From the NCBI GenBank assembly GCA_963707655.1, contig OY970172.1, forward strand, positions 224,001 to 288,000: a stretch of DNA of 64,000 bases, given 5' to 3'. Positions 1-64,000 of this stretch are shown here, piece after piece. The position numbers were made by a program, and so were the translations under genes. The notes under the pieces were generated by a model. That model made no database searches and was not told where the DNA came from. It was given only the letters and a program-made list of their open reading frames with translations. This DNA is from an uncultured bacterium. GTDB taxonomy: Bacteria > Babelota > Babeliae > Babelales > Vermiphilaceae. Numbering within the stretch: the stretch's first letter is position 1; every line of letters begins with the position of its first letter.

Positions 1-538
1 TTGGCCTGTCTTTTAACGCTGCGCTATAAACAAAATAGCCTGTAGGGCACACAGGCAGCCCTTTATTTTTGATTAGGTAAGCATAAAAGGCCATTTGGCG
101 CTTGTGGCGTAAATTATTTTGATGTTTAGTATTTGTTTGGTCTTTAGCAGTCGCTTTATAGTCAACCACAATTAATTCACCATCAAAACTTATCCATAAG
201 TCATCAAGAACTCCCCAGAGCTCGATCCCGCTTTCTTTGTGCAGAAATCTAATGCCACCCTTTTCAAAATCACGCCATATTAATAAAATTTCGTGATTAA
301 AGGGAATAGCTTCAATATTATTAGCTGACATAATCGGATGGGGTTCTTGATTAATGCGATACGCGTCGAATTCCTTCTTCCAAAGATTATCCACGACATT
401 GCTAAGTGAGAAAAAATCTGAATCAAGACCAGGTCTTTTTTTCTTTAAAACCATGACCTTATAGAAACAACGACGACATTCAAAAAAAATATTAAGTCTA
501 GACCAGCTTAATGCTGACAAACATTTATTTTTATACAT
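1..538 (-). CDS. PD-(D/E)XK nuclease family protein (RecB/Cas4-like), 3' end runs off the window
   Basis: Hand translation from ATG at 538: MYKNKCLSALSWSRLNIFFECRRCFYK...WGVLDDLWISFDGELIVVDYKAT...KRQMAFYAYL. It has S-x-S...C-x-x-C, G-x-x-D, DYK and Q-x-x-x-Y motifs. Absent from the ORF track because no stop falls in the window. Confidence 0.75.
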   Translation of the reverse strand, partial: MYKNKCLSALSWSRLNIFFECRRCFYKVMVLKKKRPGLDSDFFSLSNVVDNLWKKEFDAYRINQEPHPIMSANNIEAIPFNHEILLIWRDFEKGGIRFLHKESGIELWGVLDDLWISFDGELIVVDYKATAKDQTNTKHQNNLRHKRQMAFYAYLIKNKGLPVCPTGYFVYSAALKDRP

Positions 539-614
539 GAAAATTGCACTTTATATATAAGAAGAGATAACCAATATCAAATATTAATAAAGTTATTATT
601 GGTATAGTCGATGA

Positions 615-1148
615 TTAAAAAGGCAAACCGCCTTGCTCTATAATAATTCGGCGTTTTTGTAAATAATCTGTAAATGAATCAATAAAGGGAATGAGACATT
701 CAGAATATTGCAACTTTATTGAAAGGTTAGTTTCCATCAAAGGTTTTTTAAAAATATTCTTTGTTTGAAATTCCATTTCTCCACAACGCTCTTCATCAGG
801 GATCATGAATAAGATAATTTCTTTTTCTTCTGCGATTAAAAACAAACGAAAATTTTTGGAGTTTTCATCAGATTCCCAAGATAAGTACCAATGCGTTTTT
901 GTGTAATAACCTAGAACTTCATAACCGATGTCTTTATGATAAGTTTCAGGATTTTTTTTATGAGATACTTCCACTTTTATTGCTTGAGATTTATATGGAA
1001 AATAAGCTCTGGCATTGTTTAAATCTTGTTCAAACTTACAAACTGAAGCAGATATAGAATCAAATATTGAAAAAAGAGATTTGGCTTCTTCCACAAGCTT
1101 TTGAATGGAAGAATCAACATTAAGAGGGTTTATTTTTTTTGTTTCCAT
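615..1148 (-). CDS. hypothetical protein
   Basis: 177-aa ORF, no recognisable motif. Confidence 0.55.
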   Translation of the reverse strand: METKKINPLNVDSSIQKLVEEAKSLFSIFDSISASVCKFEQDLNNARAYFPYKSQAIKVEVSHKKNPETYHKDIGYEVLGYYTKTHWYLSWESDENSKNFRLFLIAEEKEIILFMIPDEERCGEMEFQTKNIFKKPLMETNLSIKLQYSECLIPFIDSFTDYLQKRRIIIEQGGLPF

Positions 1149-1447
1149 GGGAAACCTTTCTTCAAAAAATAGATATAAAAAAATTAAACTATTGAGAGTT
1201 CCAACTCTCTTAATTGCTTGTTCCTCACAAGCTCAAGAACTATGATTCTAACTATAGGTCTTGGGAAACATTTTTAATTTGCTTATGTATTTAGCGGGAG
1301 GCTTCCACCTTTTAACTATCTGCATTTGCAAAACTTAAGGATGTCATGTGACTTTCTGCTTAAATATTCAGAAATCACAAAACTAAATTTACAGTAAAAG
1401 TGTATGCTTTTCAAGCTATTTTTTAATAGTTATAAGATTTTGTTTTC

Positions 1448-1475
1448 TTGCATTCTTCAACAAATTATTTATAAT
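1448..1475 (+). promoter_or_regulatory. sigma70-type promoter of rep module copy 1
   Basis: TTGCAT-16 nt-TATAAT. Copy 2 has TTGCAA-16-TATAAT at 22124-22151, with a more diverged spacer. Confidence 0.65.
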
Positions 1476-1519
1476 TTCCACAAAATGTAATGAATGTATC
1501 TGCATCCAAGGAGAGCAAC

Positions 1520-1618
1520 ATGAAATTCATCTTACCTATCAGGGCGCATAGCCTGATCGCATCCATCCACGAGCAAAGGCTCACGTATTGCGATGCATCA
1601 GACATGCTCGTGCAATAG
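1520..1618 (+). CDS. 32-aa leader peptide (small ORF)
   Basis: AAGGAG RBS, then MKFILPIRAHSLIASIHEQRLTYCDASDMLVQ*. Same length and frame in copy 2 (22195-22293). Confidence 0.45.
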   Translation: MKFILPIRAHSLIASIHEQRLTYCDASDMLVQ

Positions 1619-1708
1619 CATCCAATCCAAAACAATCCCTATTAATTTTTAAATATGTGCTGATCAAAAATCGGCATGATGATACCTGTGTATCCTTGAA
1701 AGTTTTTT

Positions 1709-2032
1709 ATGATGGTAAGAAAAGTACCTGTTAAAGTTGTTCTTAACGCCGAAGATCGTAATAGGCTTGTTGCCTTCTTCTTGTTGCTTGCCGAAATGAA
1801 TAAAGAAGTAAACGGTAATAACAAGAAAACTAAAAAAGCAAAAACAAAGCCAAAAGATCAAACTAAAATAACCTCCATCTGGGGTGGGGCCTGCCTTAAA
1901 AGCAGGTCTTTTTATTTCCTTACAACTCCTGTATCTTTAAGGGCGGCCCATATAGCTAGCACCCGTAAAAGGTACATCAATGATCGACACAGTTGTTTTA
2001 ACACTCGGCTCGGATATATTCAGCATCATTAA
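1709..2032 (+). CDS. small basic protein upstream of and overlapping rep
   Basis: Lys-rich 107-aa ORF conserved with 22384-22752. Confidence 0.5.
   Translation: MMVRKVPVKVVLNAEDRNRLVAFFLLLAEMNKEVNGNNKKTKKAKTKPKDQTKITSIWGGACLKSRSFYFLTTPVSLRAAHIASTRKRYINDRHSCFNTRLGYIQHH
1888..1913 (+). terminator. terminator/attenuator-like hairpin just upstream of rep
   Basis: GGCCTGC-CTTAAAA-GCAGGTC-TTTTT. Also present at 22566-22591. Confidence 0.5.
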
Positions 2033-3161
2033 CCCAGATGCCTTCACTCCATCGGCCCACTGGGCATTGCCTAACGCAGCCCTTGCTCAGGCGGCCATCC
2101 AATCAAAGCAAAACCCAACCAAAAAAGAATTATTTGCCGGCATTTACAAGCCACGGCTCACATTAGCGCGCCGCATCAACTTGCATGGCCGCAGTGAGAT
2201 TATGCTTAAAATTGAATTGTCTTTGCCCAAGCTCTTTTTCGGCAATAATTTTGATGAGCTGCGCCTGAAAGATTTTAAACCGCTTATGCAAAAATTAGTT
2301 ATCATGTTGGAAGGCATGGGTGTTCGGATTACCGCTGCCGATCTTGCGCGGGCAGACGTACTGGCCGTCCATTACTCCAAAAATATAGCTCTCACGGATG
2401 GCTCAACTCCATACCATTACATCACCAAAATAAAAGAAGCCAACATCAAGTTATCGCTGGACACCAACCAAACGGATTACCGCAATGAAGGCCATAGCTA
2501 CAAATGGCACTGTAACTCATATGAGGTGGTATTTTATGATAAAATTCGCGATCTGGAAAAAGCAAAAAAGAGCGAAAAGCGCGCACTGGAAAAAGATAGC
2601 GCATTGCAGCTAAATTTGTTTGATACATTGCAAAAAAGACAGAAGCTGGAAATATTGCGCATGGAAGTTCGTTTAAATAAGCGGCAGAAAATAAAAACAC
2701 TTTTGCAAGCACTCAAGATTAAGCCCATCCTCACCTTGCAGGGTCTATTTAAAGCGGCCATATCAAAAAAGGTATTATTGCATTACTTGGATGAATTGGA
2801 GCGTAAGAGAAGCCCGTTGCTTGATTACAAGGCAACTGACAAGGGATTGTTAACCGCTTTGATATTTAATAATCCGGAGCTCGGCCCCAAACAGATTTTA
2901 CAATTGTATGGATTAAAGAAAGCGCTGGAACTGGTGGATGCTCGGGAGCTGAGAGTGATGTTTGCCAAATACAATGCGCGCAGCTGGTATCGGCTCATGG
3001 CTGATGCAAAAGTCCACAGTAACGAGTTCACTTGCGGGCATCAGATTGCGTTCTTCAAGAACCTCAACAGCACATTTCATGGTAGCAGGGTAGTAGAGGG
3101 GAAGGCGGCGTACAATAGTGTGCGACAGATAAGGATGGCTGTCCTGTTCAATAGTGGATAA
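1980..3161 (+). pseudogene. phage/plasmid replication protein (gene II/X-like), C-terminus lost and fused to unrelated sequence
   Basis: Near-identical to 22658-23782 up to ...LMADA. It then reads into the antisense strand of the oxidase gene. Confidence 0.7.
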
Positions 3162-3704
3162 AGTTTGATAGGTGGCAAGACTGAGTCGTAGACGCCGAAG
3201 GCCTTCAGCAGATTTTTCTGTGCCGACACCCGGATCAAAAAAACCTCCCGCGCGCCAGGATGGAATATTGTATTGTTCTTTACTGGATATGCTTATGTTG
3301 GTAAAGCCGCGCTGAAAAAGTTCAGTTGCCATGGTAAGACCCATGCAGCCGGAGCCAATAACTTTTATGGCAGATTGTTTATCAAGATTTTTTGCTGACA
3401 AGAGCCCAATCGCTTCTTCAATAGAGCCAAAGAGTGTGGTAAAGCCGGCGCCACCGTGTCCATAGCAATGGACAATTGTTTTATTATCAGTGGTTTCATC
3501 TAATGAGATATTAATGCCTCCAGTGCGCCGCGGCCTATCGCAAAATGCAGTTGCTGCAATGGCGGTGGCATCAAAACAAGGAGGGCGCAGGCAAACAGTG
3601 CGGGGCGTAGAAAGTTGTTTGAGGAGATTTTCTTGTTGCTCTGCCGACAGAATCTGCGATGCAATGAGAGATACAGCGAATAGCGTTATGTGTATGTGTT
3701 TCAT
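3011..3704 (-). pseudogene. FAD-dependent oxidoreductase (D-amino-acid oxidase family), 3'-truncated
   Basis: HCYGHGGAGFT and VIGSGCMGL motifs plus a signal peptide. After ...VTVDF the ORF runs into antisense rep sequence (ORF track 2913-3704). Confidence 0.7.
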
Positions 3705-3846
3705 AGATGACCCGGTTTGTTATAAAGTGGCTCAATTTTTTTTCTCTAGTGTATCAATACTGCTTGTTTGAGCAAACTATGAGAAGAAGAGGGTGCGCTA
3801 GTAAAGAGGCTCTTTTTTTTATTAACGAGGGCTTAGCGCAAAAACA

Positions 3847-3873
3847 AAGGCCTCAGAAGTAATCCGAGGCCTT
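3847..3873. terminator. intrinsic terminator
   Basis: AAAGGCCTC-loop-GAGGCCTTT downstream of the MutS-like gene. Confidence 0.55.
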
Positions 3874-3908
3874 TATAAGAAGATCTTAGTGTAATAGAAT
3901 CTGCACGA

Positions 3909-5642
3909 TTATTCGAATAATCCGGCTTCTCTGGCGAGGTCTAACGCAACGTTAGCATCGCTCGCTCCTTGACTCAAGGTAAATGGATATACCAATTTAC
4001 CGGCATCATTTTTTGTTGGCGCATCAACTTTATAATTCATGCAGGTAGCATTATCGGTGCCAAGCTCTTTGACTTTAGCAAAGTGGGTTGCATATATGAA
4101 CAGAACATCATCGAATGTTGATATTTTCTTCACGAATTCATACGCGCATACTTCCCCATCTTCAGCAACGGTTCCGGTGAACAATTCATCAAGCGCAAAA
4201 AAGAATTTTTTACCTGTCTCTAAAGATTTAATTTTCTCCAATATCTCTTGAGCTCTTTTCAATTCCGATGCAAATAATGAAAGGCCATTAATAAGATCAT
4301 CGGATATGTTCAGGTAAGAATGAATCGCATCAAACATAGTGTATTCAAACTCTTCCGCTGCCGCTACACCAAAACATTGTCCCAAGACCACATTTTGCAA
4401 GAGTGCTCTGATTGAAGTTGTTTTTCCACCTTTATTTGGTCCGGTTAATAAAACATTTTTATTTTCAGAAATGGTATTGACGACCGGACTTTGCACCAAT
4501 ATGTTCCAGAAGCCTTTAGCATGTATCGACGGTTTTGCATCATCTACAAAGTTAACAAAACAGAATTTATTATTTTCATTGTGCGATGAAACTATTTTGG
4601 AGGCCAATGCATTATAGGCGTCAAGTTCTGCTATACACGCAAATACTTTGGCAAGATGGTTTTTTTGTTGGTACAAAGAATACAAAAATGTATGTACGGA
4701 TGGGGTTAAAAATAGTTTAGTATTCTTGTCTTGATAGCGTGCATGTTTTAAGCCTTCTATTAATGAAAGGCCATCAGCATCTTTAATTTCACTTATATTA
4801 AATTGATTTTTCACGCCATAATCAGCGCACAGTGTTTCAATTTTTTCAGCAACGGTAATTAACTGATTCAAGGCATGCATCTTTGTTCGTTTTTCTGACG
4901 CAGTTGAGTAATCTTTATATGCCCCATAGAGAGAAGCACCAGTTGCTACGCCCATGTAGGCCGCCACGAATGCATAAACGGCACTTGGGAACTGTTCTAC
5001 CTGAAATATCTTTGCGTATGCATCGATCACTCGCCCGGGCTTAACCATTCCATAAGCACTCGCTGGAACGCTTAGTAAATTAAGAGCAGTGGAAACAGAT
5101 TTTGCTGTGGGATTGAATGTCATAAACTCAAAAATAGGGTATAGGCCGGGATTCTGTTTTTGAATTAACTCCAAATTAGTGAGTTCAGGACAAGTTTTCC
5201 CTTTGAAAAAATCTGACAGTAGTTTAATAACTTCTTGTTCTGCCTCTTTGGCAATTTTAAGAAATTGTTCAACTTCTTTTTTAAAATCAGGATTTTCTAC
5301 CAGAGCTTTGATAGCGTTTTGTCTTGGCAAGAGTACAGAATTTTTATCTTGCACGCTTACCGGGTTTTTCAAAGTTTCTTCGATAAAAGATTTGCCCATT
5401 AATGTATGGCAGCCCAGAGCTTCTGCCATTTGAGCAATGTTGAGATCATGAGCGATATTTTGCGTCTCCGCATACTTGATATTTTTCTTATTATAAGCGG
5501 CAATTCCGGTATCTTCATTCGCCATGATGTTTACGAGCTTTGCTTTGCCTGAGTCGTAATTTTCGACAGTCTCGGTGGCTGCAGAAGTGGTAAATACAAA
5601 AATAGACAAAAGTAGTAATAATCTGTTGCGTTGGATAATCAT
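3909..5642 (-). CDS. MutS domain V-containing ATPase (MutS-related) with N-terminal signal peptide
   Basis: LLTGPNKGGKTT Walker A, SLFASE, LDELFTGT Walker B and ATHF. No mismatch-binding N-terminal domains are recognisable. Confidence 0.85.
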   Translation of the reverse strand: MIIQRNRLLLLLSIFVFTTSAATETVENYDSGKAKLVNIMANEDTGIAAYNKKNIKYAETQNIAHDLNIAQMAEALGCHTLMGKSFIEETLKNPVSVQDKNSVLLPRQNAIKALVENPDFKKEVEQFLKIAKEAEQEVIKLLSDFFKGKTCPELTNLELIQKQNPGLYPIFEFMTFNPTAKSVSTALNLLSVPASAYGMVKPGRVIDAYAKIFQVEQFPSAVYAFVAAYMGVATGASLYGAYKDYSTASEKRTKMHALNQLITVAEKIETLCADYGVKNQFNISEIKDADGLSLIEGLKHARYQDKNTKLFLTPSVHTFLYSLYQQKNHLAKVFACIAELDAYNALASKIVSSHNENNKFCFVNFVDDAKPSIHAKGFWNILVQSPVVNTISENKNVLLTGPNKGGKTTSIRALLQNVVLGQCFGVAAAEEFEYTMFDAIHSYLNISDDLINGLSLFASELKRAQEILEKIKSLETGKKFFFALDELFTGTVAEDGEVCAYEFVKKISTFDDVLFIYATHFAKVKELGTDNATCMNYKVDAPTKNDAGKLVYPFTLSQGASDANVALDLAREAGLFE

Positions 5643-5698
5643 TTTTTCCCCTAAAATAGAATAAAATTAATAATTAAAGTTTTTTTAGTCGAATCGGT

Positions 5699-6406
5699 TT
5701 ATATCGCTTTTTCATATTGAACGATTTCCATTGCAATCATATGCGCTGGTTGAATTGAAGATTGTATAAAACCTTCAGATTCATAGAGCCTTCTTGCCCC
5801 GTCATTATTGGCATTGACATCAAGATCAACACGTGTAATGGTTGGCCATTGCTGCTTAATGGCCTGTATTGCATTTTGAATTAAGGTTCTACCATGTCCT
5901 TGTCGTCTGAAATGCTTAGAAATAGCCAAGGCCTCGATTTTTGCAAATGAATCACATTCCGCATCAGTTCTTTTTAAATGGGGCATAGCGATTGAGAATT
6001 GTTCTTCGTTCCACGGCAGTCCATGGGACTCAGCAAGCTTCTTTAATGACTCAAGACTTTGCTCTTGGGTTTTGAAAAAAGCACAAAATCCGGCAACTTC
6101 TGCAGAATTTGTTATAACTTTTTTCATTTTAAGTGGCTCGTTTAACATTGCTTCCATACCATTTTTATTTTCAGTCTCGAATTGCTCCAATGTCCAAATA
6201 CCATTGGTTACTAAATTGCTTCCCCCAAAGAACTTCAACGGGTCATGAAAGGCGATATCCATTACTGCATTTTTATGTGATGCATCATAATCAACGATAC
6301 GAATTCCTTGATCTTCGGCGCAAAAAGTAGTTGAAACTAAAATGGAAGTAGTGATAAATATAAAACTAGACAAAAGTAATGATAATCTGTTGCGTCGGAT
6401 AATCAT
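5699..6406 (-). CDS. GNAT family N-acetyltransferase with signal peptide
   Basis: FRRQGHGRTL acetyl-CoA motif and N-x-x-A-x-x-LYESEGF. Confidence 0.8.
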   Translation of the reverse strand: MIIRRNRLSLLLSSFIFITTSILVSTTFCAEDQGIRIVDYDASHKNAVMDIAFHDPLKFFGGSNLVTNGIWTLEQFETENKNGMEAMLNEPLKMKKVITNSAEVAGFCAFFKTQEQSLESLKKLAESHGLPWNEEQFSIAMPHLKRTDAECDSFAKIEALAISKHFRRQGHGRTLIQNAIQAIKQQWPTITRVDLDVNANNDGARRLYESEGFIQSSIQPAHMIAMEIVQYEKAI

Positions 6407-6626
6407 TTTCCCCCCAAAAGTAGAATTAATTAAAAATTATTATATGTTCCTAGTTTGCTTATTATTACATCTCTTTTTTATAGTGGATTGCCGCATGATG
6501 CGGCGTGAATTGAAGATGGCTAAAAGAGCATCTTTTTTTATAGGAATCCCCCCTAAAAAATAATTCAATTAATCCTTAAATTCAATAGTATAACCTCATC
6601 CCTGATCTGTCTATCTGAAAGGCAGG

Positions 6627-6655
6627 GGTTTTAGACGTATATACGGTCTAAAACC
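6627..6655. terminator. palindromic hairpin, probable terminator
   Basis: GGTTTTAGAC-GTATATACG-GTCTAAAACC directly downstream of 6675-7454. Confidence 0.5.
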
Positions 6656-6674
6656 GATATGAAGCATTTAAGTA

Positions 6675-7454
6675 CTATGATGATTTATTATCATAGTTTG
6701 CATATTTTGCCGTAATAGCTTTCATATCCTCCGTCATTTCTCTCAATTCCGGAGCATATTTACATATCAATTCATTGGTTGCGCTGAGGTAATCTGCAGA
6801 ATCTTTATTAAAGTTATATTTTTCTGCCAAGAGCTGTGCTTCGTGTAGGTATTCAGGATTATCCATTAATTGTACAAAAAGTTGTTGGGAATCACGGTGT
6901 TTTTTAAAATGTGCCGCAAAGTCCGCTTCCATTGCCTTTTGCTGCTGTGGACTCAGATCTGGCACAGCAAGGTTATTTCTGCCATTAAAAGTCGCCATCT
7001 TTTCTTCTAGAGCGATGAGCTCGGGAGAAAATTTATTTCTCAATGCTTCATAAGCTTCCATGTATTCAGGAGACATTGGGCGATCTGCGTACTGTTTCGC
7101 CAGCTGCTTAAGCTCTTCTAAAAAATCAGGATTGTTATGCAGATTACTGAATAGCTCTTGATACTTTTTACCGAGGTCACTGAGCTCTTTTTCAAGCTTT
7201 TCTTCTGTGTTTTTATCTATATTTTTGTACTTTTTAATGGCTTCTTTCGCGCTGGCTTCGATACGCGCCTGCTCATTGGTAAAAGGCTCATGCACTTTTT
7301 CCGATTCCACCCGTACCTGAGGGGTAAGAATTATAGATTTGCCATCAGTTTTGATTTTTAGGACCGAACCTTCTTCGATATCCAAAAGCTCCAAAATCGC
7401 CTTATCAAAGATAAGTGCGTTACTATTTCCATATTTAACTAACTTTTTTAGCAT
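6675..7454 (-). CDS. AbrB/MazE/SpoVT-type DNA-binding domain protein with long helical C-terminal extension
   Basis: N-terminus KLVKYGNSNALIFDKAILELLDI...KIKTDGKSIILTP fits the swapped-hairpin family. Confidence 0.7.
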   Translation of the reverse strand: MLKKLVKYGNSNALIFDKAILELLDIEEGSVLKIKTDGKSIILTPQVRVESEKVHEPFTNEQARIEASAKEAIKKYKNIDKNTEEKLEKELSDLGKKYQELFSNLHNNPDFLEELKQLAKQYADRPMSPEYMEAYEALRNKFSPELIALEEKMATFNGRNNLAVPDLSPQQQKAMEADFAAHFKKHRDSQQLFVQLMDNPEYLHEAQLLAEKYNFNKDSADYLSATNELICKYAPELREMTEDMKAITAKYANYDNKSS

Positions 7455-7611
7455 ATTCGCCCCCGCTAAGAGTTGTTTTTATTGTACAACGTTATAACAA
7501 AGTATATACGGTGTTATATAATAATCAAGTGCTTTGTACAATATTTTTCAAGAAAAGATGAAAAAGGCCAAAAAAAGTGCGATAGGGGTATAAATAGGAT
7601 ACAAAGATGAT

Positions 7612-8958
7612 TTAATCCAAGTCAAAGGAGTCTTGATACTTTGGAATCACGACCGACCATCCAAAGCGCTCTTCTATCTTTTGCTTTAATGCTTGGGCAG
7701 CATCAAGCTCACCATGGGTAATAAATACTTTTTTGGGAGCGGTTTGAAAATAGCTTAGCCACTCTATGAGCTCTTGAGAATCAGCATGTGCAGAAAATTC
7801 GCGTATTGTTTTTATTTCTGCGCGCACCGTGTACATGGTGTTCCATATCATTATTTCTTTTGCTCCATTGACCAAGGCCCGCCCCAAGGTGCCCGTTGCT
7901 TGATACCCTACAAAAGCTATGGTGTTTTTGGCATCTGAAACAAAATTTTGCAAATGGTAGAGCATTCGTCCACCGCTTGCCATGCCGCTGCCGGCGATAA
8001 TTATTGCGGGTTGTTTTATATGATCAAGTTTTTTTGATTCCTCGCCGGTACGGGTAAAGGTGGCGAGTCCGCATATTTTTTTACACTCAGATTCTGAGAT
8101 TTTATATTCATCAGCAAACTGGCAAAATAAATCAGTAATTTTTATGGCTGTCGGGCTATCTAAGAAAATAGGAACAGGCGGAATAATGTTTTTTTCTTTT
8201 AATTGATACAGGCAATACAGAATGGTTTGCGTACGCATTGCTGCAAAAGCGGGTATTACCAGCACTCCCCCTTTTTTCATCGTCTCGTTAACTATTTCGC
8301 CCAACTCTTTGATAGGATCACCTGTTTCATGCACTCTGTTGCCGTATGTTGACTCAAGAACTAAAAAATCAGTTTCTTTCAGATGCGGCGGAGATTTGAG
8401 AATAAGTTGATGATCGTTTCCCAGATCGCCTGAAAAGGTCAATTTCTGCTTGCCATCAGATATGATAACAAACGCCGACCCAAGAATATGACTCGATCTG
8501 ATAAGAGTAACCTGCAATCCTTGAATGTTCACCACCGTATCATAATCAGTAGGCTTAAAAAATTTTAATGAGTTTTCTGCGTCACGCCGTGTGTATAAGG
8601 GTTGCACGGGGGCATGCTGAAAATCGCTTTTTGCCCGGGCGTCTTCTTCTTGCAGGTTTCCGCTATCGGTTAATATTATAGCAGTCAGCTCATAGGTAGC
8701 TTGTGAGCAGTATATCGTCCCCTTAAAACCATTTTTGACCAGTAACGGTATATACCCAGTGTGATCTAGATGGGCGTGAGTGAGCACCAGCGCATCAATG
8801 CTTGACGGTGCTACGGGAAATTGGTCCCAATTGTGCTTGGTGAGTTCTCTGCTTCCTTGAAACAGGCCACAATCAACTAAAATTTTTACCTTTTCATGTT
8901 CAACAAGATATTTTGAACCGGTTACTTCTTGTGTGGCACCCAAAAAAGTTATTTTCAT
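7612..8958 (-). CDS. MBL-fold beta-CASP ribonuclease (RNA specificity domain)
   Basis: MKITFLGA...VTGS, LTHAHLDH, HILGS, FSGDLG, ESTYG, AGSGMASGGR and FSAHAD. Confidence 0.9.
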   Translation of the reverse strand: MKITFLGATQEVTGSKYLVEHEKVKILVDCGLFQGSRELTKHNWDQFPVAPSSIDALVLTHAHLDHTGYIPLLVKNGFKGTIYCSQATYELTAIILTDSGNLQEEDARAKSDFQHAPVQPLYTRRDAENSLKFFKPTDYDTVVNIQGLQVTLIRSSHILGSAFVIISDGKQKLTFSGDLGNDHQLILKSPPHLKETDFLVLESTYGNRVHETGDPIKELGEIVNETMKKGGVLVIPAFAAMRTQTILYCLYQLKEKNIIPPVPIFLDSPTAIKITDLFCQFADEYKISESECKKICGLATFTRTGEESKKLDHIKQPAIIIAGSGMASGGRMLYHLQNFVSDAKNTIAFVGYQATGTLGRALVNGAKEIMIWNTMYTVRAEIKTIREFSAHADSQELIEWLSYFQTAPKKVFITHGELDAAQALKQKIEERFGWSVVIPKYQDSFDLD

Positions 8959-9223
8959 TACTCGTGCTCTCTTTTTTATTATTATTGGCATTTCATATAA
9001 TTAGTGCTGACATTCACATCAGTTCAGCTATCTTCAATGCACTGTAACACAAAAGCATGCTTGATTTACAACATCGTGCATGCTTTTATGCATTTTATTC
9101 TACCTGCAGGCAGAAAGATCTTGGTTGACGCTATCGATGATCCTTGAGTACATTAAATAGCTATACGGGGGTTATAACAGATCAAGAGGGGGATCACTAA
9201 TCATAAAAAAAGAGTACATAGAG

Positions 9224-9811
9224 ATGAAAAAAGATACTAAAATCCGCTGTTTTGGTAATAAACCAGGTCAAGAATTCTATGCGGAATATCATGACAATGA
9301 ATGGGGTAGGCCCGTTCATGATGATAAGCATTTGTTTGAAATGCTTATTCTTGAAGGTGCCCAAGCAGGGTTGAGCTGGGAAACAATTCTTAAGCGTCGG
9401 CTTGGTTATCGTAAAGCATTTCATAATTTTGATCCCCACAAAGTTGCTAAAATGACGGATGCACAGTTAGAAGCGCTTCGCACTAATACGGACATTATTC
9501 GTAACCGTTTAAAAATTTACGCCGCTCGTCAAAACGCTCAGGTGTTTCTAAAAATACAGCAAGAATTTGGCTCTTTTGATGCGTATCTATGGAAATTTGT
9601 AGACGGTAAACCTATTATCAATCATTGGAAAACCCACCAAGAGATTCCCGCAACAACAGCGGAGAGTGATGCGTTGTCAAAAGATCTAAAAAAGCGGGGC
9701 ATGACTTTTGTAGGATCCATCATTATATACGCCTTTATGCAAGCAGTGGGCCTAGTCAATGATCATCTTACCAATTGTTGGCTGCGTCACGAGGACAAAA
9801 AACTTTTTTAA
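9224..9811 (+). CDS. tag: DNA-3-methyladenine glycosylase I
   Basis: YHDNEWG, LEGAQAGLSW, IIRNRLKI and GLVNDH...C. Confidence 0.92.
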   Translation: MKKDTKIRCFGNKPGQEFYAEYHDNEWGRPVHDDKHLFEMLILEGAQAGLSWETILKRRLGYRKAFHNFDPHKVAKMTDAQLEALRTNTDIIRNRLKIYAARQNAQVFLKIQQEFGSFDAYLWKFVDGKPIINHWKTHQEIPATTAESDALSKDLKKRGMTFVGSIIIYAFMQAVGLVNDHLTNCWLRHEDKKLF

Positions 9812-9890
9812 AGTAAAAAAACTAGATTTTTTTTAGCTCAAGATACGATTAACATGGGGTTTTTTAGAAATCGACTGACAACTGCTTTGG

Positions 9891-10259
9891 CTATAAAACC
9901 GGTTTTAATAAATAGGTTAATGCATAGCACATGCACCCTAAAGATATACACACTATGGTTAAGGTGTGATTAAATTTTTCAGATAAAATTTTTTCATGCG
10001 ATGATTTAATTTTCCATTCAAGAAATCCATATATTGCTGTCGCATCACACCCAACGCCAAACATTCCTATAAAATTGATAACGTCTTGATTAAGTGGATG
10101 ATATGTATTAATTAAAAAAGAGATGATGTAGGCAGAAATTATTATGCAGAATGAGGGAATAAATACAAAGTAATATGATCGCCAACCAGATTTTTTAGCA
10201 TGAATATTTGCCATAATGTCCTTAACTGCTTGAAGTGTATAATAAATATCAAAAATCAA
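9891..10259 (-). CDS. hypothetical membrane protein (possibly 5'-truncated)
   Basis: Three hydrophobic segments. TTG start without a clear RBS. Confidence 0.4.
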   Translation of the reverse strand: MIFDIYYTLQAVKDIMANIHAKKSGWRSYYFVFIPSFCIIISAYIISFLINTYHPLNQDVINFIGMFGVGCDATAIYGFLEWKIKSSHEKILSEKFNHTLTIVCISLGCMCYALTYLLKPVL

Positions 10260-10287
10260 GAAACCATCGCATAAAATTTATAAGCAG

Positions 10288-10314
10288 AAAACCCACCGAT
10301 TGACCGGTGGGTTC
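10288..10314. terminator. intrinsic terminator
   Basis: AACCCACCG-loop-CGGTGGGTT downstream of 10358-10852. Confidence 0.5.
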
Positions 10315-10357
10315 AGTGGCTGCACAGTTCTTTTGCTACGGAGCCTCCGCTCAGCTG

Positions 10358-10852
10358 CTAGTGCTGTATGTATTCTTTGTTTCCCGTGGCTGTGTAATAA
10401 AAGTGGCCGCCACGAGGTCCCAGGTAAATGTTTCTGCCATCATGTGTTTTACCTATAATTTTGGCACCATCAAAATTTTGCACATATTCTCTATGGCCGG
10501 CTGCGTTTTTATAATAGTGGCCTGTGTGGGCACCTTCAAAGACCGGTTTTCCATCAGCTGTTTTGCCGACAATTTCATCTGCGTGTGCTGAATTTTCTTT
10601 TGCAGCATGGTGTGGCTTTTTCGCTTGGTGGACATTAGCCTTACGGTGTTCTGCCGTTGCATGTTCTTTTTTGGCTGCGGCATTTTTATGCTGATGTTTT
10701 GTATCTTTTTCATGAGGTTTGTGTTTTGCTGTTTTGTCTGTCTTGCTCGTTGCATGCTTAGCGTGGTGGTGAGTAGCATCTTTCGTTTCAGCTTTCATTG
10801 ACGCAACAAAAAGCACTATCGAGAGAGAGAGTGCACCTAATAACTTTTTCAT
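10358..10852 (-). CDS. secreted His/Lys-rich protein with two PBCV-basic-adaptor-like repeats
   Basis: Signal peptide. Repeats GKTADGKPVFEGAHTGHYYKNAAGHREYV and GKTHDGRNIYLGPRGGHFYYTATGNKEYI. Confidence 0.65.
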   Translation of the reverse strand: MKKLLGALSLSIVLFVASMKAETKDATHHHAKHATSKTDKTAKHKPHEKDTKHQHKNAAAKKEHATAEHRKANVHQAKKPHHAAKENSAHADEIVGKTADGKPVFEGAHTGHYYKNAAGHREYVQNFDGAKIIGKTHDGRNIYLGPRGGHFYYTATGNKEYIQH

Positions 10853-11083
10853 ACGTGATCCTTTTTTGTGGAATGTTATGAGATATTTAACGTATGGCCC
10901 ATTAAACCAAGTGTACTTATTGTATCAATAGAAAAATCAGAATGTGCAATAGTTTTATGAAATGAGCTATTGGAGCAGCACTGTTCGTGTGGTATTTCTC
11001 CCTAAAAAAAATTATCTTGCTCTGGATTTTTTGGTAAAGCATAATGGTTTATTATTAATCTTTTTTACCGGCAAGTTTCACCC

Positions 11084-12094
11084 ATGATAGAAAAACAATC
11101 TCTTTCAGATCAACGCATTATTGATTGCCTAGATACCGATTATGGCATTAAAGCTACTGCACTGACATTCATTCCTTTAGGTGCAGATATAGATGCATCA
11201 GTATACAAAGCTGAGACGCATGACCGGGCATCTTATTTTGTAAAGCTAAAACGTGGTTATGATCATGATATCGGTGTTATCATACAATCATTGTTATATG
11301 ATGCTGGTATTCAACAGATTATCTCACCTATCAAAACAAATCATGGTCAACCAACTCACTATATCGATAATTTTACGCTCATTGTCTATCCATTTATTAT
11401 CGGACAAGACGGCTTTAGCCGCGATCTCACCAACGATCAATGGATTACACTGGGCAAAGCCTTGAGACAAATTCATGAATTTCAGCTACCGCCATTAATC
11501 AAAGATCAGATTAAACGCGAATCCTATTCTCCACAATGGCAAGAAATTGTCCGATCATTCTATACGTATATCGACGCTGAACACAAGGTGACTGACGATA
11601 TAGCCCTGAAGTTGTTAACGTTTATGAAAGAGCATAGAAGAACAATTCAACGCTTAGTAAATCGCGCTGATCAGCTAGGAAAAAAAATCCAGAAAAAATC
11701 ATCTGAGTTTGTACTGTGCCATTCTGATATTCATGGCGGTAATGTATTAATAGCCAATGATGGGGCCATTTACATAGTAGACTGGGACCAACCTATTCTG
11801 GCCCCCAAAGAGTGGGATCTCATGTTTATTGGTGGTGGCATTGCAAACGTTTGGAATAATCCACATGAAGAAGAATTCTTCTATAAAGGTTACGGAAAAA
11901 CTGAGATCAATGGAGAAATTCTTGCCTATTATCGCTATGAACGAATTGTAGAAGATGTCGCTGTGTATGGTCAGCAGTTGCTTTTAAGCGCAGATGGGGG
12001 CAAGGACAGAGCGGTGATGTATAAGCAGTTCATAGATTTGTTTGCACCTCGGGGTGTGGTGGATATTGCATTTACAACAGATGCGGATTTATAG
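11084..12094 (+). CDS. aminoglycoside phosphotransferase, APH(9)-like (spectinomycin phosphotransferase)
   Basis: GAD...YFVKLK, LCHSDIHGGN and IVDWD..ILAPKE.DLMF. The overall layout recalls Legionella APH(9)-Ia. Confidence 0.8.
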   Translation: MIEKQSLSDQRIIDCLDTDYGIKATALTFIPLGADIDASVYKAETHDRASYFVKLKRGYDHDIGVIIQSLLYDAGIQQIISPIKTNHGQPTHYIDNFTLIVYPFIIGQDGFSRDLTNDQWITLGKALRQIHEFQLPPLIKDQIKRESYSPQWQEIVRSFYTYIDAEHKVTDDIALKLLTFMKEHRRTIQRLVNRADQLGKKIQKKSSEFVLCHSDIHGGNVLIANDGAIYIVDWDQPILAPKEWDLMFIGGGIANVWNNPHEEEFFYKGYGKTEINGEILAYYRYERIVEDVAVYGQQLLLSADGGKDRAVMYKQFIDLFAPRGVVDIAFTTDADL

Positions 12095-12104
12095 CTTAAC
12101 CGAA

Positions 12105-12608
12105 CTATTGTAAAACCCTTACCATGAGATAGTCAGAATCTTCATTAATCTCCATGAATTTGTACGCTACATGGGCCAGGAGCCGCAATGCTTTATTAAC
12201 AAAAACAAACTGATTGTCTGCATATAATTTAATAAGTTTTTTGAGCCTTAACTCACGATCGTAGGAAGGCATCGCAATAAATTTTTCTTCATGTATTTCA
12301 AAAGGGCCGGGTTGGATATATATTTTGGAAGCACCGTGCAGAGCGAGATAATCACAAGCGTGGTTAAGAAGTTGTGTTCCGTATCCCCTGTGTCTGTGTG
12401 TAGGTTCCATATAAAAATTGTACAATACGTAATAAGGAACTAAGGGGATTTTTTTGTAGTACAAAAAGCCTATGGTTTTCATTGCGTCATAACATTCTAT
12501 GCTTAATTCATTTTCGACGAGACCAAAAGAAATTTTTTGGCTACTCTCAATCGAATAAGTCACGGCCAACAAAGTAGAAATTGCTGCTCTCAATAAAACA
12601 TTTCTCAT
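12105..12608 (-). CDS. GNAT family N-acetyltransferase
   Basis: PTHRHRGYGTQLL motif and a signal-like N-terminus. Confidence 0.7.
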   Translation of the reverse strand: MRNVLLRAAISTLLAVTYSIESSQKISFGLVENELSIECYDAMKTIGFLYYKKIPLVPYYVLYNFYMEPTHRHRGYGTQLLNHACDYLALHGASKIYIQPGPFEIHEEKFIAMPSYDRELRLKKLIKLYADNQFVFVNKALRLLAHVAYKFMEINEDSDYLMVRVLQ

Positions 12609-12660
12609 AAATTATTTTTCTTGATTAACATAAAACTAACTGAAACCTACCAAGCAGAGC

Positions 12661-12784
12661 GCTGCGTAGCAGGAGCGAAGACTGACGGCATCACATCCGC
12701 GCGTTCAGTATGAATCAAATAGAATATAGCTTTAGTTTGCAAAACATTCAAACGCTGTTTTCATCAAAATGCACTGCTACATAG
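12661..12784 (+). mobile_element. degenerate attL-like remnant (orphan recombinase C-terminal tail)
   Basis: CTGCGTAGCAGGAGCGAAGACTG is shared with 20925-20947. It is followed by TGA-CGG and the tail RHHIRAFSMNQIEYSFSLQNIQTLFS, homologous to the 20946 tail. Confidence 0.65.
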
Positions 12785-13316
12785 TATTGGGCGAATACAG
12801 TTTAATGAATTTGCCCTCAACGGCAAAGCGCCCGTGGCCCCAATGGTGAAGTGTATGCTGGCGCTTGCGCGAAGTAGTGATCCACGCTGCCACTACTTCA
12901 ACAATAAAAATGTTGTATTTTGAAACCAGCGTTGTATTTACTACTGTGCACTCAAGGTTAGCAAAGCACTCTCTAATCAACGGCGGCTGTACAATGCTTG
13001 CCGGATCTTGGGTCAGTTCAAATTTTTTAAACTTGTCGATTTTCTTGCCTGAACAGTTGCCTACTCCCACGACCTGTTTTGCCAATTTTGCATCAGGAAT
13101 GTTGATGACGCATTGCCCGGTTGCTTTGAACAAGGAAAAAGAATAATCTTCGCTGCCCATCACCATCGCAATGAGCGGCGGCGTAAAATCAACCATCATG
13201 TGCCACGCCATAGTCATAACATTTGGCTTACCATCTTTTTGCGTGGTAACCATAATGACCGGTCCAGGTTCAATGAGCTGATATACTTTGGATAGAGATA
13301 ACTTTTTTTTCTTCAT
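12777..13316 (-). CDS. flavin reductase family protein
   Basis: PGPVIMVTT, NVMTMAW, GNCSG..IDKF and PPLIRECFANLEC. Confidence 0.85.
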   Translation of the reverse strand: MKKKKLSLSKVYQLIEPGPVIMVTTQKDGKPNVMTMAWHMMVDFTPPLIAMVMGSEDYSFSLFKATGQCVINIPDAKLAKQVVGVGNCSGKKIDKFKKFELTQDPASIVQPPLIRECFANLECTVVNTTLVSKYNIFIVEVVAAWITTSRKRQHTLHHWGHGRFAVEGKFIKLYSPNTM

Positions 13317-13349
13317 AATATAAACTCCTTCATCATGCGTTTATTCAAA

Positions 13350-13402
13350 AATGAGTCTAGTGAAGGAGTCTTTATAAAAGCAATCGATTGAACATAAGTA
13401 AA
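13350..13402. repeat. 53-bp direct repeat copy 1 (contains a minus-strand promoter-like TTGCTT...TAGACT)
   Basis: One mismatch to 17048-17100. Confidence 0.85.
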
Positions 13403-13600
13403 CGCGCCTTAAGCATCTTGATCTACACGTTGCAATGCTTGTGCTATCTCGTTAATGCCGGATAAGCCGAGCTTGCAATGGGGTAAGCCAAAAAGCGTTT
13501 AAAGGCTTGAATAATAAAGCTATGCCATACCCATTTGGATTTTTTCATTTAAAAGTGATAATCTAAAGCAATATGGGAATTAAAATTTTTAGAGGTTTAT

Positions 13601-15031
13601 ATGAAATTTATTCATTCAGTTTTATTATTTATTTTTTCACTATCATTTATCTCGACTCATCCTATGGACACTGATGATAATGCTCATTCATTATTAGCCT
13701 TGTCAGCAATTAAATTTAAGCAAAAATTAAAAAATGGCTCATTAAATATCGATGTTCAAGATAAAGATGGTAAAACACTGCTTTTGCATAGTGTTGAACA
13801 ACAAAAAACTCAGCATCTGGAAGCCTTACTCGCTGCAAAAGCAAATCCATGGATTAAAGACAGTAATGGTCGCGACGCTTTTCATATGGCAGCAGAAAAA
13901 GGTTCTTTGGCTATGTTTCGCCGGCTAGCAAAGTATCACGGAGATACCCAAGAGTGGTTCGATATGTTACAAAATCATAATGTGCAATTGAGTAGCAGCT
14001 CAAATCAGGTATCAAATCCACTTGCATATTTACAAAATAATAACAATTATCCTTGTGCCTTTTTTCTTAAAAACTTCCATAAATATAAAAAACCATTGTC
14101 TAGAGCTCTAATGCTTGGCGATATCGGAGCAATAGATGAACAAATCAAATTAGATAAAGAGATTATCGACCGCTCGCTAACAGGCAACGATCCTAAATAT
14201 CGAATTGCGGTGGAAAATGGTGCGAAAAAAATAAAACGAGATACCTATTTAACACCCTTAGGTTTTTCTATCCTATTGCAAGATGCCCAATTGGCATCGC
14301 ATCTTTTAGAGCATGGTGCTCGCGATAGCGGCACTTTTATTACTTATTCCATAGCTGAAGAGCTACCGCTTTCTTTTGCGGAATTATTGGATCAATATAA
14401 TGTTCCCTTTCCCACACCATTACCAAAAGGTATTGAACATATTCGGCAGGCTTTGAACCAAACAATATCTATTGATCAAAGAGACTCTAGAGGAAATACG
14501 GCATTGCATTGGGCTTGTACTGTGGGAAATCCAGATCATATAGCAAAGCTCATCGACAAAGGAGCAAATATTAATGTTGTTGATACTAAAAAACATAGAA
14601 GTGGACTTTCATGGCTTGAGAGAATGCATAAAGGTGCAGTTGAAAAATTTGGTCAGCAAATAACTACCAGCAGATTTTTGCCATGTCTTTTTCTTATGAT
14701 CGGTGCAGGTGCAAATAGTAGGATCAAAGATGAGAAAGGTAAAACGATACATGACTGGTTATCTGAAATTGATAAGGGTGAAACTGAACAAAGATTAATT
14801 AATCGAGTTCTGAGTATGAAGAGTCTTCCCAAGAAAAAACACAAAGATTTCTTAAAAAGGTTATTGGAAGACATTTATGATTTTCAAGTAAAAGACATGA
14901 ACCAATGGCGAGAAAATGATAGTAAATTTGATCTTGCAGATGTGTACGAAATACAAAAAGCTTTAGTCAAAGAACCCGCAGCCGATGGACAATTGCAGTT
15001 CAAAGCTATTTATAAAAAATATATTGAGTAA
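13601..15031 (+). CDS. secreted ankyrin repeat protein
   Basis: DKDGKTLLL, DSNGRDAFHMAA and DSRGNTALHWAC...GANIN, plus a signal peptide. Confidence 0.85.
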   Translation: MKFIHSVLLFIFSLSFISTHPMDTDDNAHSLLALSAIKFKQKLKNGSLNIDVQDKDGKTLLLHSVEQQKTQHLEALLAAKANPWIKDSNGRDAFHMAAEKGSLAMFRRLAKYHGDTQEWFDMLQNHNVQLSSSSNQVSNPLAYLQNNNNYPCAFFLKNFHKYKKPLSRALMLGDIGAIDEQIKLDKEIIDRSLTGNDPKYRIAVENGAKKIKRDTYLTPLGFSILLQDAQLASHLLEHGARDSGTFITYSIAEELPLSFAELLDQYNVPFPTPLPKGIEHIRQALNQTISIDQRDSRGNTALHWACTVGNPDHIAKLIDKGANINVVDTKKHRSGLSWLERMHKGAVEKFGQQITTSRFLPCLFLMIGAGANSRIKDEKGKTIHDWLSEIDKGETEQRLINRVLSMKSLPKKKHKDFLKRLLEDIYDFQVKDMNQWRENDSKFDLADVYEIQKALVKEPAADGQLQFKAIYKKYIE

Positions 15032-15607
15032 TCCTACAGCACATTCTAAGCCATTGAATTTTACTAAACAATGCTAGAATACTTATCAATTAATGAAAAA
15101 GCACGGCTTTTGTAAGGCTGTGTTTTTAAAAAAATTCAATATTATTCGGATTTTTCTAACAATATTTCACACCTATCATCCACAAGTTGATCGATTTGTT
15201 CGCGAGCTTCAGCTGGCTCTCTCATTGCATCAAGAGTCTTTCCTTGGTCACGATTATTACCGCCAAGAGGAACTTCTGCAAACAAAATATGAGTTTTAGG
15301 CTCAAGTAGGGCATTTTATCGTCAATTGTTTGGAGTTTTTGTTTTTTAGTTAACATTTTTTATCCTTAAAATTAAGTATATAGTAAGTATCAATGGCACA
15401 TATCTTAGCCGCAAAATCCAGAATAAAACAAACTTTTTTGCTCTCCATGAATTACATGCTATCGGTTCGTGATCATTGCATAAGAGAATTTCGTGGATCG
15501 TTTTGTACACTATCCGAACAAATGAAAAGGGGCCGCGTTATTCATGCAGCCCCTCGTACTTAATCTTTAATTAAAGAACTTTTTTCTAAAATATTCTTCC
15601 CAACTTT

Positions 15608-15657
15608 TAACTTCGTCTTCATCATAAAAAAATCTTTTTATGATGAAGACGAAGTTA
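15608..15657. repeat. perfect 23-bp inverted repeat with 4-nt loop
   Basis: TAACTTCGTCTTCATCATAAAAA-AATC-TTTTTATGATGAAGACGAAGTTA. Confidence 0.9.
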
Positions 15658-15892
15658 TTTGTGTTAATAATAAAGCTATTAATGTATGTTCAAATTGGGT
15701 CATTTTATCCGTTTAATAATACGAAATTTAATAAAATAGATTGGAATACACGTTAGCATCCCGATCAAATATTGTTGCTACCAATACCACATTGTATATC
15801 CTCTACCACAAATCAATCATACAGGTCTCATTTCTATACGAGCAGTATGATTGATTTGTAATGATGTATTTTTGATTAAAATTGCTGAGATT

Positions 15893-16099
15893 TTAGTTTT
15901 TATCAACCAAATCATATAAAAAAGCTATTATTTTACACACATGCCAAATGATAGCGAGCGTAGCAAAAAAAATTGCTATATCTCCCCGAGGAATTACTCT
16001 GATATGATTAAAGTATTGTTGACAAAAAACAGCTGTAAGCGAGCCTGCCATAACTACAATAAATAACTTCTTATTTAATCGAGGCAAAGCTAGATTCAT
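15893..16099 (-). CDS. small two-TM membrane protein, translationally coupled to the upstream gene
   Basis: ATGA overlap at 16096-16099 and two hydrophobic segments. Confidence 0.55.
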   Translation of the reverse strand: MNLALPRLNKKLFIVVMAGSLTAVFCQQYFNHIRVIPRGDIAIFFATLAIIWHVCKIIAFLYDLVDKN

Positions 16100-16638
16100 G
16101 GAAGTCCCGGTATAAATGATGCAGCAGTTCCTATCATGAGTGAACCCGATTCGATGCCAGCAGCCACAGTTGGAAGCGCTGCTAATGCCCCAGCATACGT
16201 TCCAGCAGCTCCTGCCGGTCCTGCAGCAACAAACGATGCTGCTATGGCACCAATGCTTCCTATCCCGTATGCCGCATAACCCGTATATTTGAGTGTGTTA
16301 TAAACTATGACACCTGTTAATAAAAAACCGCCATTGAGACGCATTTTTGCTTGTAGTTTATAATCCCCATTATCGAATTTGGAGACTTCAATGTATCCAG
16401 CTTTGCTAGCGAGAAATGATCCCAATGCTTTTTTATCAAGTTTTTTCAAAAGAGGATCAACATCATAATTATGCACTTTGTGTCGCGCATTGTTCTTGAG
16501 GACTTCGTACCCGTCATTGGTTCTCATGACTTTTAAAGATCCTAGCTTGGCGGGAACAAAAAGACCTTCTTTTTTAACGACTAGATCCATTGCGGTTAAT
16601 GGTAATGCGCAGAATAGCGCAAGTAATAGTTGTTTCAT
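16096..16638 (-). CDS. secreted precursor with RLNGG motif followed by a Gly/Ala-rich hydrophobic peptide
   Basis: Signal peptide MKQLLL..LTA-MD. Then ...KMRLNGG followed by FLLTGV...AAGPAGAAG...FIPGLP. Confidence 0.7.
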   Translation of the reverse strand: MKQLLLALFCALPLTAMDLVVKKEGLFVPAKLGSLKVMRTNDGYEVLKNNARHKVHNYDVDPLLKKLDKKALGSFLASKAGYIEVSKFDNGDYKLQAKMRLNGGFLLTGVIVYNTLKYTGYAAYGIGSIGAIAASFVAAGPAGAAGTYAGALAALPTVAAGIESGSLMIGTAASFIPGLP

Positions 16639-17047
16639 AATAATATCCACTAAAAAATGATTTATTTTTTATTTCATGCCTCATTACGTGATGCTCTTTT
16701 TTTATAAAAAATAGATTTAGCGAATAAACATAAAATACTCCCTACGATTATTTGGAACTAGATGTTAATAACACTGCTTGCTTCATCACTAACCGTAGTT
16801 TTCCCCTAAAACCGACGTTAAGACTATATCAAAAAATATAAAAAGCAAATCAAAATTTTTACTCCATAAAATCATTTAATTATGCCCATTAGATCGATAA
16901 AATCGCTTCTTGTAGAAAGTGTAAACATAACAACATTTAGCTTCGAAATGTGCGTTTTTTTCCTTTAGAACAAGTACTTTTTTGCTTGCGTAGACATAAT
17001 AAAATTCATCAACAAAAATATATTTTTCCAATAAAATCGGTGGCCGT

Positions 17048-17100
17048 AATGAGTCTAGTGAAGGAATCTTTATAAAAGCAATCGATTGAACATAAGTAAA
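17048..17100. repeat. 53-bp direct repeat copy 2
   Basis: One mismatch to 13350-13402. Confidence 0.85.
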
Positions 17101-17396
17101 AGCGCGTTTCCATCTTGACCGGCATCAAGCGAGAAGATTTAATTCCCGATAAGATCATACACGCGGATTTCCTCAGATAATGCCACTATTATCTTATCGT
17201 CGCCAGTAAAAGAACATTCTTCAGCGTTAGCAAGACCTTCAATTACCGATTTTCCGGATGTGCAATAATTTTATAAAATGAGAGATGGCTCAGTAATCGA
17301 TATAAATAAAAAAAACCACCGTTTTACGGGTGGGTTTGTAATTTCATTAAGGTGTGACAGATATTGAGCACACGGCGACCTTGTGGCGGAATAATC

Positions 17397-17789
17397 CTAG
17401 CTCTGCTGATTGGACTCTGTTGTTTCTGTGCCTTTCCATCCTTCAGCTATCAGTTGACCACCAAGTGTCGCGAATACACCTGATAATAGGATCATAGCCG
17501 GTGCAAAGGCCGTTCCATCATTATAAGTGCCGTTCTTCAGCCATTCACGCAAAATGTCTATTGCAAGTGCGCTGACTGCCCCGGCAACGACAATCAGACC
17601 GGTTCCGGCAAGAACTTCTTCTATATTAATTTTTTTTGTAGAAACTTTATTTTGTGGTTCATGAGGTTTTTCTACTTTTGCAGACACGTCACTTTCAATG
17701 CATTGGGTCTGGAATGAAAATGACCCCATTACTACAATGAAAATAATCACACTAATTTTGTTAAGAATCGTATTCATGATAAGCCTCAT
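17397..17789 (-). CDS. hypothetical membrane protein
   Basis: Signal peptide plus two hydrophobic segments. Confidence 0.55.
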   Translation of the reverse strand: MRLIMNTILNKISVIIFIVVMGSFSFQTQCIESDVSAKVEKPHEPQNKVSTKKINIEEVLAGTGLIVVAGAVSALAIDILREWLKNGTYNDGTAFAPAMILLSGVFATLGGQLIAEGWKGTETTESNQQS

Positions 17790-18028
17790 TTAAGGTTTTT
17801 TAACCGATTAGATTATGATTTACTGATTGTTTTTATAGTAACAGACATTATGAAATAAGTATAAAATAAATCTATTTGAATTATCTTTGCTCTGGTGGGG
17901 GATAGGGCAAATAAGGGTATAACCAAAAAACCCACCAATTGGCCTCAGGAAATTTGTCTTGTTCTTGATAACACGTATACGCCTTTGTTATAACATCAAA
18001 TATGATATTTTTTACCACATAAAGGAGA

Positions 18029-19363
18029 ATGTATATGATGCATGGTGCAAGCCTGTTCGGCGAAAACCTTATGACGCAAGAGCTCTGGCAGAGACGCTCA
18101 GTAAAAAATCGAAGGTCTCCTTTCTTTAAAAAAAGTTTTTTGTGTGTTGTTCTATCTCTGATGTCCCCAGTATTAGGTTCATCATGTCCTGACACTACGC
18201 CATGGAGTGCGCCGGTTAATGTAAGTAATTCTGGTAATGTCACCAGCAGTATATTCTCTGCGGCAACATCTGCCGGTTTCATGGCCGTGTGGGCAGACTC
18301 TTCAAATAACGCTAATTATAGTTTTTCAAGCGATGGTGCTAGTTGGCAAAGCGGTTTAGTCACTCCTGCCGTAGGGGACGTTGCTCCTTCTTCAGATGTT
18401 TTTGTTGCCGGTAATGCCAGTGGCTTTCTGGTAGCATGGATGGATAGTTCAAATAATGGCTGGTCAAGCTTTTCCGCTAATAATGGCAGTAGCTGGAGTC
18501 CCGCGATTCAAATAAATGGTTCGTTAGCACTGGATCCCAACGCTGATATTTACGTCAGCGCGGGAACGGGCGGTTTTGTCGCCACCATGATAGCAGGGGG
18601 TGGATTCGGCAGCGATAACGCGTATGTAAGTTTTTCGACCGGCACTTCAGGGTGGAGTATTCCTACGCAAGTTACTACCGATGGGTCGGTATCTAACTAT
18701 GCAAATCCGAGCACATCATCAGGAAGAGGATTTGTGTGCGCCGATGTTGTGGGTAATACCTGTATGTTGACGTGGCTCACGGTTAGCTACTCAACAGCTT
18801 CAGCTTTCTTTACCTCAATTAATCCTTTTTCATCAACTACCGTTTATCCTATAGTGAGCGTAGGTTATTATGAAAGCGCTGCTATTGTGGCATCACTCAA
18901 TGGCTATTATATGGAAACTGCACGAGCGAATATAAGTGGTACTAATGGGGTAAATAATTATTCTGTGTGTACGAGCCCGGCTAACTGGGCGGCATTTTCA
19001 GTCACTTTATCAACAGCACCACGCAATCCTGGTGTTGGCCCTTGGGTTGCTGCTAATCCTACTGGCTTTATGTCGAGCTGGGCTGAGACGGCTGATCAGG
19101 CGAGTTATCCGGGCACGCCTATGTGGATCTTCTCCAGTAACAATGGCTTCAACTGGACACCGGTATGTTCTATTTTGCAGTCACCATCATCTACCACCAT
19201 ACTTGGTCCTGTTGGCTTGAGCGGCAATTATAAAGGCTTTGTATCTACGTGGGTAGATAGCGCTGATTCAAATGCGTATGCATCATTTTATTCTGCTCCC
19301 TCATCAACCGGGTATGATGTATTTGTAGAATTACTGCAACAAAAATATGGCCCGCTCTTATAA
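18029..19363 (+). CDS. secreted Ser/Gly-rich Asp-box (BNR) repeat protein, probable beta-propeller
   Basis: Repeats SSDGASW, SANNGSSW, STGTSGW and SSNNGFNW, with recurring GF-x-x-x-W-x-D. Start uncertain. Confidence 0.7.
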   Translation: MYMMHGASLFGENLMTQELWQRRSVKNRRSPFFKKSFLCVVLSLMSPVLGSSCPDTTPWSAPVNVSNSGNVTSSIFSAATSAGFMAVWADSSNNANYSFSSDGASWQSGLVTPAVGDVAPSSDVFVAGNASGFLVAWMDSSNNGWSSFSANNGSSWSPAIQINGSLALDPNADIYVSAGTGGFVATMIAGGGFGSDNAYVSFSTGTSGWSIPTQVTTDGSVSNYANPSTSSGRGFVCADVVGNTCMLTWLTVSYSTASAFFTSINPFSSTTVYPIVSVGYYESAAIVASLNGYYMETARANISGTNGVNNYSVCTSPANWAAFSVTLSTAPRNPGVGPWVAANPTGFMSSWAETADQASYPGTPMWIFSSNNGFNWTPVCSILQSPSSTTILGPVGLSGNYKGFVSTWVDSADSNAYASFYSAPSSTGYDVFVELLQQKYGPLL

Positions 19364-19376
19364 AAGGAAATTTATA

Positions 19377-20798
19377 ATGAAGACACTTTTTACACAAAAA
19401 ACTTTATTCACCTTTCTGGCACTCGCGAGCATAGGAACCCAAATGCTCCGCGCAGATTGCTACGCACATTCTATTTTTGTACCACGTCAACTCGCTTATA
19501 ATCCTATGTATGAAGATGCGCTTGTTTTTGAAGAATATGCGCATATGGATGATAAATTTTTGCTCTCAGTTAAACCCATTTATACGCAAACCGTTGGTAA
19601 ATCGATAAAAAAATATTTTAATATCGATCACTTGTGCTCCATGAATGTGCAAGAAAATGGCTCGGGAAATATTGACTCGCTTTGGTTCCAAGTTATTTCT
19701 GCTCCGGGCGCCTTCTATTCTTCAACATTGTCATTTAATCCGGTGCAAAAAACAGCGGGTGCTTTAGTTTATTTTGCCTGGATGTTTTCTGAAGATTGTG
19801 CATTAACCGTAAACACGGCGTTTATCAACCGAAAAACAAATATGCATATCTGCGAGACAAACATTGCTAATCTTGGGCAAGCGCCCGGATTTGCCACGAT
19901 CAGCCAATCGTTCATGAATCCAGCTATGCTGTATGGCAAAATTTGTGGCGAGCGATCAAAAGGGGGTGTTGATGATCTGCAAATCAAATTGCTCAAGAAT
20001 TTTTATTTGTGTGAGGATGAATCACTATTCGCAGATATCTATGCATTAGTGGGAGTGCCAACAGGACACGGCTCACGAGCAGTGTATCTCTTTGAACCGC
20101 TGGTGGGATCAAATCATGCGCAATTTGGCCTTGGTCTTAACGCTGAAAAATCATTTGACTGCCTGTGTGATGGGTTTTCGTTATACGGTGAGCTTAAATG
20201 GCGTTATGCTTTTAAAGCAACAGAAACCAGATCATTTGATATGGCGCCAAATGGCCAATGGTCGCGCTATATGCTGTTCACCACACCAACGGCAGATGCA
20301 ACACCATTTCCGGCGATTAACGATCTTACGTTTAAAGCACAGGTTACCCCGCGCAACTCATTCGATCTGCTGGTAGCGGCACACGCCGAACTGTGCAGAT
20401 TCAGTTTTGAACTCGGTTACAATTTCTGGTATCGCCAATCAGAAAAAGTGTGCCCCTACATCTGCTTGCCTCCCGTTGGTATTGCCGATCTGGTAGGTAT
20501 AGCGCAATTGCCGGCACCGGTGACTATCACTACCTCAAGCAAGGCAACTATTTCTGAAGGAGTGTATCCAAATCAATATCAAATGCCGCGTGATGCAGCA
20601 TACACCGTGGTAACTGCAGCAAATATTAATCCCTGCAGTGGCGCACAAGCAGCTTCAATGGCAAACGGCGTATTTGGTTCAATCGGTTGTCAATGTAATT
20701 GCTGGGATTTCGGCCTCAATGCATCATACGAAGGGGCCGCAAATAGCAATACCGCAAGTGTTGCTTCAGTATGGGTGAACATCGATTTTCTGTTTTAA
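19377..20798 (+). CDS. secreted protein, possible outer-membrane beta-barrel
   Basis: Signal peptide, alternating beta-strand patterns (FELGYNFWYR) and terminal Phe (NIDFLF). Confidence 0.6.
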   Translation: MKTLFTQKTLFTFLALASIGTQMLRADCYAHSIFVPRQLAYNPMYEDALVFEEYAHMDDKFLLSVKPIYTQTVGKSIKKYFNIDHLCSMNVQENGSGNIDSLWFQVISAPGAFYSSTLSFNPVQKTAGALVYFAWMFSEDCALTVNTAFINRKTNMHICETNIANLGQAPGFATISQSFMNPAMLYGKICGERSKGGVDDLQIKLLKNFYLCEDESLFADIYALVGVPTGHGSRAVYLFEPLVGSNHAQFGLGLNAEKSFDCLCDGFSLYGELKWRYAFKATETRSFDMAPNGQWSRYMLFTTPTADATPFPAINDLTFKAQVTPRNSFDLLVAAHAELCRFSFELGYNFWYRQSEKVCPYICLPPVGIADLVGIAQLPAPVTITTSSKATISEGVYPNQYQMPRDAAYTVVTAANINPCSGAQAASMANGVFGSIGCQCNCWDFGLNASYEGAANSNTASVASVWVNIDFLF

Positions 20799-20813
20799 GT
20801 GATAGGTACAACT

Positions 20814-20846
20814 AAAAAAAGACCGCTTTTAAAGGCGGTCTTTTTT
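20814..20846. terminator. bidirectional intrinsic terminator
   Basis: AAAAAAAGACCGC-TTTTAAAG-GCGGTCTTTTTT. Confidence 0.75.
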
Positions 20847-20899
20847 ATTGAGTAATCTAATTAAGAAACTGGTTCTAATTGGCTCCTTCCAGAGTTGCT

Positions 20900-20948
20900 A
20901 AGAACTGGTCTGCCAGACGAAGCCCTGCGTAGCAGGAGCGAAGACTGG
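20900..20948 (-). repeat. tRNA-downstream palindromic element displaced from tRNA-Asp
   Basis: Minus strand reads CCAGTCTTCGC...GCTTCGTCTGGCAGACCAGTTCTT. The sequence after tRNA-Phe has the same architecture: CCAGCCTACGC..GCTACGGCTGGCGCGGCCAGTTCTT. Confidence 0.7.
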
Positions 20949-21023
20949 CGGTACCTCATTGACGCGTTCGGTACGCATGATGTTGAATTTAGCTTTAGCT
21001 TACAAAGCATCCAAACGGTATTT

Positions 21024-21896
21024 TCATTGCTTGGAGTTGGCAATCCCACATAGTATTCCTAAACAAAAGGGATAAAAAACTTGAAAAAGTGTAACGGGAC
21101 CGCGACACTTAAAGAATTGGGCTTTTTCTTTTGGTCCGTATTCAGTAGCTACGCCATAAAGAATAATGTTTTGAATTTGTTTATCTTTAAAGATCACTTT
21201 CCATAGGGCGCCACCGCTTAAACCACAAAAAGATTTAGGAACTTTATTTTTTGTTTGAATCGGGCAAGTAATATAATCTAAGGTAACCATAAGATTAATA
21301 GGAGCTTCATAGGAACAGGTCCCATATTCAATAGTACTGGGTATCACTATATTGGATCCACCTTTATAAACTACAATTATATTATAAGGTGGTGTTGAAA
21401 CTCCATATTGTCTTTTTTTACCTTCAGCTACAACACCATTAATAACCCAAATGCCTGCTTTACTATCATCTACAGTGAAAGGTTTATGTTCTTGGGCGGA
21501 TTGGTCCATGTCCCAAAACCTTTTGCCCAAACTTTCAATGACTTCATAGGCGCTTGGACGCAGAGCAAAAAAAGCTAAATCAACTCCAACACCCGGAGCA
21601 AGTGCAGGTATTCTAATGATGTTCTCAAATTGTAAAATTTTTGAATCTGGAGCCGAATATAATATATGCACATAAGAAAGGTTTTTATCTATGAAAATTT
21701 TTGCTACGTGATCATTAGTTAACAATCCTTTTACTCCACCAATTATAACAAATGTTCCACTACCAAGCTCTGTATCTTTTATTATGCTGGAGGGACTAAA
21801 TAATGCAGTACTATATATGCCAGTAGCTTGAGCTACACTGTTTTTATAATAATCTTGTTCTTCAAGTGTCATTGTTGATTCGTTTTTTTCATTCAT
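21024..21896 (-). CDS. trypsin-like serine peptidase domain protein (no signal peptide)
   Basis: GSGTFV, LLTNDHVA (His), VDLAFF (Asp) and GLSGGALW (Ser). Confidence 0.7.
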   Translation of the reverse strand: MNEKNESTMTLEEQDYYKNSVAQATGIYSTALFSPSSIIKDTELGSGTFVIIGGVKGLLTNDHVAKIFIDKNLSYVHILYSAPDSKILQFENIIRIPALAPGVGVDLAFFALRPSAYEVIESLGKRFWDMDQSAQEHKPFTVDDSKAGIWVINGVVAEGKKRQYGVSTPPYNIIVVYKGGSNIVIPSTIEYGTCSYEAPINLMVTLDYITCPIQTKNKVPKSFCGLSGGALWKVIFKDKQIQNIILYGVATEYGPKEKAQFFKCRGPVTLFQVFYPFCLGILCGIANSKQ

Positions 21897-22031
21897 GAGT
21901 TTTGCCTTTTGTTACTTATTCATTAAAGATTTAAAATTGTATAAAGGTTAAGGAGTTACCCAAACAATTGCAATTAAGCTATGGAATTTTTGTTACACCT
22001 CTAAAAGAACCACATATACTTTCTCAAAGAG

Positions 22032-22099
22032 CAATTTTATAACACGAACCATTCAAACGATATTCTATTGGGCCATGATTGCGAACCAATAGAACGTAA
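22032..22099 (-). repeat. ~60-bp element-internal motif, copy A (inverted)
   Basis: Reverse complement TTACGTTCTATTGGTTCGCAATCATGGCCCAATAGAATATCGTTTGAATGGTTCGTGTTATAAAATTG aligns to copies B and C. Confidence 0.85.
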
Positions 22100-22123
22100 T
22101 TCAAAAGAAAAGGTGATTTGTTC

Positions 22124-22151
22124 TTGCAATTCATTACAAATCACCTATAAT
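22124..22151 (+). promoter_or_regulatory. sigma70-type promoter of the rep module
   Basis: TTGCAA-16 nt-TATAAT, conserved with 1448-1475. Confidence 0.65.
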
Positions 22152-22194
22152 CTCCAGCAATGTAATGAATGTATCTGCACCCAAGGAGAGCACA

Positions 22195-22293
22195 ATGAAA
22201 TTCATCTTACCTATCAGGGCACATAGCCTGATTACATCCATCCATGAGCAGTGGCTCACGCGTTGCGATGCATCGGACATACTCGTGCAATAG
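22195..22293 (+). CDS. 32-aa leader peptide (small ORF)
   Basis: AAGGAG RBS, then MKFILPIRAHSLITSIHEQWLTRCDASDILVQ*. Homologous to 1520-1618. Confidence 0.45.
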   Translation: MKFILPIRAHSLITSIHEQWLTRCDASDILVQ

Positions 22294-22383
22294 CACCCAC
22301 ACCCAAAACAATCCCTATTAATTTTTAAATATACGCTGATAAGAGATCGGCATGGATGATACCTGAATCCTTGAAAGTTTTTT

Positions 22384-22752
22384 ATGATGGTAAGAAGAAA
22401 AGTACCTGTTAAAGTTGTTCTCAATGCTGAAGAACTCAATAAAATGGCTATGTTCTTTGCAGTTCTTGTTGCGGTTGACAGACGAGTCAATGGTAATAAA
22501 AACAAAGCTAAAAAAGCAAAAATGAAGCCAAAAGACCAAACTAAAATAACCTCCATTTGGAATGAGGCCTGCCTAAAAAGCAGGTCTTTTTATTTCCTTA
22601 CAACTACTGTATCTTTAAGGGCAGCCCATGAAAGTAGCGCCCGTAAAAGGTACATCAATGATAGACACAGTTGTTTTAACACTCGGCTCGGATATATTCA
22701 GCATCACCGATCTGGATGCCTTTACTCCATCAGCTCATTGGGCATTGCCTAA
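22384..22752 (+). CDS. small basic protein overlapping the rep start
   Basis: Homologous to 1709-2032. Confidence 0.5.
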   Translation: MMVRRKVPVKVVLNAEELNKMAMFFAVLVAVDRRVNGNKNKAKKAKMKPKDQTKITSIWNEACLKSRSFYFLTTTVSLRAAHESSARKRYINDRHSCFNTRLGYIQHHRSGCLYSISSLGIA

Positions 22753-23782
22753 TGCAGCCCGTGTTCAGCCGGGCACCCAATCAAAACAAAACCCAACCAA
22801 AAAAGAGTTATTGGCCGGCATTTACAAGCCTCGGCTCACACTCGCGCGCCGCATCAATTTGCATGGCCGCAGTGAGATTATGCTTAAAATTGAGTTATCT
22901 CTTCCCAAGCTATTTTTCGGCAACAATTTTGATGAACTGCGCCTGAAAGATTTTAAACCGCTCATGCAAAAATTAGTTACGGCGCTAGAGAGCATGGGTG
23001 TTCGTGTTACTGCTGCCGATCTTGCACAGGCAGACGTACTGGCCGTCCATTATTCTAAAAATATTCTTCTTAAGGACGGTTCAACTCCATACCACTACAT
23101 TAATAAAATAAGAGAAGCCAATATCAAGCTATCGCTTGATACGAACCAAACGGATTACCGCAATGAAGGCCATAGCTACAAATGGCACTGCAATTCATAT
23201 GAAGTGGTATTTTATGACAAAATTCGCGATCTTGAAAAAGCAAAGAAGAGCGAAAAGCGCGCGCTGGAAAAAGATAGCGCATTGCAGCTGAATCTATTTG
23301 ATATGTTGCAAAAAAGGAAAAAGCTGGAAATATTGCGCATGGAAGTGCGCCTGAATAAGCGGCAAAAAATAAAACAACTTTTGCAAGCACTCAAGATTAA
23401 GCCCATCCTCACCTTGCAGGGCTTATTTAAAGGTGCTATATCAAAAAAGGTATTATTGCATTACTTGGATGAATTGGAGCGTAAGAGAAGCCCATTGCTT
23501 GATTACAGGGCTACGGATAAGGGATTGCTAACCGCTTTGATATTTAATAACCCTGATCTTGGTCCCAAACAGATTTTACAATTGTATGGATTAAAGAAGG
23601 CGCTTGAAGTGGTGGATGCTCGCGAGCTGAGAGTGATGTTTGCCAAATACAATGCACGCAGTTGGTATCGGCTCATGGCTGATGCAAATAAGGTTAAACT
23701 GCCAATGAAAAATAGCTCATTCAGCGAAATACGAAAACATTTAATTAAATTTAAGCCATTGAGGTACAATTCATGGCTTTAA
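22658..23782 (+). CDS. phage/plasmid replication initiation protein, gene II/X-like (rolling-circle type)
   Basis: MIDTV start, ELSLPKLFFGNN, VVFYDK..DL and ILRMEVRL match the motif order I recognise for the gene II/X family. Confidence 0.65.
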   Translation: MIDTVVLTLGSDIFSITDLDAFTPSAHWALPNAARVQPGTQSKQNPTKKELLAGIYKPRLTLARRINLHGRSEIMLKIELSLPKLFFGNNFDELRLKDFKPLMQKLVTALESMGVRVTAADLAQADVLAVHYSKNILLKDGSTPYHYINKIREANIKLSLDTNQTDYRNEGHSYKWHCNSYEVVFYDKIRDLEKAKKSEKRALEKDSALQLNLFDMLQKRKKLEILRMEVRLNKRQKIKQLLQALKIKPILTLQGLFKGAISKKVLLHYLDELERKRSPLLDYRATDKGLLTALIFNNPDLGPKQILQLYGLKKALEVVDARELRVMFAKYNARSWYRLMADANKVKLPMKNSSFSEIRKHLIKFKPLRYNSWL

Positions 23783-24468
23783 AATCACCTGCACAAAAAA
23801 TTATGTCCTCTCTTGCTATGTTCAAATTTTCAAGAACAGAATTGCGTTTTATGCGAGATGAAGCGGTGAATTGGGAAGAATTGAGTAAACAAATAATGGA
23901 AGGGACAAATTGTATTCCGATTGGAAAGACAAAATCTGATTATGCAAAAGTAATTGAGGCGATTCGCTTGGCTGCTTGCGGCTATCATGTTGAGATTATG
24001 GGACAGGCTTTAGAAGAATATATTTCTGAAAAAAACTTGAGTAATATTGCTTCTTTATATGAGTTAGAAAAATATTTATTTCTTCTTAGATGTGCTTTAT
24101 TGCACACAGAGGGGGAGTTGCTGGCTAAATGGCAATTTAATAGAAACAATCCAACTAAAAAAGAGATAAATGCTATAAAGAAACTACAAGCAGGAGGTTT
24201 AAAAATTAAAATCCCTGTTATAAAAGTGGAAGGAAAAGACGATTGTTATGATGAAAAATCAGAAATCTATAAGAAATTAACATTTAAAGTATATCTTAAA
24301 AAAAATAACAATAATGGAACCACCCATCCAATAGTTAGATTAAATGAAGGATTGATATATAAACTGATGCTTTTAAGTGATCACGTTTGCACTATTACAA
24401 AAAAGAAAAATCCATCTACATTACTTAAATATTTGAACCGAACTACTGTGAAAGAAAGAACAATATAA
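23773..24468 (+). CDS. hypothetical protein overlapping the rep stop
   Basis: 231-aa AT-rich ORF with no motif recognised. Confidence 0.55.
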   Translation: MALKSPAQKIMSSLAMFKFSRTELRFMRDEAVNWEELSKQIMEGTNCIPIGKTKSDYAKVIEAIRLAACGYHVEIMGQALEEYISEKNLSNIASLYELEKYLFLLRCALLHTEGELLAKWQFNRNNPTKKEINAIKKLQAGGLKIKIPVIKVEGKDDCYDEKSEIYKKLTFKVYLKKNNNNGTTHPIVRLNEGLIYKLMLLSDHVCTITKKKNPSTLLKYLNRTTVKERTI

Positions 24469-24486
24469 GAATAAGAAATAAAAGCG

Positions 24487-24553
24487 TTACGTGCTATTGG
24501 TTCGCAATCATGGCAAAACAGGATTCCGTTGATTGGTTCGTGTTATAAAATTG
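24487..24553 (+). repeat. ~60-bp element-internal motif, copy B
   Basis: TTACGTGCTATTGGTTCGCAATCATGGCAAAACAGGATTCCGTTGATTGGTTCGTGTTATAAAATTG. Confidence 0.85.
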
Positions 24554-26069
24554 GATTGATCTTGTGTGATAAGTGTTGCAAGATTTTATACATCGCATAA
24601 GTATCTAGCTGGCAATACTGCCTTAAATTGTTGGCGATTTCATTTTTTTCAGTTTCGGTGAGGGTTGCTCCCAGCATGGCAAACCATTTTTCGGAAGCGG
24701 CTCCGCCATCTTGAATCCCTAATGTAGCGTAAGACAGTTCGGGTACCAAAACAGGTAATATATTCTTGATAGATGTCTTTCCATTAAAGCCTGCGGCTAC
24801 ATAATGTTGTTTTTTAAAGATTTCTTCTAAATCAAAAAAACGATTATTTAAATTCTGTAAAAACGCTTCATATTCGGGATGACGTTCGCCTAATCCATTA
24901 TTTATCATTTGTTCAAAACTTTTATGCCAAACAATAATACTGCCAACATGACCTATCAGATCCATAAGCTTCTTAATTATAATCTCTGACGGATCAGAAT
25001 TAAATTCATGAAGATATTCATAATGTGCTGGCTCAGAATCAGTATCAGTTAACACATATAAAGAAAATTGAAATGGAAGTTGTTGATATGGTGTAAAGCC
25101 GTTAAAAAGCGGGATGGGGGAAGAATAGCTTTCATAATCTAGGAAGTATAATGGATACACCAGCTTATCCAATTCATGCTTGATTGCTATGGAATCAAAA
25201 ATTAGTTTTTTAAATTTGTAAGCATTCACCTGATTTTTTTGTATGTCAGTCAATTCAAAATTGTCAGGAATGTCATCAATATTCAAAATATTGGCATTAA
25301 TTAACGGGGTAAGTTTTTTTTGATTGATTCTGGCGATATCATGCACCGAGACAGCTGGTACATATGCATGTGAATAGCCAAATGACTTACAGTGTGTACT
25401 GCGTCCTTTATAAATACAATTACATGCTAAGGCTTCTTGTTCATTTTGTAACAAATCAATTTTCGCCTGCTGCATTCTGATTCTTGTTCTAGGTTCTCGT
25501 TCTTTCACCTTATCGGTTATATTACTGATAATAAAAAGCTCATTAATATCAATATCATGTATCCGAACATAATCTTTGTTAAGATGAATGATGAAGATAT
25601 CTTCTAGTTCAATTCCCTTCTCTTGCAATACTATTGCCTGGAAGGTAGCATCTTCAATGTGATCATTTTCATCACTAGTTTCTTCTAAAGAATTTTTCCC
25701 TTTTATTTCATAAAGTTTCCACTTGCCGCTTGTTGCATTGTATTCAAGCACGTCATTCCGTACTAAAAATTTGTCATGATAAAACGTTGCCTGAAACAAT
25801 ATGGGTGTCTTTTGTTCTATGTGTGATTGGGTAAGAAGAGCGGCATCATTACCATGCTTGTCGATCAGGATAGCTTGAGGGAACAATTGTTGCGCCCACG
25901 ATTCGGCCAAATTTCCTTTATCCAAAATGCCTTGTTCAAAGGCTGACAATGCAAAAAAATCCTGCAATACATCTTTTTTGTGTAGTCTGAGCCAGGCATT
26001 TTTTGGACATGCCAAATATTCTCGATATATAGTTTTATGAACAAATTTATTCATATCAATAACCGCCAT
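24543..26069 (-). CDS. DUF2779 domain-containing protein (predicted nuclease)
   Basis: CPKNAWL, YEIK, YPLYFLDYES...PYQQLPFQFS, SIKNILPVL and YCQLDTYAM. Confidence 0.75.
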   Translation of the reverse strand: MAVIDMNKFVHKTIYREYLACPKNAWLRLHKKDVLQDFFALSAFEQGILDKGNLAESWAQQLFPQAILIDKHGNDAALLTQSHIEQKTPILFQATFYHDKFLVRNDVLEYNATSGKWKLYEIKGKNSLEETSDENDHIEDATFQAIVLQEKGIELEDIFIIHLNKDYVRIHDIDINELFIISNITDKVKEREPRTRIRMQQAKIDLLQNEQEALACNCIYKGRSTHCKSFGYSHAYVPAVSVHDIARINQKKLTPLINANILNIDDIPDNFELTDIQKNQVNAYKFKKLIFDSIAIKHELDKLVYPLYFLDYESYSSPIPLFNGFTPYQQLPFQFSLYVLTDTDSEPAHYEYLHEFNSDPSEIIIKKLMDLIGHVGSIIVWHKSFEQMINNGLGERHPEYEAFLQNLNNRFFDLEEIFKKQHYVAAGFNGKTSIKNILPVLVPELSYATLGIQDGGAASEKWFAMLGATLTETEKNEIANNLRQYCQLDTYAMYKILQHLSHKINPIL

Positions 26070-26160
26070 GAAAGAAATGATAAATATCGCCTATTGAATA
26101 TATTATGCTACTTGCAAATAAAGTACAGCGATTATTACCATTTTTCATGTTTATTCCGAG

Positions 26161-26220
26161 TTTCGTCCATTGGTTCGTAATCATAGCCCAGCAGAATTCC
26201 GTTGATTGGTTCATGTCACT
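26161..26220 (+). repeat. ~60-bp element-internal motif, copy C
   Basis: TTTCGTCCATTGGTTCGTAATCATAGCCCAGCAGAATTCCGTTGATTGGTTCATGTCACT. Confidence 0.8.
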
Positions 26221-26308
26221 ATGATAATTGTTATCGAAATAGCACTCTTGTGATAGACTGCTACGTTAAAAATACTCTCTTTTAAACAAATAAATTGAGG
26301 TAAAAAAT

Positions 26309-26758
26309 ATGTGCATATTTAGCTGGATATTTAAAAAAACAAAAGATACACCCACTATAAGTGTAGAGCAATTTGTATCTGAATCATTAGTACAAATTTG
26401 CAATGGAATTCGAAGCGCACAAACAAAAATAACCAGAATTCCTTTTGGAACAGATGAAGATAAATATTTTGTTCCCTATATTATGCCCTATCCAGCGGGA
26501 GGTAGAAAAGATGAAATATCTCAAATTCACTTTGATATTGCCGTTACTGTCTCGCATGCTAGATCTACCTCACATGTTGAAACCACATCAATCAAGGGCG
26601 CAATAACCACGCCGAATATATTCGTTGTCGAAGGACGTGCTAACTTAGAAAAAGGAAAAACAACTGACCAATCTGCTTCTTCAATTAGTCGCATAACCTT
26701 TTCTATTCCTGTTATTTATCCTCGGATGCCATTGCCTCTCTCTGGGAGTGAAAAATGA
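26309..26758 (+). CDS. hypothetical protein, Trypco2-like
   Basis: FVSESLVQI..GI..AQ, IHFDIAVTV and SISRITFSIPV pattern. ATGA overlap with the recombinase. Confidence 0.5.
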   Translation: MCIFSWIFKKTKDTPTISVEQFVSESLVQICNGIRSAQTKITRIPFGTDEDKYFVPYIMPYPAGGRKDEISQIHFDIAVTVSHARSTSHVETTSIKGAITTPNIFVVEGRANLEKGKTTDQSASSISRITFSIPVIYPRMPLPLSGSEK

Positions 26759-28212
26759 AAGCAATCCTTATAGCTAGAGTAAGCACCGAAGAACAAAGAG
26801 AAGCCGGCAATTCATTACCTGCCCAGGTAGCACGGCTCGAAAGATACTGCCAAACAAAAGGCTTTAAGGTTGCACAAATTTGTAGCTTTGATGAAAGCGC
26901 CTATACCAATGATCGCTCAGAGTTTGACCGTATAATTGATATCATTTTGGCTCAAACGGAAAAGACCGCTGTTTGCTGCGATAAAGTGGATAGGCTTTCC
27001 CGGAATGTGTTTGATAAGCGTATCTCCATCCTTTATGAAAGAGCTTTAAATGATCAGATAGAACTGCATTTTGTATCCGATGGCCAGATCATTACCAGCC
27101 GTATCTCTGCCGTGGAAAAATTCCAATTCAGCATCAGTCTGGGCTTAGCGAAGTACTATTCAGATGCCATCAGCGATAACGTCAAGCGTGCATTGGAACA
27201 AAAGCTCCGCAGGGGAGAATGGCCAGCCATGGCTCCCTTTGGCTATAAAAATATCACTAAGGCTGATGGCAATACCGATATCATTATGGATGAGTATGAA
27301 GCGCATATTATAAGAACCATATTCGAGTACTATGCCACGGGTGGCTATTCAATCGATCTGCTGCGTATAAAAATTAAAAATGACTATGGGCTCGATTGGG
27401 CCAAGGGGTATGTCTGGAAGATTCTTAACAACCATTTCTTCCACGGTATCATGATCGTAAAAGGGAAGTCATATCCCCATCGCTATCCAACCATCATCAC
27501 CCAGGCGCTCTTTGATCAGGTGCAAAAAGTAAAAGCCAGCTTTAATAAACAGCCGGTTAAATTTGCCGGGCTTCCTTTCATGTATCGCGGCCTTATCCGC
27601 TGTGAGCAGTGTGGATGCGCCATAACCCCCGAGAAGCACAAGGGGCACGTCTATTACCATTGTACTCAATATAACGGCAAGCATGGGGCAAAATGGCTGC
27701 GGGAAGAAAAGCTTACGGAACAACTGGTGGAGATTTTTAAAAGTCTTCAAATGCCAAAAGATGTATTGTTGCAAATAACCGAGACACTCAATGCGGTTCA
27801 TGAAGATAAAGTTGAGTTTCATGAGAAGGAATTTGATAAGCTCACTGCCGAACAGAAAATGATCTCCAAGATGATCGACAATCTCTACCTTGATAAACTG
27901 AAGGGGAGAATTACTGACAGCGAGTATGACAGATTTTACACATCGTTTAGAGATCAAATCACCGATATCAGTATCCGTCTTGAGAAATTACAAGAAGCCG
28001 AAGACAACTATTATGTTACGGCAAAATACCTACTGAATCTGGTTAATAGAGCTTTTGATGTATTTATGAGTTCTGAAGTGGAAGAAAAAAGGCAATTAAT
28101 CAAGTTTATACTATCGAACCTGAGACTAGATGATGAGAAACTGCTCTGGGACAGTGCAAAGCCATTTGATCTGATCCTAAATTGTTCGGATCGACAACAA
28201 TGGCGGAGCTGA
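26755..28212 (+). CDS. large serine recombinase (integrase); stop codon lies inside tRNA-Asp
   Basis: ARVSTEEQ catalytic Ser, DRLSRN, APFGY, zinc ribbon CEQCG...YYHC and a coiled coil. Ends QQWRS* at 28212. Confidence 0.92.
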   Translation: MKAILIARVSTEEQREAGNSLPAQVARLERYCQTKGFKVAQICSFDESAYTNDRSEFDRIIDIILAQTEKTAVCCDKVDRLSRNVFDKRISILYERALNDQIELHFVSDGQIITSRISAVEKFQFSISLGLAKYYSDAISDNVKRALEQKLRRGEWPAMAPFGYKNITKADGNTDIIMDEYEAHIIRTIFEYYATGGYSIDLLRIKIKNDYGLDWAKGYVWKILNNHFFHGIMIVKGKSYPHRYPTIITQALFDQVQKVKASFNKQPVKFAGLPFMYRGLIRCEQCGCAITPEKHKGHVYYHCTQYNGKHGAKWLREEKLTEQLVEIFKSLQMPKDVLLQITETLNAVHEDKVEFHEKEFDKLTAEQKMISKMIDNLYLDKLKGRITDSEYDRFYTSFRDQITDISIRLEKLQEAEDNYYVTAKYLLNLVNRAFDVFMSSEVEEKRQLIKFILSNLRLDDEKLLWDSAKPFDLILNCSDRQQWRS

Positions 28213-28278
28213 TGGGACTCGAACCCACGACCTTCCGCGTGACAGGCGGACGCTCTAACCAAACTGAGCTACAGCTCC
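28201..28278 (-). tRNA. tRNA-Asp (GTC)
   Basis: GGAGCTGTAGCTCAGTTTGGTTAGAGCG...CTGTCAC...GGTTCGAGTCC...CTCCGCCA cloverleaf with encoded CCA. Confidence 0.96.
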
Positions 28279-28300
28279 AAAAAAAGCTTTAAAAAGAGAA

Positions 28301-28376
28301 TGGCTCCTCGGGCAGGACTCGAACCTGCGACCTAACGATTAACAGTCGTTTGCTCTACCAACTGAGCTACCGAGGA
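28301..28376 (-). tRNA. tRNA-Asn (GTT)
   Basis: TCCTCGGTAGCTCAG...CTGTTAA...GGTTCGAGTCC...GAGGAGCCA. Confidence 0.96.
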
Positions 28377-28407
28377 ACACTATTTCAAATCGCATTGATT
28401 TTTTTAA

Positions 28408-28484
28408 TGGTGGGCGGCACGGGATTCGAACCTGTGACCCCCAGTTTGTAAGACTGGTGCTCTAACCAACTGAGCTAGCCGCCC
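28408..28484 (-). tRNA. tRNA-Val (TAC)
   Basis: GGGCGGCTAGCTCAG...CCAGT-CTTACAA-ACTGG...GGTTCGAATCC...GCCCACCA. Confidence 0.95.
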
Positions 28485-28503
28485 CAATCAATGGACTTCA
28501 AAG

Positions 28504-28532
28504 ATTTTAAATGAAAAGAACGTGAAAGTCAA
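28504..28532 (-). promoter_or_regulatory. tRNA operon promoter
   Basis: TTGACT-17 nt-TAAAAT on the minus strand, about 20 nt before tRNA-Val. Confidence 0.7.
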
Positions 28533-28627
28533 AAGCTTTCTTAGTAAAATTAGTAAGAAAAATATAATATTTTTTGAGGCATTTGGGATGCACGATGAAA
28601 AATGCCATTTTTATCTCGTTATCATGC

Positions 28628-29455
28628 CTATGCTGTGGGCATGTATGAGCCGTCATGTTCAATAATTTGGCAATATTTTATGGCGCGCATATCAATCAAA
28701 GGCTCGGTGGTAATGGTGTAAAATAAGCCCTCTGTTTGGTATGAGCGTATTTTACCCAGAGCAAACCCTTTGGGGAAAATAAGGCCTTCACCACTTGAAA
28801 GAAGCAAGTCTTCATAGGCAATATGCGCTAAGTGGCTTACTTTGGTTAATGCGCCGGCATTCAGATCATTGAGGCCATTATAAATGCCACAGGCTTTTGT
28901 TTTGGCACAAGCAGTTGCAACTTTGCAGCTTTTATCGGTAACCAATATCACTTTGCTATACAGTGGATATACATCAACCACGCGGCCCACCAGGCAATTA
29001 TTATAAATCGCCACCATATCGGTTTTGATTCCTTTGCGTGAACCGGCGTCTATCAGAAAATAATGAGACTGTTCTGAAAATTGCTTGGTTAATATTTGGG
29101 CAATAAGAATTTTTTTATTAGTATAACGTTTTTTGAAATCGGTCAGTTCATCGATCTGGGTGTGATAATCGAGTAAGGCATTTAATTCGATATTTTCGTG
29201 CCACGCATTATCACGCTCAACGGTGGCCTTTTGCAGCGCTAGAGTTAATTCATCAACGGTGCGTCGCCGATCAAAAAAATTCTTCAAAGGAGCTACCGCG
29301 CCTCGTTGCATGATCAAGATTGGATACATAAAATAGGAAGAAGAATATTCAAGAAATCCGGGGGAAAAGTAAATGAGGCGGTCAACCACAAAATAGGAGA
29401 GGGCGACAACGATGACGCTCAACAAAAATCCTTTTTTTATGCTTCCTTTTTTCAC
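28628..29455 (-). CDS. mreC: rod shape-determining protein MreC
   Basis: N-terminal TM, coiled coil, IDAGSRKGIK, LVGRV and SSGEGLIFPKG. Confidence 0.85.
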   Translation of the reverse strand: MKKGSIKKGFLLSVIVVALSYFVVDRLIYFSPGFLEYSSSYFMYPILIMQRGAVAPLKNFFDRRRTVDELTLALQKATVERDNAWHENIELNALLDYHTQIDELTDFKKRYTNKKILIAQILTKQFSEQSHYFLIDAGSRKGIKTDMVAIYNNCLVGRVVDVYPLYSKVILVTDKSCKVATACAKTKACGIYNGLNDLNAGALTKVSHLAHIAYEDLLLSSGEGLIFPKGFALGKIRSYQTEGLFYTITTEPLIDMRAIKYCQIIEHDGSYMPTA

Positions 29456-29461
29456 TCTCTT

Positions 29462-30424
29462 TTATCCTCCAAATGATGCTAATACATCTTTAACTTCCTG
29501 AAGCTGTTGTGACTGTACCAATTGTGCGCGTATCCCCGCTGCATTTGGCAGCCCACGCAAGTAAAAGGGCAAATGCTTTCTAAAAGCAAATAGGCCCTTG
29601 GCCCCATAATAGGTTATCATCGAATCCAGATGTTTTATTGCATAATGCACTATCATTTTGGTGTCCGGTTGCCAGAGATTGCCCCTCGCATGTTCATTCA
29701 TTTCATGTAACTTCCATGGGCGGGCCCAAATGCCACGACCAATTAAAAATCCGTCAACGCCGGTTTGGTTATACACCAGTTGGGCGGTTTTAAAATTCAC
29801 CACACCGCCTGAAATAATAACCGGTATAGAAATAGCTTTTTTGACTTCCGCAGCCAAGGCATAATCAGGCTGTCCCTCAAATAGTTGCGTTTGCAGTCTG
29901 GGGTGAATGGCCAAAGCGTCAGCCCCACAATCTTGAATAAGACGGGCAATGTCCACTGCATTTTTTTGCTTAAAGCCGGCGCGAATTTTTACGGTGAAAG
30001 GAACGGGCAATAGTTGGCGAAACAGTTTGAGGATCTTTTCCAGGCGAGCAGGGTCAGCCATAAGCGCCGATCCTGAACCTGAGCCGATCACATTTCTTGC
30101 CGGGCAGCCGATATTAAGGTCAACCATATCAACCCCAGCGGCGAGAATTTTTTCAACAGCGGCTTCTATATAGTCAGTAGTATTCGCGGCGACTTGGTAA
30201 TTAAGCGGTCGCTCCAATTGGCTAAATTTTAATGATTTGGCGCCGCCAACATCATGAGCAACGCAGGCCACATGGCGCATCTCGGTGTACAGCAGCTCTT
30301 CGGGCGAAAATTCGCGCACCAGTTGTCGGAACGGAGAATCGGTAATGCCGTCTAGTGGCCCCCCAATAAAACGGGGAATGGCTATCGAGCCAATTTTAAA
30401 TTTTTCTTGCCAAAAATTCATCAA
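29462..30424 (-). CDS. dusB: tRNA-dihydrouridine synthase (DusB family)
   Basis: GITDSPFR, DLNIGCPA, TVKIRAG and GFLIGRG. Confidence 0.85.
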   Translation of the reverse strand: MMNFWQEKFKIGSIAIPRFIGGPLDGITDSPFRQLVREFSPEELLYTEMRHVACVAHDVGGAKSLKFSQLERPLNYQVAANTTDYIEAAVEKILAAGVDMVDLNIGCPARNVIGSGSGSALMADPARLEKILKLFRQLLPVPFTVKIRAGFKQKNAVDIARLIQDCGADALAIHPRLQTQLFEGQPDYALAAEVKKAISIPVIISGGVVNFKTAQLVYNQTGVDGFLIGRGIWARPWKLHEMNEHARGNLWQPDTKMIVHYAIKHLDSMITYYGAKGLFAFRKHLPFYLRGLPNAAGIRAQLVQSQQLQEVKDVLASFGG

Positions 30425-30598
30425 AAATCTCTTAAAAAATGGGACATATAATCAAGTGATCCTTTTAGTATAAATGCAGAGTGGTAATGGTGCAATAAAT
30501 AGTTAAAAATTACGATACTATTGATTTGTTTATTTTCAACTTGCTAATGTATTTTTGTTGTTGTATGAGACTTTAATTGCCTTTAGGGGAGAATTCTG

Positions 30599-30901
30599 AT
30601 GAAAGTAAAAAATCTTGTATGCGGCATTGTTTTGATGATGGGCATACCGGTGTTTGCTGTTGCAAGCCCAGAAGTTGATAGGGCCAATGCAGAGATTTAT
30701 GCAGTATTTACCGATGCCAATAAAAAAATAGATCAACGTGACTATACCCAGGCAGGGGTATCTATAGAGAAGTTGAAAACAATGGCAAACGATGAACGCT
30801 ACAAAAAACTGGGTCTTGATAAAGATATTAACCGCAAGGTTACTTCGCTAGAAGGGGCATTGAAATTTGCCAAAAAGCATAAGCATGCTGGCGGAAAATA
30901 G
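30599..30901 (+). CDS. secreted hypothetical protein
   Basis: GGAG RBS, signal peptide, 100 aa. Confidence 0.6.
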   Translation: MKVKNLVCGIVLMMGIPVFAVASPEVDRANAEIYAVFTDANKKIDQRDYTQAGVSIEKLKTMANDERYKKLGLDKDINRKVTSLEGALKFAKKHKHAGGK

Positions 30902-30939
30902 GTAGCAATTAAGGACGGGTGGCGTGAGTTGTTGCGGCG

Positions 30940-31749
30940 CTAATTGTGTTCTGATGGCATTTCTATGATCTCAAGAGTTTGTCTTTCGATTCTTTGCTTA
31001 AGCTTCCGCCATTTTTGTCGCGCTGACAACGTGTGTGTTTCTTGCGTGTAGAAGTACAGTCGTTTGATGATTCTATTTCTGACTTTGAGATATTGGGGAT
31101 TATACTCTTCTCCGGTTTCTTCTATTGTGCGCATTGCTCTCGCGGCGCAGTATAAATTCATGTCTGTCAGATCCGATATTAATGAATTGCGTATACCATT
31201 GTGTCCGAGCTCTTTTTGTTGTTTTGTTTGATCGGCATAATCTGCGTAGCGCAAAAAATATTCATTCAATTCGCAACACAGAACAGCATATATTCCTTCT
31301 TCATGGTCATTTTCATCATTAGGCATATAGAGCTCTTGCCAAGCTTTATGCGCAGCAATTGTTATAGAGACGTTGTCACCATCGATGGGTAGTAATTGCG
31401 CGGTTAACGCACTTTTTATTGTTGGTAATTCTTGAGCAAGAATCGCATCGTCAGCGAAACATTGTTTGATAAATCGTTTGTATGTCATCCCTTGTAAATG
31501 CAAATCGGGAAATTGCTGCACACGCTGAAGAATAGTACTCGTCTCTTGAGCGCTTATCTCTATCAATGATTTTCCTGCTATTATTCGATTTCTCCGCGCA
31601 TCTATACGTAGTGTATTGTTCATAATAGCGGTTAATAGTGCATTTGCTTTCTTATGGTCTATTGTCTGCTCTTGTGTGCCGGTACTATCCATAGCGCTGG
31701 CAGGGGATGCGATGATGAGTGAGGCAAAGATGAGGATAGTTTTTTTCAT
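30940..31749 (-). CDS. secreted hypothetical protein
   Basis: Signal peptide ...ASA-MD, 269 aa. Confidence 0.65.
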   Translation of the reverse strand: MKKTILIFASLIIASPASAMDSTGTQEQTIDHKKANALLTAIMNNTLRIDARRNRIIAGKSLIEISAQETSTILQRVQQFPDLHLQGMTYKRFIKQCFADDAILAQELPTIKSALTAQLLPIDGDNVSITIAAHKAWQELYMPNDENDHEEGIYAVLCCELNEYFLRYADYADQTKQQKELGHNGIRNSLISDLTDMNLYCAARAMRTIEETGEEYNPQYLKVRNRIIKRLYFYTQETHTLSARQKWRKLKQRIERQTLEIIEMPSEHN

Positions 31750-32030
31750 GAAAATAGTTCCATTTTTTGAAACCCGTCATTTTGTGTTTTCTTGTTTGGC
31801 TATATTTTATCAAGCATGAGGCGCGATGCAAATATTTTTGACAGTTTGCTCTTTTTTGATTCAGGGGATCAGATCTCTCACGTGCATGGTCTTTCATGTA
31901 TCTGGTCACGCGCCCTGTTTTTTGTTCATTATTCAGCAGTATTCCAATTTTTTTACTTACGAGGGGGCAATGCTTTAAAAGCGGCATGTAAATATGTCAT
32001 AGTGATGACAATACAATACGTGAGGGGGGA

Positions 32031-32885
32031 GTGATGACGACTGTTATTTTCAAGACACATTATTTTTTTGCATGTTTTTATTTTTTTAGTTTTTCCCATA
32101 GTGGTGAGGTAGTAGATAAAAAACCTTTACCGCTTTATTATTGGCATGAAAAAAGTTGGGGAGAAAAGAGAAATTTTGGCGATTATCTTTCTTTAAAAAT
32201 CGTTGAAAGAATCGTACGGACGAGTGTACGCGTGTATAACAAAGACGTTGATAGAGATCGCAAGCTCTTAGCCCTTGGCTCATTATTTACGTACGCGCGC
32301 GATAATGATGTTATCTGGGGAACCGGCGTTAATGGAAAATGGCTCGATCTTAAAAATTACAAATTTACCAGGCTTGATGTGAGGGCCGTGAGAGGGCCGT
32401 TAACGCGTGAATTTTTGTTGCATAATTTTGGCATAGAAGCGCCTGAAATTTATGGGGATCCGGGATTGCTGGTACCGTACTTATTTCCCGAGTTTAAAAA
32501 AAATGAAAATCCTATCTATGATTACATTATTATTCCCCCCTACAATGAAATAGCTTCTTTTGCCGGCATAGACGATGAACATATTGTTTATCCAACAGAT
32601 CCGTGGGATGAGGTGATTAAAAAGATTCTCAACAGCAAATTCGTTATCTCCGGCTCATTGCATGGCATTATAGTTGCCGAAGCATATGGTATTCCTGCGC
32701 GTCTTTTGTACCCGCAAAAAGAGGCTATGTTCAAGTACAGAGATTATTATTTTGGGACCAATCGTTTTGATTTTGAAATCGCCTATTCAATAGAAGAGGC
32801 ATTGCGCATGGGAGGAGAGAAGCCGGTTGTATGTGACGTTCAGAAATTATATGCGGCATTTCCTTTTGAATTCTGGTCGTGCTAA
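32031..32885 (+). CDS. polysaccharide pyruvyl transferase family protein
   Basis: NFGD, WGTG, AVRGPLTR, GDPGLL and SLHGIIVAEAYGIP. Confidence 0.85.
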   Translation: MMTTVIFKTHYFFACFYFFSFSHSGEVVDKKPLPLYYWHEKSWGEKRNFGDYLSLKIVERIVRTSVRVYNKDVDRDRKLLALGSLFTYARDNDVIWGTGVNGKWLDLKNYKFTRLDVRAVRGPLTREFLLHNFGIEAPEIYGDPGLLVPYLFPEFKKNENPIYDYIIIPPYNEIASFAGIDDEHIVYPTDPWDEVIKKILNSKFVISGSLHGIIVAEAYGIPARLLYPQKEAMFKYRDYYFGTNRFDFEIAYSIEEALRMGGEKPVVCDVQKLYAAFPFEFWSC

Positions 32886-32922
32886 TATCCAAGATATGAA
32901 ATATTTATTGGAGAAAGATGAT

Positions 32923-34026
32923 ATGAAGATATTTTTTTTAGTTCTGTTTTCTTTTTGTATCTGTGCGCACGTTGATATTGATTTGGAGGAACATCCGCAA
33001 GAGTTTGTTCTTGAGACCAAACAGATACTGATTCCCGGCTATCCCGGCGCGTTCAATGCATCGGTGATTCGCTGGCAAGAAAAATTGTTGCTCTGTTTTC
33101 GTGCGCGCGATGAAAAAGGGATGTCTACATTTCAGATGGGCTTTGTCTGGCTCGATGATGAGTTTAATCCCGTGAGCAGACCAACGCTGCTTGAAATTTA
33201 TCGCGATCCCTCAACGTTTTCACAAAATCAGGATCCCCGTTTGATAGTGATTGATGAAAAGCTCTATATCCTCTACAGCAACTTTATCACGATAGAAGAT
33301 ATTGGGCCGCGTAGAATGTTTATTGCACAAGTACAGAACGCAGGAGAAAGATTTTTTATAGATTCTCCTCTCTGTTTGCATCCTTTTGAGGGATGGAGCA
33401 AGCGATGGGAAAAAAATTGGGCCCCTTTTATTCACGATGGGGAGCTGTTTTTAGCATATAGTATTGTGCCGCACCGCATTTTTAAACCTTCGTTACAATC
33501 TGGCACATGTCAAACAGTGAGTTCGCCGCTTTCGGCTATTGATTGGCAGTGGGGAGAGTTGCGCGGAGGCACTCCTGCTCTGTTGATCGGTGACGAGTAT
33601 ATTTCTTTCTTCCATTCTTCAAAAGCAATGGCAACGCAGCAATCTGGTGGCAAAAATATACAGCACTATTTTATGGGGGCATATACTTTTTCAGCGCAAC
33701 CTCCTTTTCAAATCACGCGTATGAGCGCTGAGCCGATTGTAGGAAAAAATTTTTATAACGGTCCGTCCTATACGACCTGGAAGCCTTTGCGTGTTGTGTT
33801 TCCTATGGGATGTGTCATGGATGAAAACTTTATTTGGGTAACCTATGGCAGGCAAGATTTTGAAATTTGGGTAGCAAAATTTGATAAGCAGGCATTGTTA
33901 GATTCGCTGATTCCTTGTCCGGTTACGGCGATGTATGCAGATTTTGTAACATCATATGCGCCTCACGCGCCGGCCAAACAACCGATACGAGTTGAGATAG
34001 ATGTTGAGGCAGAGGCGCAAAGTTGA
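32923..34026 (+). CDS. beta-propeller glycosidase/phosphorylase-like protein
   Basis: FNAS, QDPRL, EKNWAPF, LRGGTP, VVFP.G and YGRQD. Paralog of the next gene. Confidence 0.7.
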   Translation: MKIFFLVLFSFCICAHVDIDLEEHPQEFVLETKQILIPGYPGAFNASVIRWQEKLLLCFRARDEKGMSTFQMGFVWLDDEFNPVSRPTLLEIYRDPSTFSQNQDPRLIVIDEKLYILYSNFITIEDIGPRRMFIAQVQNAGERFFIDSPLCLHPFEGWSKRWEKNWAPFIHDGELFLAYSIVPHRIFKPSLQSGTCQTVSSPLSAIDWQWGELRGGTPALLIGDEYISFFHSSKAMATQQSGGKNIQHYFMGAYTFSAQPPFQITRMSAEPIVGKNFYNGPSYTTWKPLRVVFPMGCVMDENFIWVTYGRQDFEIWVAKFDKQALLDSLIPCPVTAMYADFVTSYAPHAPAKQPIRVEIDVEAEAQS

Positions 34027-34059
34027 TCTCTTTATAAAAAAGCTGAGTAGGAGGGGAAT

Positions 34060-35100
34060 ATGAATGCACGAGATATGTTATATACCATGCTTTTTGTACC
34101 GCTTGGCGCCTCTTTGTATGGTGCGCATGCATACGACGATTTGGAAATGCATTCACAAGATTTTGTTCTGGAAACAAAACGGATTATCATACCCGAATAT
34201 CCGCACGCATTTAATCCTTCAATCATACGCTGGAAAGATCGCTTATTGATGAGCTTTCGTGTAATTCCCGATGCAAAACAACCATTCACCTCATGGCTTG
34301 GGCTCGTATGGCTCGATGATGCTTTGCGGCCGGTTGGCAAAGTGAAAAAATTATCTCTACGCAGCAAAGAATCTACCGTGCCTTCCCGCGCAGAAGATGG
34401 TCGTTTAATTGCCGTTGGCAAGAAACTCTATTTTGTGTATAGCGATAATGAAGATGAATTAATTACTCGCGGTGGCTTTAGAGTCTACGTAGCCCAATTG
34501 CAGTGGAACGGTAAAGGATTTGCAATAAAGCATATCGAGCGACTTTGTTCATTTGAAGGCAATGATGAGAGTAAGCGTGAAAAAAATTGGGTGCCCTTCG
34601 ATGATAACGGCACACTTTTGCTATCCTATTCTTTGTCCCCCCATTATGTATTAAAGCCGCTGCTTGGTAATACGGAGCATTGTGCCACTCACGCATTTTC
34701 TGAAGGGGAAATTGATTGGCAATGGGGAGAATTGCGTGGCGGGACCCCGGGCATAAAAGATGGTGATCATTATCTTGCCTTCTTTCATTCATCCAAGCAG
34801 ATGATTACTGCCCATTCGCAGCCAAAAGAGATGCCGCACTATTTTATGGGGGCGTACACTTTTTCATCTACCTATCCTTTTGAATTAACGAGCATGAGCA
34901 AAGAGCCGATTATCGGTAAAAATTTCTATCATGGTGAGACGTACAAGCCATGGTGGGGGTCGGTACGCGTAGTTTTTCCAGGGGGCTTTGTTGCCGATAA
35001 GAACTATATTTGGATAGCGTATGGGCGTCAGGATCATGAACTATGGGTTGCAAAACTTGATAAAAACAAGTTGTATGCAAGCTTGGTTCCCGTTTCATAG
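34060..35100 (+). CDS. beta-propeller glycosidase/phosphorylase-like protein
   Basis: FNPS, EDGRL, EKNWVPF, LRGGTP, VVFPGG and YGRQD. Confidence 0.7.
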   Translation: MNARDMLYTMLFVPLGASLYGAHAYDDLEMHSQDFVLETKRIIIPEYPHAFNPSIIRWKDRLLMSFRVIPDAKQPFTSWLGLVWLDDALRPVGKVKKLSLRSKESTVPSRAEDGRLIAVGKKLYFVYSDNEDELITRGGFRVYVAQLQWNGKGFAIKHIERLCSFEGNDESKREKNWVPFDDNGTLLLSYSLSPHYVLKPLLGNTEHCATHAFSEGEIDWQWGELRGGTPGIKDGDHYLAFFHSSKQMITAHSQPKEMPHYFMGAYTFSSTYPFELTSMSKEPIIGKNFYHGETYKPWWGSVRVVFPGGFVADKNYIWIAYGRQDHELWVAKLDKNKLYASLVPVS

Positions 35101-35142
35101 AAAGTAACATGTATACCGTCATTAAGTGATGCGGCAAAGTTT

Positions 35143-35364
35143 TTAATGTTCTTCTTTTTGAATAATCTTTTCGGGGGAAATTTTCTCTGTGTTATTTTGT
35201 TTTTGCGGTAATCGGATCGATGGAAGTCGTTTTTTACATACAGTGTAAATAATGTTTATGAGCACAGAAGCTTCAAGGCAGGATTGGTTAAAATCGGCGG
35301 AGGGTTGCATGCCGTGGGTAGCGCTGACCGCGAATAAAAAGATGAGACAAATGCCATATTTCAT
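35143..35364 (-). CDS. small secreted hypothetical protein
   Basis: AAGGAG RBS and signal peptide ...THG-MQ. Confidence 0.5.
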   Translation of the reverse strand: MKYGICLIFLFAVSATHGMQPSADFNQSCLEASVLINIIYTVCKKRLPSIRLPQKQNNTEKISPEKIIQKEEH

Positions 35365-35579
35365 ATTTTTTCTCCTTTAAAGATGAACAAAGTCCGGTTC
35401 AGTATATCCTCGGAGCACCAAAGAATGCAAATGCTTTCACCGGTTATGCCCCCAAGTCGAAGGGAAATACCCTTAAAGAAAAGGGTCTTCTTTACAAAAA
35501 CAGTCTTTTCAGCGATACTAGAGTCTATATAATTTTATTTTCCCCTATTCACATGCCCATTTTAAATAAGGATACCCCT

Positions 35580-35789
35580 ATGAAACCTAATATTCATCCT
35601 GCTGTGCATGCAGTAACCGCTCGTTGCGCCTGTGGTAATGCTTTTCCTACAACATCAACTCTTGATGATTTAAAAGTTACCCTTTGCTCAGCGTGCCATC
35701 CATTCTTTACCGGTGCACAAAAATTTGTTGATACCGCTGGTCGTATCGAAAAATTTGAGAAAAAATACAAAAAAAGTAACAAAAATTAA
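35580..35789 (+). CDS. rpmE: 50S ribosomal protein L31 (Zn-binding type)
   Basis: MKPNIHP, CACG, CSACHPFFTG and GRIEKFEKKY. Confidence 0.95.
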   Translation: MKPNIHPAVHAVTARCACGNAFPTTSTLDDLKVTLCSACHPFFTGAQKFVDTAGRIEKFEKKYKKSNKN

Positions 35790-35806
35790 TCGTTCTGTAG
35801 TCAATC

Positions 35807-36883
35807 ATGGCTGTTTCATGGACACAATTAAAAGAGCGGCAGCAAGAAATCACTCAGCAGCTGCTTAACGTATCTCTTGAGAGCTCAAAGCGCAATGCTT
35901 TGCAAAAAGAGCTTTCACGATTGACAACTCTTTTGACCGAACACGAAGAGCTGTTGAAGATTGCACAGGAAATTGAAAAAACTAAAGCGCAAGCGGCTGA
36001 TAATAAAGATCAGGAGCTTGCGCCTTTGTTTGAAGAAGAAATTGCCGATCTTGTACAGCAGCAGAGCAAAAAGCAACAAGAGCTTGATGATTATATGTTC
36101 CCGCCTGATGAGCGTGATGATCGTTCTGTGTTTCTTGAAATTCGTGCTGGTACAGGGGGCCAAGAGGCAGCGCTCTTTGCTTCAAACCTTGCCACTATGT
36201 ATACCAATTATGGCCTGAAAAAAAACTGGAAAGTCTCGGTTGAGGGCTTGAGCAGTACCGATCTTGGTGGCTGCCGGGAAGTGATTTTACATATTCAGGG
36301 TAAAGGGGTTTATGGTCTACTCAAGCATGAATCTGGGGTCCACCGCGTGCAGCGGGTGCCGCGCACTGAAACACAGGGCCGCATTCACACCTCAACTGCC
36401 ACGGTAGCTGTTTTGCCTGAAGCTCAAGAGGTTGAAGTCTCTATTAATCCTGCCGATTTGCGTATTGATGTGTATCGTTCAAGCGGAGCTGGGGGTCAGC
36501 ACGTAAACACGACTGATTCTGCCGTGCGTATTACCCATATTCCCAGCGGCACCGTTGTTGCTTGCCAAGATGAGCGTTCACAACACAAAAATAAAGCAAA
36601 AGCCATGAAGGTTTTACAGTCGCGGATTCTCGCCTTTCAGCTTGAAAAGCAGCATCAAGAGCAGAGTAAGCAACGCAAAGAACAGGTAGGAACCGGTATG
36701 CGCTCTGAAAAGGTGCGCACCTATAACTTCCCTCAAAACCGCGTTACTGACCATCAAGCTGAGGTGACTTTGAGCAAGCTCGATATGGTTATTGAAGGTG
36801 ATATGGAAGAAATTCTACAAGCTTTGCGCAATAAAGAGCGTGACGAGCGCAAAAAAAATCCACTGTTCTGGTCCACCAAATAA
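35807..36883 (+). CDS. prfA: peptide chain release factor 1
   Basis: GGQ motif, PRT (PxT) specificity loop and RTYNFPQNRVTDH. Confidence 0.95.
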   Translation: MAVSWTQLKERQQEITQQLLNVSLESSKRNALQKELSRLTTLLTEHEELLKIAQEIEKTKAQAADNKDQELAPLFEEEIADLVQQQSKKQQELDDYMFPPDERDDRSVFLEIRAGTGGQEAALFASNLATMYTNYGLKKNWKVSVEGLSSTDLGGCREVILHIQGKGVYGLLKHESGVHRVQRVPRTETQGRIHTSTATVAVLPEAQEVEVSINPADLRIDVYRSSGAGGQHVNTTDSAVRITHIPSGTVVACQDERSQHKNKAKAMKVLQSRILAFQLEKQHQEQSKQRKEQVGTGMRSEKVRTYNFPQNRVTDHQAEVTLSKLDMVIEGDMEEILQALRNKERDERKKNPLFWSTK

Positions 36884-36987
36884 ACGTATGAAAATATTGT
36901 TGTTTTTATTGGTACGATTCCATGGTAATATTTCAACTTATTGAAGCATATTGAAAAACAAGCGAGAGATTTTAGAAGGTTATTTAA

Positions 36988-38727
36988 ATGACGCGATTTA
37001 TTTTTGTTGCCGGTGGGGTGATTTCAGGAGTTGGTAAAGGAGTTGCTACCGCATCTTTGGGTAAAATTATGAAAGAGCATGGCTACAACACCACGCTCAT
37101 TAAAATTGACCCTTATATTAATTATGATGCCGGCACCCTGCGTCCAACCGAACACGGTGAAGTGTGGGTGACTGAAGATGGGGGAGAAATCGACCAGGAT
37201 CTTGGCACGTATGAACGCTTTCTCGATCAAGATATTCCCAAAAAAAATAATATAACTACCGGCCAAATTTATAAAGCAGTTATTGACCGTGAGCGACGCG
37301 GCGATTATCTGGGCCAAACAGTACAGTTTATTCCCCACATTGTTGATGAAGTTAAGCAGCGTATTCTCAAAGCAGCCGACGGGTATGACATTGCGATTAT
37401 TGAGATGGGTGGCACAGTAGGTGACTATGAAAATGCTCCTTACATGTTTGCTATGAAAGCAATTGAACGTGAAATAGGGCATGAATCAGTTGCCTATGTT
37501 TTGGTTACCTATTTGCCTATTCCGGGCCATATTCATGAAATGAAAACAAAGCCTACACAACAAGCGATCCGCTTGATGGGGCAAGAAGGCATATATCCTG
37601 ATTTTATTCTGTGCAGATCACAATATCCTTTGGATGAAGTACGTAAAAAGAAGATAGAAGTTTTTGCCAATATTCCTTCTGATCGCGTTATTTCAGCTCC
37701 TGACCTTGCATCTATTTACGAAATGCCACTTAATCTTGAAAAAGAAAAAATGGGAGAAAAAATTCTCTCTCATTTTGGTTTGCAATCAAGAAAAGAGCCG
37801 GATTTTGAAAGTTGGACAACATTAGTTAATGCTATTTTAAAGCCGCAGCAAAAAATCGATATTGCCGTCGTAGGTAAATACCTCGACTTGGGTGATTACA
37901 GTCTGATTGATAGCTACGTGAGCATTTATCAGGCGATTGTGCATGCGGGTGCACAGCTTAATGCCGGTATGAACATCACCTGGATTAACGCGAGCATATT
38001 TGAAAAAAATCCGGAACAGGTAAAAGATCTTCATAAGTTCCACGGTATTATTGTTCCCGGTGGGTTTGGAAATGCCGGTGTTGAAGGAAAAATTAAAGCA
38101 ATCGAATATGCACGTTTGCACAATATTCCCTATTTGGGGCTCTGTTATGGCATGCAATTGGCCGTTGTTGAATTCGCGCGCCATGTTGCCGGCCTGAATG
38201 GGGCACATACGACTGAAGTTGATACCAGAGCAGACTATCCGGTAATTGATTTATTACCTGAACAGCGTAAAACATTGGCAGACTATGAATATGGCGGAAC
38301 TATGCGTTTGGGCTCATATGAAGCTGAACTAAAAACAGGCTCTGTAGTTGCGACATTGTATGCGGAATGCAATAGAGTTAAGAGTGGTTTTATTGGCGTG
38401 CGCCGAACCTATGTTTTTGAGCGCCATCGTCACCGTTACGAAGTAAATCCTCTGTATGTTGATCAAATAGAAAAGCATGGCGCCAGCTTTGCCGGTTATC
38501 ACGAGCGCAATGACGGTACCAAGTTAATGGAATTTTTTGAATTACCAAAGCATCGTTTCTTTGTAGCTACGCAAGCACATCCAGAATTTAAAAGCAGATT
38601 GGGTAATCCAAGCCCGCTCTTCTTTGGTTTTGCGCGCGCTGCACTTGCCTATGCACAAGAAATAAAACAAGAGCAAAAAGAAAGTCCCCTACCACATGAG
38701 CGGCAGAGGACTGAATTAAGCTTATAG
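36988..38727 (+). CDS. pyrG: CTP synthase
   Basis: GGVISGVGKG, EHGEV, KTKPTQ, GLCYGMQ, RHRHRYE and QAHPEF. Confidence 0.96.
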   Translation: MTRFIFVAGGVISGVGKGVATASLGKIMKEHGYNTTLIKIDPYINYDAGTLRPTEHGEVWVTEDGGEIDQDLGTYERFLDQDIPKKNNITTGQIYKAVIDRERRGDYLGQTVQFIPHIVDEVKQRILKAADGYDIAIIEMGGTVGDYENAPYMFAMKAIEREIGHESVAYVLVTYLPIPGHIHEMKTKPTQQAIRLMGQEGIYPDFILCRSQYPLDEVRKKKIEVFANIPSDRVISAPDLASIYEMPLNLEKEKMGEKILSHFGLQSRKEPDFESWTTLVNAILKPQQKIDIAVVGKYLDLGDYSLIDSYVSIYQAIVHAGAQLNAGMNITWINASIFEKNPEQVKDLHKFHGIIVPGGFGNAGVEGKIKAIEYARLHNIPYLGLCYGMQLAVVEFARHVAGLNGAHTTEVDTRADYPVIDLLPEQRKTLADYEYGGTMRLGSYEAELKTGSVVATLYAECNRVKSGFIGVRRTYVFERHRHRYEVNPLYVDQIEKHGASFAGYHERNDGTKLMEFFELPKHRFFVATQAHPEFKSRLGNPSPLFFGFARAALAYAQEIKQEQKESPLPHERQRTELSL

Positions 38728-38739
38728 TAACAAATCTGT

Positions 38740-39306
38740 TTATTGCTTATTTTTAGTGCCGTATCGTTGTTGTATGAGATAGAGTCTTTGTGTTTGTTCG
38801 GTAAATTCTTGCTGCGAAGTGACAACGTCTCTGACCGTGGTTAGATCGCTGATCATCTGCTGCATATCCTGATGGCTGTTAGTTCCCAACTGGAATAATT
38901 GCAGGCACCAGAGAGTATTAATATACCAATCAAGGTCATTTTTGTAGCGAATTAACGGAAAGAGCGAAAGAGCGTTATTTTCGTTAACTTCTACCGTGTT
39001 GATCTGTTGGTTGTAATAGGCATTTATCGCTCCGAGAAAGAGCGTGTAGTCTCCTGTAATCTGTGCAGTGTGTACATAGAGAATCTCTCTATTAAAACGT
39101 CGATGTGCGAGTTTTAATACAACAGCGCTGCTGCCGCGACCTATCAAATAAGGGACAGCTACCAAGCCGGTGCATACCGCTGCTTTTTTCGCAAAATTTA
39201 ATGTTGTACGACTAGCGCCAGTGAAATACTCTTTCATGCTTTGAATAGAGATTGCATGAGACATGTTGATGCTGAGCATCAATCCTAAAAGAACTAATTT
39301 CTTCAT
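38740..39306 (-). CDS. secreted hypothetical protein
   Basis: Signal peptide, 188 aa. Confidence 0.6.
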   Translation of the reverse strand: MKKLVLLGLMLSINMSHAISIQSMKEYFTGASRTTLNFAKKAAVCTGLVAVPYLIGRGSSAVVLKLAHRRFNREILYVHTAQITGDYTLFLGAINAYYNQQINTVEVNENNALSLFPLIRYKNDLDWYINTLWCLQLFQLGTNSHQDMQQMISDLTTVRDVVTSQQEFTEQTQRLYLIQQRYGTKNKQ

Positions 39307-39390
39307 AAAAAACCTTCCATAAATAGATCTGACATTTCCTTTTAATTAATTATTAATAGAATATCATGAATCGAAGAAAATGTAAAAAAA

Positions 39391-39427
39391 CAAAAGGGGA
39401 ATAAGGTTTTGCCTTATTCCCCTTTTG
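39391..39427. terminator. intrinsic terminator
   Basis: CAAAAGGGGAATAAGG-TTTTG-CCTTATTCCCCTTTTG. Confidence 0.75.
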
Positions 39428-39447
39428 GTGTCTCTGTTTATAGAGAT

Positions 39448-39906
39448 TTATTTTTGTTCAGCGTGAGGATATGAAGGAACTTCAATGATCCAATCTGCTA
39501 CGAAATCAAGACCAAATGATTTTAAGCCAGCTCTTAATTTTTTGCATGTTTTTTCAATAAGAACAATGGCGCCGGTTACCGGTAAAATGGTATCTTTAAC
39601 CATTTTGTGACAGTTGCCAACGATCCCTGTTGCAGGTTTGTCTTCTCTTGAATTTTCCAATTGTCCAATAATCTCTTCATTAACTACGCGACAGCATGCA
39701 TCTATCGGCGATTTTTCATCCAAAATCGAGCGTTTTGCATCGAGCTCTTCTTGAGATTGTGCTTGTTTGGTATAAAGAATGTAAGCGCCAATTCCAATAG
39801 CAGCTACAGCAGCAGCTTTGGTGTATTTGTTGCAAAAATAAGATGCTGATGCGGGAACGCTTATCAACAGAGCGAGGGTAATCATAATAGATTTGGTAAA
39901 TTTCAT
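39448..39906 (-). CDS. secreted/membrane hypothetical protein
   Basis: Signal peptide plus a hydrophobic segment. Confidence 0.6.
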   Translation of the reverse strand: MKFTKSIMITLALLISVPASASYFCNKYTKAAAVAAIGIGAYILYTKQAQSQEELDAKRSILDEKSPIDACCRVVNEEIIGQLENSREDKPATGIVGNCHKMVKDTILPVTGAIVLIEKTCKKLRAGLKSFGLDFVADWIIEVPSYPHAEQK

Positions 39907-40137
39907 TAAGAAATCCTTTAATTAAAAGATACAGACAAACAATACTACTAAACTCGGCTAGCTTATACCGCCATTTAATGTGTGTCAAATTTCTCTAAAA
40001 AAACATTTTAAAATCTTGAATGAGTGCTCTGGGTCGGATATGTGGCGATTGGCAATAGTTTACCAGCGGTGCTATGCATAGTTTTAGAACAGGCTATTTT
40101 TGCGCTTATCATCGGGATTTTTTTTATATATTGAGAC

Positions 40138-40171
40138 AAAAAAAGAGATGGATTTTCTCCATCTCTTTTTT
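40138..40171. terminator. intrinsic terminator
   Basis: AAAAAAAGAGATGGA-TTTTC-TCCATCTCTTTTTTT. Confidence 0.75.
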
Positions 40172-40192
40172 TATATCGTTTCTAATAAACGA

Positions 40193-40732
40193 TTATAATG
40201 GTTTGTTATTTTTGAGCTTGTTATTAAACTGCGTTCTATTGATATATTCAGAAACCTGTCGAGTTTTTGCTCTAAGATCTTCTGTTTCTTTATCATCGTA
40301 ATTGTAAAAAGGGAATGCCCGATTATTTAACCACCAAGACCATTCAGCATGACTGGCAAGGTCATTTTGGAACGTGATCATAACTGGATTGAGATCGGTC
40401 CATTCTGCTTCAGGCTCGTTCAATATAGCTTGAGCCGATGATGCGAATTGAGATTTGTATTTCATTTCATCATTCACATTATAAGTTTCAGCATGGACAT
40501 GCTCTGTTTCTTTCTTAATAAACGCTTGTCTTTGTTGAATGTTGTATTTTTTTATTGCAACGTAACCGTACACACCAGCTACCATCGCGCTCACAGCCGC
40601 AGCGGCTTTTGCAAGGGTCCATCCCTTTTTCCATTGTGATGCCGGCGTCGAAGTTTCTCCGGCAAAAGTTACGTAAGGGGTTGCCACTAAAGCCGTTAAG
40701 GCACATAAGATTATTTTTTTCATTATATTCAT
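40193..40732 (-). CDS. secreted/membrane hypothetical protein
   Basis: GGAGG RBS, signal peptide and TM segment. Confidence 0.6.
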   Translation of the reverse strand: MNIMKKIILCALTALVATPYVTFAGETSTPASQWKKGWTLAKAAAAVSAMVAGVYGYVAIKKYNIQQRQAFIKKETEHVHAETYNVNDEMKYKSQFASSAQAILNEPEAEWTDLNPVMITFQNDLASHAEWSWWLNNRAFPFYNYDDKETEDLRAKTRQVSEYINRTQFNNKLKNNKPL

Positions 40733-40776
40733 AAAATCCTCCAGATGATTATAGATCTGATTTTGTGCGTTTCATA

Positions 40777-40884
40777 TACTTTAATATTAACACAAATAAA
40801 ATTTTTTTCAATTACTTTAATATTAACACAAATAAAATTTTTTTCAATTACTTTAATATTAACACAAATAAAATTTTTTTCAAT
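40777..40884. repeat. perfect 36-bp tandem repeat x3 (each unit is a minus-strand promoter-like sequence)
   Basis: (TACTTTAATATTAACACAAATAAAATTTTTTTCAAT)x3. Confidence 0.95.
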
Positions 40885-40985
40885 TGGGCTCAGAAAGGCA
40901 AATGGGAATAAGGGTGGGGACAACAAGCAATTTTTGCGACGCAGGGGGCTTTTTTTGAGCCCCCTGCATTTCGCCTAGTTGCTGA

Positions 40986-42173
40986 TTAATAGAAAAGATA
41001 ACTGAGCAATGAAACGATAAATACCAGGAATGCGGGTAATTTTACCGGTTTAAAACCCCATATTTTATATGCGAAATTGGCAAGGGTGAGGGTGATGAGC
41101 ACCGGATAGCCAATATAAGTTAATGGTCCGCCGGTTATTTTTAACACTGACGCAAGACCAAAAATTGAAAGTGGTATGCACGAAACGAGCATTGCTATGA
41201 GGGCTGGGATATACCCGATTTTTTTGTTAAATAACTCGCGGCGCAAATACTCGGTAACTACTGCACTGAGTGCAATAGCAGTGGACAGACATGCCATAAA
41301 TACGGTAATGGCAATAATGATTGCTGCTTTATTTCCCAGAATGCGTAATGAAACTTCGCGAAAGAGAGTGCTTGCATCCGGCGTGAGGCCATTGCCATAC
41401 GCTGCGCCTAAAAATGCCATGCCGCAGTAAACGACTGCCAGCAATGAAACCCCCAAAAGGCCGGCCTTAAAGCCCAAAGCGACGCGTTTATGTTTGTCTT
41501 GGTCGTATGCTTTCCCCATAGTTTTGCGTAACATAGCAACCACAATTGATGAAAAGAAAATAGCGCCTATCAGATCAAGCGTTTCGTATCCACGAAATAA
41601 ATTTTGGGTAATGATCGAGGTGAGTGATTGCTCGTTATGCATAATCGCAGGTGCGCCGAACAATCCTTTTACAATAACGATTCCTAGTGCGGCAAGCAGC
41701 ACAGGGCTAATCAGATTGCCCAGAAGGTCAACGATTGAGCTCTCTTTAAAAGTGCACAAAAAGGTAATGCTCAAAAAAATAAGAGCAAAAACAAACGATG
41801 AAAGTGGTGTTATGGTGCTTAAAAAAGCGCATGGAATGAAAGGAGTCATCATCACATGCGATAGGGTGACGATGCGTGGAATCACCAAACCTGGTCCTAT
41901 GATGATCATGCATAAAAAGGTGATTAATTTGCCGACGTTGCCTCCCAAGCGAGCAAAAAATGCTTCATAATTACCGTCGAACAAGATCATAACAATTAAA
42001 CCGAGCAATGGAAGCAGCACGGCAGTAACGATGAAAGAAGCGATGCCCACGATGGTTTGATCACCGGCATACATGCCAACAAGTAGGGGATATAAAAGAT
42101 TTCCTGCGCCGAAAAGCATAGAAAAAATAGCAAGACCGGTAGTGATTACTGCTGACTGTAGAAACTGCTTCAT
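40986..42173 (-). CDS. brnQ: branched-chain amino acid transport system II carrier protein
   Basis: FSMLFGAGNL, PRIVTLS, GYETLD and ACLSTAIAL, with many TM segments. Confidence 0.88.
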   Translation of the reverse strand: MKQFLQSAVITTGLAIFSMLFGAGNLLYPLLVGMYAGDQTIVGIASFIVTAVLLPLLGLIVMILFDGNYEAFFARLGGNVGKLITFLCMIIIGPGLVIPRIVTLSHVMMTPFIPCAFLSTITPLSSFVFALIFLSITFLCTFKESSIVDLLGNLISPVLLAALGIVIVKGLFGAPAIMHNEQSLTSIITQNLFRGYETLDLIGAIFFSSIVVAMLRKTMGKAYDQDKHKRVALGFKAGLLGVSLLAVVYCGMAFLGAAYGNGLTPDASTLFREVSLRILGNKAAIIIAITVFMACLSTAIALSAVVTEYLRRELFNKKIGYIPALIAMLVSCIPLSIFGLASVLKITGGPLTYIGYPVLITLTLANFAYKIWGFKPVKLPAFLVFIVSLLSYLFY

Positions 42174-42325
42174 AAAAGATCCTCTGAGAGTAGCGGCATA
42201 GAAATTCCTTGAGACCAAGCGATTATTTTATTCTTTTTTTTCTAACAGTATAAGAATCTTTCTGATTTCTTGCAAATGATGGATGGTTTTGGGATATGCT
42301 GAGAGCAGGGGAAAAGGAGAAAAAA

Positions 42326-42850
42326 ATGAAAAAAAATATGTTCATAGGGGCGGGCCTACTGCTTTTACTATCTTGTGCGCAAGAGACAAAAGAACCGCAA
42401 CAGATGGTTCTTGCGAGCGATGCTTTTGGCCATAATGCCGATATTCCTGCACTGTTTACGTGCGACGGAAGAAATTACTCACCGCCACTCTCATGGGAAA
42501 AAATAGATAGCGCCGTAACCTACGCGTTAATATGCGAAGATCCCGATGTTTCCGCTGGTCCCTATATCCATTGGATAGTATTTAATTTGCCGCCAACCGT
42601 TATTAATCTGCCGGCGCAAGCTAATATTGCTGCTTTGGGCGGCGATGAAGGCACGAATACCAAGGGTGGGGCAAATTTTACCGGTCCGTGCCCACCAGGG
42701 AAAGCAACACACCGCTATTATTTTACCGTATGGGCGTTAGATACCAGACTAAATCTTTCGAGCTCTGTTACGGTAACTCCCTTTAAAGAATCATTAAGGG
42801 GGCATATTATTGCCCAGGGAACACTCATGGGGTACTATGCGAGCAAATGA
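42326..42850 (+). CDS. YbhB/YbcL (PEBP) family lipoprotein
   Basis: Lipobox LLSC, TCDG..YSPPLSW, EDPD, HWIVFN, GPCPP and HRYYF. Confidence 0.88.
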   Translation: MKKNMFIGAGLLLLLSCAQETKEPQQMVLASDAFGHNADIPALFTCDGRNYSPPLSWEKIDSAVTYALICEDPDVSAGPYIHWIVFNLPPTVINLPAQANIAALGGDEGTNTKGGANFTGPCPPGKATHRYYFTVWALDTRLNLSSSVTVTPFKESLRGHIIAQGTLMGYYASK

Positions 42851-42852
42851 GC

Positions 42853-43019
42853 GCAATCCGTGCCAGAAAAAGTGTTTTCTTTAATGGCCACAAAGCCCTC
42901 AATGTTGGTTTCCAACGATCGCGATAAAGACAAGCGCAATTTCTGTCTGTGTTTGCGATGCGCCGGGAGGAATCGGGTGAGCCATTACGAGGGGGCCGGG
43001 GCAAGTGAGCCAGATTTGC
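42853..43019. ncRNA. candidate rod-shaped ncRNA (6S RNA-like)
   Basis: GC-rich ~167-nt intergenic tract with nested complementary segments. Strand unresolved. Confidence 0.35.
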
Positions 43020-43061
43020 TGATCAGAATAACTTTTTTCATGAAAAACGAATAAATTGTGT

Positions 43062-43090
43062 TTGACAAAATTTTCAATTTGAATTAGCCT
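43062..43090 (+). promoter_or_regulatory. promoter of the DEAD-box helicase gene
   Basis: TTGACA-17 nt-TAGCCT. Confidence 0.6.
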
Positions 43091-43206
43091 GTAAGAGAAC
43101 TGTTGATAGGGTATTGCATAACGGCCCTATAAGTGGGGCGCGCTACTTACGAAGTAGTGCTTTTTGTGATAAAGCGTTATGACAATGATTATTAATAGGT
43201 TTTTCT

Positions 43207-44925
43207 ATGACTCAATTTAAAGATTTTTCTTTGCGTTCAGAAATCACTCGTGCATTGGATGATTTAGGATTTACCGAACCGACTGAAATTCAACGCAAAG
43301 CTATTCCTCTCTTACTCGCCGATACTAATGTTGACTTTCATGGTCAAGCGCAAACCGGAACAGGTAAAACCCTGGCTTTTGGTATTCCGTTAGTTCAAAC
43401 TATCGAAATCAACAATAAAGCTCCGCAGGCGCTTATTGTTGCGCCTACTCGTGAATTGGTAGTACAAATTTCTCAAAGTATACGTCAAGTTGCCGCTCAT
43501 ATGGGCATTTCTATTGTTCCTATTTATGGTGGTGCTTCAATGGTTGAGCAGATGTCTGCTCTTAAAAGAGGTGCTCACATTGTGGTGGGAACACCGGGCC
43601 GCTTGAATGATCACTTAAGACGCCGCACTCTCTCTTTGGCCAAGCTTAAAACCCTGGTACTCGATGAGGCTGATATTATGTTGGATATGGGCTTTAAAGA
43701 AGAAGTTGATGAGATTTTAGGCTTCGCTCCTGAAAACCGCCAAATTTGGCTCTTTTCAGCGACAGTCAAGCCGGGTATTAGCGACATTATGCGCAAGCAT
43801 ATGAAAGATACCGTCACCGTGAAATGTAGCAAAGAGCAAGTTGGCTCAGCTAATACAAAACAATATTTCACCGTTGTCTCTATGCGTGATCGCTTAAAAG
43901 CGTTATCTCGCTTTATTGATGCAGCAAATCCTGCATTTTATGGCTTTATTTTCTGCCAAACAAAAATTTTTACTGCTGAAGTTGCCGAGCAATTGATTCG
44001 TGCCGGCTACAAAGCAAACGCATTGCATGGTGATATGAGCCAAATGCAAAGAAATCGCGTTATTAAACAATTTAAAGATCGCGAATTTACCATTCTAGTT
44101 GCGACCGATGTTGCTGCTCGTGGTATTGACGTTCCTGATATTACTCACGTAGTTAACTATTCATTGCCTGAAGATCAAGAGAGCTACATTCACCGTATTG
44201 GCAGAACCGGTCGTGCCGGTAAAGAAGGGATCGCAATATCCTTTATTCGTGCCAACGAAGTACGTTATATCAAAACTCTCGAGAAAAAATTTAGATTACA
44301 AATTAATCCGTTGAATGTGCCTACTTTTGAAGAAATGGCTCAATTGCGTGTAGCAAATGCTGCTGAATACATTAAAGCTATTAATGCTGAAACAGGCGCA
44401 ACCTATTATGCGGCTCAAAGATTGCATACGATAGTTGATGGTTATTCGCCAAAAGAATTGGCAAAAATTACCGTTTCCCTATTGGGTGAAAAGTTCTTGA
44501 AAGACATGAAAGAGCAAGACGTTGTTAACTTTGCTCCGGTTGAAAACATGGATATGAACCAGCTTGAAAGAGATGGACAATCAGAAGTTGCCATATTCCT
44601 TGGCTCTGATGATGGCATCGAAAAAGATGATTTGGTTGAATTCCTCAAGAAAAATACCAAGCTTGATGAGCAAGATTGCTCACGTGCACGCGTTATTAAA
44701 CGTCGCAGTTTCCTTAAATTGCCGCCTGCACAAGCAGAACAAGTGGTTAATGCTATTAAGGGTAAAGTGTTGTGTGGCCATAAAGTACGCGCTGCAGTGA
44801 GTGTTGATCACAATAGCTATGAATCCCGTTCCCCGCGCCCATCATTTGGTGGTCGTGGCGGTAGTAGAGATGGTGGCCGCTCACGAGGAGAAGGGCGCTA
44901 TTCTTCATACGGTTCAAGACGATAA
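43207..44925 (+). CDS. deaD: DEAD-box RNA helicase (DeaD/CsdA-like, DbpA-type RBD, RGG tail)
   Basis: AQTGTGKT, PTREL, DEAD, SAT, ARGID and HRIGRTGRAG. Confidence 0.9.
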   Translation: MTQFKDFSLRSEITRALDDLGFTEPTEIQRKAIPLLLADTNVDFHGQAQTGTGKTLAFGIPLVQTIEINNKAPQALIVAPTRELVVQISQSIRQVAAHMGISIVPIYGGASMVEQMSALKRGAHIVVGTPGRLNDHLRRRTLSLAKLKTLVLDEADIMLDMGFKEEVDEILGFAPENRQIWLFSATVKPGISDIMRKHMKDTVTVKCSKEQVGSANTKQYFTVVSMRDRLKALSRFIDAANPAFYGFIFCQTKIFTAEVAEQLIRAGYKANALHGDMSQMQRNRVIKQFKDREFTILVATDVAARGIDVPDITHVVNYSLPEDQESYIHRIGRTGRAGKEGIAISFIRANEVRYIKTLEKKFRLQINPLNVPTFEEMAQLRVANAAEYIKAINAETGATYYAAQRLHTIVDGYSPKELAKITVSLLGEKFLKDMKEQDVVNFAPVENMDMNQLERDGQSEVAIFLGSDDGIEKDDLVEFLKKNTKLDEQDCSRARVIKRRSFLKLPPAQAEQVVNAIKGKVLCGHKVRAAVSVDHNSYESRSPRPSFGGRGGSRDGGRSRGEGRYSSYGSRR

Positions 44926-45020
44926 ATAAGAGCATTATTTATGCTACTTCGCCGGAAAGCTCAAGATATGTATAACTTGGGGTTGAGGGGGGAGTAGCGT
45001 AGAGTAACTGCAAATAATTA

Positions 45021-45058
45021 GGCGCTACAACGAAATTAAAATTCGTTGTAGCGCTTTT
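45021..45058. terminator. bidirectional terminator
   Basis: GGCGCTACAACGAA-loop-TTCGTTGTAGCGCTTTT between convergent genes. Confidence 0.7.
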
Positions 45059-45411
45059 TACTTTTTATACACAACGCGTCCAATTGGTTGTTTGGCTGAT
45101 TTTTGGGTCATTACGGTTGCTTTTTCAGTTTTTAAGGCATATGTCATTTCGGCAAGTGCCCTATTTTTTTCAGGGTTGACCGGAGTAGTTGTGTGGTAGT
45201 GAAAGCAGTGTGAGCATCTGTTTCTATCATTGGATGTTTTGTATTTCCAGCAGGGACAATTGCATTCTTCCTCGTGATATTCTTTCATATCGGGGAACCG
45301 TTTTAGGTGCCAGCTATTATCAAGGCAGCCAACACTGGCATGCAAGTGTAAATAAGCATTGATAAAGAAAATGAGAGTAAAAATGATAAGGGTTAAGCGG
45401 GGTATGCTCAT
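45058..45411 (-). CDS. secreted Cys/His-rich hypothetical protein
   Basis: Signal peptide, CNCPC and CSHCFHYH. ATGA overlap with the upstream ORF. Confidence 0.55.
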   Translation of the reverse strand: MSIPRLTLIIFTLIFFINAYLHLHASVGCLDNSWHLKRFPDMKEYHEEECNCPCWKYKTSNDRNRCSHCFHYHTTTPVNPEKNRALAEMTYALKTEKATVMTQKSAKQPIGRVVYKK

Positions 45412-45599
45412 GAGCCGCTCCCCTGTGTCGAGTCGTCTGCAGGAGTAGCTTCATGATTATTGTCTGTCGTTGCTTCTTCGCTAAAAAATGTATTTGATTC
45501 TTGGTTGAGACGGCCCACACAAGTTGGACATGCGACAATGGCGGTTGGCAAGCTAATCAAGAGACCAATGAAGAGTAATTGATAATTTTTCATTTTCAT
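45408..45599 (-). CDS. small secreted protein with CxxC
   Basis: Signal peptide then ACPTCVG. Confidence 0.5.
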   Translation of the reverse strand: MKMKNYQLLFIGLLISLPTAIVACPTCVGRLNQESNTFFSEEATTDNNHEATPADDSTQGSGS

Positions 45600-45741
45600 A
45601 ACGCATCCCTTAATTTCTATTTTAAAACAAATCTACTAGTATAATACCTTGCGTTATTATCAAATAGCAATATATTTTTATTTTAATAGAAAATTTATCT
45701 TATGTATCGAGAAAATTATGAAATAAAAATATGTATGACGT

Positions 45742-46605
45742 TTAAAATTTAAAGAAATTTTTTATTTCTGTGCCATATACAGGATGTTCCAAAGCGAGAT
45801 GAATATTAGCCTTGAGCCATCCTAAAGGCGTGCCGATATCATAGCGTACCCCTTCTACTTTATAAGCGAGTACGCGTTCATTTTGGTGGTGTATAAGATG
45901 GGCTATGCCGTCAGTCAATTGTAATTCTTTGCCGACCGGAGGAGTGATGCTTGCCAATGAATCAAAAATAGAGCGTGAGAGCACATATCGGCCAATAATA
46001 GCCAAATTTGAGGGGGCTTGAGTAGCGGTTGGTTTTTCTACCAATGTTTCTACTTCATACACGTTGGGTGAGATTTCTTTTTTAATAGCAATAACCCCGT
46101 ATGACGATACCAAATTCATGGGTACTTCTTGTATAGCAATAACGCTTGCGTTTTCTTTCTCTGCGATGGCTAATAATTGCGCCAAAGCAGGAGTGTGATG
46201 GTAAATCAAATCATCGGGCAACATAACCCCAAAATAATGATCGGTAATCGCTTCCTTAGCCATCAATACCGCATGGCCCAAGCCATTTTGTTCTGCTTGT
46301 TCAATAAAATTGATTGCTACGGAATTAATCAACTGTTCTGTGCTCTGCAAAAGATCGCTTTTCTGATGTCGTGCAAGAAAATGCTCGAGGGCATCGGAAG
46401 GGCAAAAATAATTGTTGAGGGCTGTTTTTTCTTTATTACTTATTATCGTGACATTGTTAATTTTTGAATCGATGCCTTCTTGAATAATTGCATGTATCGC
46501 GGGCGCATTAAGCAGTGGCAGCATTTCTTTAGGAATTGTTTTGGTATAAGGCAAAAATCGAGTGCCATAACCGGCTGCCGGAATAACGACGCTGCTGATT
46601 TTCAT
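45742..46605 (-). CDS. galU: UTP--glucose-1-phosphate uridylyltransferase
   Basis: PAAGYGTRFLP.TK.IPKEMLP, GLGHAV, LPDD, VEKP and ELQLTD. Confidence 0.92.
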   Translation of the reverse strand: MKISSVVIPAAGYGTRFLPYTKTIPKEMLPLLNAPAIHAIIQEGIDSKINNVTIISNKEKTALNNYFCPSDALEHFLARHQKSDLLQSTEQLINSVAINFIEQAEQNGLGHAVLMAKEAITDHYFGVMLPDDLIYHHTPALAQLLAIAEKENASVIAIQEVPMNLVSSYGVIAIKKEISPNVYEVETLVEKPTATQAPSNLAIIGRYVLSRSIFDSLASITPPVGKELQLTDGIAHLIHHQNERVLAYKVEGVRYDIGTPLGWLKANIHLALEHPVYGTEIKNFFKF

Positions 46606-46632
46606 AGATGGCTTCGCTCCTTTACTGCCCCA

Positions 46633-47667
46633 TTAAAACTGTTCAAGAAAGCGTATTTTTCCGCTGCGGAATAAACGAATATCACTGATGCCATACCTGA
46701 TCATGGCGAGCCGTTCTATGCCAAAACCAAAAGCAAAACCGCTATATTCTTGTGGATCAATGCCATTTTCACGCAACACATTGGGATGTATGAGTCCTGA
46801 TCCCAATAATTCGATCCAGCCGGTTTTTTTACACAAAGAACAGCCTGTTGTGCAAAACGGGCATGTGGCGTCAATTTCTAGTCCCGGCTCAACAAAAGGG
46901 AAGTAGCTGGGGCGCACACGAATTTCAAGATCGGCTTTATCAAAGAGTTTTTGTAAGAAAGTTTTTGCCGTTGCCAAGAGATTGCCGATTGATATATTTT
47001 TGTCGATTACCATGCATTCTCCCTGAGTAAACATGAAATCATGGGTCGCATCGGTGGCTTCATTGCGGTAACAGCGGCCCGGAGCAAATATTGCCAACGG
47101 CAATTGATTGCTCTGCATAACATGCGCCTGCACATTTGATGTATGAGTGCGTAGCAGCATGCCCGGAGAACTTACCCAAAAGGTGTCGTGCAGGTCACGC
47201 GCGGGATGGCTGGCAGGAATATTAAGCGCCTGAAAATTATAATAATCGTTTTCTAATTCGGGGCCATCAACTACGGCAAAGCCCATGCTGATAAAAATAT
47301 CCTCTAGCTCTGTTATTAAGCTGGTGTATACATGCAAACTGCCATAGGTGCGGCCGGGAGTGTAGGCAGTTACATCAAAGGCCTGGTCTTTTTTTTGCTC
47401 ATTTTCACGCGTCTGTTGAGTAATGAGAGCCTCTTTGGCCGTAATTTTTTCTTGTAGTTGTTGCTTAAGGTCGTTCAGCAAGGGACCGGAGAGCTTTTTT
47501 TCTTCTAGTGAGAGAGTTTTAAGCTGCGCCATTAACGAGACGACATGGCCCGAGCGGCCCAGAAAATCTGTTTTTGTTTTTTCAAGATCAGCCATGGTAT
47601 GAACAGCAGCGAGTGCTATATCAAATGCAGTAAGGGTTGAGTCGATCTGATCTTGAAGCGTTTTCAT
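46633..47667 (-). CDS. pheS: phenylalanine--tRNA ligase alpha subunit
   Basis: HPARD.HDTF, LLRTHTS, RPSYFPFVEP and GFAFGFGIER. Confidence 0.96.
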   Translation of the reverse strand: MKTLQDQIDSTLTAFDIALAAVHTMADLEKTKTDFLGRSGHVVSLMAQLKTLSLEEKKLSGPLLNDLKQQLQEKITAKEALITQQTRENEQKKDQAFDVTAYTPGRTYGSLHVYTSLITELEDIFISMGFAVVDGPELENDYYNFQALNIPASHPARDLHDTFWVSSPGMLLRTHTSNVQAHVMQSNQLPLAIFAPGRCYRNEATDATHDFMFTQGECMVIDKNISIGNLLATAKTFLQKLFDKADLEIRVRPSYFPFVEPGLEIDATCPFCTTGCSLCKKTGWIELLGSGLIHPNVLRENGIDPQEYSGFAFGFGIERLAMIRYGISDIRLFRSGKIRFLEQF

Positions 47668-47789
47668 AGTTTATTCCATTAACCATAGTTTTTCATTCAT
47701 AAGGGACTTTCAGTATCGTAGCAAAGAGGCTATTGCTTGGCAATCTATTCTTTATTGGTGAAAACACTGATTTTCACGAAACATTTTGT

Positions 47790-47817
47790 TTGACAAAAAA
47801 TACCAAACGATTACTAT
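47790..47817 (+). promoter_or_regulatory. tRNA-Phe promoter
   Basis: TTGACA-16 nt-TACTAT. Confidence 0.65.
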
Positions 47818-47845
47818 ACAAAGAGTCTTGAAATATAAGCATTAT

Positions 47846-47920
47846 GCCGGGGTAGCTCAGTGGTAGAGCGTGAGCCTGAAGAGCTCAGCGTCGTTGGTTC
47901 AATTCCGACCCCCGGCACCA
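47846..47920 (+). tRNA. tRNA-Phe (GAA)
   Basis: GCCGGGGTAGCTCAGTGGTAGAGC...TGAGC-CTGAAGA-GCTCA...GGTTCAATTCC...CCCGGCACCA. Confidence 0.95.
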
Positions 47921-47996
47921 GCCTACGCCAAGGCTACGGCTGGCGCGGCCAGTTCTTCTGAGGAAGATGATTGATGTTAATTGCAACATCGTAGGT

Positions 47997-48046
47997 TGTC
48001 CGTCGTAGCTTGCCAAGCCTGAAGGCATGGATAAGCGAAGACTGGA
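47997..48046. repeat. 50-bp REP-like palindromic element, copy 1
   Basis: 42/50 identical to 61898-61947, with compensatory stem changes. Confidence 0.8.
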
Positions 48047-48226
48047 CTGGCATAGCCAACAGAATGCGTTTCACTTACCTCTTATCTCTCTCTTCATTAC
48101 ATTGGATTTTATTTCTCAGTTGCTTTTTATCGCAGCACCATGTTTCATTTATGCTTGTGCTCTCATCACTTTGTATGGTATAGAATTACAAAGATTTTAT
48201 ATGATAAGAAAAAAGGTAAAGTGATT

Positions 48227-48889
48227 ATGAAGCGTGTCTCATCGGATAAATATACCATTGCTTGGTTTAAGCTTTCAGAATGCATTGCTCGTGGGGAAAA
48301 AGAACGCGCATTGGGCATGTATCGTCTATTGGCCCACTCTCTTGATAATTCCGCTTTTGCAAAGCAATTAGAGGGCGATATTTTACTGTTTTTTGATGAT
48401 AGGCAAGCGCATGAAAAATACCATGAAGCGATAAAGCTTTATCTTGGCAAACAGAGATTTTTGGAAGCGGCTATGATTTACGAACATTTATTAAGCATAG
48501 GTATAGAGCCTACATCTGATTATTATGCCGATTTGGTTGAGTGGTATACGGCGGCGCACGTTTACGACAAAGTTAAATACTACGGTTTGCAATGGACCAT
48601 GGTCTTAATTCATAAACAAGACTGGATGCAACTCGAGAAAAACATTACTCGTTTTAGCGCTCTTTTTGGGCTTGATGTCTGGGTGTGTCAATTGCGTCAG
48701 CGTATTATAGAAGCAGCCATAGCACGTCATGCCGATAGTGATAGGATAATGAATTTCATAGCTGCTTTTTTAAATGATCTTACTGCCGCCAATGACGCTC
48801 ACACCATGCAGTTTCTGCTGTCTCATCTACGCGCCACTCATACTGAATATTATGAAAAAACGTGTCAGTATATTAACGAACAGTGCTAA
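48227..48889 (+). CDS. hypothetical helical (TPR-like) protein
   Basis: Long ORF with a helical repeat-like pattern. Confidence 0.6.
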   Translation: MKRVSSDKYTIAWFKLSECIARGEKERALGMYRLLAHSLDNSAFAKQLEGDILLFFDDRQAHEKYHEAIKLYLGKQRFLEAAMIYEHLLSIGIEPTSDYYADLVEWYTAAHVYDKVKYYGLQWTMVLIHKQDWMQLEKNITRFSALFGLDVWVCQLRQRIIEAAIARHADSDRIMNFIAAFLNDLTAANDAHTMQFLLSHLRATHTEYYEKTCQYINEQC

Positions 48890-49022
48890 AAGTCTTTTTG
48901 CTTTGAACAATTCATTACATTCGCCCTTTTTATTGATTCTTTTATTTTCAATTTGATAAAATCCATTGTGGTAGTGTTTGTTGAAGATGCCAGCTCAAAG
49001 AGAAAATGAAAAGAGGGTGAAG

Positions 49023-51287
49023 ATGAAAAGAATAGTATGTTTACTTTTCCTTGTTTGTATATTCTCGGCACAGCTTCATGGTATGGCAGTTATCACCGCA
49101 GCAGCACAGAATGTAAGGCAAGATATAACGAATGGTAATTTTAAAAAAGCGCAAGCTTCCATTAATGAATTAACGCAAAGGATGCAGGGAGTTAAGGCTC
49201 CCGGACCAAAGAGTGCTCTCAAAGAAACTATAGATGCATTGCAGCGGGAATTGATGACTGCCCAAGCAGCAGCAGTGCAAAAAGAACCAAGCGCTGGGTC
49301 AAGCAATCAGCCGGCGCAGCAACCACCGGTGCCTGCACAACAATCACAACAACCGTCGGAACAACCAAGCTCGCGTGTATTGCCAGTGTTCGAGAGGCAA
49401 CCGGCAAGCAAAGAACCTGTTATGCCTGTGCCAGTTACTAAGCCTGCTCCGGTAGCTGCACCATCGATTGTACAATCAGGATTGTCAGAACAACCGGCGA
49501 AAACGATAGAACAAGCAGCATCACCATCTGCGCCAAAACAGCAACCGGCAAAAGAAGAAATGAATCAAGTATGTATAAAAAATAAAGATGCCGATATGGC
49601 AGATTTTTATCTTTCTACAAAAAATCCTTTAGTTCCTGTTGTCATAAAAGATAAATTCACTTCTGCTGCATCGGCCCCATTGATTGGGCAATATGGAGCG
49701 CCCTATAATTTGGCATCCCCCTTGCTATTGATCGAAAATAATGAACAAGCATTAGATAATGTGCCGAGCACCATTATGAATGTCATCAGTGAAAAAACGA
49801 AGAGCATCACGCCTTCCATTGATTTTTTTACTATTATCTGGAGCCCGGTTGAAAAAAAACCACAAAACTCTACCTATAATATTATTTTTCATCAAGTAGT
49901 GCGCAATTGGTTGCGTCAAGAAGGATCAACTCCTGATTTACATAACTTCAATGTTGGCATAGAGATGGGATTGTTTGAGCCGCAGGGAGTACGTGCACGA
50001 TCCATAGCGCTTAATAACGTGAAAAAAGAATCAGTACATATTCATCCGAGCGGGAATCTCGAGGCGTTTTCTCCCAATAATGCACAGTTTGAAGTCGTGC
50101 CACAGCAGAAAATAGTAAGTTTTTGGACCGTTGCGTTTTCTCCCGATAATTCACGGGTAATGATTGTGTTTAATGTTTTTGTCGTTGACCCTGCATTGGG
50201 AGCACGCATAGATGAGAACATAAACAAATCAAATAACCTGCAAACATTAAGAGAAAATCTATCCTCTCTTGCTCTGGATTCCGCTGACGATCAAAATGTT
50301 TTAAATGATGCGATCGACCATCTGGAAAGGATTTGCGAGCCCAATACAATAAAGGTTGATGAACGGGTATATCTGCTTCCTGATATTCAAAAACTGAAAG
50401 CTTTGGGTGTATGTCCTCCCTTTGATGTTGCCTCTTTGTTTACTGAGCCGCTCTACAATGTTGAAATAAATGGTACCGTTGAACCACGATACGCGGCAAC
50501 AAAAGATGTTTCATGTTCGCTGGCTGCGTCGGCTTATAGGGGTTATAAAATCAATCTTTTTCAATTGCGTACGGTTAATCAAAGTACACAAGTTAATAAT
50601 GAGTCGGTTTTTAAGAACGAATGCCCTACGCTCTCATTACGCAATGCTCTGATAATGGGTATTTACGCAAGAACAGGAAACGAAAATATATTGAAAGATT
50701 TGTATGACGCAAAGGCAGCATATGCGTTTATGCGAGATATAGGATGCGTTAAAGATCTTACGGCAGATTTAATGGAGCCAATTCTTGCTCTTAATGCATT
50801 TGCGCAGATGGATAAAGAGAGGCTTTTTATTCTTGATGATCCGCGTTTTCTTGATCCTGCCTATCATCCTGATTTTGCTACCAATGAACAAAAGATAATG
50901 CGTGAGACTTTAGCGCAAGGATTAAAGCGGGATCATTTTTATTGCACGTGGATCATGGGCAATGGTGATGAGCGGGATAAGGGGGTTTATTTCCAGCATT
51001 GGTATACCATTACACTCATCAAAGATGGCTCGAGGCTCGATTATATAGTGACCGATACGGTGACTCATTATCATTTGCAACCGGGTAGTTATGATCTCAA
51101 GCGCCTTGAAAATATTATTGCTTTGATGAATAGTTATTTGCCGGAGCAAACATCTTCTGCGCATGAAAGAGCGCAAGAGATACCATTCTCTGATCCATAT
51201 TTCGCTTTACGCGCTATGCATCCTGAATTGTATCCCGCTGTTCGTGGTAGATATGTACCGGTATTGCCGAGAAAATCTAAAAAATAA
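49023..51287 (+). CDS. secreted protein with Pro/Gln-rich linker and candidate C-terminal cysteine peptidase domain
   Basis: Signal peptide ...LHG-MA. The C-terminus has NQ...CPTLSLRNAL, QHWYTI and YIVTDT. Confidence 0.65.
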   Translation: MKRIVCLLFLVCIFSAQLHGMAVITAAAQNVRQDITNGNFKKAQASINELTQRMQGVKAPGPKSALKETIDALQRELMTAQAAAVQKEPSAGSSNQPAQQPPVPAQQSQQPSEQPSSRVLPVFERQPASKEPVMPVPVTKPAPVAAPSIVQSGLSEQPAKTIEQAASPSAPKQQPAKEEMNQVCIKNKDADMADFYLSTKNPLVPVVIKDKFTSAASAPLIGQYGAPYNLASPLLLIENNEQALDNVPSTIMNVISEKTKSITPSIDFFTIIWSPVEKKPQNSTYNIIFHQVVRNWLRQEGSTPDLHNFNVGIEMGLFEPQGVRARSIALNNVKKESVHIHPSGNLEAFSPNNAQFEVVPQQKIVSFWTVAFSPDNSRVMIVFNVFVVDPALGARIDENINKSNNLQTLRENLSSLALDSADDQNVLNDAIDHLERICEPNTIKVDERVYLLPDIQKLKALGVCPPFDVASLFTEPLYNVEINGTVEPRYAATKDVSCSLAASAYRGYKINLFQLRTVNQSTQVNNESVFKNECPTLSLRNALIMGIYARTGNENILKDLYDAKAAYAFMRDIGCVKDLTADLMEPILALNAFAQMDKERLFILDDPRFLDPAYHPDFATNEQKIMRETLAQGLKRDHFYCTWIMGNGDERDKGVYFQHWYTITLIKDGSRLDYIVTDTVTHYHLQPGSYDLKRLENIIALMNSYLPEQTSSAHERAQEIPFSDPYFALRAMHPELYPAVRGRYVPVLPRKSKK

Positions 51288-51314
51288 TAGATGAGAAGAA
51301 AAGCAGATTGCACG

Positions 51315-54300
51315 TTATAATTTACAGACAACAACGATGCCGTGCTGTTCCCATGTTGCCATGATTTCAGGATCGCATGCTATTTTTTCTTTTGTTTCAA
51401 TACAAAGCAGTTTGTTGTTTTCTTTATAGCGAATGATAAGAGGAATTTTTCCTTTTACTATTCCTTTTTTAATTTCTTCAAGGAGCATTTCATCCACCTT
51501 GTCAGGTAGTTGTATGAGTATTTCTTCTATGGCGGGCCATTCTTGTAGCGCCAATTCAATAGGGACTATTTCAGCTGCCTTAATTTTACATTTTTGTACT
51601 GAAGTGGCGTCAAGCTGTCCCTTAATAATAAACACAGAATGCGTTGCCAACCATTGTTCAACTTTTGCAAACAATTTTGGAAAGACCACTACTTCAGCGC
51701 TACTTTGTGTATCCTCAAATTGTAAGAAACTCATACGATCACCTTTCTTGGTGACTATATCTTTTCTTGATTTAAGCAACCCGGCGCACACAATACCAAT
51801 TTCTTGATCGGCTCTTTGGTTGGTACTCAGGGCCAATCCTTTCTCGAAAGAAGACAACGCAAAGCGAGCAAGCTGTTTATCATAGGTTGCCAATGGATGA
51901 GCACTGAGATAACAGCCAACAACTTCAAGCTCTTTGGCTAATTTTTCTTTATCGGTAAATTCTGCCAGCGCCTGATAGCCATAGCCCTCATTTTTCTGGG
52001 CCCCTTCTTGTGTATTCATGCCAAAAAGATCCATCTGCCCCGTGAGCAGTGCCTTTTTTTGGTTTATTGCTACATCCATAACGCGAGAAAGTTCCGCCGT
52101 TTTCTGTGCCCTGTTGCCCGGTAATCCATCGAATGCGCCTGCCCATACCAAATGTTCAATTACTCGTTTGTTCGCCGTGCGCAAGTCAATTCTCTTGCAT
52201 AAATCAAGTAAATCAGTAAAAGAACCTTTGCTGCTACGTTCATTAATAATATTTTCCAATGCTGCAAGGCCAACATTTTTGATACCTTGCAGACCAAATA
52301 AAATCTTATTATCAACAACACTGAATTCTATCTGTGATGTATTGATATCAGGAGGCAGAATACTGATTCCCATATCTTTTGCTTCTTGCAGGTAAAAGAC
52401 CATGTTTTCAGCATGAGATGATTCAAGCGATATTAAGCAGGCCAAAAATTCTGCCGGATAGTGAGCTTTCAAGTACGCTGTTTGATAGGCAATTAAAGCA
52501 TAGGCAGCCGAGTGTGATTTGTTGAAACCATAACCGGCGAAATATGCCATCAAGTCAAACAGTTCGCCTGCTTTTTTTTCATTGAAATTATTTTTTGCAG
52601 CACGCTCCAAAAATATTTTGCGCTGCTCAGCCATTACGTCTGCTTTTTTCTTACCCATGGCTCGACGCAAAATGTCTGCTTCACCCAATGAGTAACCACC
52701 AATTGCAGAGGCAATTTTCATCACCTGTTCCTGATATACAATTACCCCATAGGTTTCTTTCAAAATGGGTTCAAGTTCAGGAAATAGATAACTAATTTTT
52801 TGTCTGCCATGACGCCGTTCAATAAAATCATCAACCATTCCAGAGCCGAGCGGACCGGGGCGATACAGGGCGTTTACGGCAATAATATCTTCAAATTTAT
52901 CCGGCTGTAGCTTACACAAGACATCTTTTAGGCCACTTGATTCAAGCTGAAACACGCCCGATGTTTTTCCTGCCTGCAGGAGAATAAAAGTTTTTTCATC
53001 ATCAAGCGGCAATGCATCGATATCAATATGCACGTTATGGTTACGGGCAATGATGGTAATGGCGTTGTCGATGAGGGTAAGGTTTTTTAACCCCAAAAGA
53101 TCCATTTTAAGAAAGCCCAAGCTCTCAAGCTCGGTCATTGCATATTGGGTTACCAGTTCATTTGTTTTTGGCGGAACATAAACAGGGAGCACTTCGTCAA
53201 TTGGATCAGGTGATATTACAATGCCGGCCGCGTGTTTTGAAGCATGGCGCGTAATGCCTTCAAGGCGAAATGCGATATCAAAGAGTTTTTTTGCGCGTGG
53301 ATTGTTTTCGAGCAGTTCTTTAAGTCGCGGCTCTTGTTCAAGCGCTTCTTTGAGCGTTATTTTGAGCTGTTCAGGAATAAGGTTGGTAATACTGTTTGAA
53401 TCTTCAAAAGCAAAACCAAGAGTGCGCGCAACATCTTTGATGACTCCCTTGGCCATCATGGTGCCAAAGGTAATGATTTGACATACTTTATCATGTCCAT
53501 ACTTGTCGCGTACATATTGAATCACTTTTTCTCGTCCATCAATGCAAAAATCGATATCGATATCAGGCATCGAGATACGTTCAGGATTTAAAAAACGTTC
53601 AAAAAGAAGATTATAACGTATTGGGTCTATGTTGGTAATTTCTAGCGCCCAGGCGACCAAAGATCCAGCAGCCGATCCGCGTCCGGGACCCACGGGGATT
53701 TTATTGCGGCGCGCCCATTGAATAAAATCACTCACCACCAAAAAGTAGCCGACAAAGCCCATTTTAATAATAAGTGCAATTTCTAGTTCGAGCCGCTCAA
53801 GGTAGATTTGTTCCTGTTCAAGTGGAAATCGTTTGAATTCTTTAAGTTTGTCAAAACCTTTTTTGCACAAATACTCAAAGTAACTTTCATTGGTATGAGA
53901 GTCTGGAATGGCAAAGCGAGGGAAAAAGAGTTTGCCGGTTTCAAAGTCAAAATTACATGAATCGGCAATAGCCCCGCTGTTCCATACCGCCTCGGGGTGA
54001 TCTTTGAAAATTTCAAGCATCTGCTCTTGGTTGCGCATGTAGACGCGGCAATCACCAAAAGTGTAGCGGTTGGGATTGTCCATTTTGTCATGAGTTTGAA
54101 TAGAAAGCATTATCTCATGCGCTTCATGATCGTCAACTGATGGATAGTGGCAATCACCGGTAGCAACGAGCTTTATGTTTTTCTTCTCACTCCATTCATA
54201 TATTTTTTGATTGAGAATTGCCTGCTCTTTTTGATCTTCCGGTTGTACTTCAAGATAAAAGCGATCACGTCCAAATACTTCTAAAAACCAATCCATGCGT

Positions 54301-54761
54301 TTTTCTGCTTCTTCATCCCGCCCTTTTATCAGCAGTTGGGGGATGTGGCCACCAAGGCACGCAGAGGTGACGATCAACCCTTCGGCATGTTTTTTGAGCA
54401 TTTCATAATCGATACGAGGCTTAAAATAGAATCCCTCTTGATAGGAGTAAGAGATTAATTTGCAGAGATTTTTATAGCCGATATTGTTTTGTACAATAAT
54501 GAGTAAGTGATAATATTTTCTTTCTGCGTCTTTAACTTTTACATCTTCGGTCAGATATGCTTCCATGCCCAAAATAGGCTTTATGCCGGCTTTTTTGCAT
54601 TGTTGAAAAAACTTTACTGCACCAAAAATATTGCCATGATCACTGATTCCCAATGCTTTGGCATTGTTTGCTTTGCCAAAAGCAACCAGTTTTTCTATGG
54701 TAATGGCGCCATCGAGCAGCGAATAATCGGTATGCAAATGTAAGTGGGTAAAATGTGGCAT
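51315..54761 (-). CDS. dnaE: DNA polymerase III subunit alpha
   Basis: HLHLHTDYSLLDGA, GPGRGSAAGS, PDIDIDF and YGFNKSHS. No intein seen. Confidence 0.97.
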   Translation of the reverse strand: MPHFTHLHLHTDYSLLDGAITIEKLVAFGKANNAKALGISDHGNIFGAVKFFQQCKKAGIKPILGMEAYLTEDVKVKDAERKYYHLLIIVQNNIGYKNLCKLISYSYQEGFYFKPRIDYEMLKKHAEGLIVTSACLGGHIPQLLIKGRDEEAEKRMDWFLEVFGRDRFYLEVQPEDQKEQAILNQKIYEWSEKKNIKLVATGDCHYPSVDDHEAHEIMLSIQTHDKMDNPNRYTFGDCRVYMRNQEQMLEIFKDHPEAVWNSGAIADSCNFDFETGKLFFPRFAIPDSHTNESYFEYLCKKGFDKLKEFKRFPLEQEQIYLERLELEIALIIKMGFVGYFLVVSDFIQWARRNKIPVGPGRGSAAGSLVAWALEITNIDPIRYNLLFERFLNPERISMPDIDIDFCIDGREKVIQYVRDKYGHDKVCQIITFGTMMAKGVIKDVARTLGFAFEDSNSITNLIPEQLKITLKEALEQEPRLKELLENNPRAKKLFDIAFRLEGITRHASKHAAGIVISPDPIDEVLPVYVPPKTNELVTQYAMTELESLGFLKMDLLGLKNLTLIDNAITIIARNHNVHIDIDALPLDDEKTFILLQAGKTSGVFQLESSGLKDVLCKLQPDKFEDIIAVNALYRPGPLGSGMVDDFIERRHGRQKISYLFPELEPILKETYGVIVYQEQVMKIASAIGGYSLGEADILRRAMGKKKADVMAEQRKIFLERAAKNNFNEKKAGELFDLMAYFAGYGFNKSHSAAYALIAYQTAYLKAHYPAEFLACLISLESSHAENMVFYLQEAKDMGISILPPDINTSQIEFSVVDNKILFGLQGIKNVGLAALENIINERSSKGSFTDLLDLCKRIDLRTANKRVIEHLVWAGAFDGLPGNRAQKTAELSRVMDVAINQKKALLTGQMDLFGMNTQEGAQKNEGYGYQALAEFTDKEKLAKELEVVGCYLSAHPLATYDKQLARFALSSFEKGLALSTNQRADQEIGIVCAGLLKSRKDIVTKKGDRMSFLQFEDTQSSAEVVVFPKLFAKVEQWLATHSVFIIKGQLDATSVQKCKIKAAEIVPIELALQEWPAIEEILIQLPDKVDEMLLEEIKKGIVKGKIPLIIRYKENNKLLCIETKEKIACDPEIMATWEQHGIVVVCKL

Positions 54762-54949
54762 AAATAAAGGTTTTTTTAGAAGATGTATGGTGTTTACTAT
54801 GGATTGTTAGTTTACGTATTATTTTAAAAAAGTTGAGGAAAAAGATTTTTTGAAATAAGCGAGTGCTGTTATCGACATAATTTCAAGAAATAAGTAATCT
54901 ACATAAATACTATAGATGCATGAAAAACTTTCATAAGGGAGCGCTTACC

Positions 54950-55666
54950 ATGGCCGGTCATTCGCATTGGGCGACTATTAAACATAAAAAAGCAAAAGAA
55001 GATGCCAAAAGAGGTAAAGTTTTTACTAAATTGGTGAAAGAGATTACGGTAGCTGCTCGTGTTGGTGGCGGTGATCCTGCCGGTAATCCGCGTTTGCGAC
55101 TTTTGCTTGATAAGGCAAAAGGCATTAATATGCCCCTTGAGAATACCCAGCGTGCCATTAAAAAAGGAACCGGTGAGCTTCCCGGTCAAAGTTATGAAGA
55201 AATTACCTATGAAGGCTATGGCCCGGGCGGCATTGCGGTGATGGTAGATACTCTCAGTGATAATAAAAATAGAACCGTTGCTGAATTACGACATCTTTTC
55301 TCTCGCCAGGGAGGCACTTTGGCAGAAACCGGCGCCGTGGGCTGGATGTTTGAGCGCTTGGGCGTAATACGTGTCAGCGGAAAAACCAGCGAAGATGCTC
55401 TTCTTGAATTGCTTATTGATTATAACATTAAAGATATTGCTCAAGATGATTCTCTCTTTGTTATTTCTACTGACATTAAATCGCTGGATGCGGTAAGGCA
55501 GGCACTTATCAAGGCTGGCTTGAATGTTGAAAGCGCTGAAATTGAATGGGTAGCAAAAGATGATTTTCCTGTCTCCCAAGAAGAGCAGCAAAAACAGGCA
55601 TATGAATTTTTAAGTGCCATTGAAGATCATGACGACGTTCAAAATATTTACACTAATATGGCTTAA
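54950..55666 (+). CDS. yebC: YebC/PmpR family protein
   Basis: MAGHSHWATIKHKK, NPRLR, YEGYGPGG and DVQNIYTN. Confidence 0.93.
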   Translation: MAGHSHWATIKHKKAKEDAKRGKVFTKLVKEITVAARVGGGDPAGNPRLRLLLDKAKGINMPLENTQRAIKKGTGELPGQSYEEITYEGYGPGGIAVMVDTLSDNKNRTVAELRHLFSRQGGTLAETGAVGWMFERLGVIRVSGKTSEDALLELLIDYNIKDIAQDDSLFVISTDIKSLDAVRQALIKAGLNVESAEIEWVAKDDFPVSQEEQQKQAYEFLSAIEDHDDVQNIYTNMA

Positions 55667-55675
55667 AGGGATTTT

Positions 55676-56566
55676 ATGATGCGCAGTATGACCGGTTTTG
55701 CTCTTTCTTCTTTTAATCTGGTGCATGGCACGGAGCGTTCAAGTGTGAATGTTGCCATAAAGTCACTTAATTCACGCTATTTTGAGGTTTCTTACAAAAC
55801 TCCCTATATTCTTTCTTCTCTTGAGCATGAAATTACTAAATTAATCAAGCATGCTCTTGTGCGTGGCCACGTTACCGTGACCATTCATATGAGTAATCCT
55901 GCCTTGTTCAAAGGGGCTATTGAGCCCGCATTGAATACCATAGAAGGGTATATCAAGGCGCTTGAGCAGATTAAACAAACCGGTAAAGTGGGTGGTACCA
56001 TTTCTTTAGATGCGTTGATCACTTTACCAAATATTTTTATTGTAGAAGAGCAGGGCATTGATGACTCTTCAAAGCAGGCGATACTGCAGGGAATAGAAAA
56101 AGCACTCGCCTCATTAATCGATGGCCAGAATGCCGAAGGAGCAATATTGCTCCTTGACCTTGAGCAGCGTGCAGCGATAATGCAAAAAGAAATCGCCTTA
56201 ATTGAAGATGAATCAGCAGTGCTTTTAGCCACACACAAAAAGAAAGTGCAGCAATCTTTGCAAGAGCTTGTTACTGATGAAATAAAATTTGCCGAGACGC
56301 AAAAAAATTCACTCTACGCTATGCTCGATAAAATTGATACTCATGAAGAAGTGGTACGCTTTAAAAACCATTTGGAAAATTTTAAAACAATACTTCATGC
56401 ACCAAATATTGAAAAAGGCAAACGTCTTGATTTTACGCTCCAGGAACTCGCGCGCGAAATAAATACCATCAGCGCAAAGTGTTCTGATTCACAGATTAGT
56501 TCTCGTGCAATCAATATCAAAGTCGAGCTTGAAAAAGCTCGGGAGCAAGTTCAAAATATCGTGTAA
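55676..56566 (+). CDS. yicC: YicC/YloC family endoribonuclease
   Basis: RSMTGF, SLNSRY, GKRLDFTLQELAREINT and EQVQNI. Confidence 0.9.
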   Translation: MMRSMTGFALSSFNLVHGTERSSVNVAIKSLNSRYFEVSYKTPYILSSLEHEITKLIKHALVRGHVTVTIHMSNPALFKGAIEPALNTIEGYIKALEQIKQTGKVGGTISLDALITLPNIFIVEEQGIDDSSKQAILQGIEKALASLIDGQNAEGAILLLDLEQRAAIMQKEIALIEDESAVLLATHKKKVQQSLQELVTDEIKFAETQKNSLYAMLDKIDTHEEVVRFKNHLENFKTILHAPNIEKGKRLDFTLQELAREINTISAKCSDSQISSRAINIKVELEKAREQVQNIV

Positions 56567-56603
56567 AACATTTTCATTAAAATGCATCACGGGTCTGTCT
56601 TCA

Positions 56604-57479
56604 TCAGTCTTTTTCTATTAACTTGCGCTTTTTTTTAACTGGTTCGTACGTTTCGTCTGTTTGACTTAGACTTTTTTTCAGCTTATGCGTATATCGTCGT
56701 GCATCGCGTCCATAGATCGCTCTATCGCGAATCATCGCATGAACATTTTCTGCATTGTGCTTTTCGCATATTTCTGCAACCCGCTCATGCAAGAATTTTT
56801 TATATGCTGGATGATTGGTTTTCTCAGTTAAGATTTTTCGCTTAAGAAACAAGCTTTCGTTTCTTGCAGGTAAGAGCCACATGAAGTTGATTGTCAGATC
56901 TAGTTGCTGGATTGGCTGGCTAGACTGCTCAAGTGGAGTAAGGCCCGCGTGGTTGCGTAGAGCAGTATTGGCACCGTAATGGAGCAACCAACATAGACGC
57001 TCTACATCTACTTGCAAGGACAAACTATGAATTCCTATCATATGCAACACAGTTTCCCCGGCATGCGTATTCTGGTGATCCGTATTGGCTCCTGCTTCTA
57101 ATAATTGACGAAAAATAACGTTATCTTCTTTTATGTTGTTAGCTAACATGAGTGGGCTCAAGGCCTCTGGAGCGCTGGTAGCATTAACATTGGCTCCTGC
57201 ACGTATAAGCATGGTAACTAGAGGTTTTTGCTCCGATAAGACAGCATGCATAATGGGGGTGAGGCTTGCATATTTAGACTCAATATCAGCCCCATTATTG
57301 ATTGCTTGTTGTGCATCTTCAAGGTCTTGCTCCGTGAGTGGATCATAACCTCTCCTGAAGAGTATAATTTCCCACAAATCGCTGATCGGGGTAGGAGTAT
57401 CATCCATGGCATATAATCCATTACCGCTACCAAAGTGTGCCATAGCTATGACGGTAAGAGTGAAATTGCGAAGGTTCAT
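56604..57479 (-). CDS. secreted ankyrin repeat protein, paralog 3
   Basis: Start MNLRNF by alignment to the paralogs. TPIMHAV, GANVNA and GETVLH. Confidence 0.85.
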   Translation of the reverse strand: MNLRNFTLTVIAMAHFGSGNGLYAMDDTPTPISDLWEIILFRRGYDPLTEQDLEDAQQAINNGADIESKYASLTPIMHAVLSEQKPLVTMLIRAGANVNATSAPEALSPLMLANNIKEDNVIFRQLLEAGANTDHQNTHAGETVLHMIGIHSLSLQVDVERLCWLLHYGANTALRNHAGLTPLEQSSQPIQQLDLTINFMWLLPARNESLFLKRKILTEKTNHPAYKKFLHERVAEICEKHNAENVHAMIRDRAIYGRDARRYTHKLKKSLSQTDETYEPVKKKRKLIEKD

Positions 57480-57495
57480 GTTCACTATCTGCCTT

Positions 57496-58323
57496 TTATT
57501 GATTAGGCTCAAGAGTTTTTAATTTGAGTCTGCGTTTTGATGCATCGGGTCCATATATTTGTTGCTCTCTAATCATTGTGTGAACATTTTCTGCGTTGTG
57601 TTCCTTGCACATTTCTGCAACACGCTCATGCAAGAATGTTTTATACGCTGGATGATTGGTTCCTAGACTTAAGATATCTAGCTCGAGAAACAAGTCTTCG
57701 TCTCTTGCTGGTGAGACCCACGCGAGGGCGCGGCGCATCGGATCTCGTTGCTGGATTAGTTCGCTAGTCTGGTCAAATGGGGTAAGGCCCGCATGGTTGC
57801 GTAGAGCAGTATTGGCACCATAATGGAGTAACCAACATAGACGCTCTTCCGCTACTTCCAAGGACAAATCATGAATTCCTATCATGTGCAACACAGTGTC
57901 TCCAGCATGCAAATTCTGGCAATCTGTATTGGCTCCTGCTTCTAATAATTGACGAAAAATAGCATTATTGTCTTTTGTGTTATTAGCTAACATGAGTAGG
58001 CTCAGGGATTCTCTCTCGGTGGTAGCATTAATATTGGCTCCTGCATGTATGAGCAAGGAAACCAGGAATTTTTTCTTAGCTAAGACAGCATACATAATGG
58101 GCGTGCAGTTTCGATATCTAGACTCAATATCAGCCCCGTTATTGATTGCTTGTTGTGCATCTTCAAGGTGGTCTTGTTCTCTGTGCGGTTCATTGCTGCT
58201 CCTCAGTATAATTTCCCACAAACTGCTGGTCGGAGTAGCAGCATCATCCATGGCGTATAAGGAATTACCAATACCAAAGTGTACTATGGCTATAACGATA
58301 AGAGTGAAATTGCGAATATTCAT
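57496..58323 (-). CDS. secreted ankyrin repeat protein, paralog 2
   Basis: Start MNIRNF by alignment. TPIMYAV, GANINA and GDTVLH. Confidence 0.85.
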   Translation of the reverse strand: MNIRNFTLIVIAIVHFGIGNSLYAMDDAATPTSSLWEIILRSSNEPHREQDHLEDAQQAINNGADIESRYRNCTPIMYAVLAKKKFLVSLLIHAGANINATTERESLSLLMLANNTKDNNAIFRQLLEAGANTDCQNLHAGDTVLHMIGIHDLSLEVAEERLCWLLHYGANTALRNHAGLTPFDQTSELIQQRDPMRRALAWVSPARDEDLFLELDILSLGTNHPAYKTFLHERVAEMCKEHNAENVHTMIREQQIYGPDASKRRLKLKTLEPNQ

Positions 58324-58339
58324 GTTCACTATTTTTCTT

Positions 58340-59239
58340 TTATCGATGAGAGGGATGAGAGGTAAGAGTTTTGAATTTGCGGCTGTATTTTCGCGCATCT
58401 GGTCCATAGATTTGTTGGTCACTGACCAATTGCTGCAATGATACACCTTGTTCACGGCACATCTTTTCGAGCTGAAAGCTCAAGAAAGGCGTGGATATTA
58501 AGAATTCTTGATATCTAGGATGCTCGGTTCCCTGTGCTAAGAGATCTCGCTTTAGAAGTAAGTTTTTTTCTCTTGCAAGAAAGAGCTGCATGGTGCTGCG
58601 TGTCGTAGGCTGGATCCGGTTAGACTGCTCAAGTGGAGTAAGGCGCGCCGCGAGGCTGCTCGTTCGCTGGATGAGCTGGTTAGTCTGCTCAAGTGGAGTA
58701 AGGCCCGCATGGTTGCGTAGAGCTGTATTGGCACCGTAATGGAGTAACCAACATAGACGCTCTGCCGCTACTTCCAAGGACAAATCATTAATGCCTATCA
58801 GATGCAACAGAGTGTCCCCAGTATGCGAATGCTGGAAATTTGCATTGGCTCCTGCTTCTAGTAATTGACAAAAAATAGGGTTATTTTTTTTTGTTTTATT
58901 AGCTAACATGAGTGGGCTCATGGATTCTCCATCGGTGGTGGCATTAATATTGGCTCCCGCACGTATAAGCAAGGAAATCAGGAATTTTTTCTCAACTGAG
59001 ACAGCCCACATAACAGGCGTGCAGGCTAAAAATGTAGATTCAATATCAGCCCCATTATTGATTGCTTGTTGTGCATCTTCAAGGTCTTGTTCTGCGTGTT
59101 GTGGTTCATCACTTGGTCTTAGTATAATGTCCCACAAATTGCTGGTCGGAGTAGGAGTATTATCCATGGCATATAATCCATTACCGACACCAAAGTGTGC
59201 CATAGCTATGACGATAAAGAGAAAATTGCGAAAGTTCAT
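58340..59239 (-). CDS. secreted ankyrin repeat protein, paralog 1
   Basis: MNFRNF start. TPVMWAV, GANINA and GDTLLH. Confidence 0.85.
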   Translation of the reverse strand: MNFRNFLFIVIAMAHFGVGNGLYAMDNTPTPTSNLWDIILRPSDEPQHAEQDLEDAQQAINNGADIESTFLACTPVMWAVSVEKKFLISLLIRAGANINATTDGESMSPLMLANKTKKNNPIFCQLLEAGANANFQHSHTGDTLLHLIGINDLSLEVAAERLCWLLHYGANTALRNHAGLTPLEQTNQLIQRTSSLAARLTPLEQSNRIQPTTRSTMQLFLAREKNLLLKRDLLAQGTEHPRYQEFLISTPFLSFQLEKMCREQGVSLQQLVSDQQIYGPDARKYSRKFKTLTSHPSHR

Positions 59240-59303
59240 CTGAAAATAGCCCCCGAATAGAATAATAATAGTATTTAATTATTGTATCCGATTTAAAGAA
59301 TCA

Positions 59304-60329
59304 CTACAACAAGCTATTTTGGCCCAAAAACTTCTGTTTAAGGTAGGGTAGTTTTTTGTGGGGAATTTGTCTGCCACGGGCTGTTTTTTCTAAATATCCT
59401 TTGCGCATAAGAAATGGCTCGTATACCATTTCAATCGTCTCTTTATCTTCACCCAGCAATGATGCCAATGTTTCAACTCCAACGGGGCCACCATTAAAAA
59501 GCTCAACTATTTTTTTAAGCAAGAGCATATCGGTCTGCGTAAGACCATCATCATTAATCCCCAAAAAGGCAAGTGCTTGACGGGTGAGCTCAAGATCGGC
59601 TTTGTTTTGGTTTTTTACCTGTGCAAAGTCCCTCACGCGGCGCAACATTTTTTTTGCGATACGAGGCGTTCCCCGAGCAGAAGAAGCGATTAACAAAGCA
59701 GCCTGCTCATCGAGTGCCAAAGCTAAAAATTGGGCATTTTGCATAATAATAGAGCACAGCTCTTCATCAGTGTAAAAATCAAGGCGCTCATTAATGCCAA
59801 AACGGCTGTGCAGCGGAGCAGAGATCATGCCGCTTTTGGTAGTTGCCCCAATTAACGTAAAAGGAACGAGGGGAAGGTTAATTGACTTTGCGCCGGCTCC
59901 CTGGCCTATAATCACATCTATGCGAAACTGTTCCATGGCTGTATATAAAACTTCTTCAACATTTGATGGCATGCGATGAATTTCATCAATAAATAAAATA
60001 TCCCGTTGTTCCAATGAAGAAAGAATGGCGACAAGATCGCCGGTGCGCTCCATCATGGGACCGCTGCATATCCTGATGCCGACCCCCATAACATGAGCCA
60101 TAATTTGTGCCAGTGTTGTTTTACCCAGCCCTGGCGGCCCGGAGAGCAGCATGTGATCCAGCGGCTCCTGACGCATTTTTGCTGCTTGCGTGTATACCGC
60201 TAATTTATCTTTGAGCTCCTTTTGGCCCAAATAATCGTCAAATGTTTTTGGGGTAAAATCATGCGATGATTCCTCATATGTTTCTTGCAAAGTAAATATG
60301 TCTATGCCATTTTCCTGATTGTTTTTCAC
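59304..60329 (-). CDS. ruvB: Holliday junction branch migration helicase RuvB
   Basis: GPPGLGKTTLA, FIDEIHR, GATT, RGTPRIA, GGPVG and YEPFL. Confidence 0.96.
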   Translation of the reverse strand: MKNNQENGIDIFTLQETYEESSHDFTPKTFDDYLGQKELKDKLAVYTQAAKMRQEPLDHMLLSGPPGLGKTTLAQIMAHVMGVGIRICSGPMMERTGDLVAILSSLEQRDILFIDEIHRMPSNVEEVLYTAMEQFRIDVIIGQGAGAKSINLPLVPFTLIGATTKSGMISAPLHSRFGINERLDFYTDEELCSIIMQNAQFLALALDEQAALLIASSARGTPRIAKKMLRRVRDFAQVKNQNKADLELTRQALAFLGINDDGLTQTDMLLLKKIVELFNGGPVGVETLASLLGEDKETIEMVYEPFLMRKGYLEKTARGRQIPHKKLPYLKQKFLGQNSLL

Positions 60330-60458
60330 GATTTTTCTCTTAGTTTTTTCTGTTTTTATTCATCTATTTTTGTCTTTTTAATCAACTCTATTATCTCGTT
60401 TTGTGGATATGGCACATTGATAATAAGAGATATCACTCATAACCGGTTGGGAGGATTT

Positions 60459-60671
60459 ATGCAAAAAGTAGCTATGTTTCTCAATATCAAACTGCGTGCT
60501 GATGATGATTGTCAGAATATTTTACCTCATACTATTTCAACAACGCAACAGACAGATGAATGTATGCCAACGTTAGAATTTTCATATGCCTATCTTGTTG
60601 ACGAGTTTGAGTTTTCTCCCGAGGATACTATACCAACTGATCAGGGCGGATTTTCCGCTCCGGTCAGTTAG
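60459..60671 (+). CDS. small acidic hypothetical protein
   Basis: GGAGG RBS before ATG at 60459. Confidence 0.4.
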   Translation: MQKVAMFLNIKLRADDDCQNILPHTISTTQQTDECMPTLEFSYAYLVDEFEFSPEDTIPTDQGGFSAPVS

Positions 60672-61767
60672 ATAAATGGAGATGCTGCATAGTAATATTA
60701 TTAAACCAACCAAGACTCGCACAGGTAATCCACAAATTACTTAATCCATAACTGATAAAAGGGAGCGGGATGCCGACAATAGGAAGCAACCCAATCACCA
60801 TTGCGCTATTAATAATAAATGAAAGTATGATATGAATAATAAGGCCAAATGCTAAAAGCTGCACCAGCGGCTGATCAAGAGAAAGAGTGATAAGTAATAA
60901 TCGGCCGAAGAATATCAGAAAAAATATAATCAATGCGAATGCACCTATAAAACCCACCTCTTCACTAATCACTGAAAAAATAAAATCAGTACGGCTTTCA
61001 GGCAAAAATTGTAATTTGTTTTGTGTTCCCTTGAGAAATCCTTTGCCGAGCAAGCCACCCGAGCCGATAGCAATTTTTGACTGTTCAATTTGATAACGCT
61101 CTTTGTTGCGTTCTCCTTGTCCCAAAAAGACCAATACCCGCTTTTGTTGATATGATTTTAAAAAATGCCACGATACGGGGGCAGTGATGAGGAATGCAAG
61201 CATGCTATATAAAAAAAATTGTTTTGAAAGAGCGGCGAGCCATAGAAGAAGGGCTCCGGAAAGAAGCACCAGTATGGCAGTTCCCAGATCGGGTTGTTTG
61301 ACGATAAGCAAAGCACTGATAAGCAAGACAGCAATGAGTGGTAAAAATTCTGAAATTTTAAAGGTGAAACTTTCTTTGCGGCTGTATAAATAATAGACGG
61401 CAAAAAGAGGAAACAATACTTTGGCCAGTTCAGAGGGTTGTGCTTTGAAAAACCCTACGTTGATCCAGCGTTGTCCTCCCATGCCTATACTCCCTTTAAA
61501 CAGAGTAAAAAGCAACAGTGCAAGTACAGCGCAATATACTACGTATCCCCATTGCATTAACATGCGGTAATCGATGGCGGAGCAGATAAGATAAATAATT
61601 ATGCCACCGGCAATGCCCAGCATTTGTTTTTTAAAAAAAATTGAATAATGTTGCTCGGGGCGATACGTTGCGCTAAAGACAAATAAAAGGCCAATGATTG
61701 ATAAGAAGATCATCATGAAAAAACTTATCCAATCGAAATAGCGGAAGAAACGTTTTGCGATAAACAT
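60664..61767 (-). CDS. rodA: rod shape-determining protein RodA (SEDS family)
   Basis: GGQRWI, QPSELAK, QPDLGT, YQIEQSKIAIGSGG, LPESRTDFIF and GIPLPFISYG. Confidence 0.92.
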   Translation of the reverse strand: MFIAKRFFRYFDWISFFMMIFLSIIGLLFVFSATYRPEQHYSIFFKKQMLGIAGGIIIYLICSAIDYRMLMQWGYVVYCAVLALLLFTLFKGSIGMGGQRWINVGFFKAQPSELAKVLFPLFAVYYLYSRKESFTFKISEFLPLIAVLLISALLIVKQPDLGTAILVLLSGALLLWLAALSKQFFLYSMLAFLITAPVSWHFLKSYQQKRVLVFLGQGERNKERYQIEQSKIAIGSGGLLGKGFLKGTQNKLQFLPESRTDFIFSVISEEVGFIGAFALIIFFLIFFGRLLLITLSLDQPLVQLLAFGLIIHIILSFIINSAMVIGLLPIVGIPLPFISYGLSNLWITCASLGWFNNITMQHLHLSN

Positions 61768-61897
61768 AGCGAGCCCTTTAATACTGTTTTTTTTAGTGTA
61801 GCGCGAATCAGATAAAGGGCAATATACTTGTTCTACTTCGCCAAAAAATCAACAAGAATTTTATTTTAGGGTGAATGGCAAGTAGAACCCTTCGACC

Positions 61898-61947
61898 TGT
61901 CCACCGAAGCTTGCCAAGCCGGTAGGCATGGATAAGCGCAGGTTGGA
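61898..61947. repeat. 50-bp REP-like palindromic element, copy 2
   Basis: Homologous to 47997-48046. Confidence 0.8.
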
Positions 61948-62008
61948 AGCTTTCTACTTCGTTCTTCGAACTTCGAAGAACAAGTTAGCGTAGTAGGGTT
62001 AGCCTAAT

Positions 62009-62410
62009 TTATTCTAAACAGTTTTTACATGCCTGGGCACATTCAGATAAACTTTTTATTGTTTTTTCGGCCTCACTGACGCACTTGCCATTGCCTGCTT
62101 TGCATTCACGAATTGTAGCATGACAGGTATTGATGCAACGATCGCACGCATCTATACATAATTGGCAACGAGCTATACACGCAGGATCCCCGCATAATGC
62201 AATATGTTTGCGACATTCATCGATGCAGAGTGTGCATGCCTGGATGCATTCGATAGATATATTTACTGATTTGCCTATCTCTTCAGCACAAGCAGTTTCA
62301 TTGTTGGTGACACATTTTGCGACGAGGTGTTGAAACTCATTAATCGCGTTTTCACACAGTTGAATACAATGCTTGCAGGCGATGCGGTGTTCTTTATTCA
62401 TATGATTCAT
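62009..62410 (-). CDS. Cys-rich four-helix bundle, copper storage protein (Csp/DUF326)-like
   Basis: 21 Cys in 133 aa in CxxxCxxC spacing. AAGGA RBS. Confidence 0.7.
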   Translation of the reverse strand: MNHMNKEHRIACKHCIQLCENAINEFQHLVAKCVTNNETACAEEIGKSVNISIECIQACTLCIDECRKHIALCGDPACIARCQLCIDACDRCINTCHATIRECKAGNGKCVSEAEKTIKSLSECAQACKNCLE

Positions 62411-62500
62411 ACATAATTCCTTTGATTTAATAGTGCTGCTTTTAGTATGTAAAAAAGAATAAAAACATGTCAATACATGGGTTAAAAATCTGATATGGGG

Positions 62501-64000
62501 TTACTTTTTATTGCTGCTGCTTGCCTGATTGATTGAAAGCGGTTTTTTTATTGGCATTGGCGGTAGATCTTTTGATTTCTGTGGACGCAAAAGCCGGTGA
62601 TATATCACCGGAAAAGTGTTTGTCCTGGTCGCAGCAAAGTTTTTTCCAAAAGTATATTCTGCCGTGCAGGGAACTTTTTCTCCGGTATCGGTATTTTGGC
62701 GGATTACCGGGGCAATTAATGTTTCCTTTGCATCTTTACCGAGCTGCAAATAAGGAACAAGCTCACCAGCATATTGAATTACGTAATCAAGCATGCGCGC
62801 AAATGAATGGTTGTGGCGAGTTTTTGGATCTAAATCTTCTGCTTGTCTTTGCGCAATGCGTTTGTCAAAATCTAACTTGCCAATCTCTTTAAATGAAAAA
62901 TTAGGAATTTTTGATGCCAGGACAATAAGATTTTCATGGCGAAGTGGATCATTAATGATAAATGTTTTGTTTGGTATATCGATTAAAGTCACGGTGCTTC
63001 CATCATCTTCTACCCTCTCATTGTGCGCATTTTCAATACACATCGGCCTAAAATAAGCATTCCAGGTTTCGGGAGTAAGTGCCAGAGGGGTTGGTATTGT
63101 TGGTTGTGGAGGGTGCGTTGACGGTTGGCTGTTGCTTGACGCTGCTTGCGGTTCTTGTTGTTGCGCGCGATTAGTCTTATTCGACGATTGCTTTTTGGTT
63201 GAAGGTTTGCTTTTCGATTTATACGAGGAATCAGCCAATTGAGCAAATGCTTGATCTCTTTCTTGTGCTTTTACTTTTTCCGATGCTTCCCATTCTTCTT
63301 TTATTCGTTTCAAAGATGGAAAAAGATCATCAATACTAATATATATATCATCTAGGGCGGATTCTGATTTTTCTATGAGCTTGAATCCTGCTTCGATATC
63401 TTTTTTAACACAAATACCAAAAATTTTCATGTATCCTTCAACGAAGTAAGCTGATTTCTGTAATCCAACACCGTAAGCTAATCTCTCTGCTCCAAAACCG
63501 CGAGTTGATTTTTTTAATACTATTTTTTTCTCATTCAGCTTGTTCTGTATTTTATTGCAATAATCCTGCGCTTTTTCTTTGTCGGGCGCTATATCATCAA
63601 ATCCAAAATTATATCCTATGCATAACTGTAACAAGTCAAAAAGCGAAGCAAATTCAATGGGTATTGTTTCCAGTGTCTTTATTCCTTCCTTAATATTACC
63701 TGAAGCTATTAATACGATACCGTAGCGGCTAGGAGCAATCGCACCAAATTGAGTTTCAATAAGCGGAGTGGCATGTATAAGTTTAATAATTTCTTTTTCT
63801 GTGTTTTGGTATTGGATTTCATATTCTTTGTCATCATTTTTGTGCTGAAATAGTAATTGTAATTTCAATGGCACGCAAATTTTTGTTGGCAATGTTTCTA
63901 GATGTTTTATGGCCAGTGGCAGATCATTGGTTTGTTCAGCTATATGGGATAATATCGCTATTGAATCGGTGCGCAACATATCAAGCATGTCATTAATTGA
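62501..64000 (-). CDS. hypothetical protein with Sel1-like repeats, 5' end outside the window
   Basis: Frame is open to the window edge. G.CVKKDIEAGFKLIEKS and APDKEKAQDYC resemble Sel1 repeats. Confidence 0.6.
   Translation of the reverse strand, partial: SINDMLDMLRTDSIAILSHIAEQTNDLPLAIKHLETLPTKICVPLKLQLLFQHKNDDKEYEIQYQNTEKEIIKLIHATPLIETQFGAIAPSRYGIVLIASGNIKEGIKTLETIPIEFASLFDLLQLCIGYNFGFDDIAPDKEKAQDYCNKIQNKLNEKKIVLKKSTRGFGAERLAYGVGLQKSAYFVEGYMKIFGICVKKDIEAGFKLIEKSESALDDIYISIDDLFPSLKRIKEEWEASEKVKAQERDQAFAQLADSSYKSKSKPSTKKQSSNKTNRAQQQEPQAASSNSQPSTHPPQPTIPTPLALTPETWNAYFRPMCIENAHNERVEDDGSTVTLIDIPNKTFIINDPLRHENLIVLASKIPNFSFKEIGKLDFDKRIAQRQAEDLDPKTRHNHSFARMLDYVIQYAGELVPYLQLGKDAKETLIAPVIRQNTDTGEKVPCTAEYTFGKNFAATRTNTFPVIYHRLLRPQKSKDLPPMPIKKPLSINQASSSNKK

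Follow-up and report, generated by a model that had tools for sequence, protein, structure and literature searches.

A 7.3-kb integrative element of a Dependentiae bacterium with a serine recombinase ORF that very likely crosses its own attachment site

Integrase genes that contain their own attachment site

The large serine integrases of phages phiC31, Bxb1, A118/LI and SPbeta have attP located outside the int ORF, and excision requires a separate directionality factor (RDF). The sre gene of phage R4 may be a case of overlap with its own attP. In Myxococcus phage Mx8, attP is situated in the coding sequence of the tyrosine integrase, and integration converts intP into intX, which acquires a new 3' end and remains active with changed properties (accessible part of PMC6070905). 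Furthermore, the 'suicidal' integrases of the SSV type, encoded by archaeal viruses and plasmids, carry the recombination site within the integrase ORF, so that the integrase gene is interrupted when the element integrates (accessible part of PMC7253208). In mycobacteriophage BPs and its relatives, attP lies inside a gene, resulting in different isoforms in the integrated and free states (accessible part of PMC4557955).

A literature search turned up no serine recombinase described as having attP within its ORF, and nothing that links Dependentiae with serine recombinases. The portions available of a large serine recombinase (LSR) survey (10.1101/2021.11.05.467528) and of the tycheposon preprint (10.1101/2020.12.28.424599) do not mention such an enzyme. 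No paper was thus found on a serine version of this arrangement, the closest analogues being Mx8 IntP and the SSV integrases, which are tyrosine enzymes.

Within the 64,000-nt stretch of DNA that was analysed here (the window), a mobile unit of 7255 bp (~7.3 kb) occupies the extreme end of a tRNA-Asp gene of a Dependentiae host. This unit is very likely a small plasmid-like integrative element with a recombinase ORF that crosses its own att site, the form of the enzyme depending on the integration state. As in Mx8 IntP, attP would lie inside the integrase coding sequence and recombination would yield a gene with a new 3' end; unlike Mx8, a tailed phage with a tyrosine recombinase, the locus comprises an LSR on a capsid-less 7-kb element, in which the part swapped, a conserved tail of ~33 aa, follows the canonical fold. 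Similarly, the crossover site is positioned in the element's own integrase ORF as in the SSV type, with the free and integrated states predicted to encode different proteins, but whereas the SSV tyrosine integrase gene is cut in two, here the replacement affects only the final 6% of a serine recombinase, which retains every known domain. The locus therefore works like Mx8 IntP and the SSV type, yet belongs to neither, as its enzyme is not a tyrosine recombinase. The presence of attP within a gene and of state-dependent isoforms is shared with BPs, which has a split repressor and a tyrosine integrase, whereas here the recombinase itself is split. Finally, the enzyme resembles the phiC31, Bxb1, A118/LI and SPbeta integrases in its domain set, its fold and its short attP/attB identity, as expected for a 2-bp crossover; it differs from them in that no RDF candidate was recognised and in that its targets are tRNA CCA ends.

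Organisation of the element at tRNA-Asp

TGGCGG at 20946 and at 28201 delimits the element, the features of which are listed in Table 1 together with older remnants in the window.

Table 1. Coordinates of the element, its attachment sites and related remnants in the window
Feature	Position	Strand	Evidence or remark
Second rep copy (ORF 1980..3161)	1956..3008	+	tblastn against the genome, 92.6% identical over aa 3-353
Second, decayed attL-like site	12648..12790	+	Trailer, TGACGG (W codon to stop), tail with 62% aa identity
Displaced tRNA-Asp 3' trailer, B arm of attL	20899..20945	-	Trailer type shared with the genome's tRNAs
attL core TGGCGG	20946..20951	+	Antisense of C-G(discriminator)-CCA of tRNA-Asp
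Detached recombinase C-terminal tail, 35 codons + stop	20946..21053	+	Frame kept in 11 elements
Cargo ORF, 290 aa	21024..21896	-	No Pfam, PHROG or NCBIfam family
Small ORF upstream of and overlapping rep	22384..22752	+	Upstream of rep in 6/6 elements
Conserved replication-initiator candidate, 384 aa	22628..23782	+	48-69% identical copies in 6/6 related loci
Cargo ORF, 231 aa	23773..24468	+	No family in Pfam, PHROGs or NCBIfam; not conserved in relatives
Cargo ORF with DUF2779, 508 aa	24543..26069	-	Pfam PF11074, E 2.7e-37
ORF, 149 aa, stop overlapping recombinase start (ATGA)	26309..26758	+	No family; not conserved in relatives
LSR, integrated isoform, 485 aa	26755..28212	+	Pfam, PHROG
attR core TGGCGG	28201..28206	+
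tRNA-Asp(gtc), intact, B' arm	28201..28278	-	ARAGORN; Rfam tRNA 72.9 bits

The tRNA-Asp gene, the only one in the genome according to ARAGORN, carries an encoded CCA at its 3' end. Given the position of this tRNA, the final 12 nt of the recombinase ORF (TGG CGG AGC TGA, C-terminus ...CSDRQQWRS) represent the antisense of the tRNA 3' end. tRNA-Asp genes are reportedly also targeted by Mx8. The insertion point coincides exactly with the CCA/discriminator end, leaving tRNA-Asp whole and its 3' trailer moved 7.3 kb away. In this respect the element differs from tRNA-gene genomic islands of the Islander type, as the long direct repeat that replaces the displaced 3' part of the tRNA in such islands is lacking: the repeat is of 6 bp only, the crossover falls at the CCA/discriminator and the tRNA is never interrupted. 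In both attL (GACGCG) and the tRNA (GACTCG), a GAC-containing hexamer begins 9 nt past the core. Every sequence statement of the initial annotation, i.e. TGGCGG at both ends, the antisense tRNA-Asp 3' end, an in-frame tail at the far end and the GACnCG spacing, was thus confirmed.

TGGCGG was observed 32 times in the window, compared with 21.3 +/- 4.1 in shuffled sequences; the 6-bp repeat alone is at chance level, and it is the comparison of sequences across the family that lifts the finding above chance. The crossover can be placed, from aligned sequences, within or just after the W-R codons because the attL/attR identity blocks in relatives are TGGCGTCC, TGGCATCC and AAGTATGGCGTC (6-12 bp). 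Dyad symmetry of the rebuilt attP and attB sites was weak, with at best 9-11 of 24 positions, inconsistent centres and two relatives mis-anchored.

The displaced trailer (minus strand) is composed of GTCTTCGCT, a hairpin (CCTGC-TAC-GCAGG), GCTTCGT and a second hairpin (CTGG-CAGA-CCAG). The same trailer type was found 3' of the CCA in 20 of the 38 tRNAs of this genome, a wider distribution than the tRNA-Phe type to which the hairpin had originally been ascribed, and the DNA to the left of 20946 is therefore independently marked as former downstream sequence of tRNA-Asp. The trailer motif was also present left of attL in three related loci (L034, L035 and L036), while no Rfam family matched these trailers. 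The trailer (GTCTTCGC...) may constitute the B half-site. A congeneric genome without an LSR match (G001) is consistent with the origin of this DNA as a tRNA-Asp trailer: its tRNA-Asp, with no adjoining LSR, is preceded by GGCGAAGAC, TGGCGG and AGCTGATGG, in that order, and is followed by GTCTTCGCC, the predicted 23-nt attB junction being present exactly. The expectation that an empty tRNA-Asp locus would continue into the sequence left of the core was thus borne out, with identity to the present genome limited to the 8 nt that adjoin the core. Synteny does not extend into the outer flank: neither blastn nor tblastx matched the G001 left flank to this genome, and left-flank DNA in five relatives gave no useful match.

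The LSR was assigned to PHROG 95 (integrase, E 3e-66) and contains a catalytic resolvase domain with the nucleophilic serine (PF00239, residues 3-156; 74.3 bits, cut-off 23.3), in which ARVSTEEQ aligned with TRVSTTNQ of the TP901-1 integrase (3bvp). This domain is followed by a recombinase domain (PF07508; 38.5 bits, cut-off 21.1) and a zinc ribbon (PF13408; 31.4 bits, cut-off 25.3), with C283, C286 and C303 invariant across 101 sequences. In the AF2 model of P0055, a protein 70% identical to the LSR, long helices at residues 335-439 were scored as a coiled coil, and model residues 1..470-478 aligned to the Bxb1, SPbeta, LI and phiC31 integrases (VIA-align: Bxb1 9iu2_A, Z 15.2, rmsd 16.1, 422 aligned, model 1..478; LI integrase 4kis_B, Z 14.6, rmsd 7.8, 280 aligned, model 141..470). 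As the W of the core is residue 483, beyond this aligned stretch, the break point in the modelled structure lies after the entire canonical LSR fold, i.e. the catalytic domain, the recombinase domain and the zinc ribbon with its coiled coil.

Among the remaining ORFs, the replication-initiator candidate gave no Pfam (PF05144 included), PHROG or NCBIfam match, even at E<=10. Its nearest ESM Atlas clusters scored 0.97, with Phage_CRI on 25-31% of their members, and the designation as a gene II/X-like Rep of the Phage_CRI type is only a lead. The small ORF upstream of rep is conserved only in its first ~60 aa, which are K/R-rich (..V.L..DE..K.A.F..LL..D.R..), and in L036 it is fused to rep in frame. 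The 290-aa cargo ORF has a 40%-identical homologue in the G005 element only; its GLSGG and TNDH motifs, judged by eye, presumably recall a chymotrypsin-like protease. The 508-aa DUF2779 ORF additionally gave a weak match to the NCBIfam UU173 family, under its cut-off. In agreement with the initial annotation, no excisionase, capsid or conjugation genes were found in the element using Pfam, PHROGs and NCBIfam, nor any RDF-like family among its ORFs.

A homologous tail had also been reported at 12683; this was corroborated, the W codon there being mutated to TGA and the homology taking in ~35 nt of the trailer that precedes the core. Outside the window, ~1.2 kb beyond its left end, is a third tail remnant, and the second rep copy, where a recombinase is absent, belongs to an older element remnant. 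These decayed relatives would fit a fixed, immobile remnant, the split gene being the fossil of one past integration with no present role. Likewise, the only public runs found, three low-depth soil-metagenome Logan contig sets, showed no excised circle and no empty site for this strain; they contained 9-21% of words as short low-depth pieces and bridged neither junction. Two reported joints (27708/27787, and one inside the tRNA cluster) were rejected as other organisms' tRNAs or variants. Conversely, every ORF of the element is intact, as are the two cores and the tail frame, a soil-metagenome contig matches positions 20908-21209 at 301 of 302 positions, and this undamaged arrangement is shared by relatives at 57-83% identity, making a fossil quite improbable.

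The detached C-terminal tail and its conservation

From TGGCGG at 20946, an open in-frame tail, WRYLIDAFGTHDVEFSFSLQSIQTVFSLLGVGNPT, extends to a stop ending at 21053. The integrated ORF ends two codons past the crossover in the tRNA antisense, and its continuation is the ~33-aa tail at the opposite end of the element. Joined to the upstream part of the recombinase, this tail gives a predicted excised form of 517 aa (482 + 35), compared with 485 aa when integrated, as had been calculated beforehand.

Alignment of 11 tails (alignment A2) showed W1, L19 and F26 to be invariant and the conserved block to be internal (FSLQxIQTVF), with an extreme C-terminus that is variable in length and sequence. 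For tail codons 9-27, pN was lower than pS in 28/28 pairs (median pS 0.73, i.e. saturated synonymous sites, and pN 0.34), for codons 1-8 in 27/28 pairs and in another pair set in 15/15 pairs, counts that overstate independence, the sequences compared being kin. Frame 0 was open in 8/8 tails, with their own stop after 31-48 codons, whereas stops occurred in most of the other frames. Judged by these substitution patterns, the tail evolves as a protein.

The first ~24 nt of the tail probably also serve attP as its P' arm. It is most improbable, however, that the tail is kept only as DNA, be it as this arm or as another cis site, with incidental translation and a ~485-aa enzyme in both states. Such a role is compatible with the ~24 nt past the core, which must be a recombinase-binding half-site, with the GAC spacing found in the T-arm and with the low confidence of the AF2 tail, yet conservation reaches ~80 nt from the core, past the usual LSR att half-site of 20-25 nt, and both the excess of synonymous change and the open frame argue for selection on the protein. 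In the AF2 prediction of P0055 (101 sequences), the tail (residues 481-516) had a pLDDT of <50 and therefore gives no structural hint of function.

Recombinases with a contiguous tail, as anticipated, do occur. P0055 is a natural 516-aa protein in which recombinase and tail are unbroken, ending in ...DSQLWSPLVDAFRNGKVEFTISLSHIQSTFSFLNASLQ, and the recombinase end (PFD..W) was joined to the tail in 9 of the 29 tail-profile matches longer than 100 aa, these nine being contig-edge fragments. In the tandem arrays of L047 and L060, a foreign recombinase ORF continues in frame into a tail, L047 being on a 905-kb contig; because contiguous ORFs are also present within such chromosomal arrays, they are by themselves no proof of free circles. 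No full-length ~515-aa protein was among the best 150 tail-profile matches, an absence that says little since the library holds one representative per 50% cluster.

Termination at the W codon is a family-wide trait. In 16 of 17 related-genome loci (Asp 4, Glu 9, Arg 3), this W codon marks the end of the LSR and falls within a tRNA CCA end, and the same rule was followed in 22 of 33 metagenome-locus rows (Asp, Glu, Gln, Asn, Leu). Among 120 homologues, a stop falls <=4 aa past the W in 79, while 25 continue into the tRNA antisense, 13 are extended in other ways and three lack the motif. Five of the six related elements carry the tail at their far end, in frame with the core that precedes it, and it was also present in five more metagenome loci; the exception among the related elements, G005 (L038), has a recombinase ending in WR, with neither tRNA nor tail found. 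Furthermore, the genome encodes a paralogue of 32% identity whose C-terminus, KWCAR, falls in tRNA-Arg(tct), and tails of the type WCALSDYFRTF... occur at its far end. The tail profile alone retrieved 162 clusters and the C-terminal half of the recombinase 486 proteins, whereas no relative was found among IMG/VR viral contigs using P0055 or alignment A3. The element is a member of a large Dependentiae/Patescibacteria family.

The split-recombinase anatomy is supported by sequence evidence, namely the tail, the contiguous proteins, the trailer, the G001 attB and the W-codon family rule; control of directionality or stability by the tail, as suggested in the initial annotation, remains an inference.

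Possible consequences of two enzyme forms

Two enzyme forms are expected according to the state of the element because insertion removes the last 33 amino acids of the recombinase. Excision would join the element ends into a circle encoding the 517-aa enzyme, and the Rep-like protein would copy this circle. The 517-aa form would then perform attP x attB integration, and the first eight tail codons would also serve as the P' half-site, mimicking the tRNA T-arm with equal GAC spacing. The 485-aa form may serve excision or be less active, such that the protein itself would report the state of the element. Taken further, the topology of the recombinase gene could act as its own directionality switch, in which the circle-only 517-aa tail licenses attP x attB or blocks attL x attR and the chromosome-only 485-aa form excises without a separate RDF; we consider this a tentative and rather unlikely proposal.

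By analogy, the tail might instead be a stability signal, either a C-terminal degron on the circle-encoded enzyme or a means of rendering the truncated one short-lived, in a BPs-like immunity rather than in directionality. Non-polar residues form the C-terminus of many tails (..ICA, ..IAV, ..IAI, ..LPI, ..VDI), and BPs removes the C-terminal part of a protein via attP inside its gene (accessible part of PMC4557955), but the conserved block is internal and the extreme C-terminus varies, so that this role, too, seems doubtful.

The anatomy of the split recombinase describes a widespread mobile-element family whose small-genome bacterial hosts are poorly known and have few described mobile elements, and one enzyme lineage can move from one tRNA CCA end to another (Asp, Glu, Arg, Gln, Asn and Leu). 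Serine integrases are valued as tools for being strictly unidirectional unless a separate directionality factor is supplied. With a natural family whose enzyme has its C-terminus rewritten by integration, it can be tested in a simple way whether direction, synapsis or stability can be set by a short tail. If the directionality switch were true, thousands of Dependentiae/Patescibacteria elements would operate with an RDF-free logic, and retargeting between tRNAs would combine a near-universal T-arm/CCA half-site with a conserved trailer half-site.

Recombinase gene and attachment sites

The recombinase encoded by the element (485 aa, C-terminus ...CSDRQQWRS*) in the 1.09-Mb, single-contig genome under study (G000) exhibited Pfam matches to Resolvase (74.3 bits), Recombinase (38.5 bits) and Zn_ribbon_recom (31.4 bits), every score being above the cut-off, as well as a match to PHROG 95 ('integrase'). 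Because the final 12 nt of the gene overlap tRNA-Asp(gtc), of which G000 carries one copy only, the recombinase end TGG CGG AGC TGA is the antisense of ...CAGCTCC-G-CCA. A second TGGCGG lies at a distance of 7255 bp on the left side, and reading on from it in the same frame gives WRYLIDAFGTHDVEFSFSLQSIQTVFSLLGVGNPT*, although the hexamer alone carries no weight (32 observed in the window, G000:C1:224001-288000, versus 21.3 expected). Both the antisense ending and this in-frame tail had been described in the initial annotation and were confirmed in the sequence.

Positions of the element's features and of neighbouring features
Feature	Position in window	Strand	Remark
Second rep copy	1956-3008		92.6% identical
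Decayed attL	~12648-12790		Trailer, TGACGG, tail
444-aa protein	18029-19363		Rich in S, G and N; just left of trailer
483-aa protein	19347-20798		Signal-like N-terminus; just left of trailer
attL core and tail	20946		TGGCGG, then open frame
290-aa cargo ORF	21024-21896	-	Varies between relatives
~60-aa ORF before rep	22384-22752		Basic, N-terminal
Cargo ORFs of 231 aa, 508 aa (DUF2779) and 149 aa			Vary between relatives
Recombinase ORF	26755..28212	+	485 aa
tRNA-Asp(gtc)	28201..28278	-	Overlapped by last 12 nt of recombinase ORF
Third tail remnant	Genome 222785-222890		Decayed; ~1.2 kb left of window

The search for recombinase homologues covered G000 and 40 relatives; 21 of these 41 genomes contained one, and the source group of homologous proteins was named as Candidatus Dependentiae/Babeliales. 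In 16/17 tRNA-scanned loci (Asp 4, Glu 9, Arg 3), recombinase gene and tRNA point towards each other and overlap at the tRNA 3' end; the conserved part of the protein always stops at a Trp residue (W) whose TGG codon corresponds to the CCA of the tRNA, followed by tRNA antisense of variable length (WRG*, WRP*, WRPQGDLNPCFRRERAMS*, WCAR*). Among metagenome loci, 22 of 33 rows showed this same arrangement, with tRNA-Gln, -Asn and -Leu as extra targets. The ends of 120 database homologues extended at most 4 aa past W (79), read through tRNA antisense (25), carried other extensions (13) or lacked the motif (3). A G000 paralogue (32% identical) ends with KWCAR* within tRNA-Arg(tct). At a related locus (L038, G005:C20, 3924-8412), a 71% identical recombinase with a WR* end (TGGCGGTAG) adjoins chromosomal (MutS-like) genes; neither tRNA nor tail was found at this locus, which may represent a pseudo-site insertion or a decayed copy.

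The tRNA trailer and the target side

Left of the attL core, the tRNA strand reads GTCTTCGCT, a hairpin, GCTTCGT and a further hairpin. This type of trailer directly follows CCA in 20 of the 38 tRNAs of G000, and the DNA left of the core therefore resembles the expected tRNA downstream region. The 20 trailers start with nnCTTCG (11, four being exactly GTCTTCG), GTCTTTGC (2) or GCCTnnGC (7), the latter being the start seen behind tRNA-Phe. The conserved trailer behind these 20 tRNAs has two hairpins (nnCTTCGC..GCTTCGTCTGGC-N4-GCCAG or GCCTACGCCAAGGCTACGGCTGG..) and, in the window, is seen after tRNA-Phe (47921-48050) and left of the attL core. Behind tRNA-Ser(gct) and tRNA-Phe, inverted copies ending ..GCGAAGACTGG are located ~110 nt further on. 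The two-hairpin trailer matched no Rfam family; it could act in processing or termination, or provide the landing pad of these elements.

In G001, a genome of the same genus (87% complete) without a match to the large serine recombinase (LSR), tRNA-Asp is preceded by GGCGAAGAC, TGGCGG and AGCTGATGG, in that order, a sequence containing the initially predicted attB junction. Past the core, only 8 nt are identical between G001 and G000, and the remainder of the 627-bp G001 flank had no match in G000. The related genome G002 carries ..AAAGAC followed by TGGCGG at the site, and G003 is without the trailer. The trailer motif was also observed left of attL in tRNA-Glu elements L034-L036 and was absent in L037. 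The trailer may constitute a shared B half-site. A low-depth contig from a public soil-metagenome run (X1) matched 20908-21209 of the window with one mismatch; left of 20908, the outer trailer end, it diverges into sequence resembling the trailer flank of the related genome G017.

Conservation of the tail and its fusion to the recombinase

The tail ORF was matched by tblastn in 5/6 related elements, at the far end (6.2-10.5 kb off), on the recombinase strand, in the W-codon frame and directly after the core; metagenome loci provided five additional tails. Alignment of 11 tails revealed the consensus W-R/L-x-L-V-D-x-F-x3-E-I-x-F-x-F-S-L-x2-I-Q-T-V-F, with W1, L19 and F26 invariant. Synonymous sites were saturated (median pS 0.73; pN 0.21-0.34), and pN was below pS in 15/15 tail pairs and, in a further set, in 28/28 for codons 9-27 and 27/28 for codons 1-8, these pair counts not being independent because the sequences are kin. 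Frame 0 was open in 8/8 tails, with stops in shifted frames in 22/28 and 28/28 pairs. These comparisons indicate that the tail evolves as protein. Conservation purely as a DNA site is a weak reading, because the conserved codons 9-27 are located 25-80 nt from the core, outside the usual LSR half-site. Tails were also found in the paralogue family (WCALSDYFRTF...) and in other homologues (..DYFRTFSF..), and the feature is therefore old.

Recombinase and tail are contiguous in P0055, a natural 516-aa homologue (...PFDLILDSVDSQLWSPLVDAFRNGKVEFTISLSHIQSTFSFLNASLQ). A profile of the 11 tails matched 162 proteins (E<=0.001) among 1.84 billion representatives; the best 150 of the 162 were 34-244 aa in length with the tail C-terminal, most being short ORFs called across attL sites, and in 9 of the 29 exceeding 100 aa the recombinase C-terminus (PFD..W) was joined to the tail. 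At two metagenome loci, L047 (1832-3499, on a 905-kb contig) and L060 (2295-3995), a different, distantly related recombinase ORF (25-30% identical) continues without a frame break into a type-1 tail, that of the adjoining family element. These loci look like tandem arrays with internal junctions of attP form; contiguous ORFs therefore fit the model, yet are not alone proof of free circles. Such arrays thus appear to create natural hybrid enzymes.

The AlphaFold2 model of P0055 (mean pLDDT 77.5) aligned with Bxb1 (9iu2_A; Z 15.2, rmsd 16.1, 422 aligned, model 1..478), SPbeta integrase (9y66_A; Z 14.9), LI integrase (4kis_B; Z 14.6, rmsd 7.8, 280 aligned, model 141..470) and phiC31 integrase (model 1..470). 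As the alignments to known LSR structures end at model 470-478 and W is residue 483, integration swaps only the extension, modelled at pLDDT <50, and the canonical fold is kept whole.

Element content, older insertions and proposed mechanism

Across six compared elements, only the tail (in the tblastn-matched elements), the recombinase, the rep candidate and the small ORF preceding it are conserved. The rep gene is a candidate replication initiator, a lead taken from Atlas neighbours only. The ~60-aa ORF, kept in 6/6 elements and fused to rep in L036, may encode a regulator or a directionality factor, or correspond to a Rep N-domain. Family searches of the element ORFs identified no capsid, conjugation or excisionase family. 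The 290-aa cargo protein contains TNDH and GLSGG motifs reminiscent of a chymotrypsin-fold serine protease, a reading for which no supporting HMM was found.

Given the decayed attL, the second rep and the third tail, the ~29 kb left of tRNA-Asp looks like piled older insertions, interspersed with genes encoding ankyrin, GNAT, APH, MutS-domain and beta-CASP proteins. Two attL-like sites in this region each carry their own tRNA trailer, an arrangement not producible by simple site-specific recombination, which cannot copy a B arm. The 483-aa and 444-aa proteins, without family match, may be host surface proteins or old cargo. Outside the window, the paralogous element at tRNA-Arg(tct) (G000:C1:996006-1014800) exhibits four attL-like sites (1006372, 1009337, 1012190 and 1014687; spacing ~2.5-3 kb), each with GGGCACACCA, trailer and a WCALS.YF.. 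tail; their near-identical flanking repeats suggest a tandem array or segmental duplication.

The integrated layout, the family rule, protein-level tail conservation and contiguous ORFs were all observed, in support of the anatomy proposed in the initial annotation. Excision would re-join the recombinase ORF to the tail, the resulting long form would carry out integration, and the chromosome would produce the short form. Mx8 IntP (PMC6070905) and the SSV 'suicidal' integrases (PMC7253208) follow the same logic, but are tyrosine rather than serine enzymes; the arrangement is also reminiscent of integration-dependent immunity (PMC4557955). No description of a serine counterpart to the Mx8 IntP or SSV-type integrases was found in the literature searched. 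Phage R4 sre is reportedly a possible precedent for a serine version.
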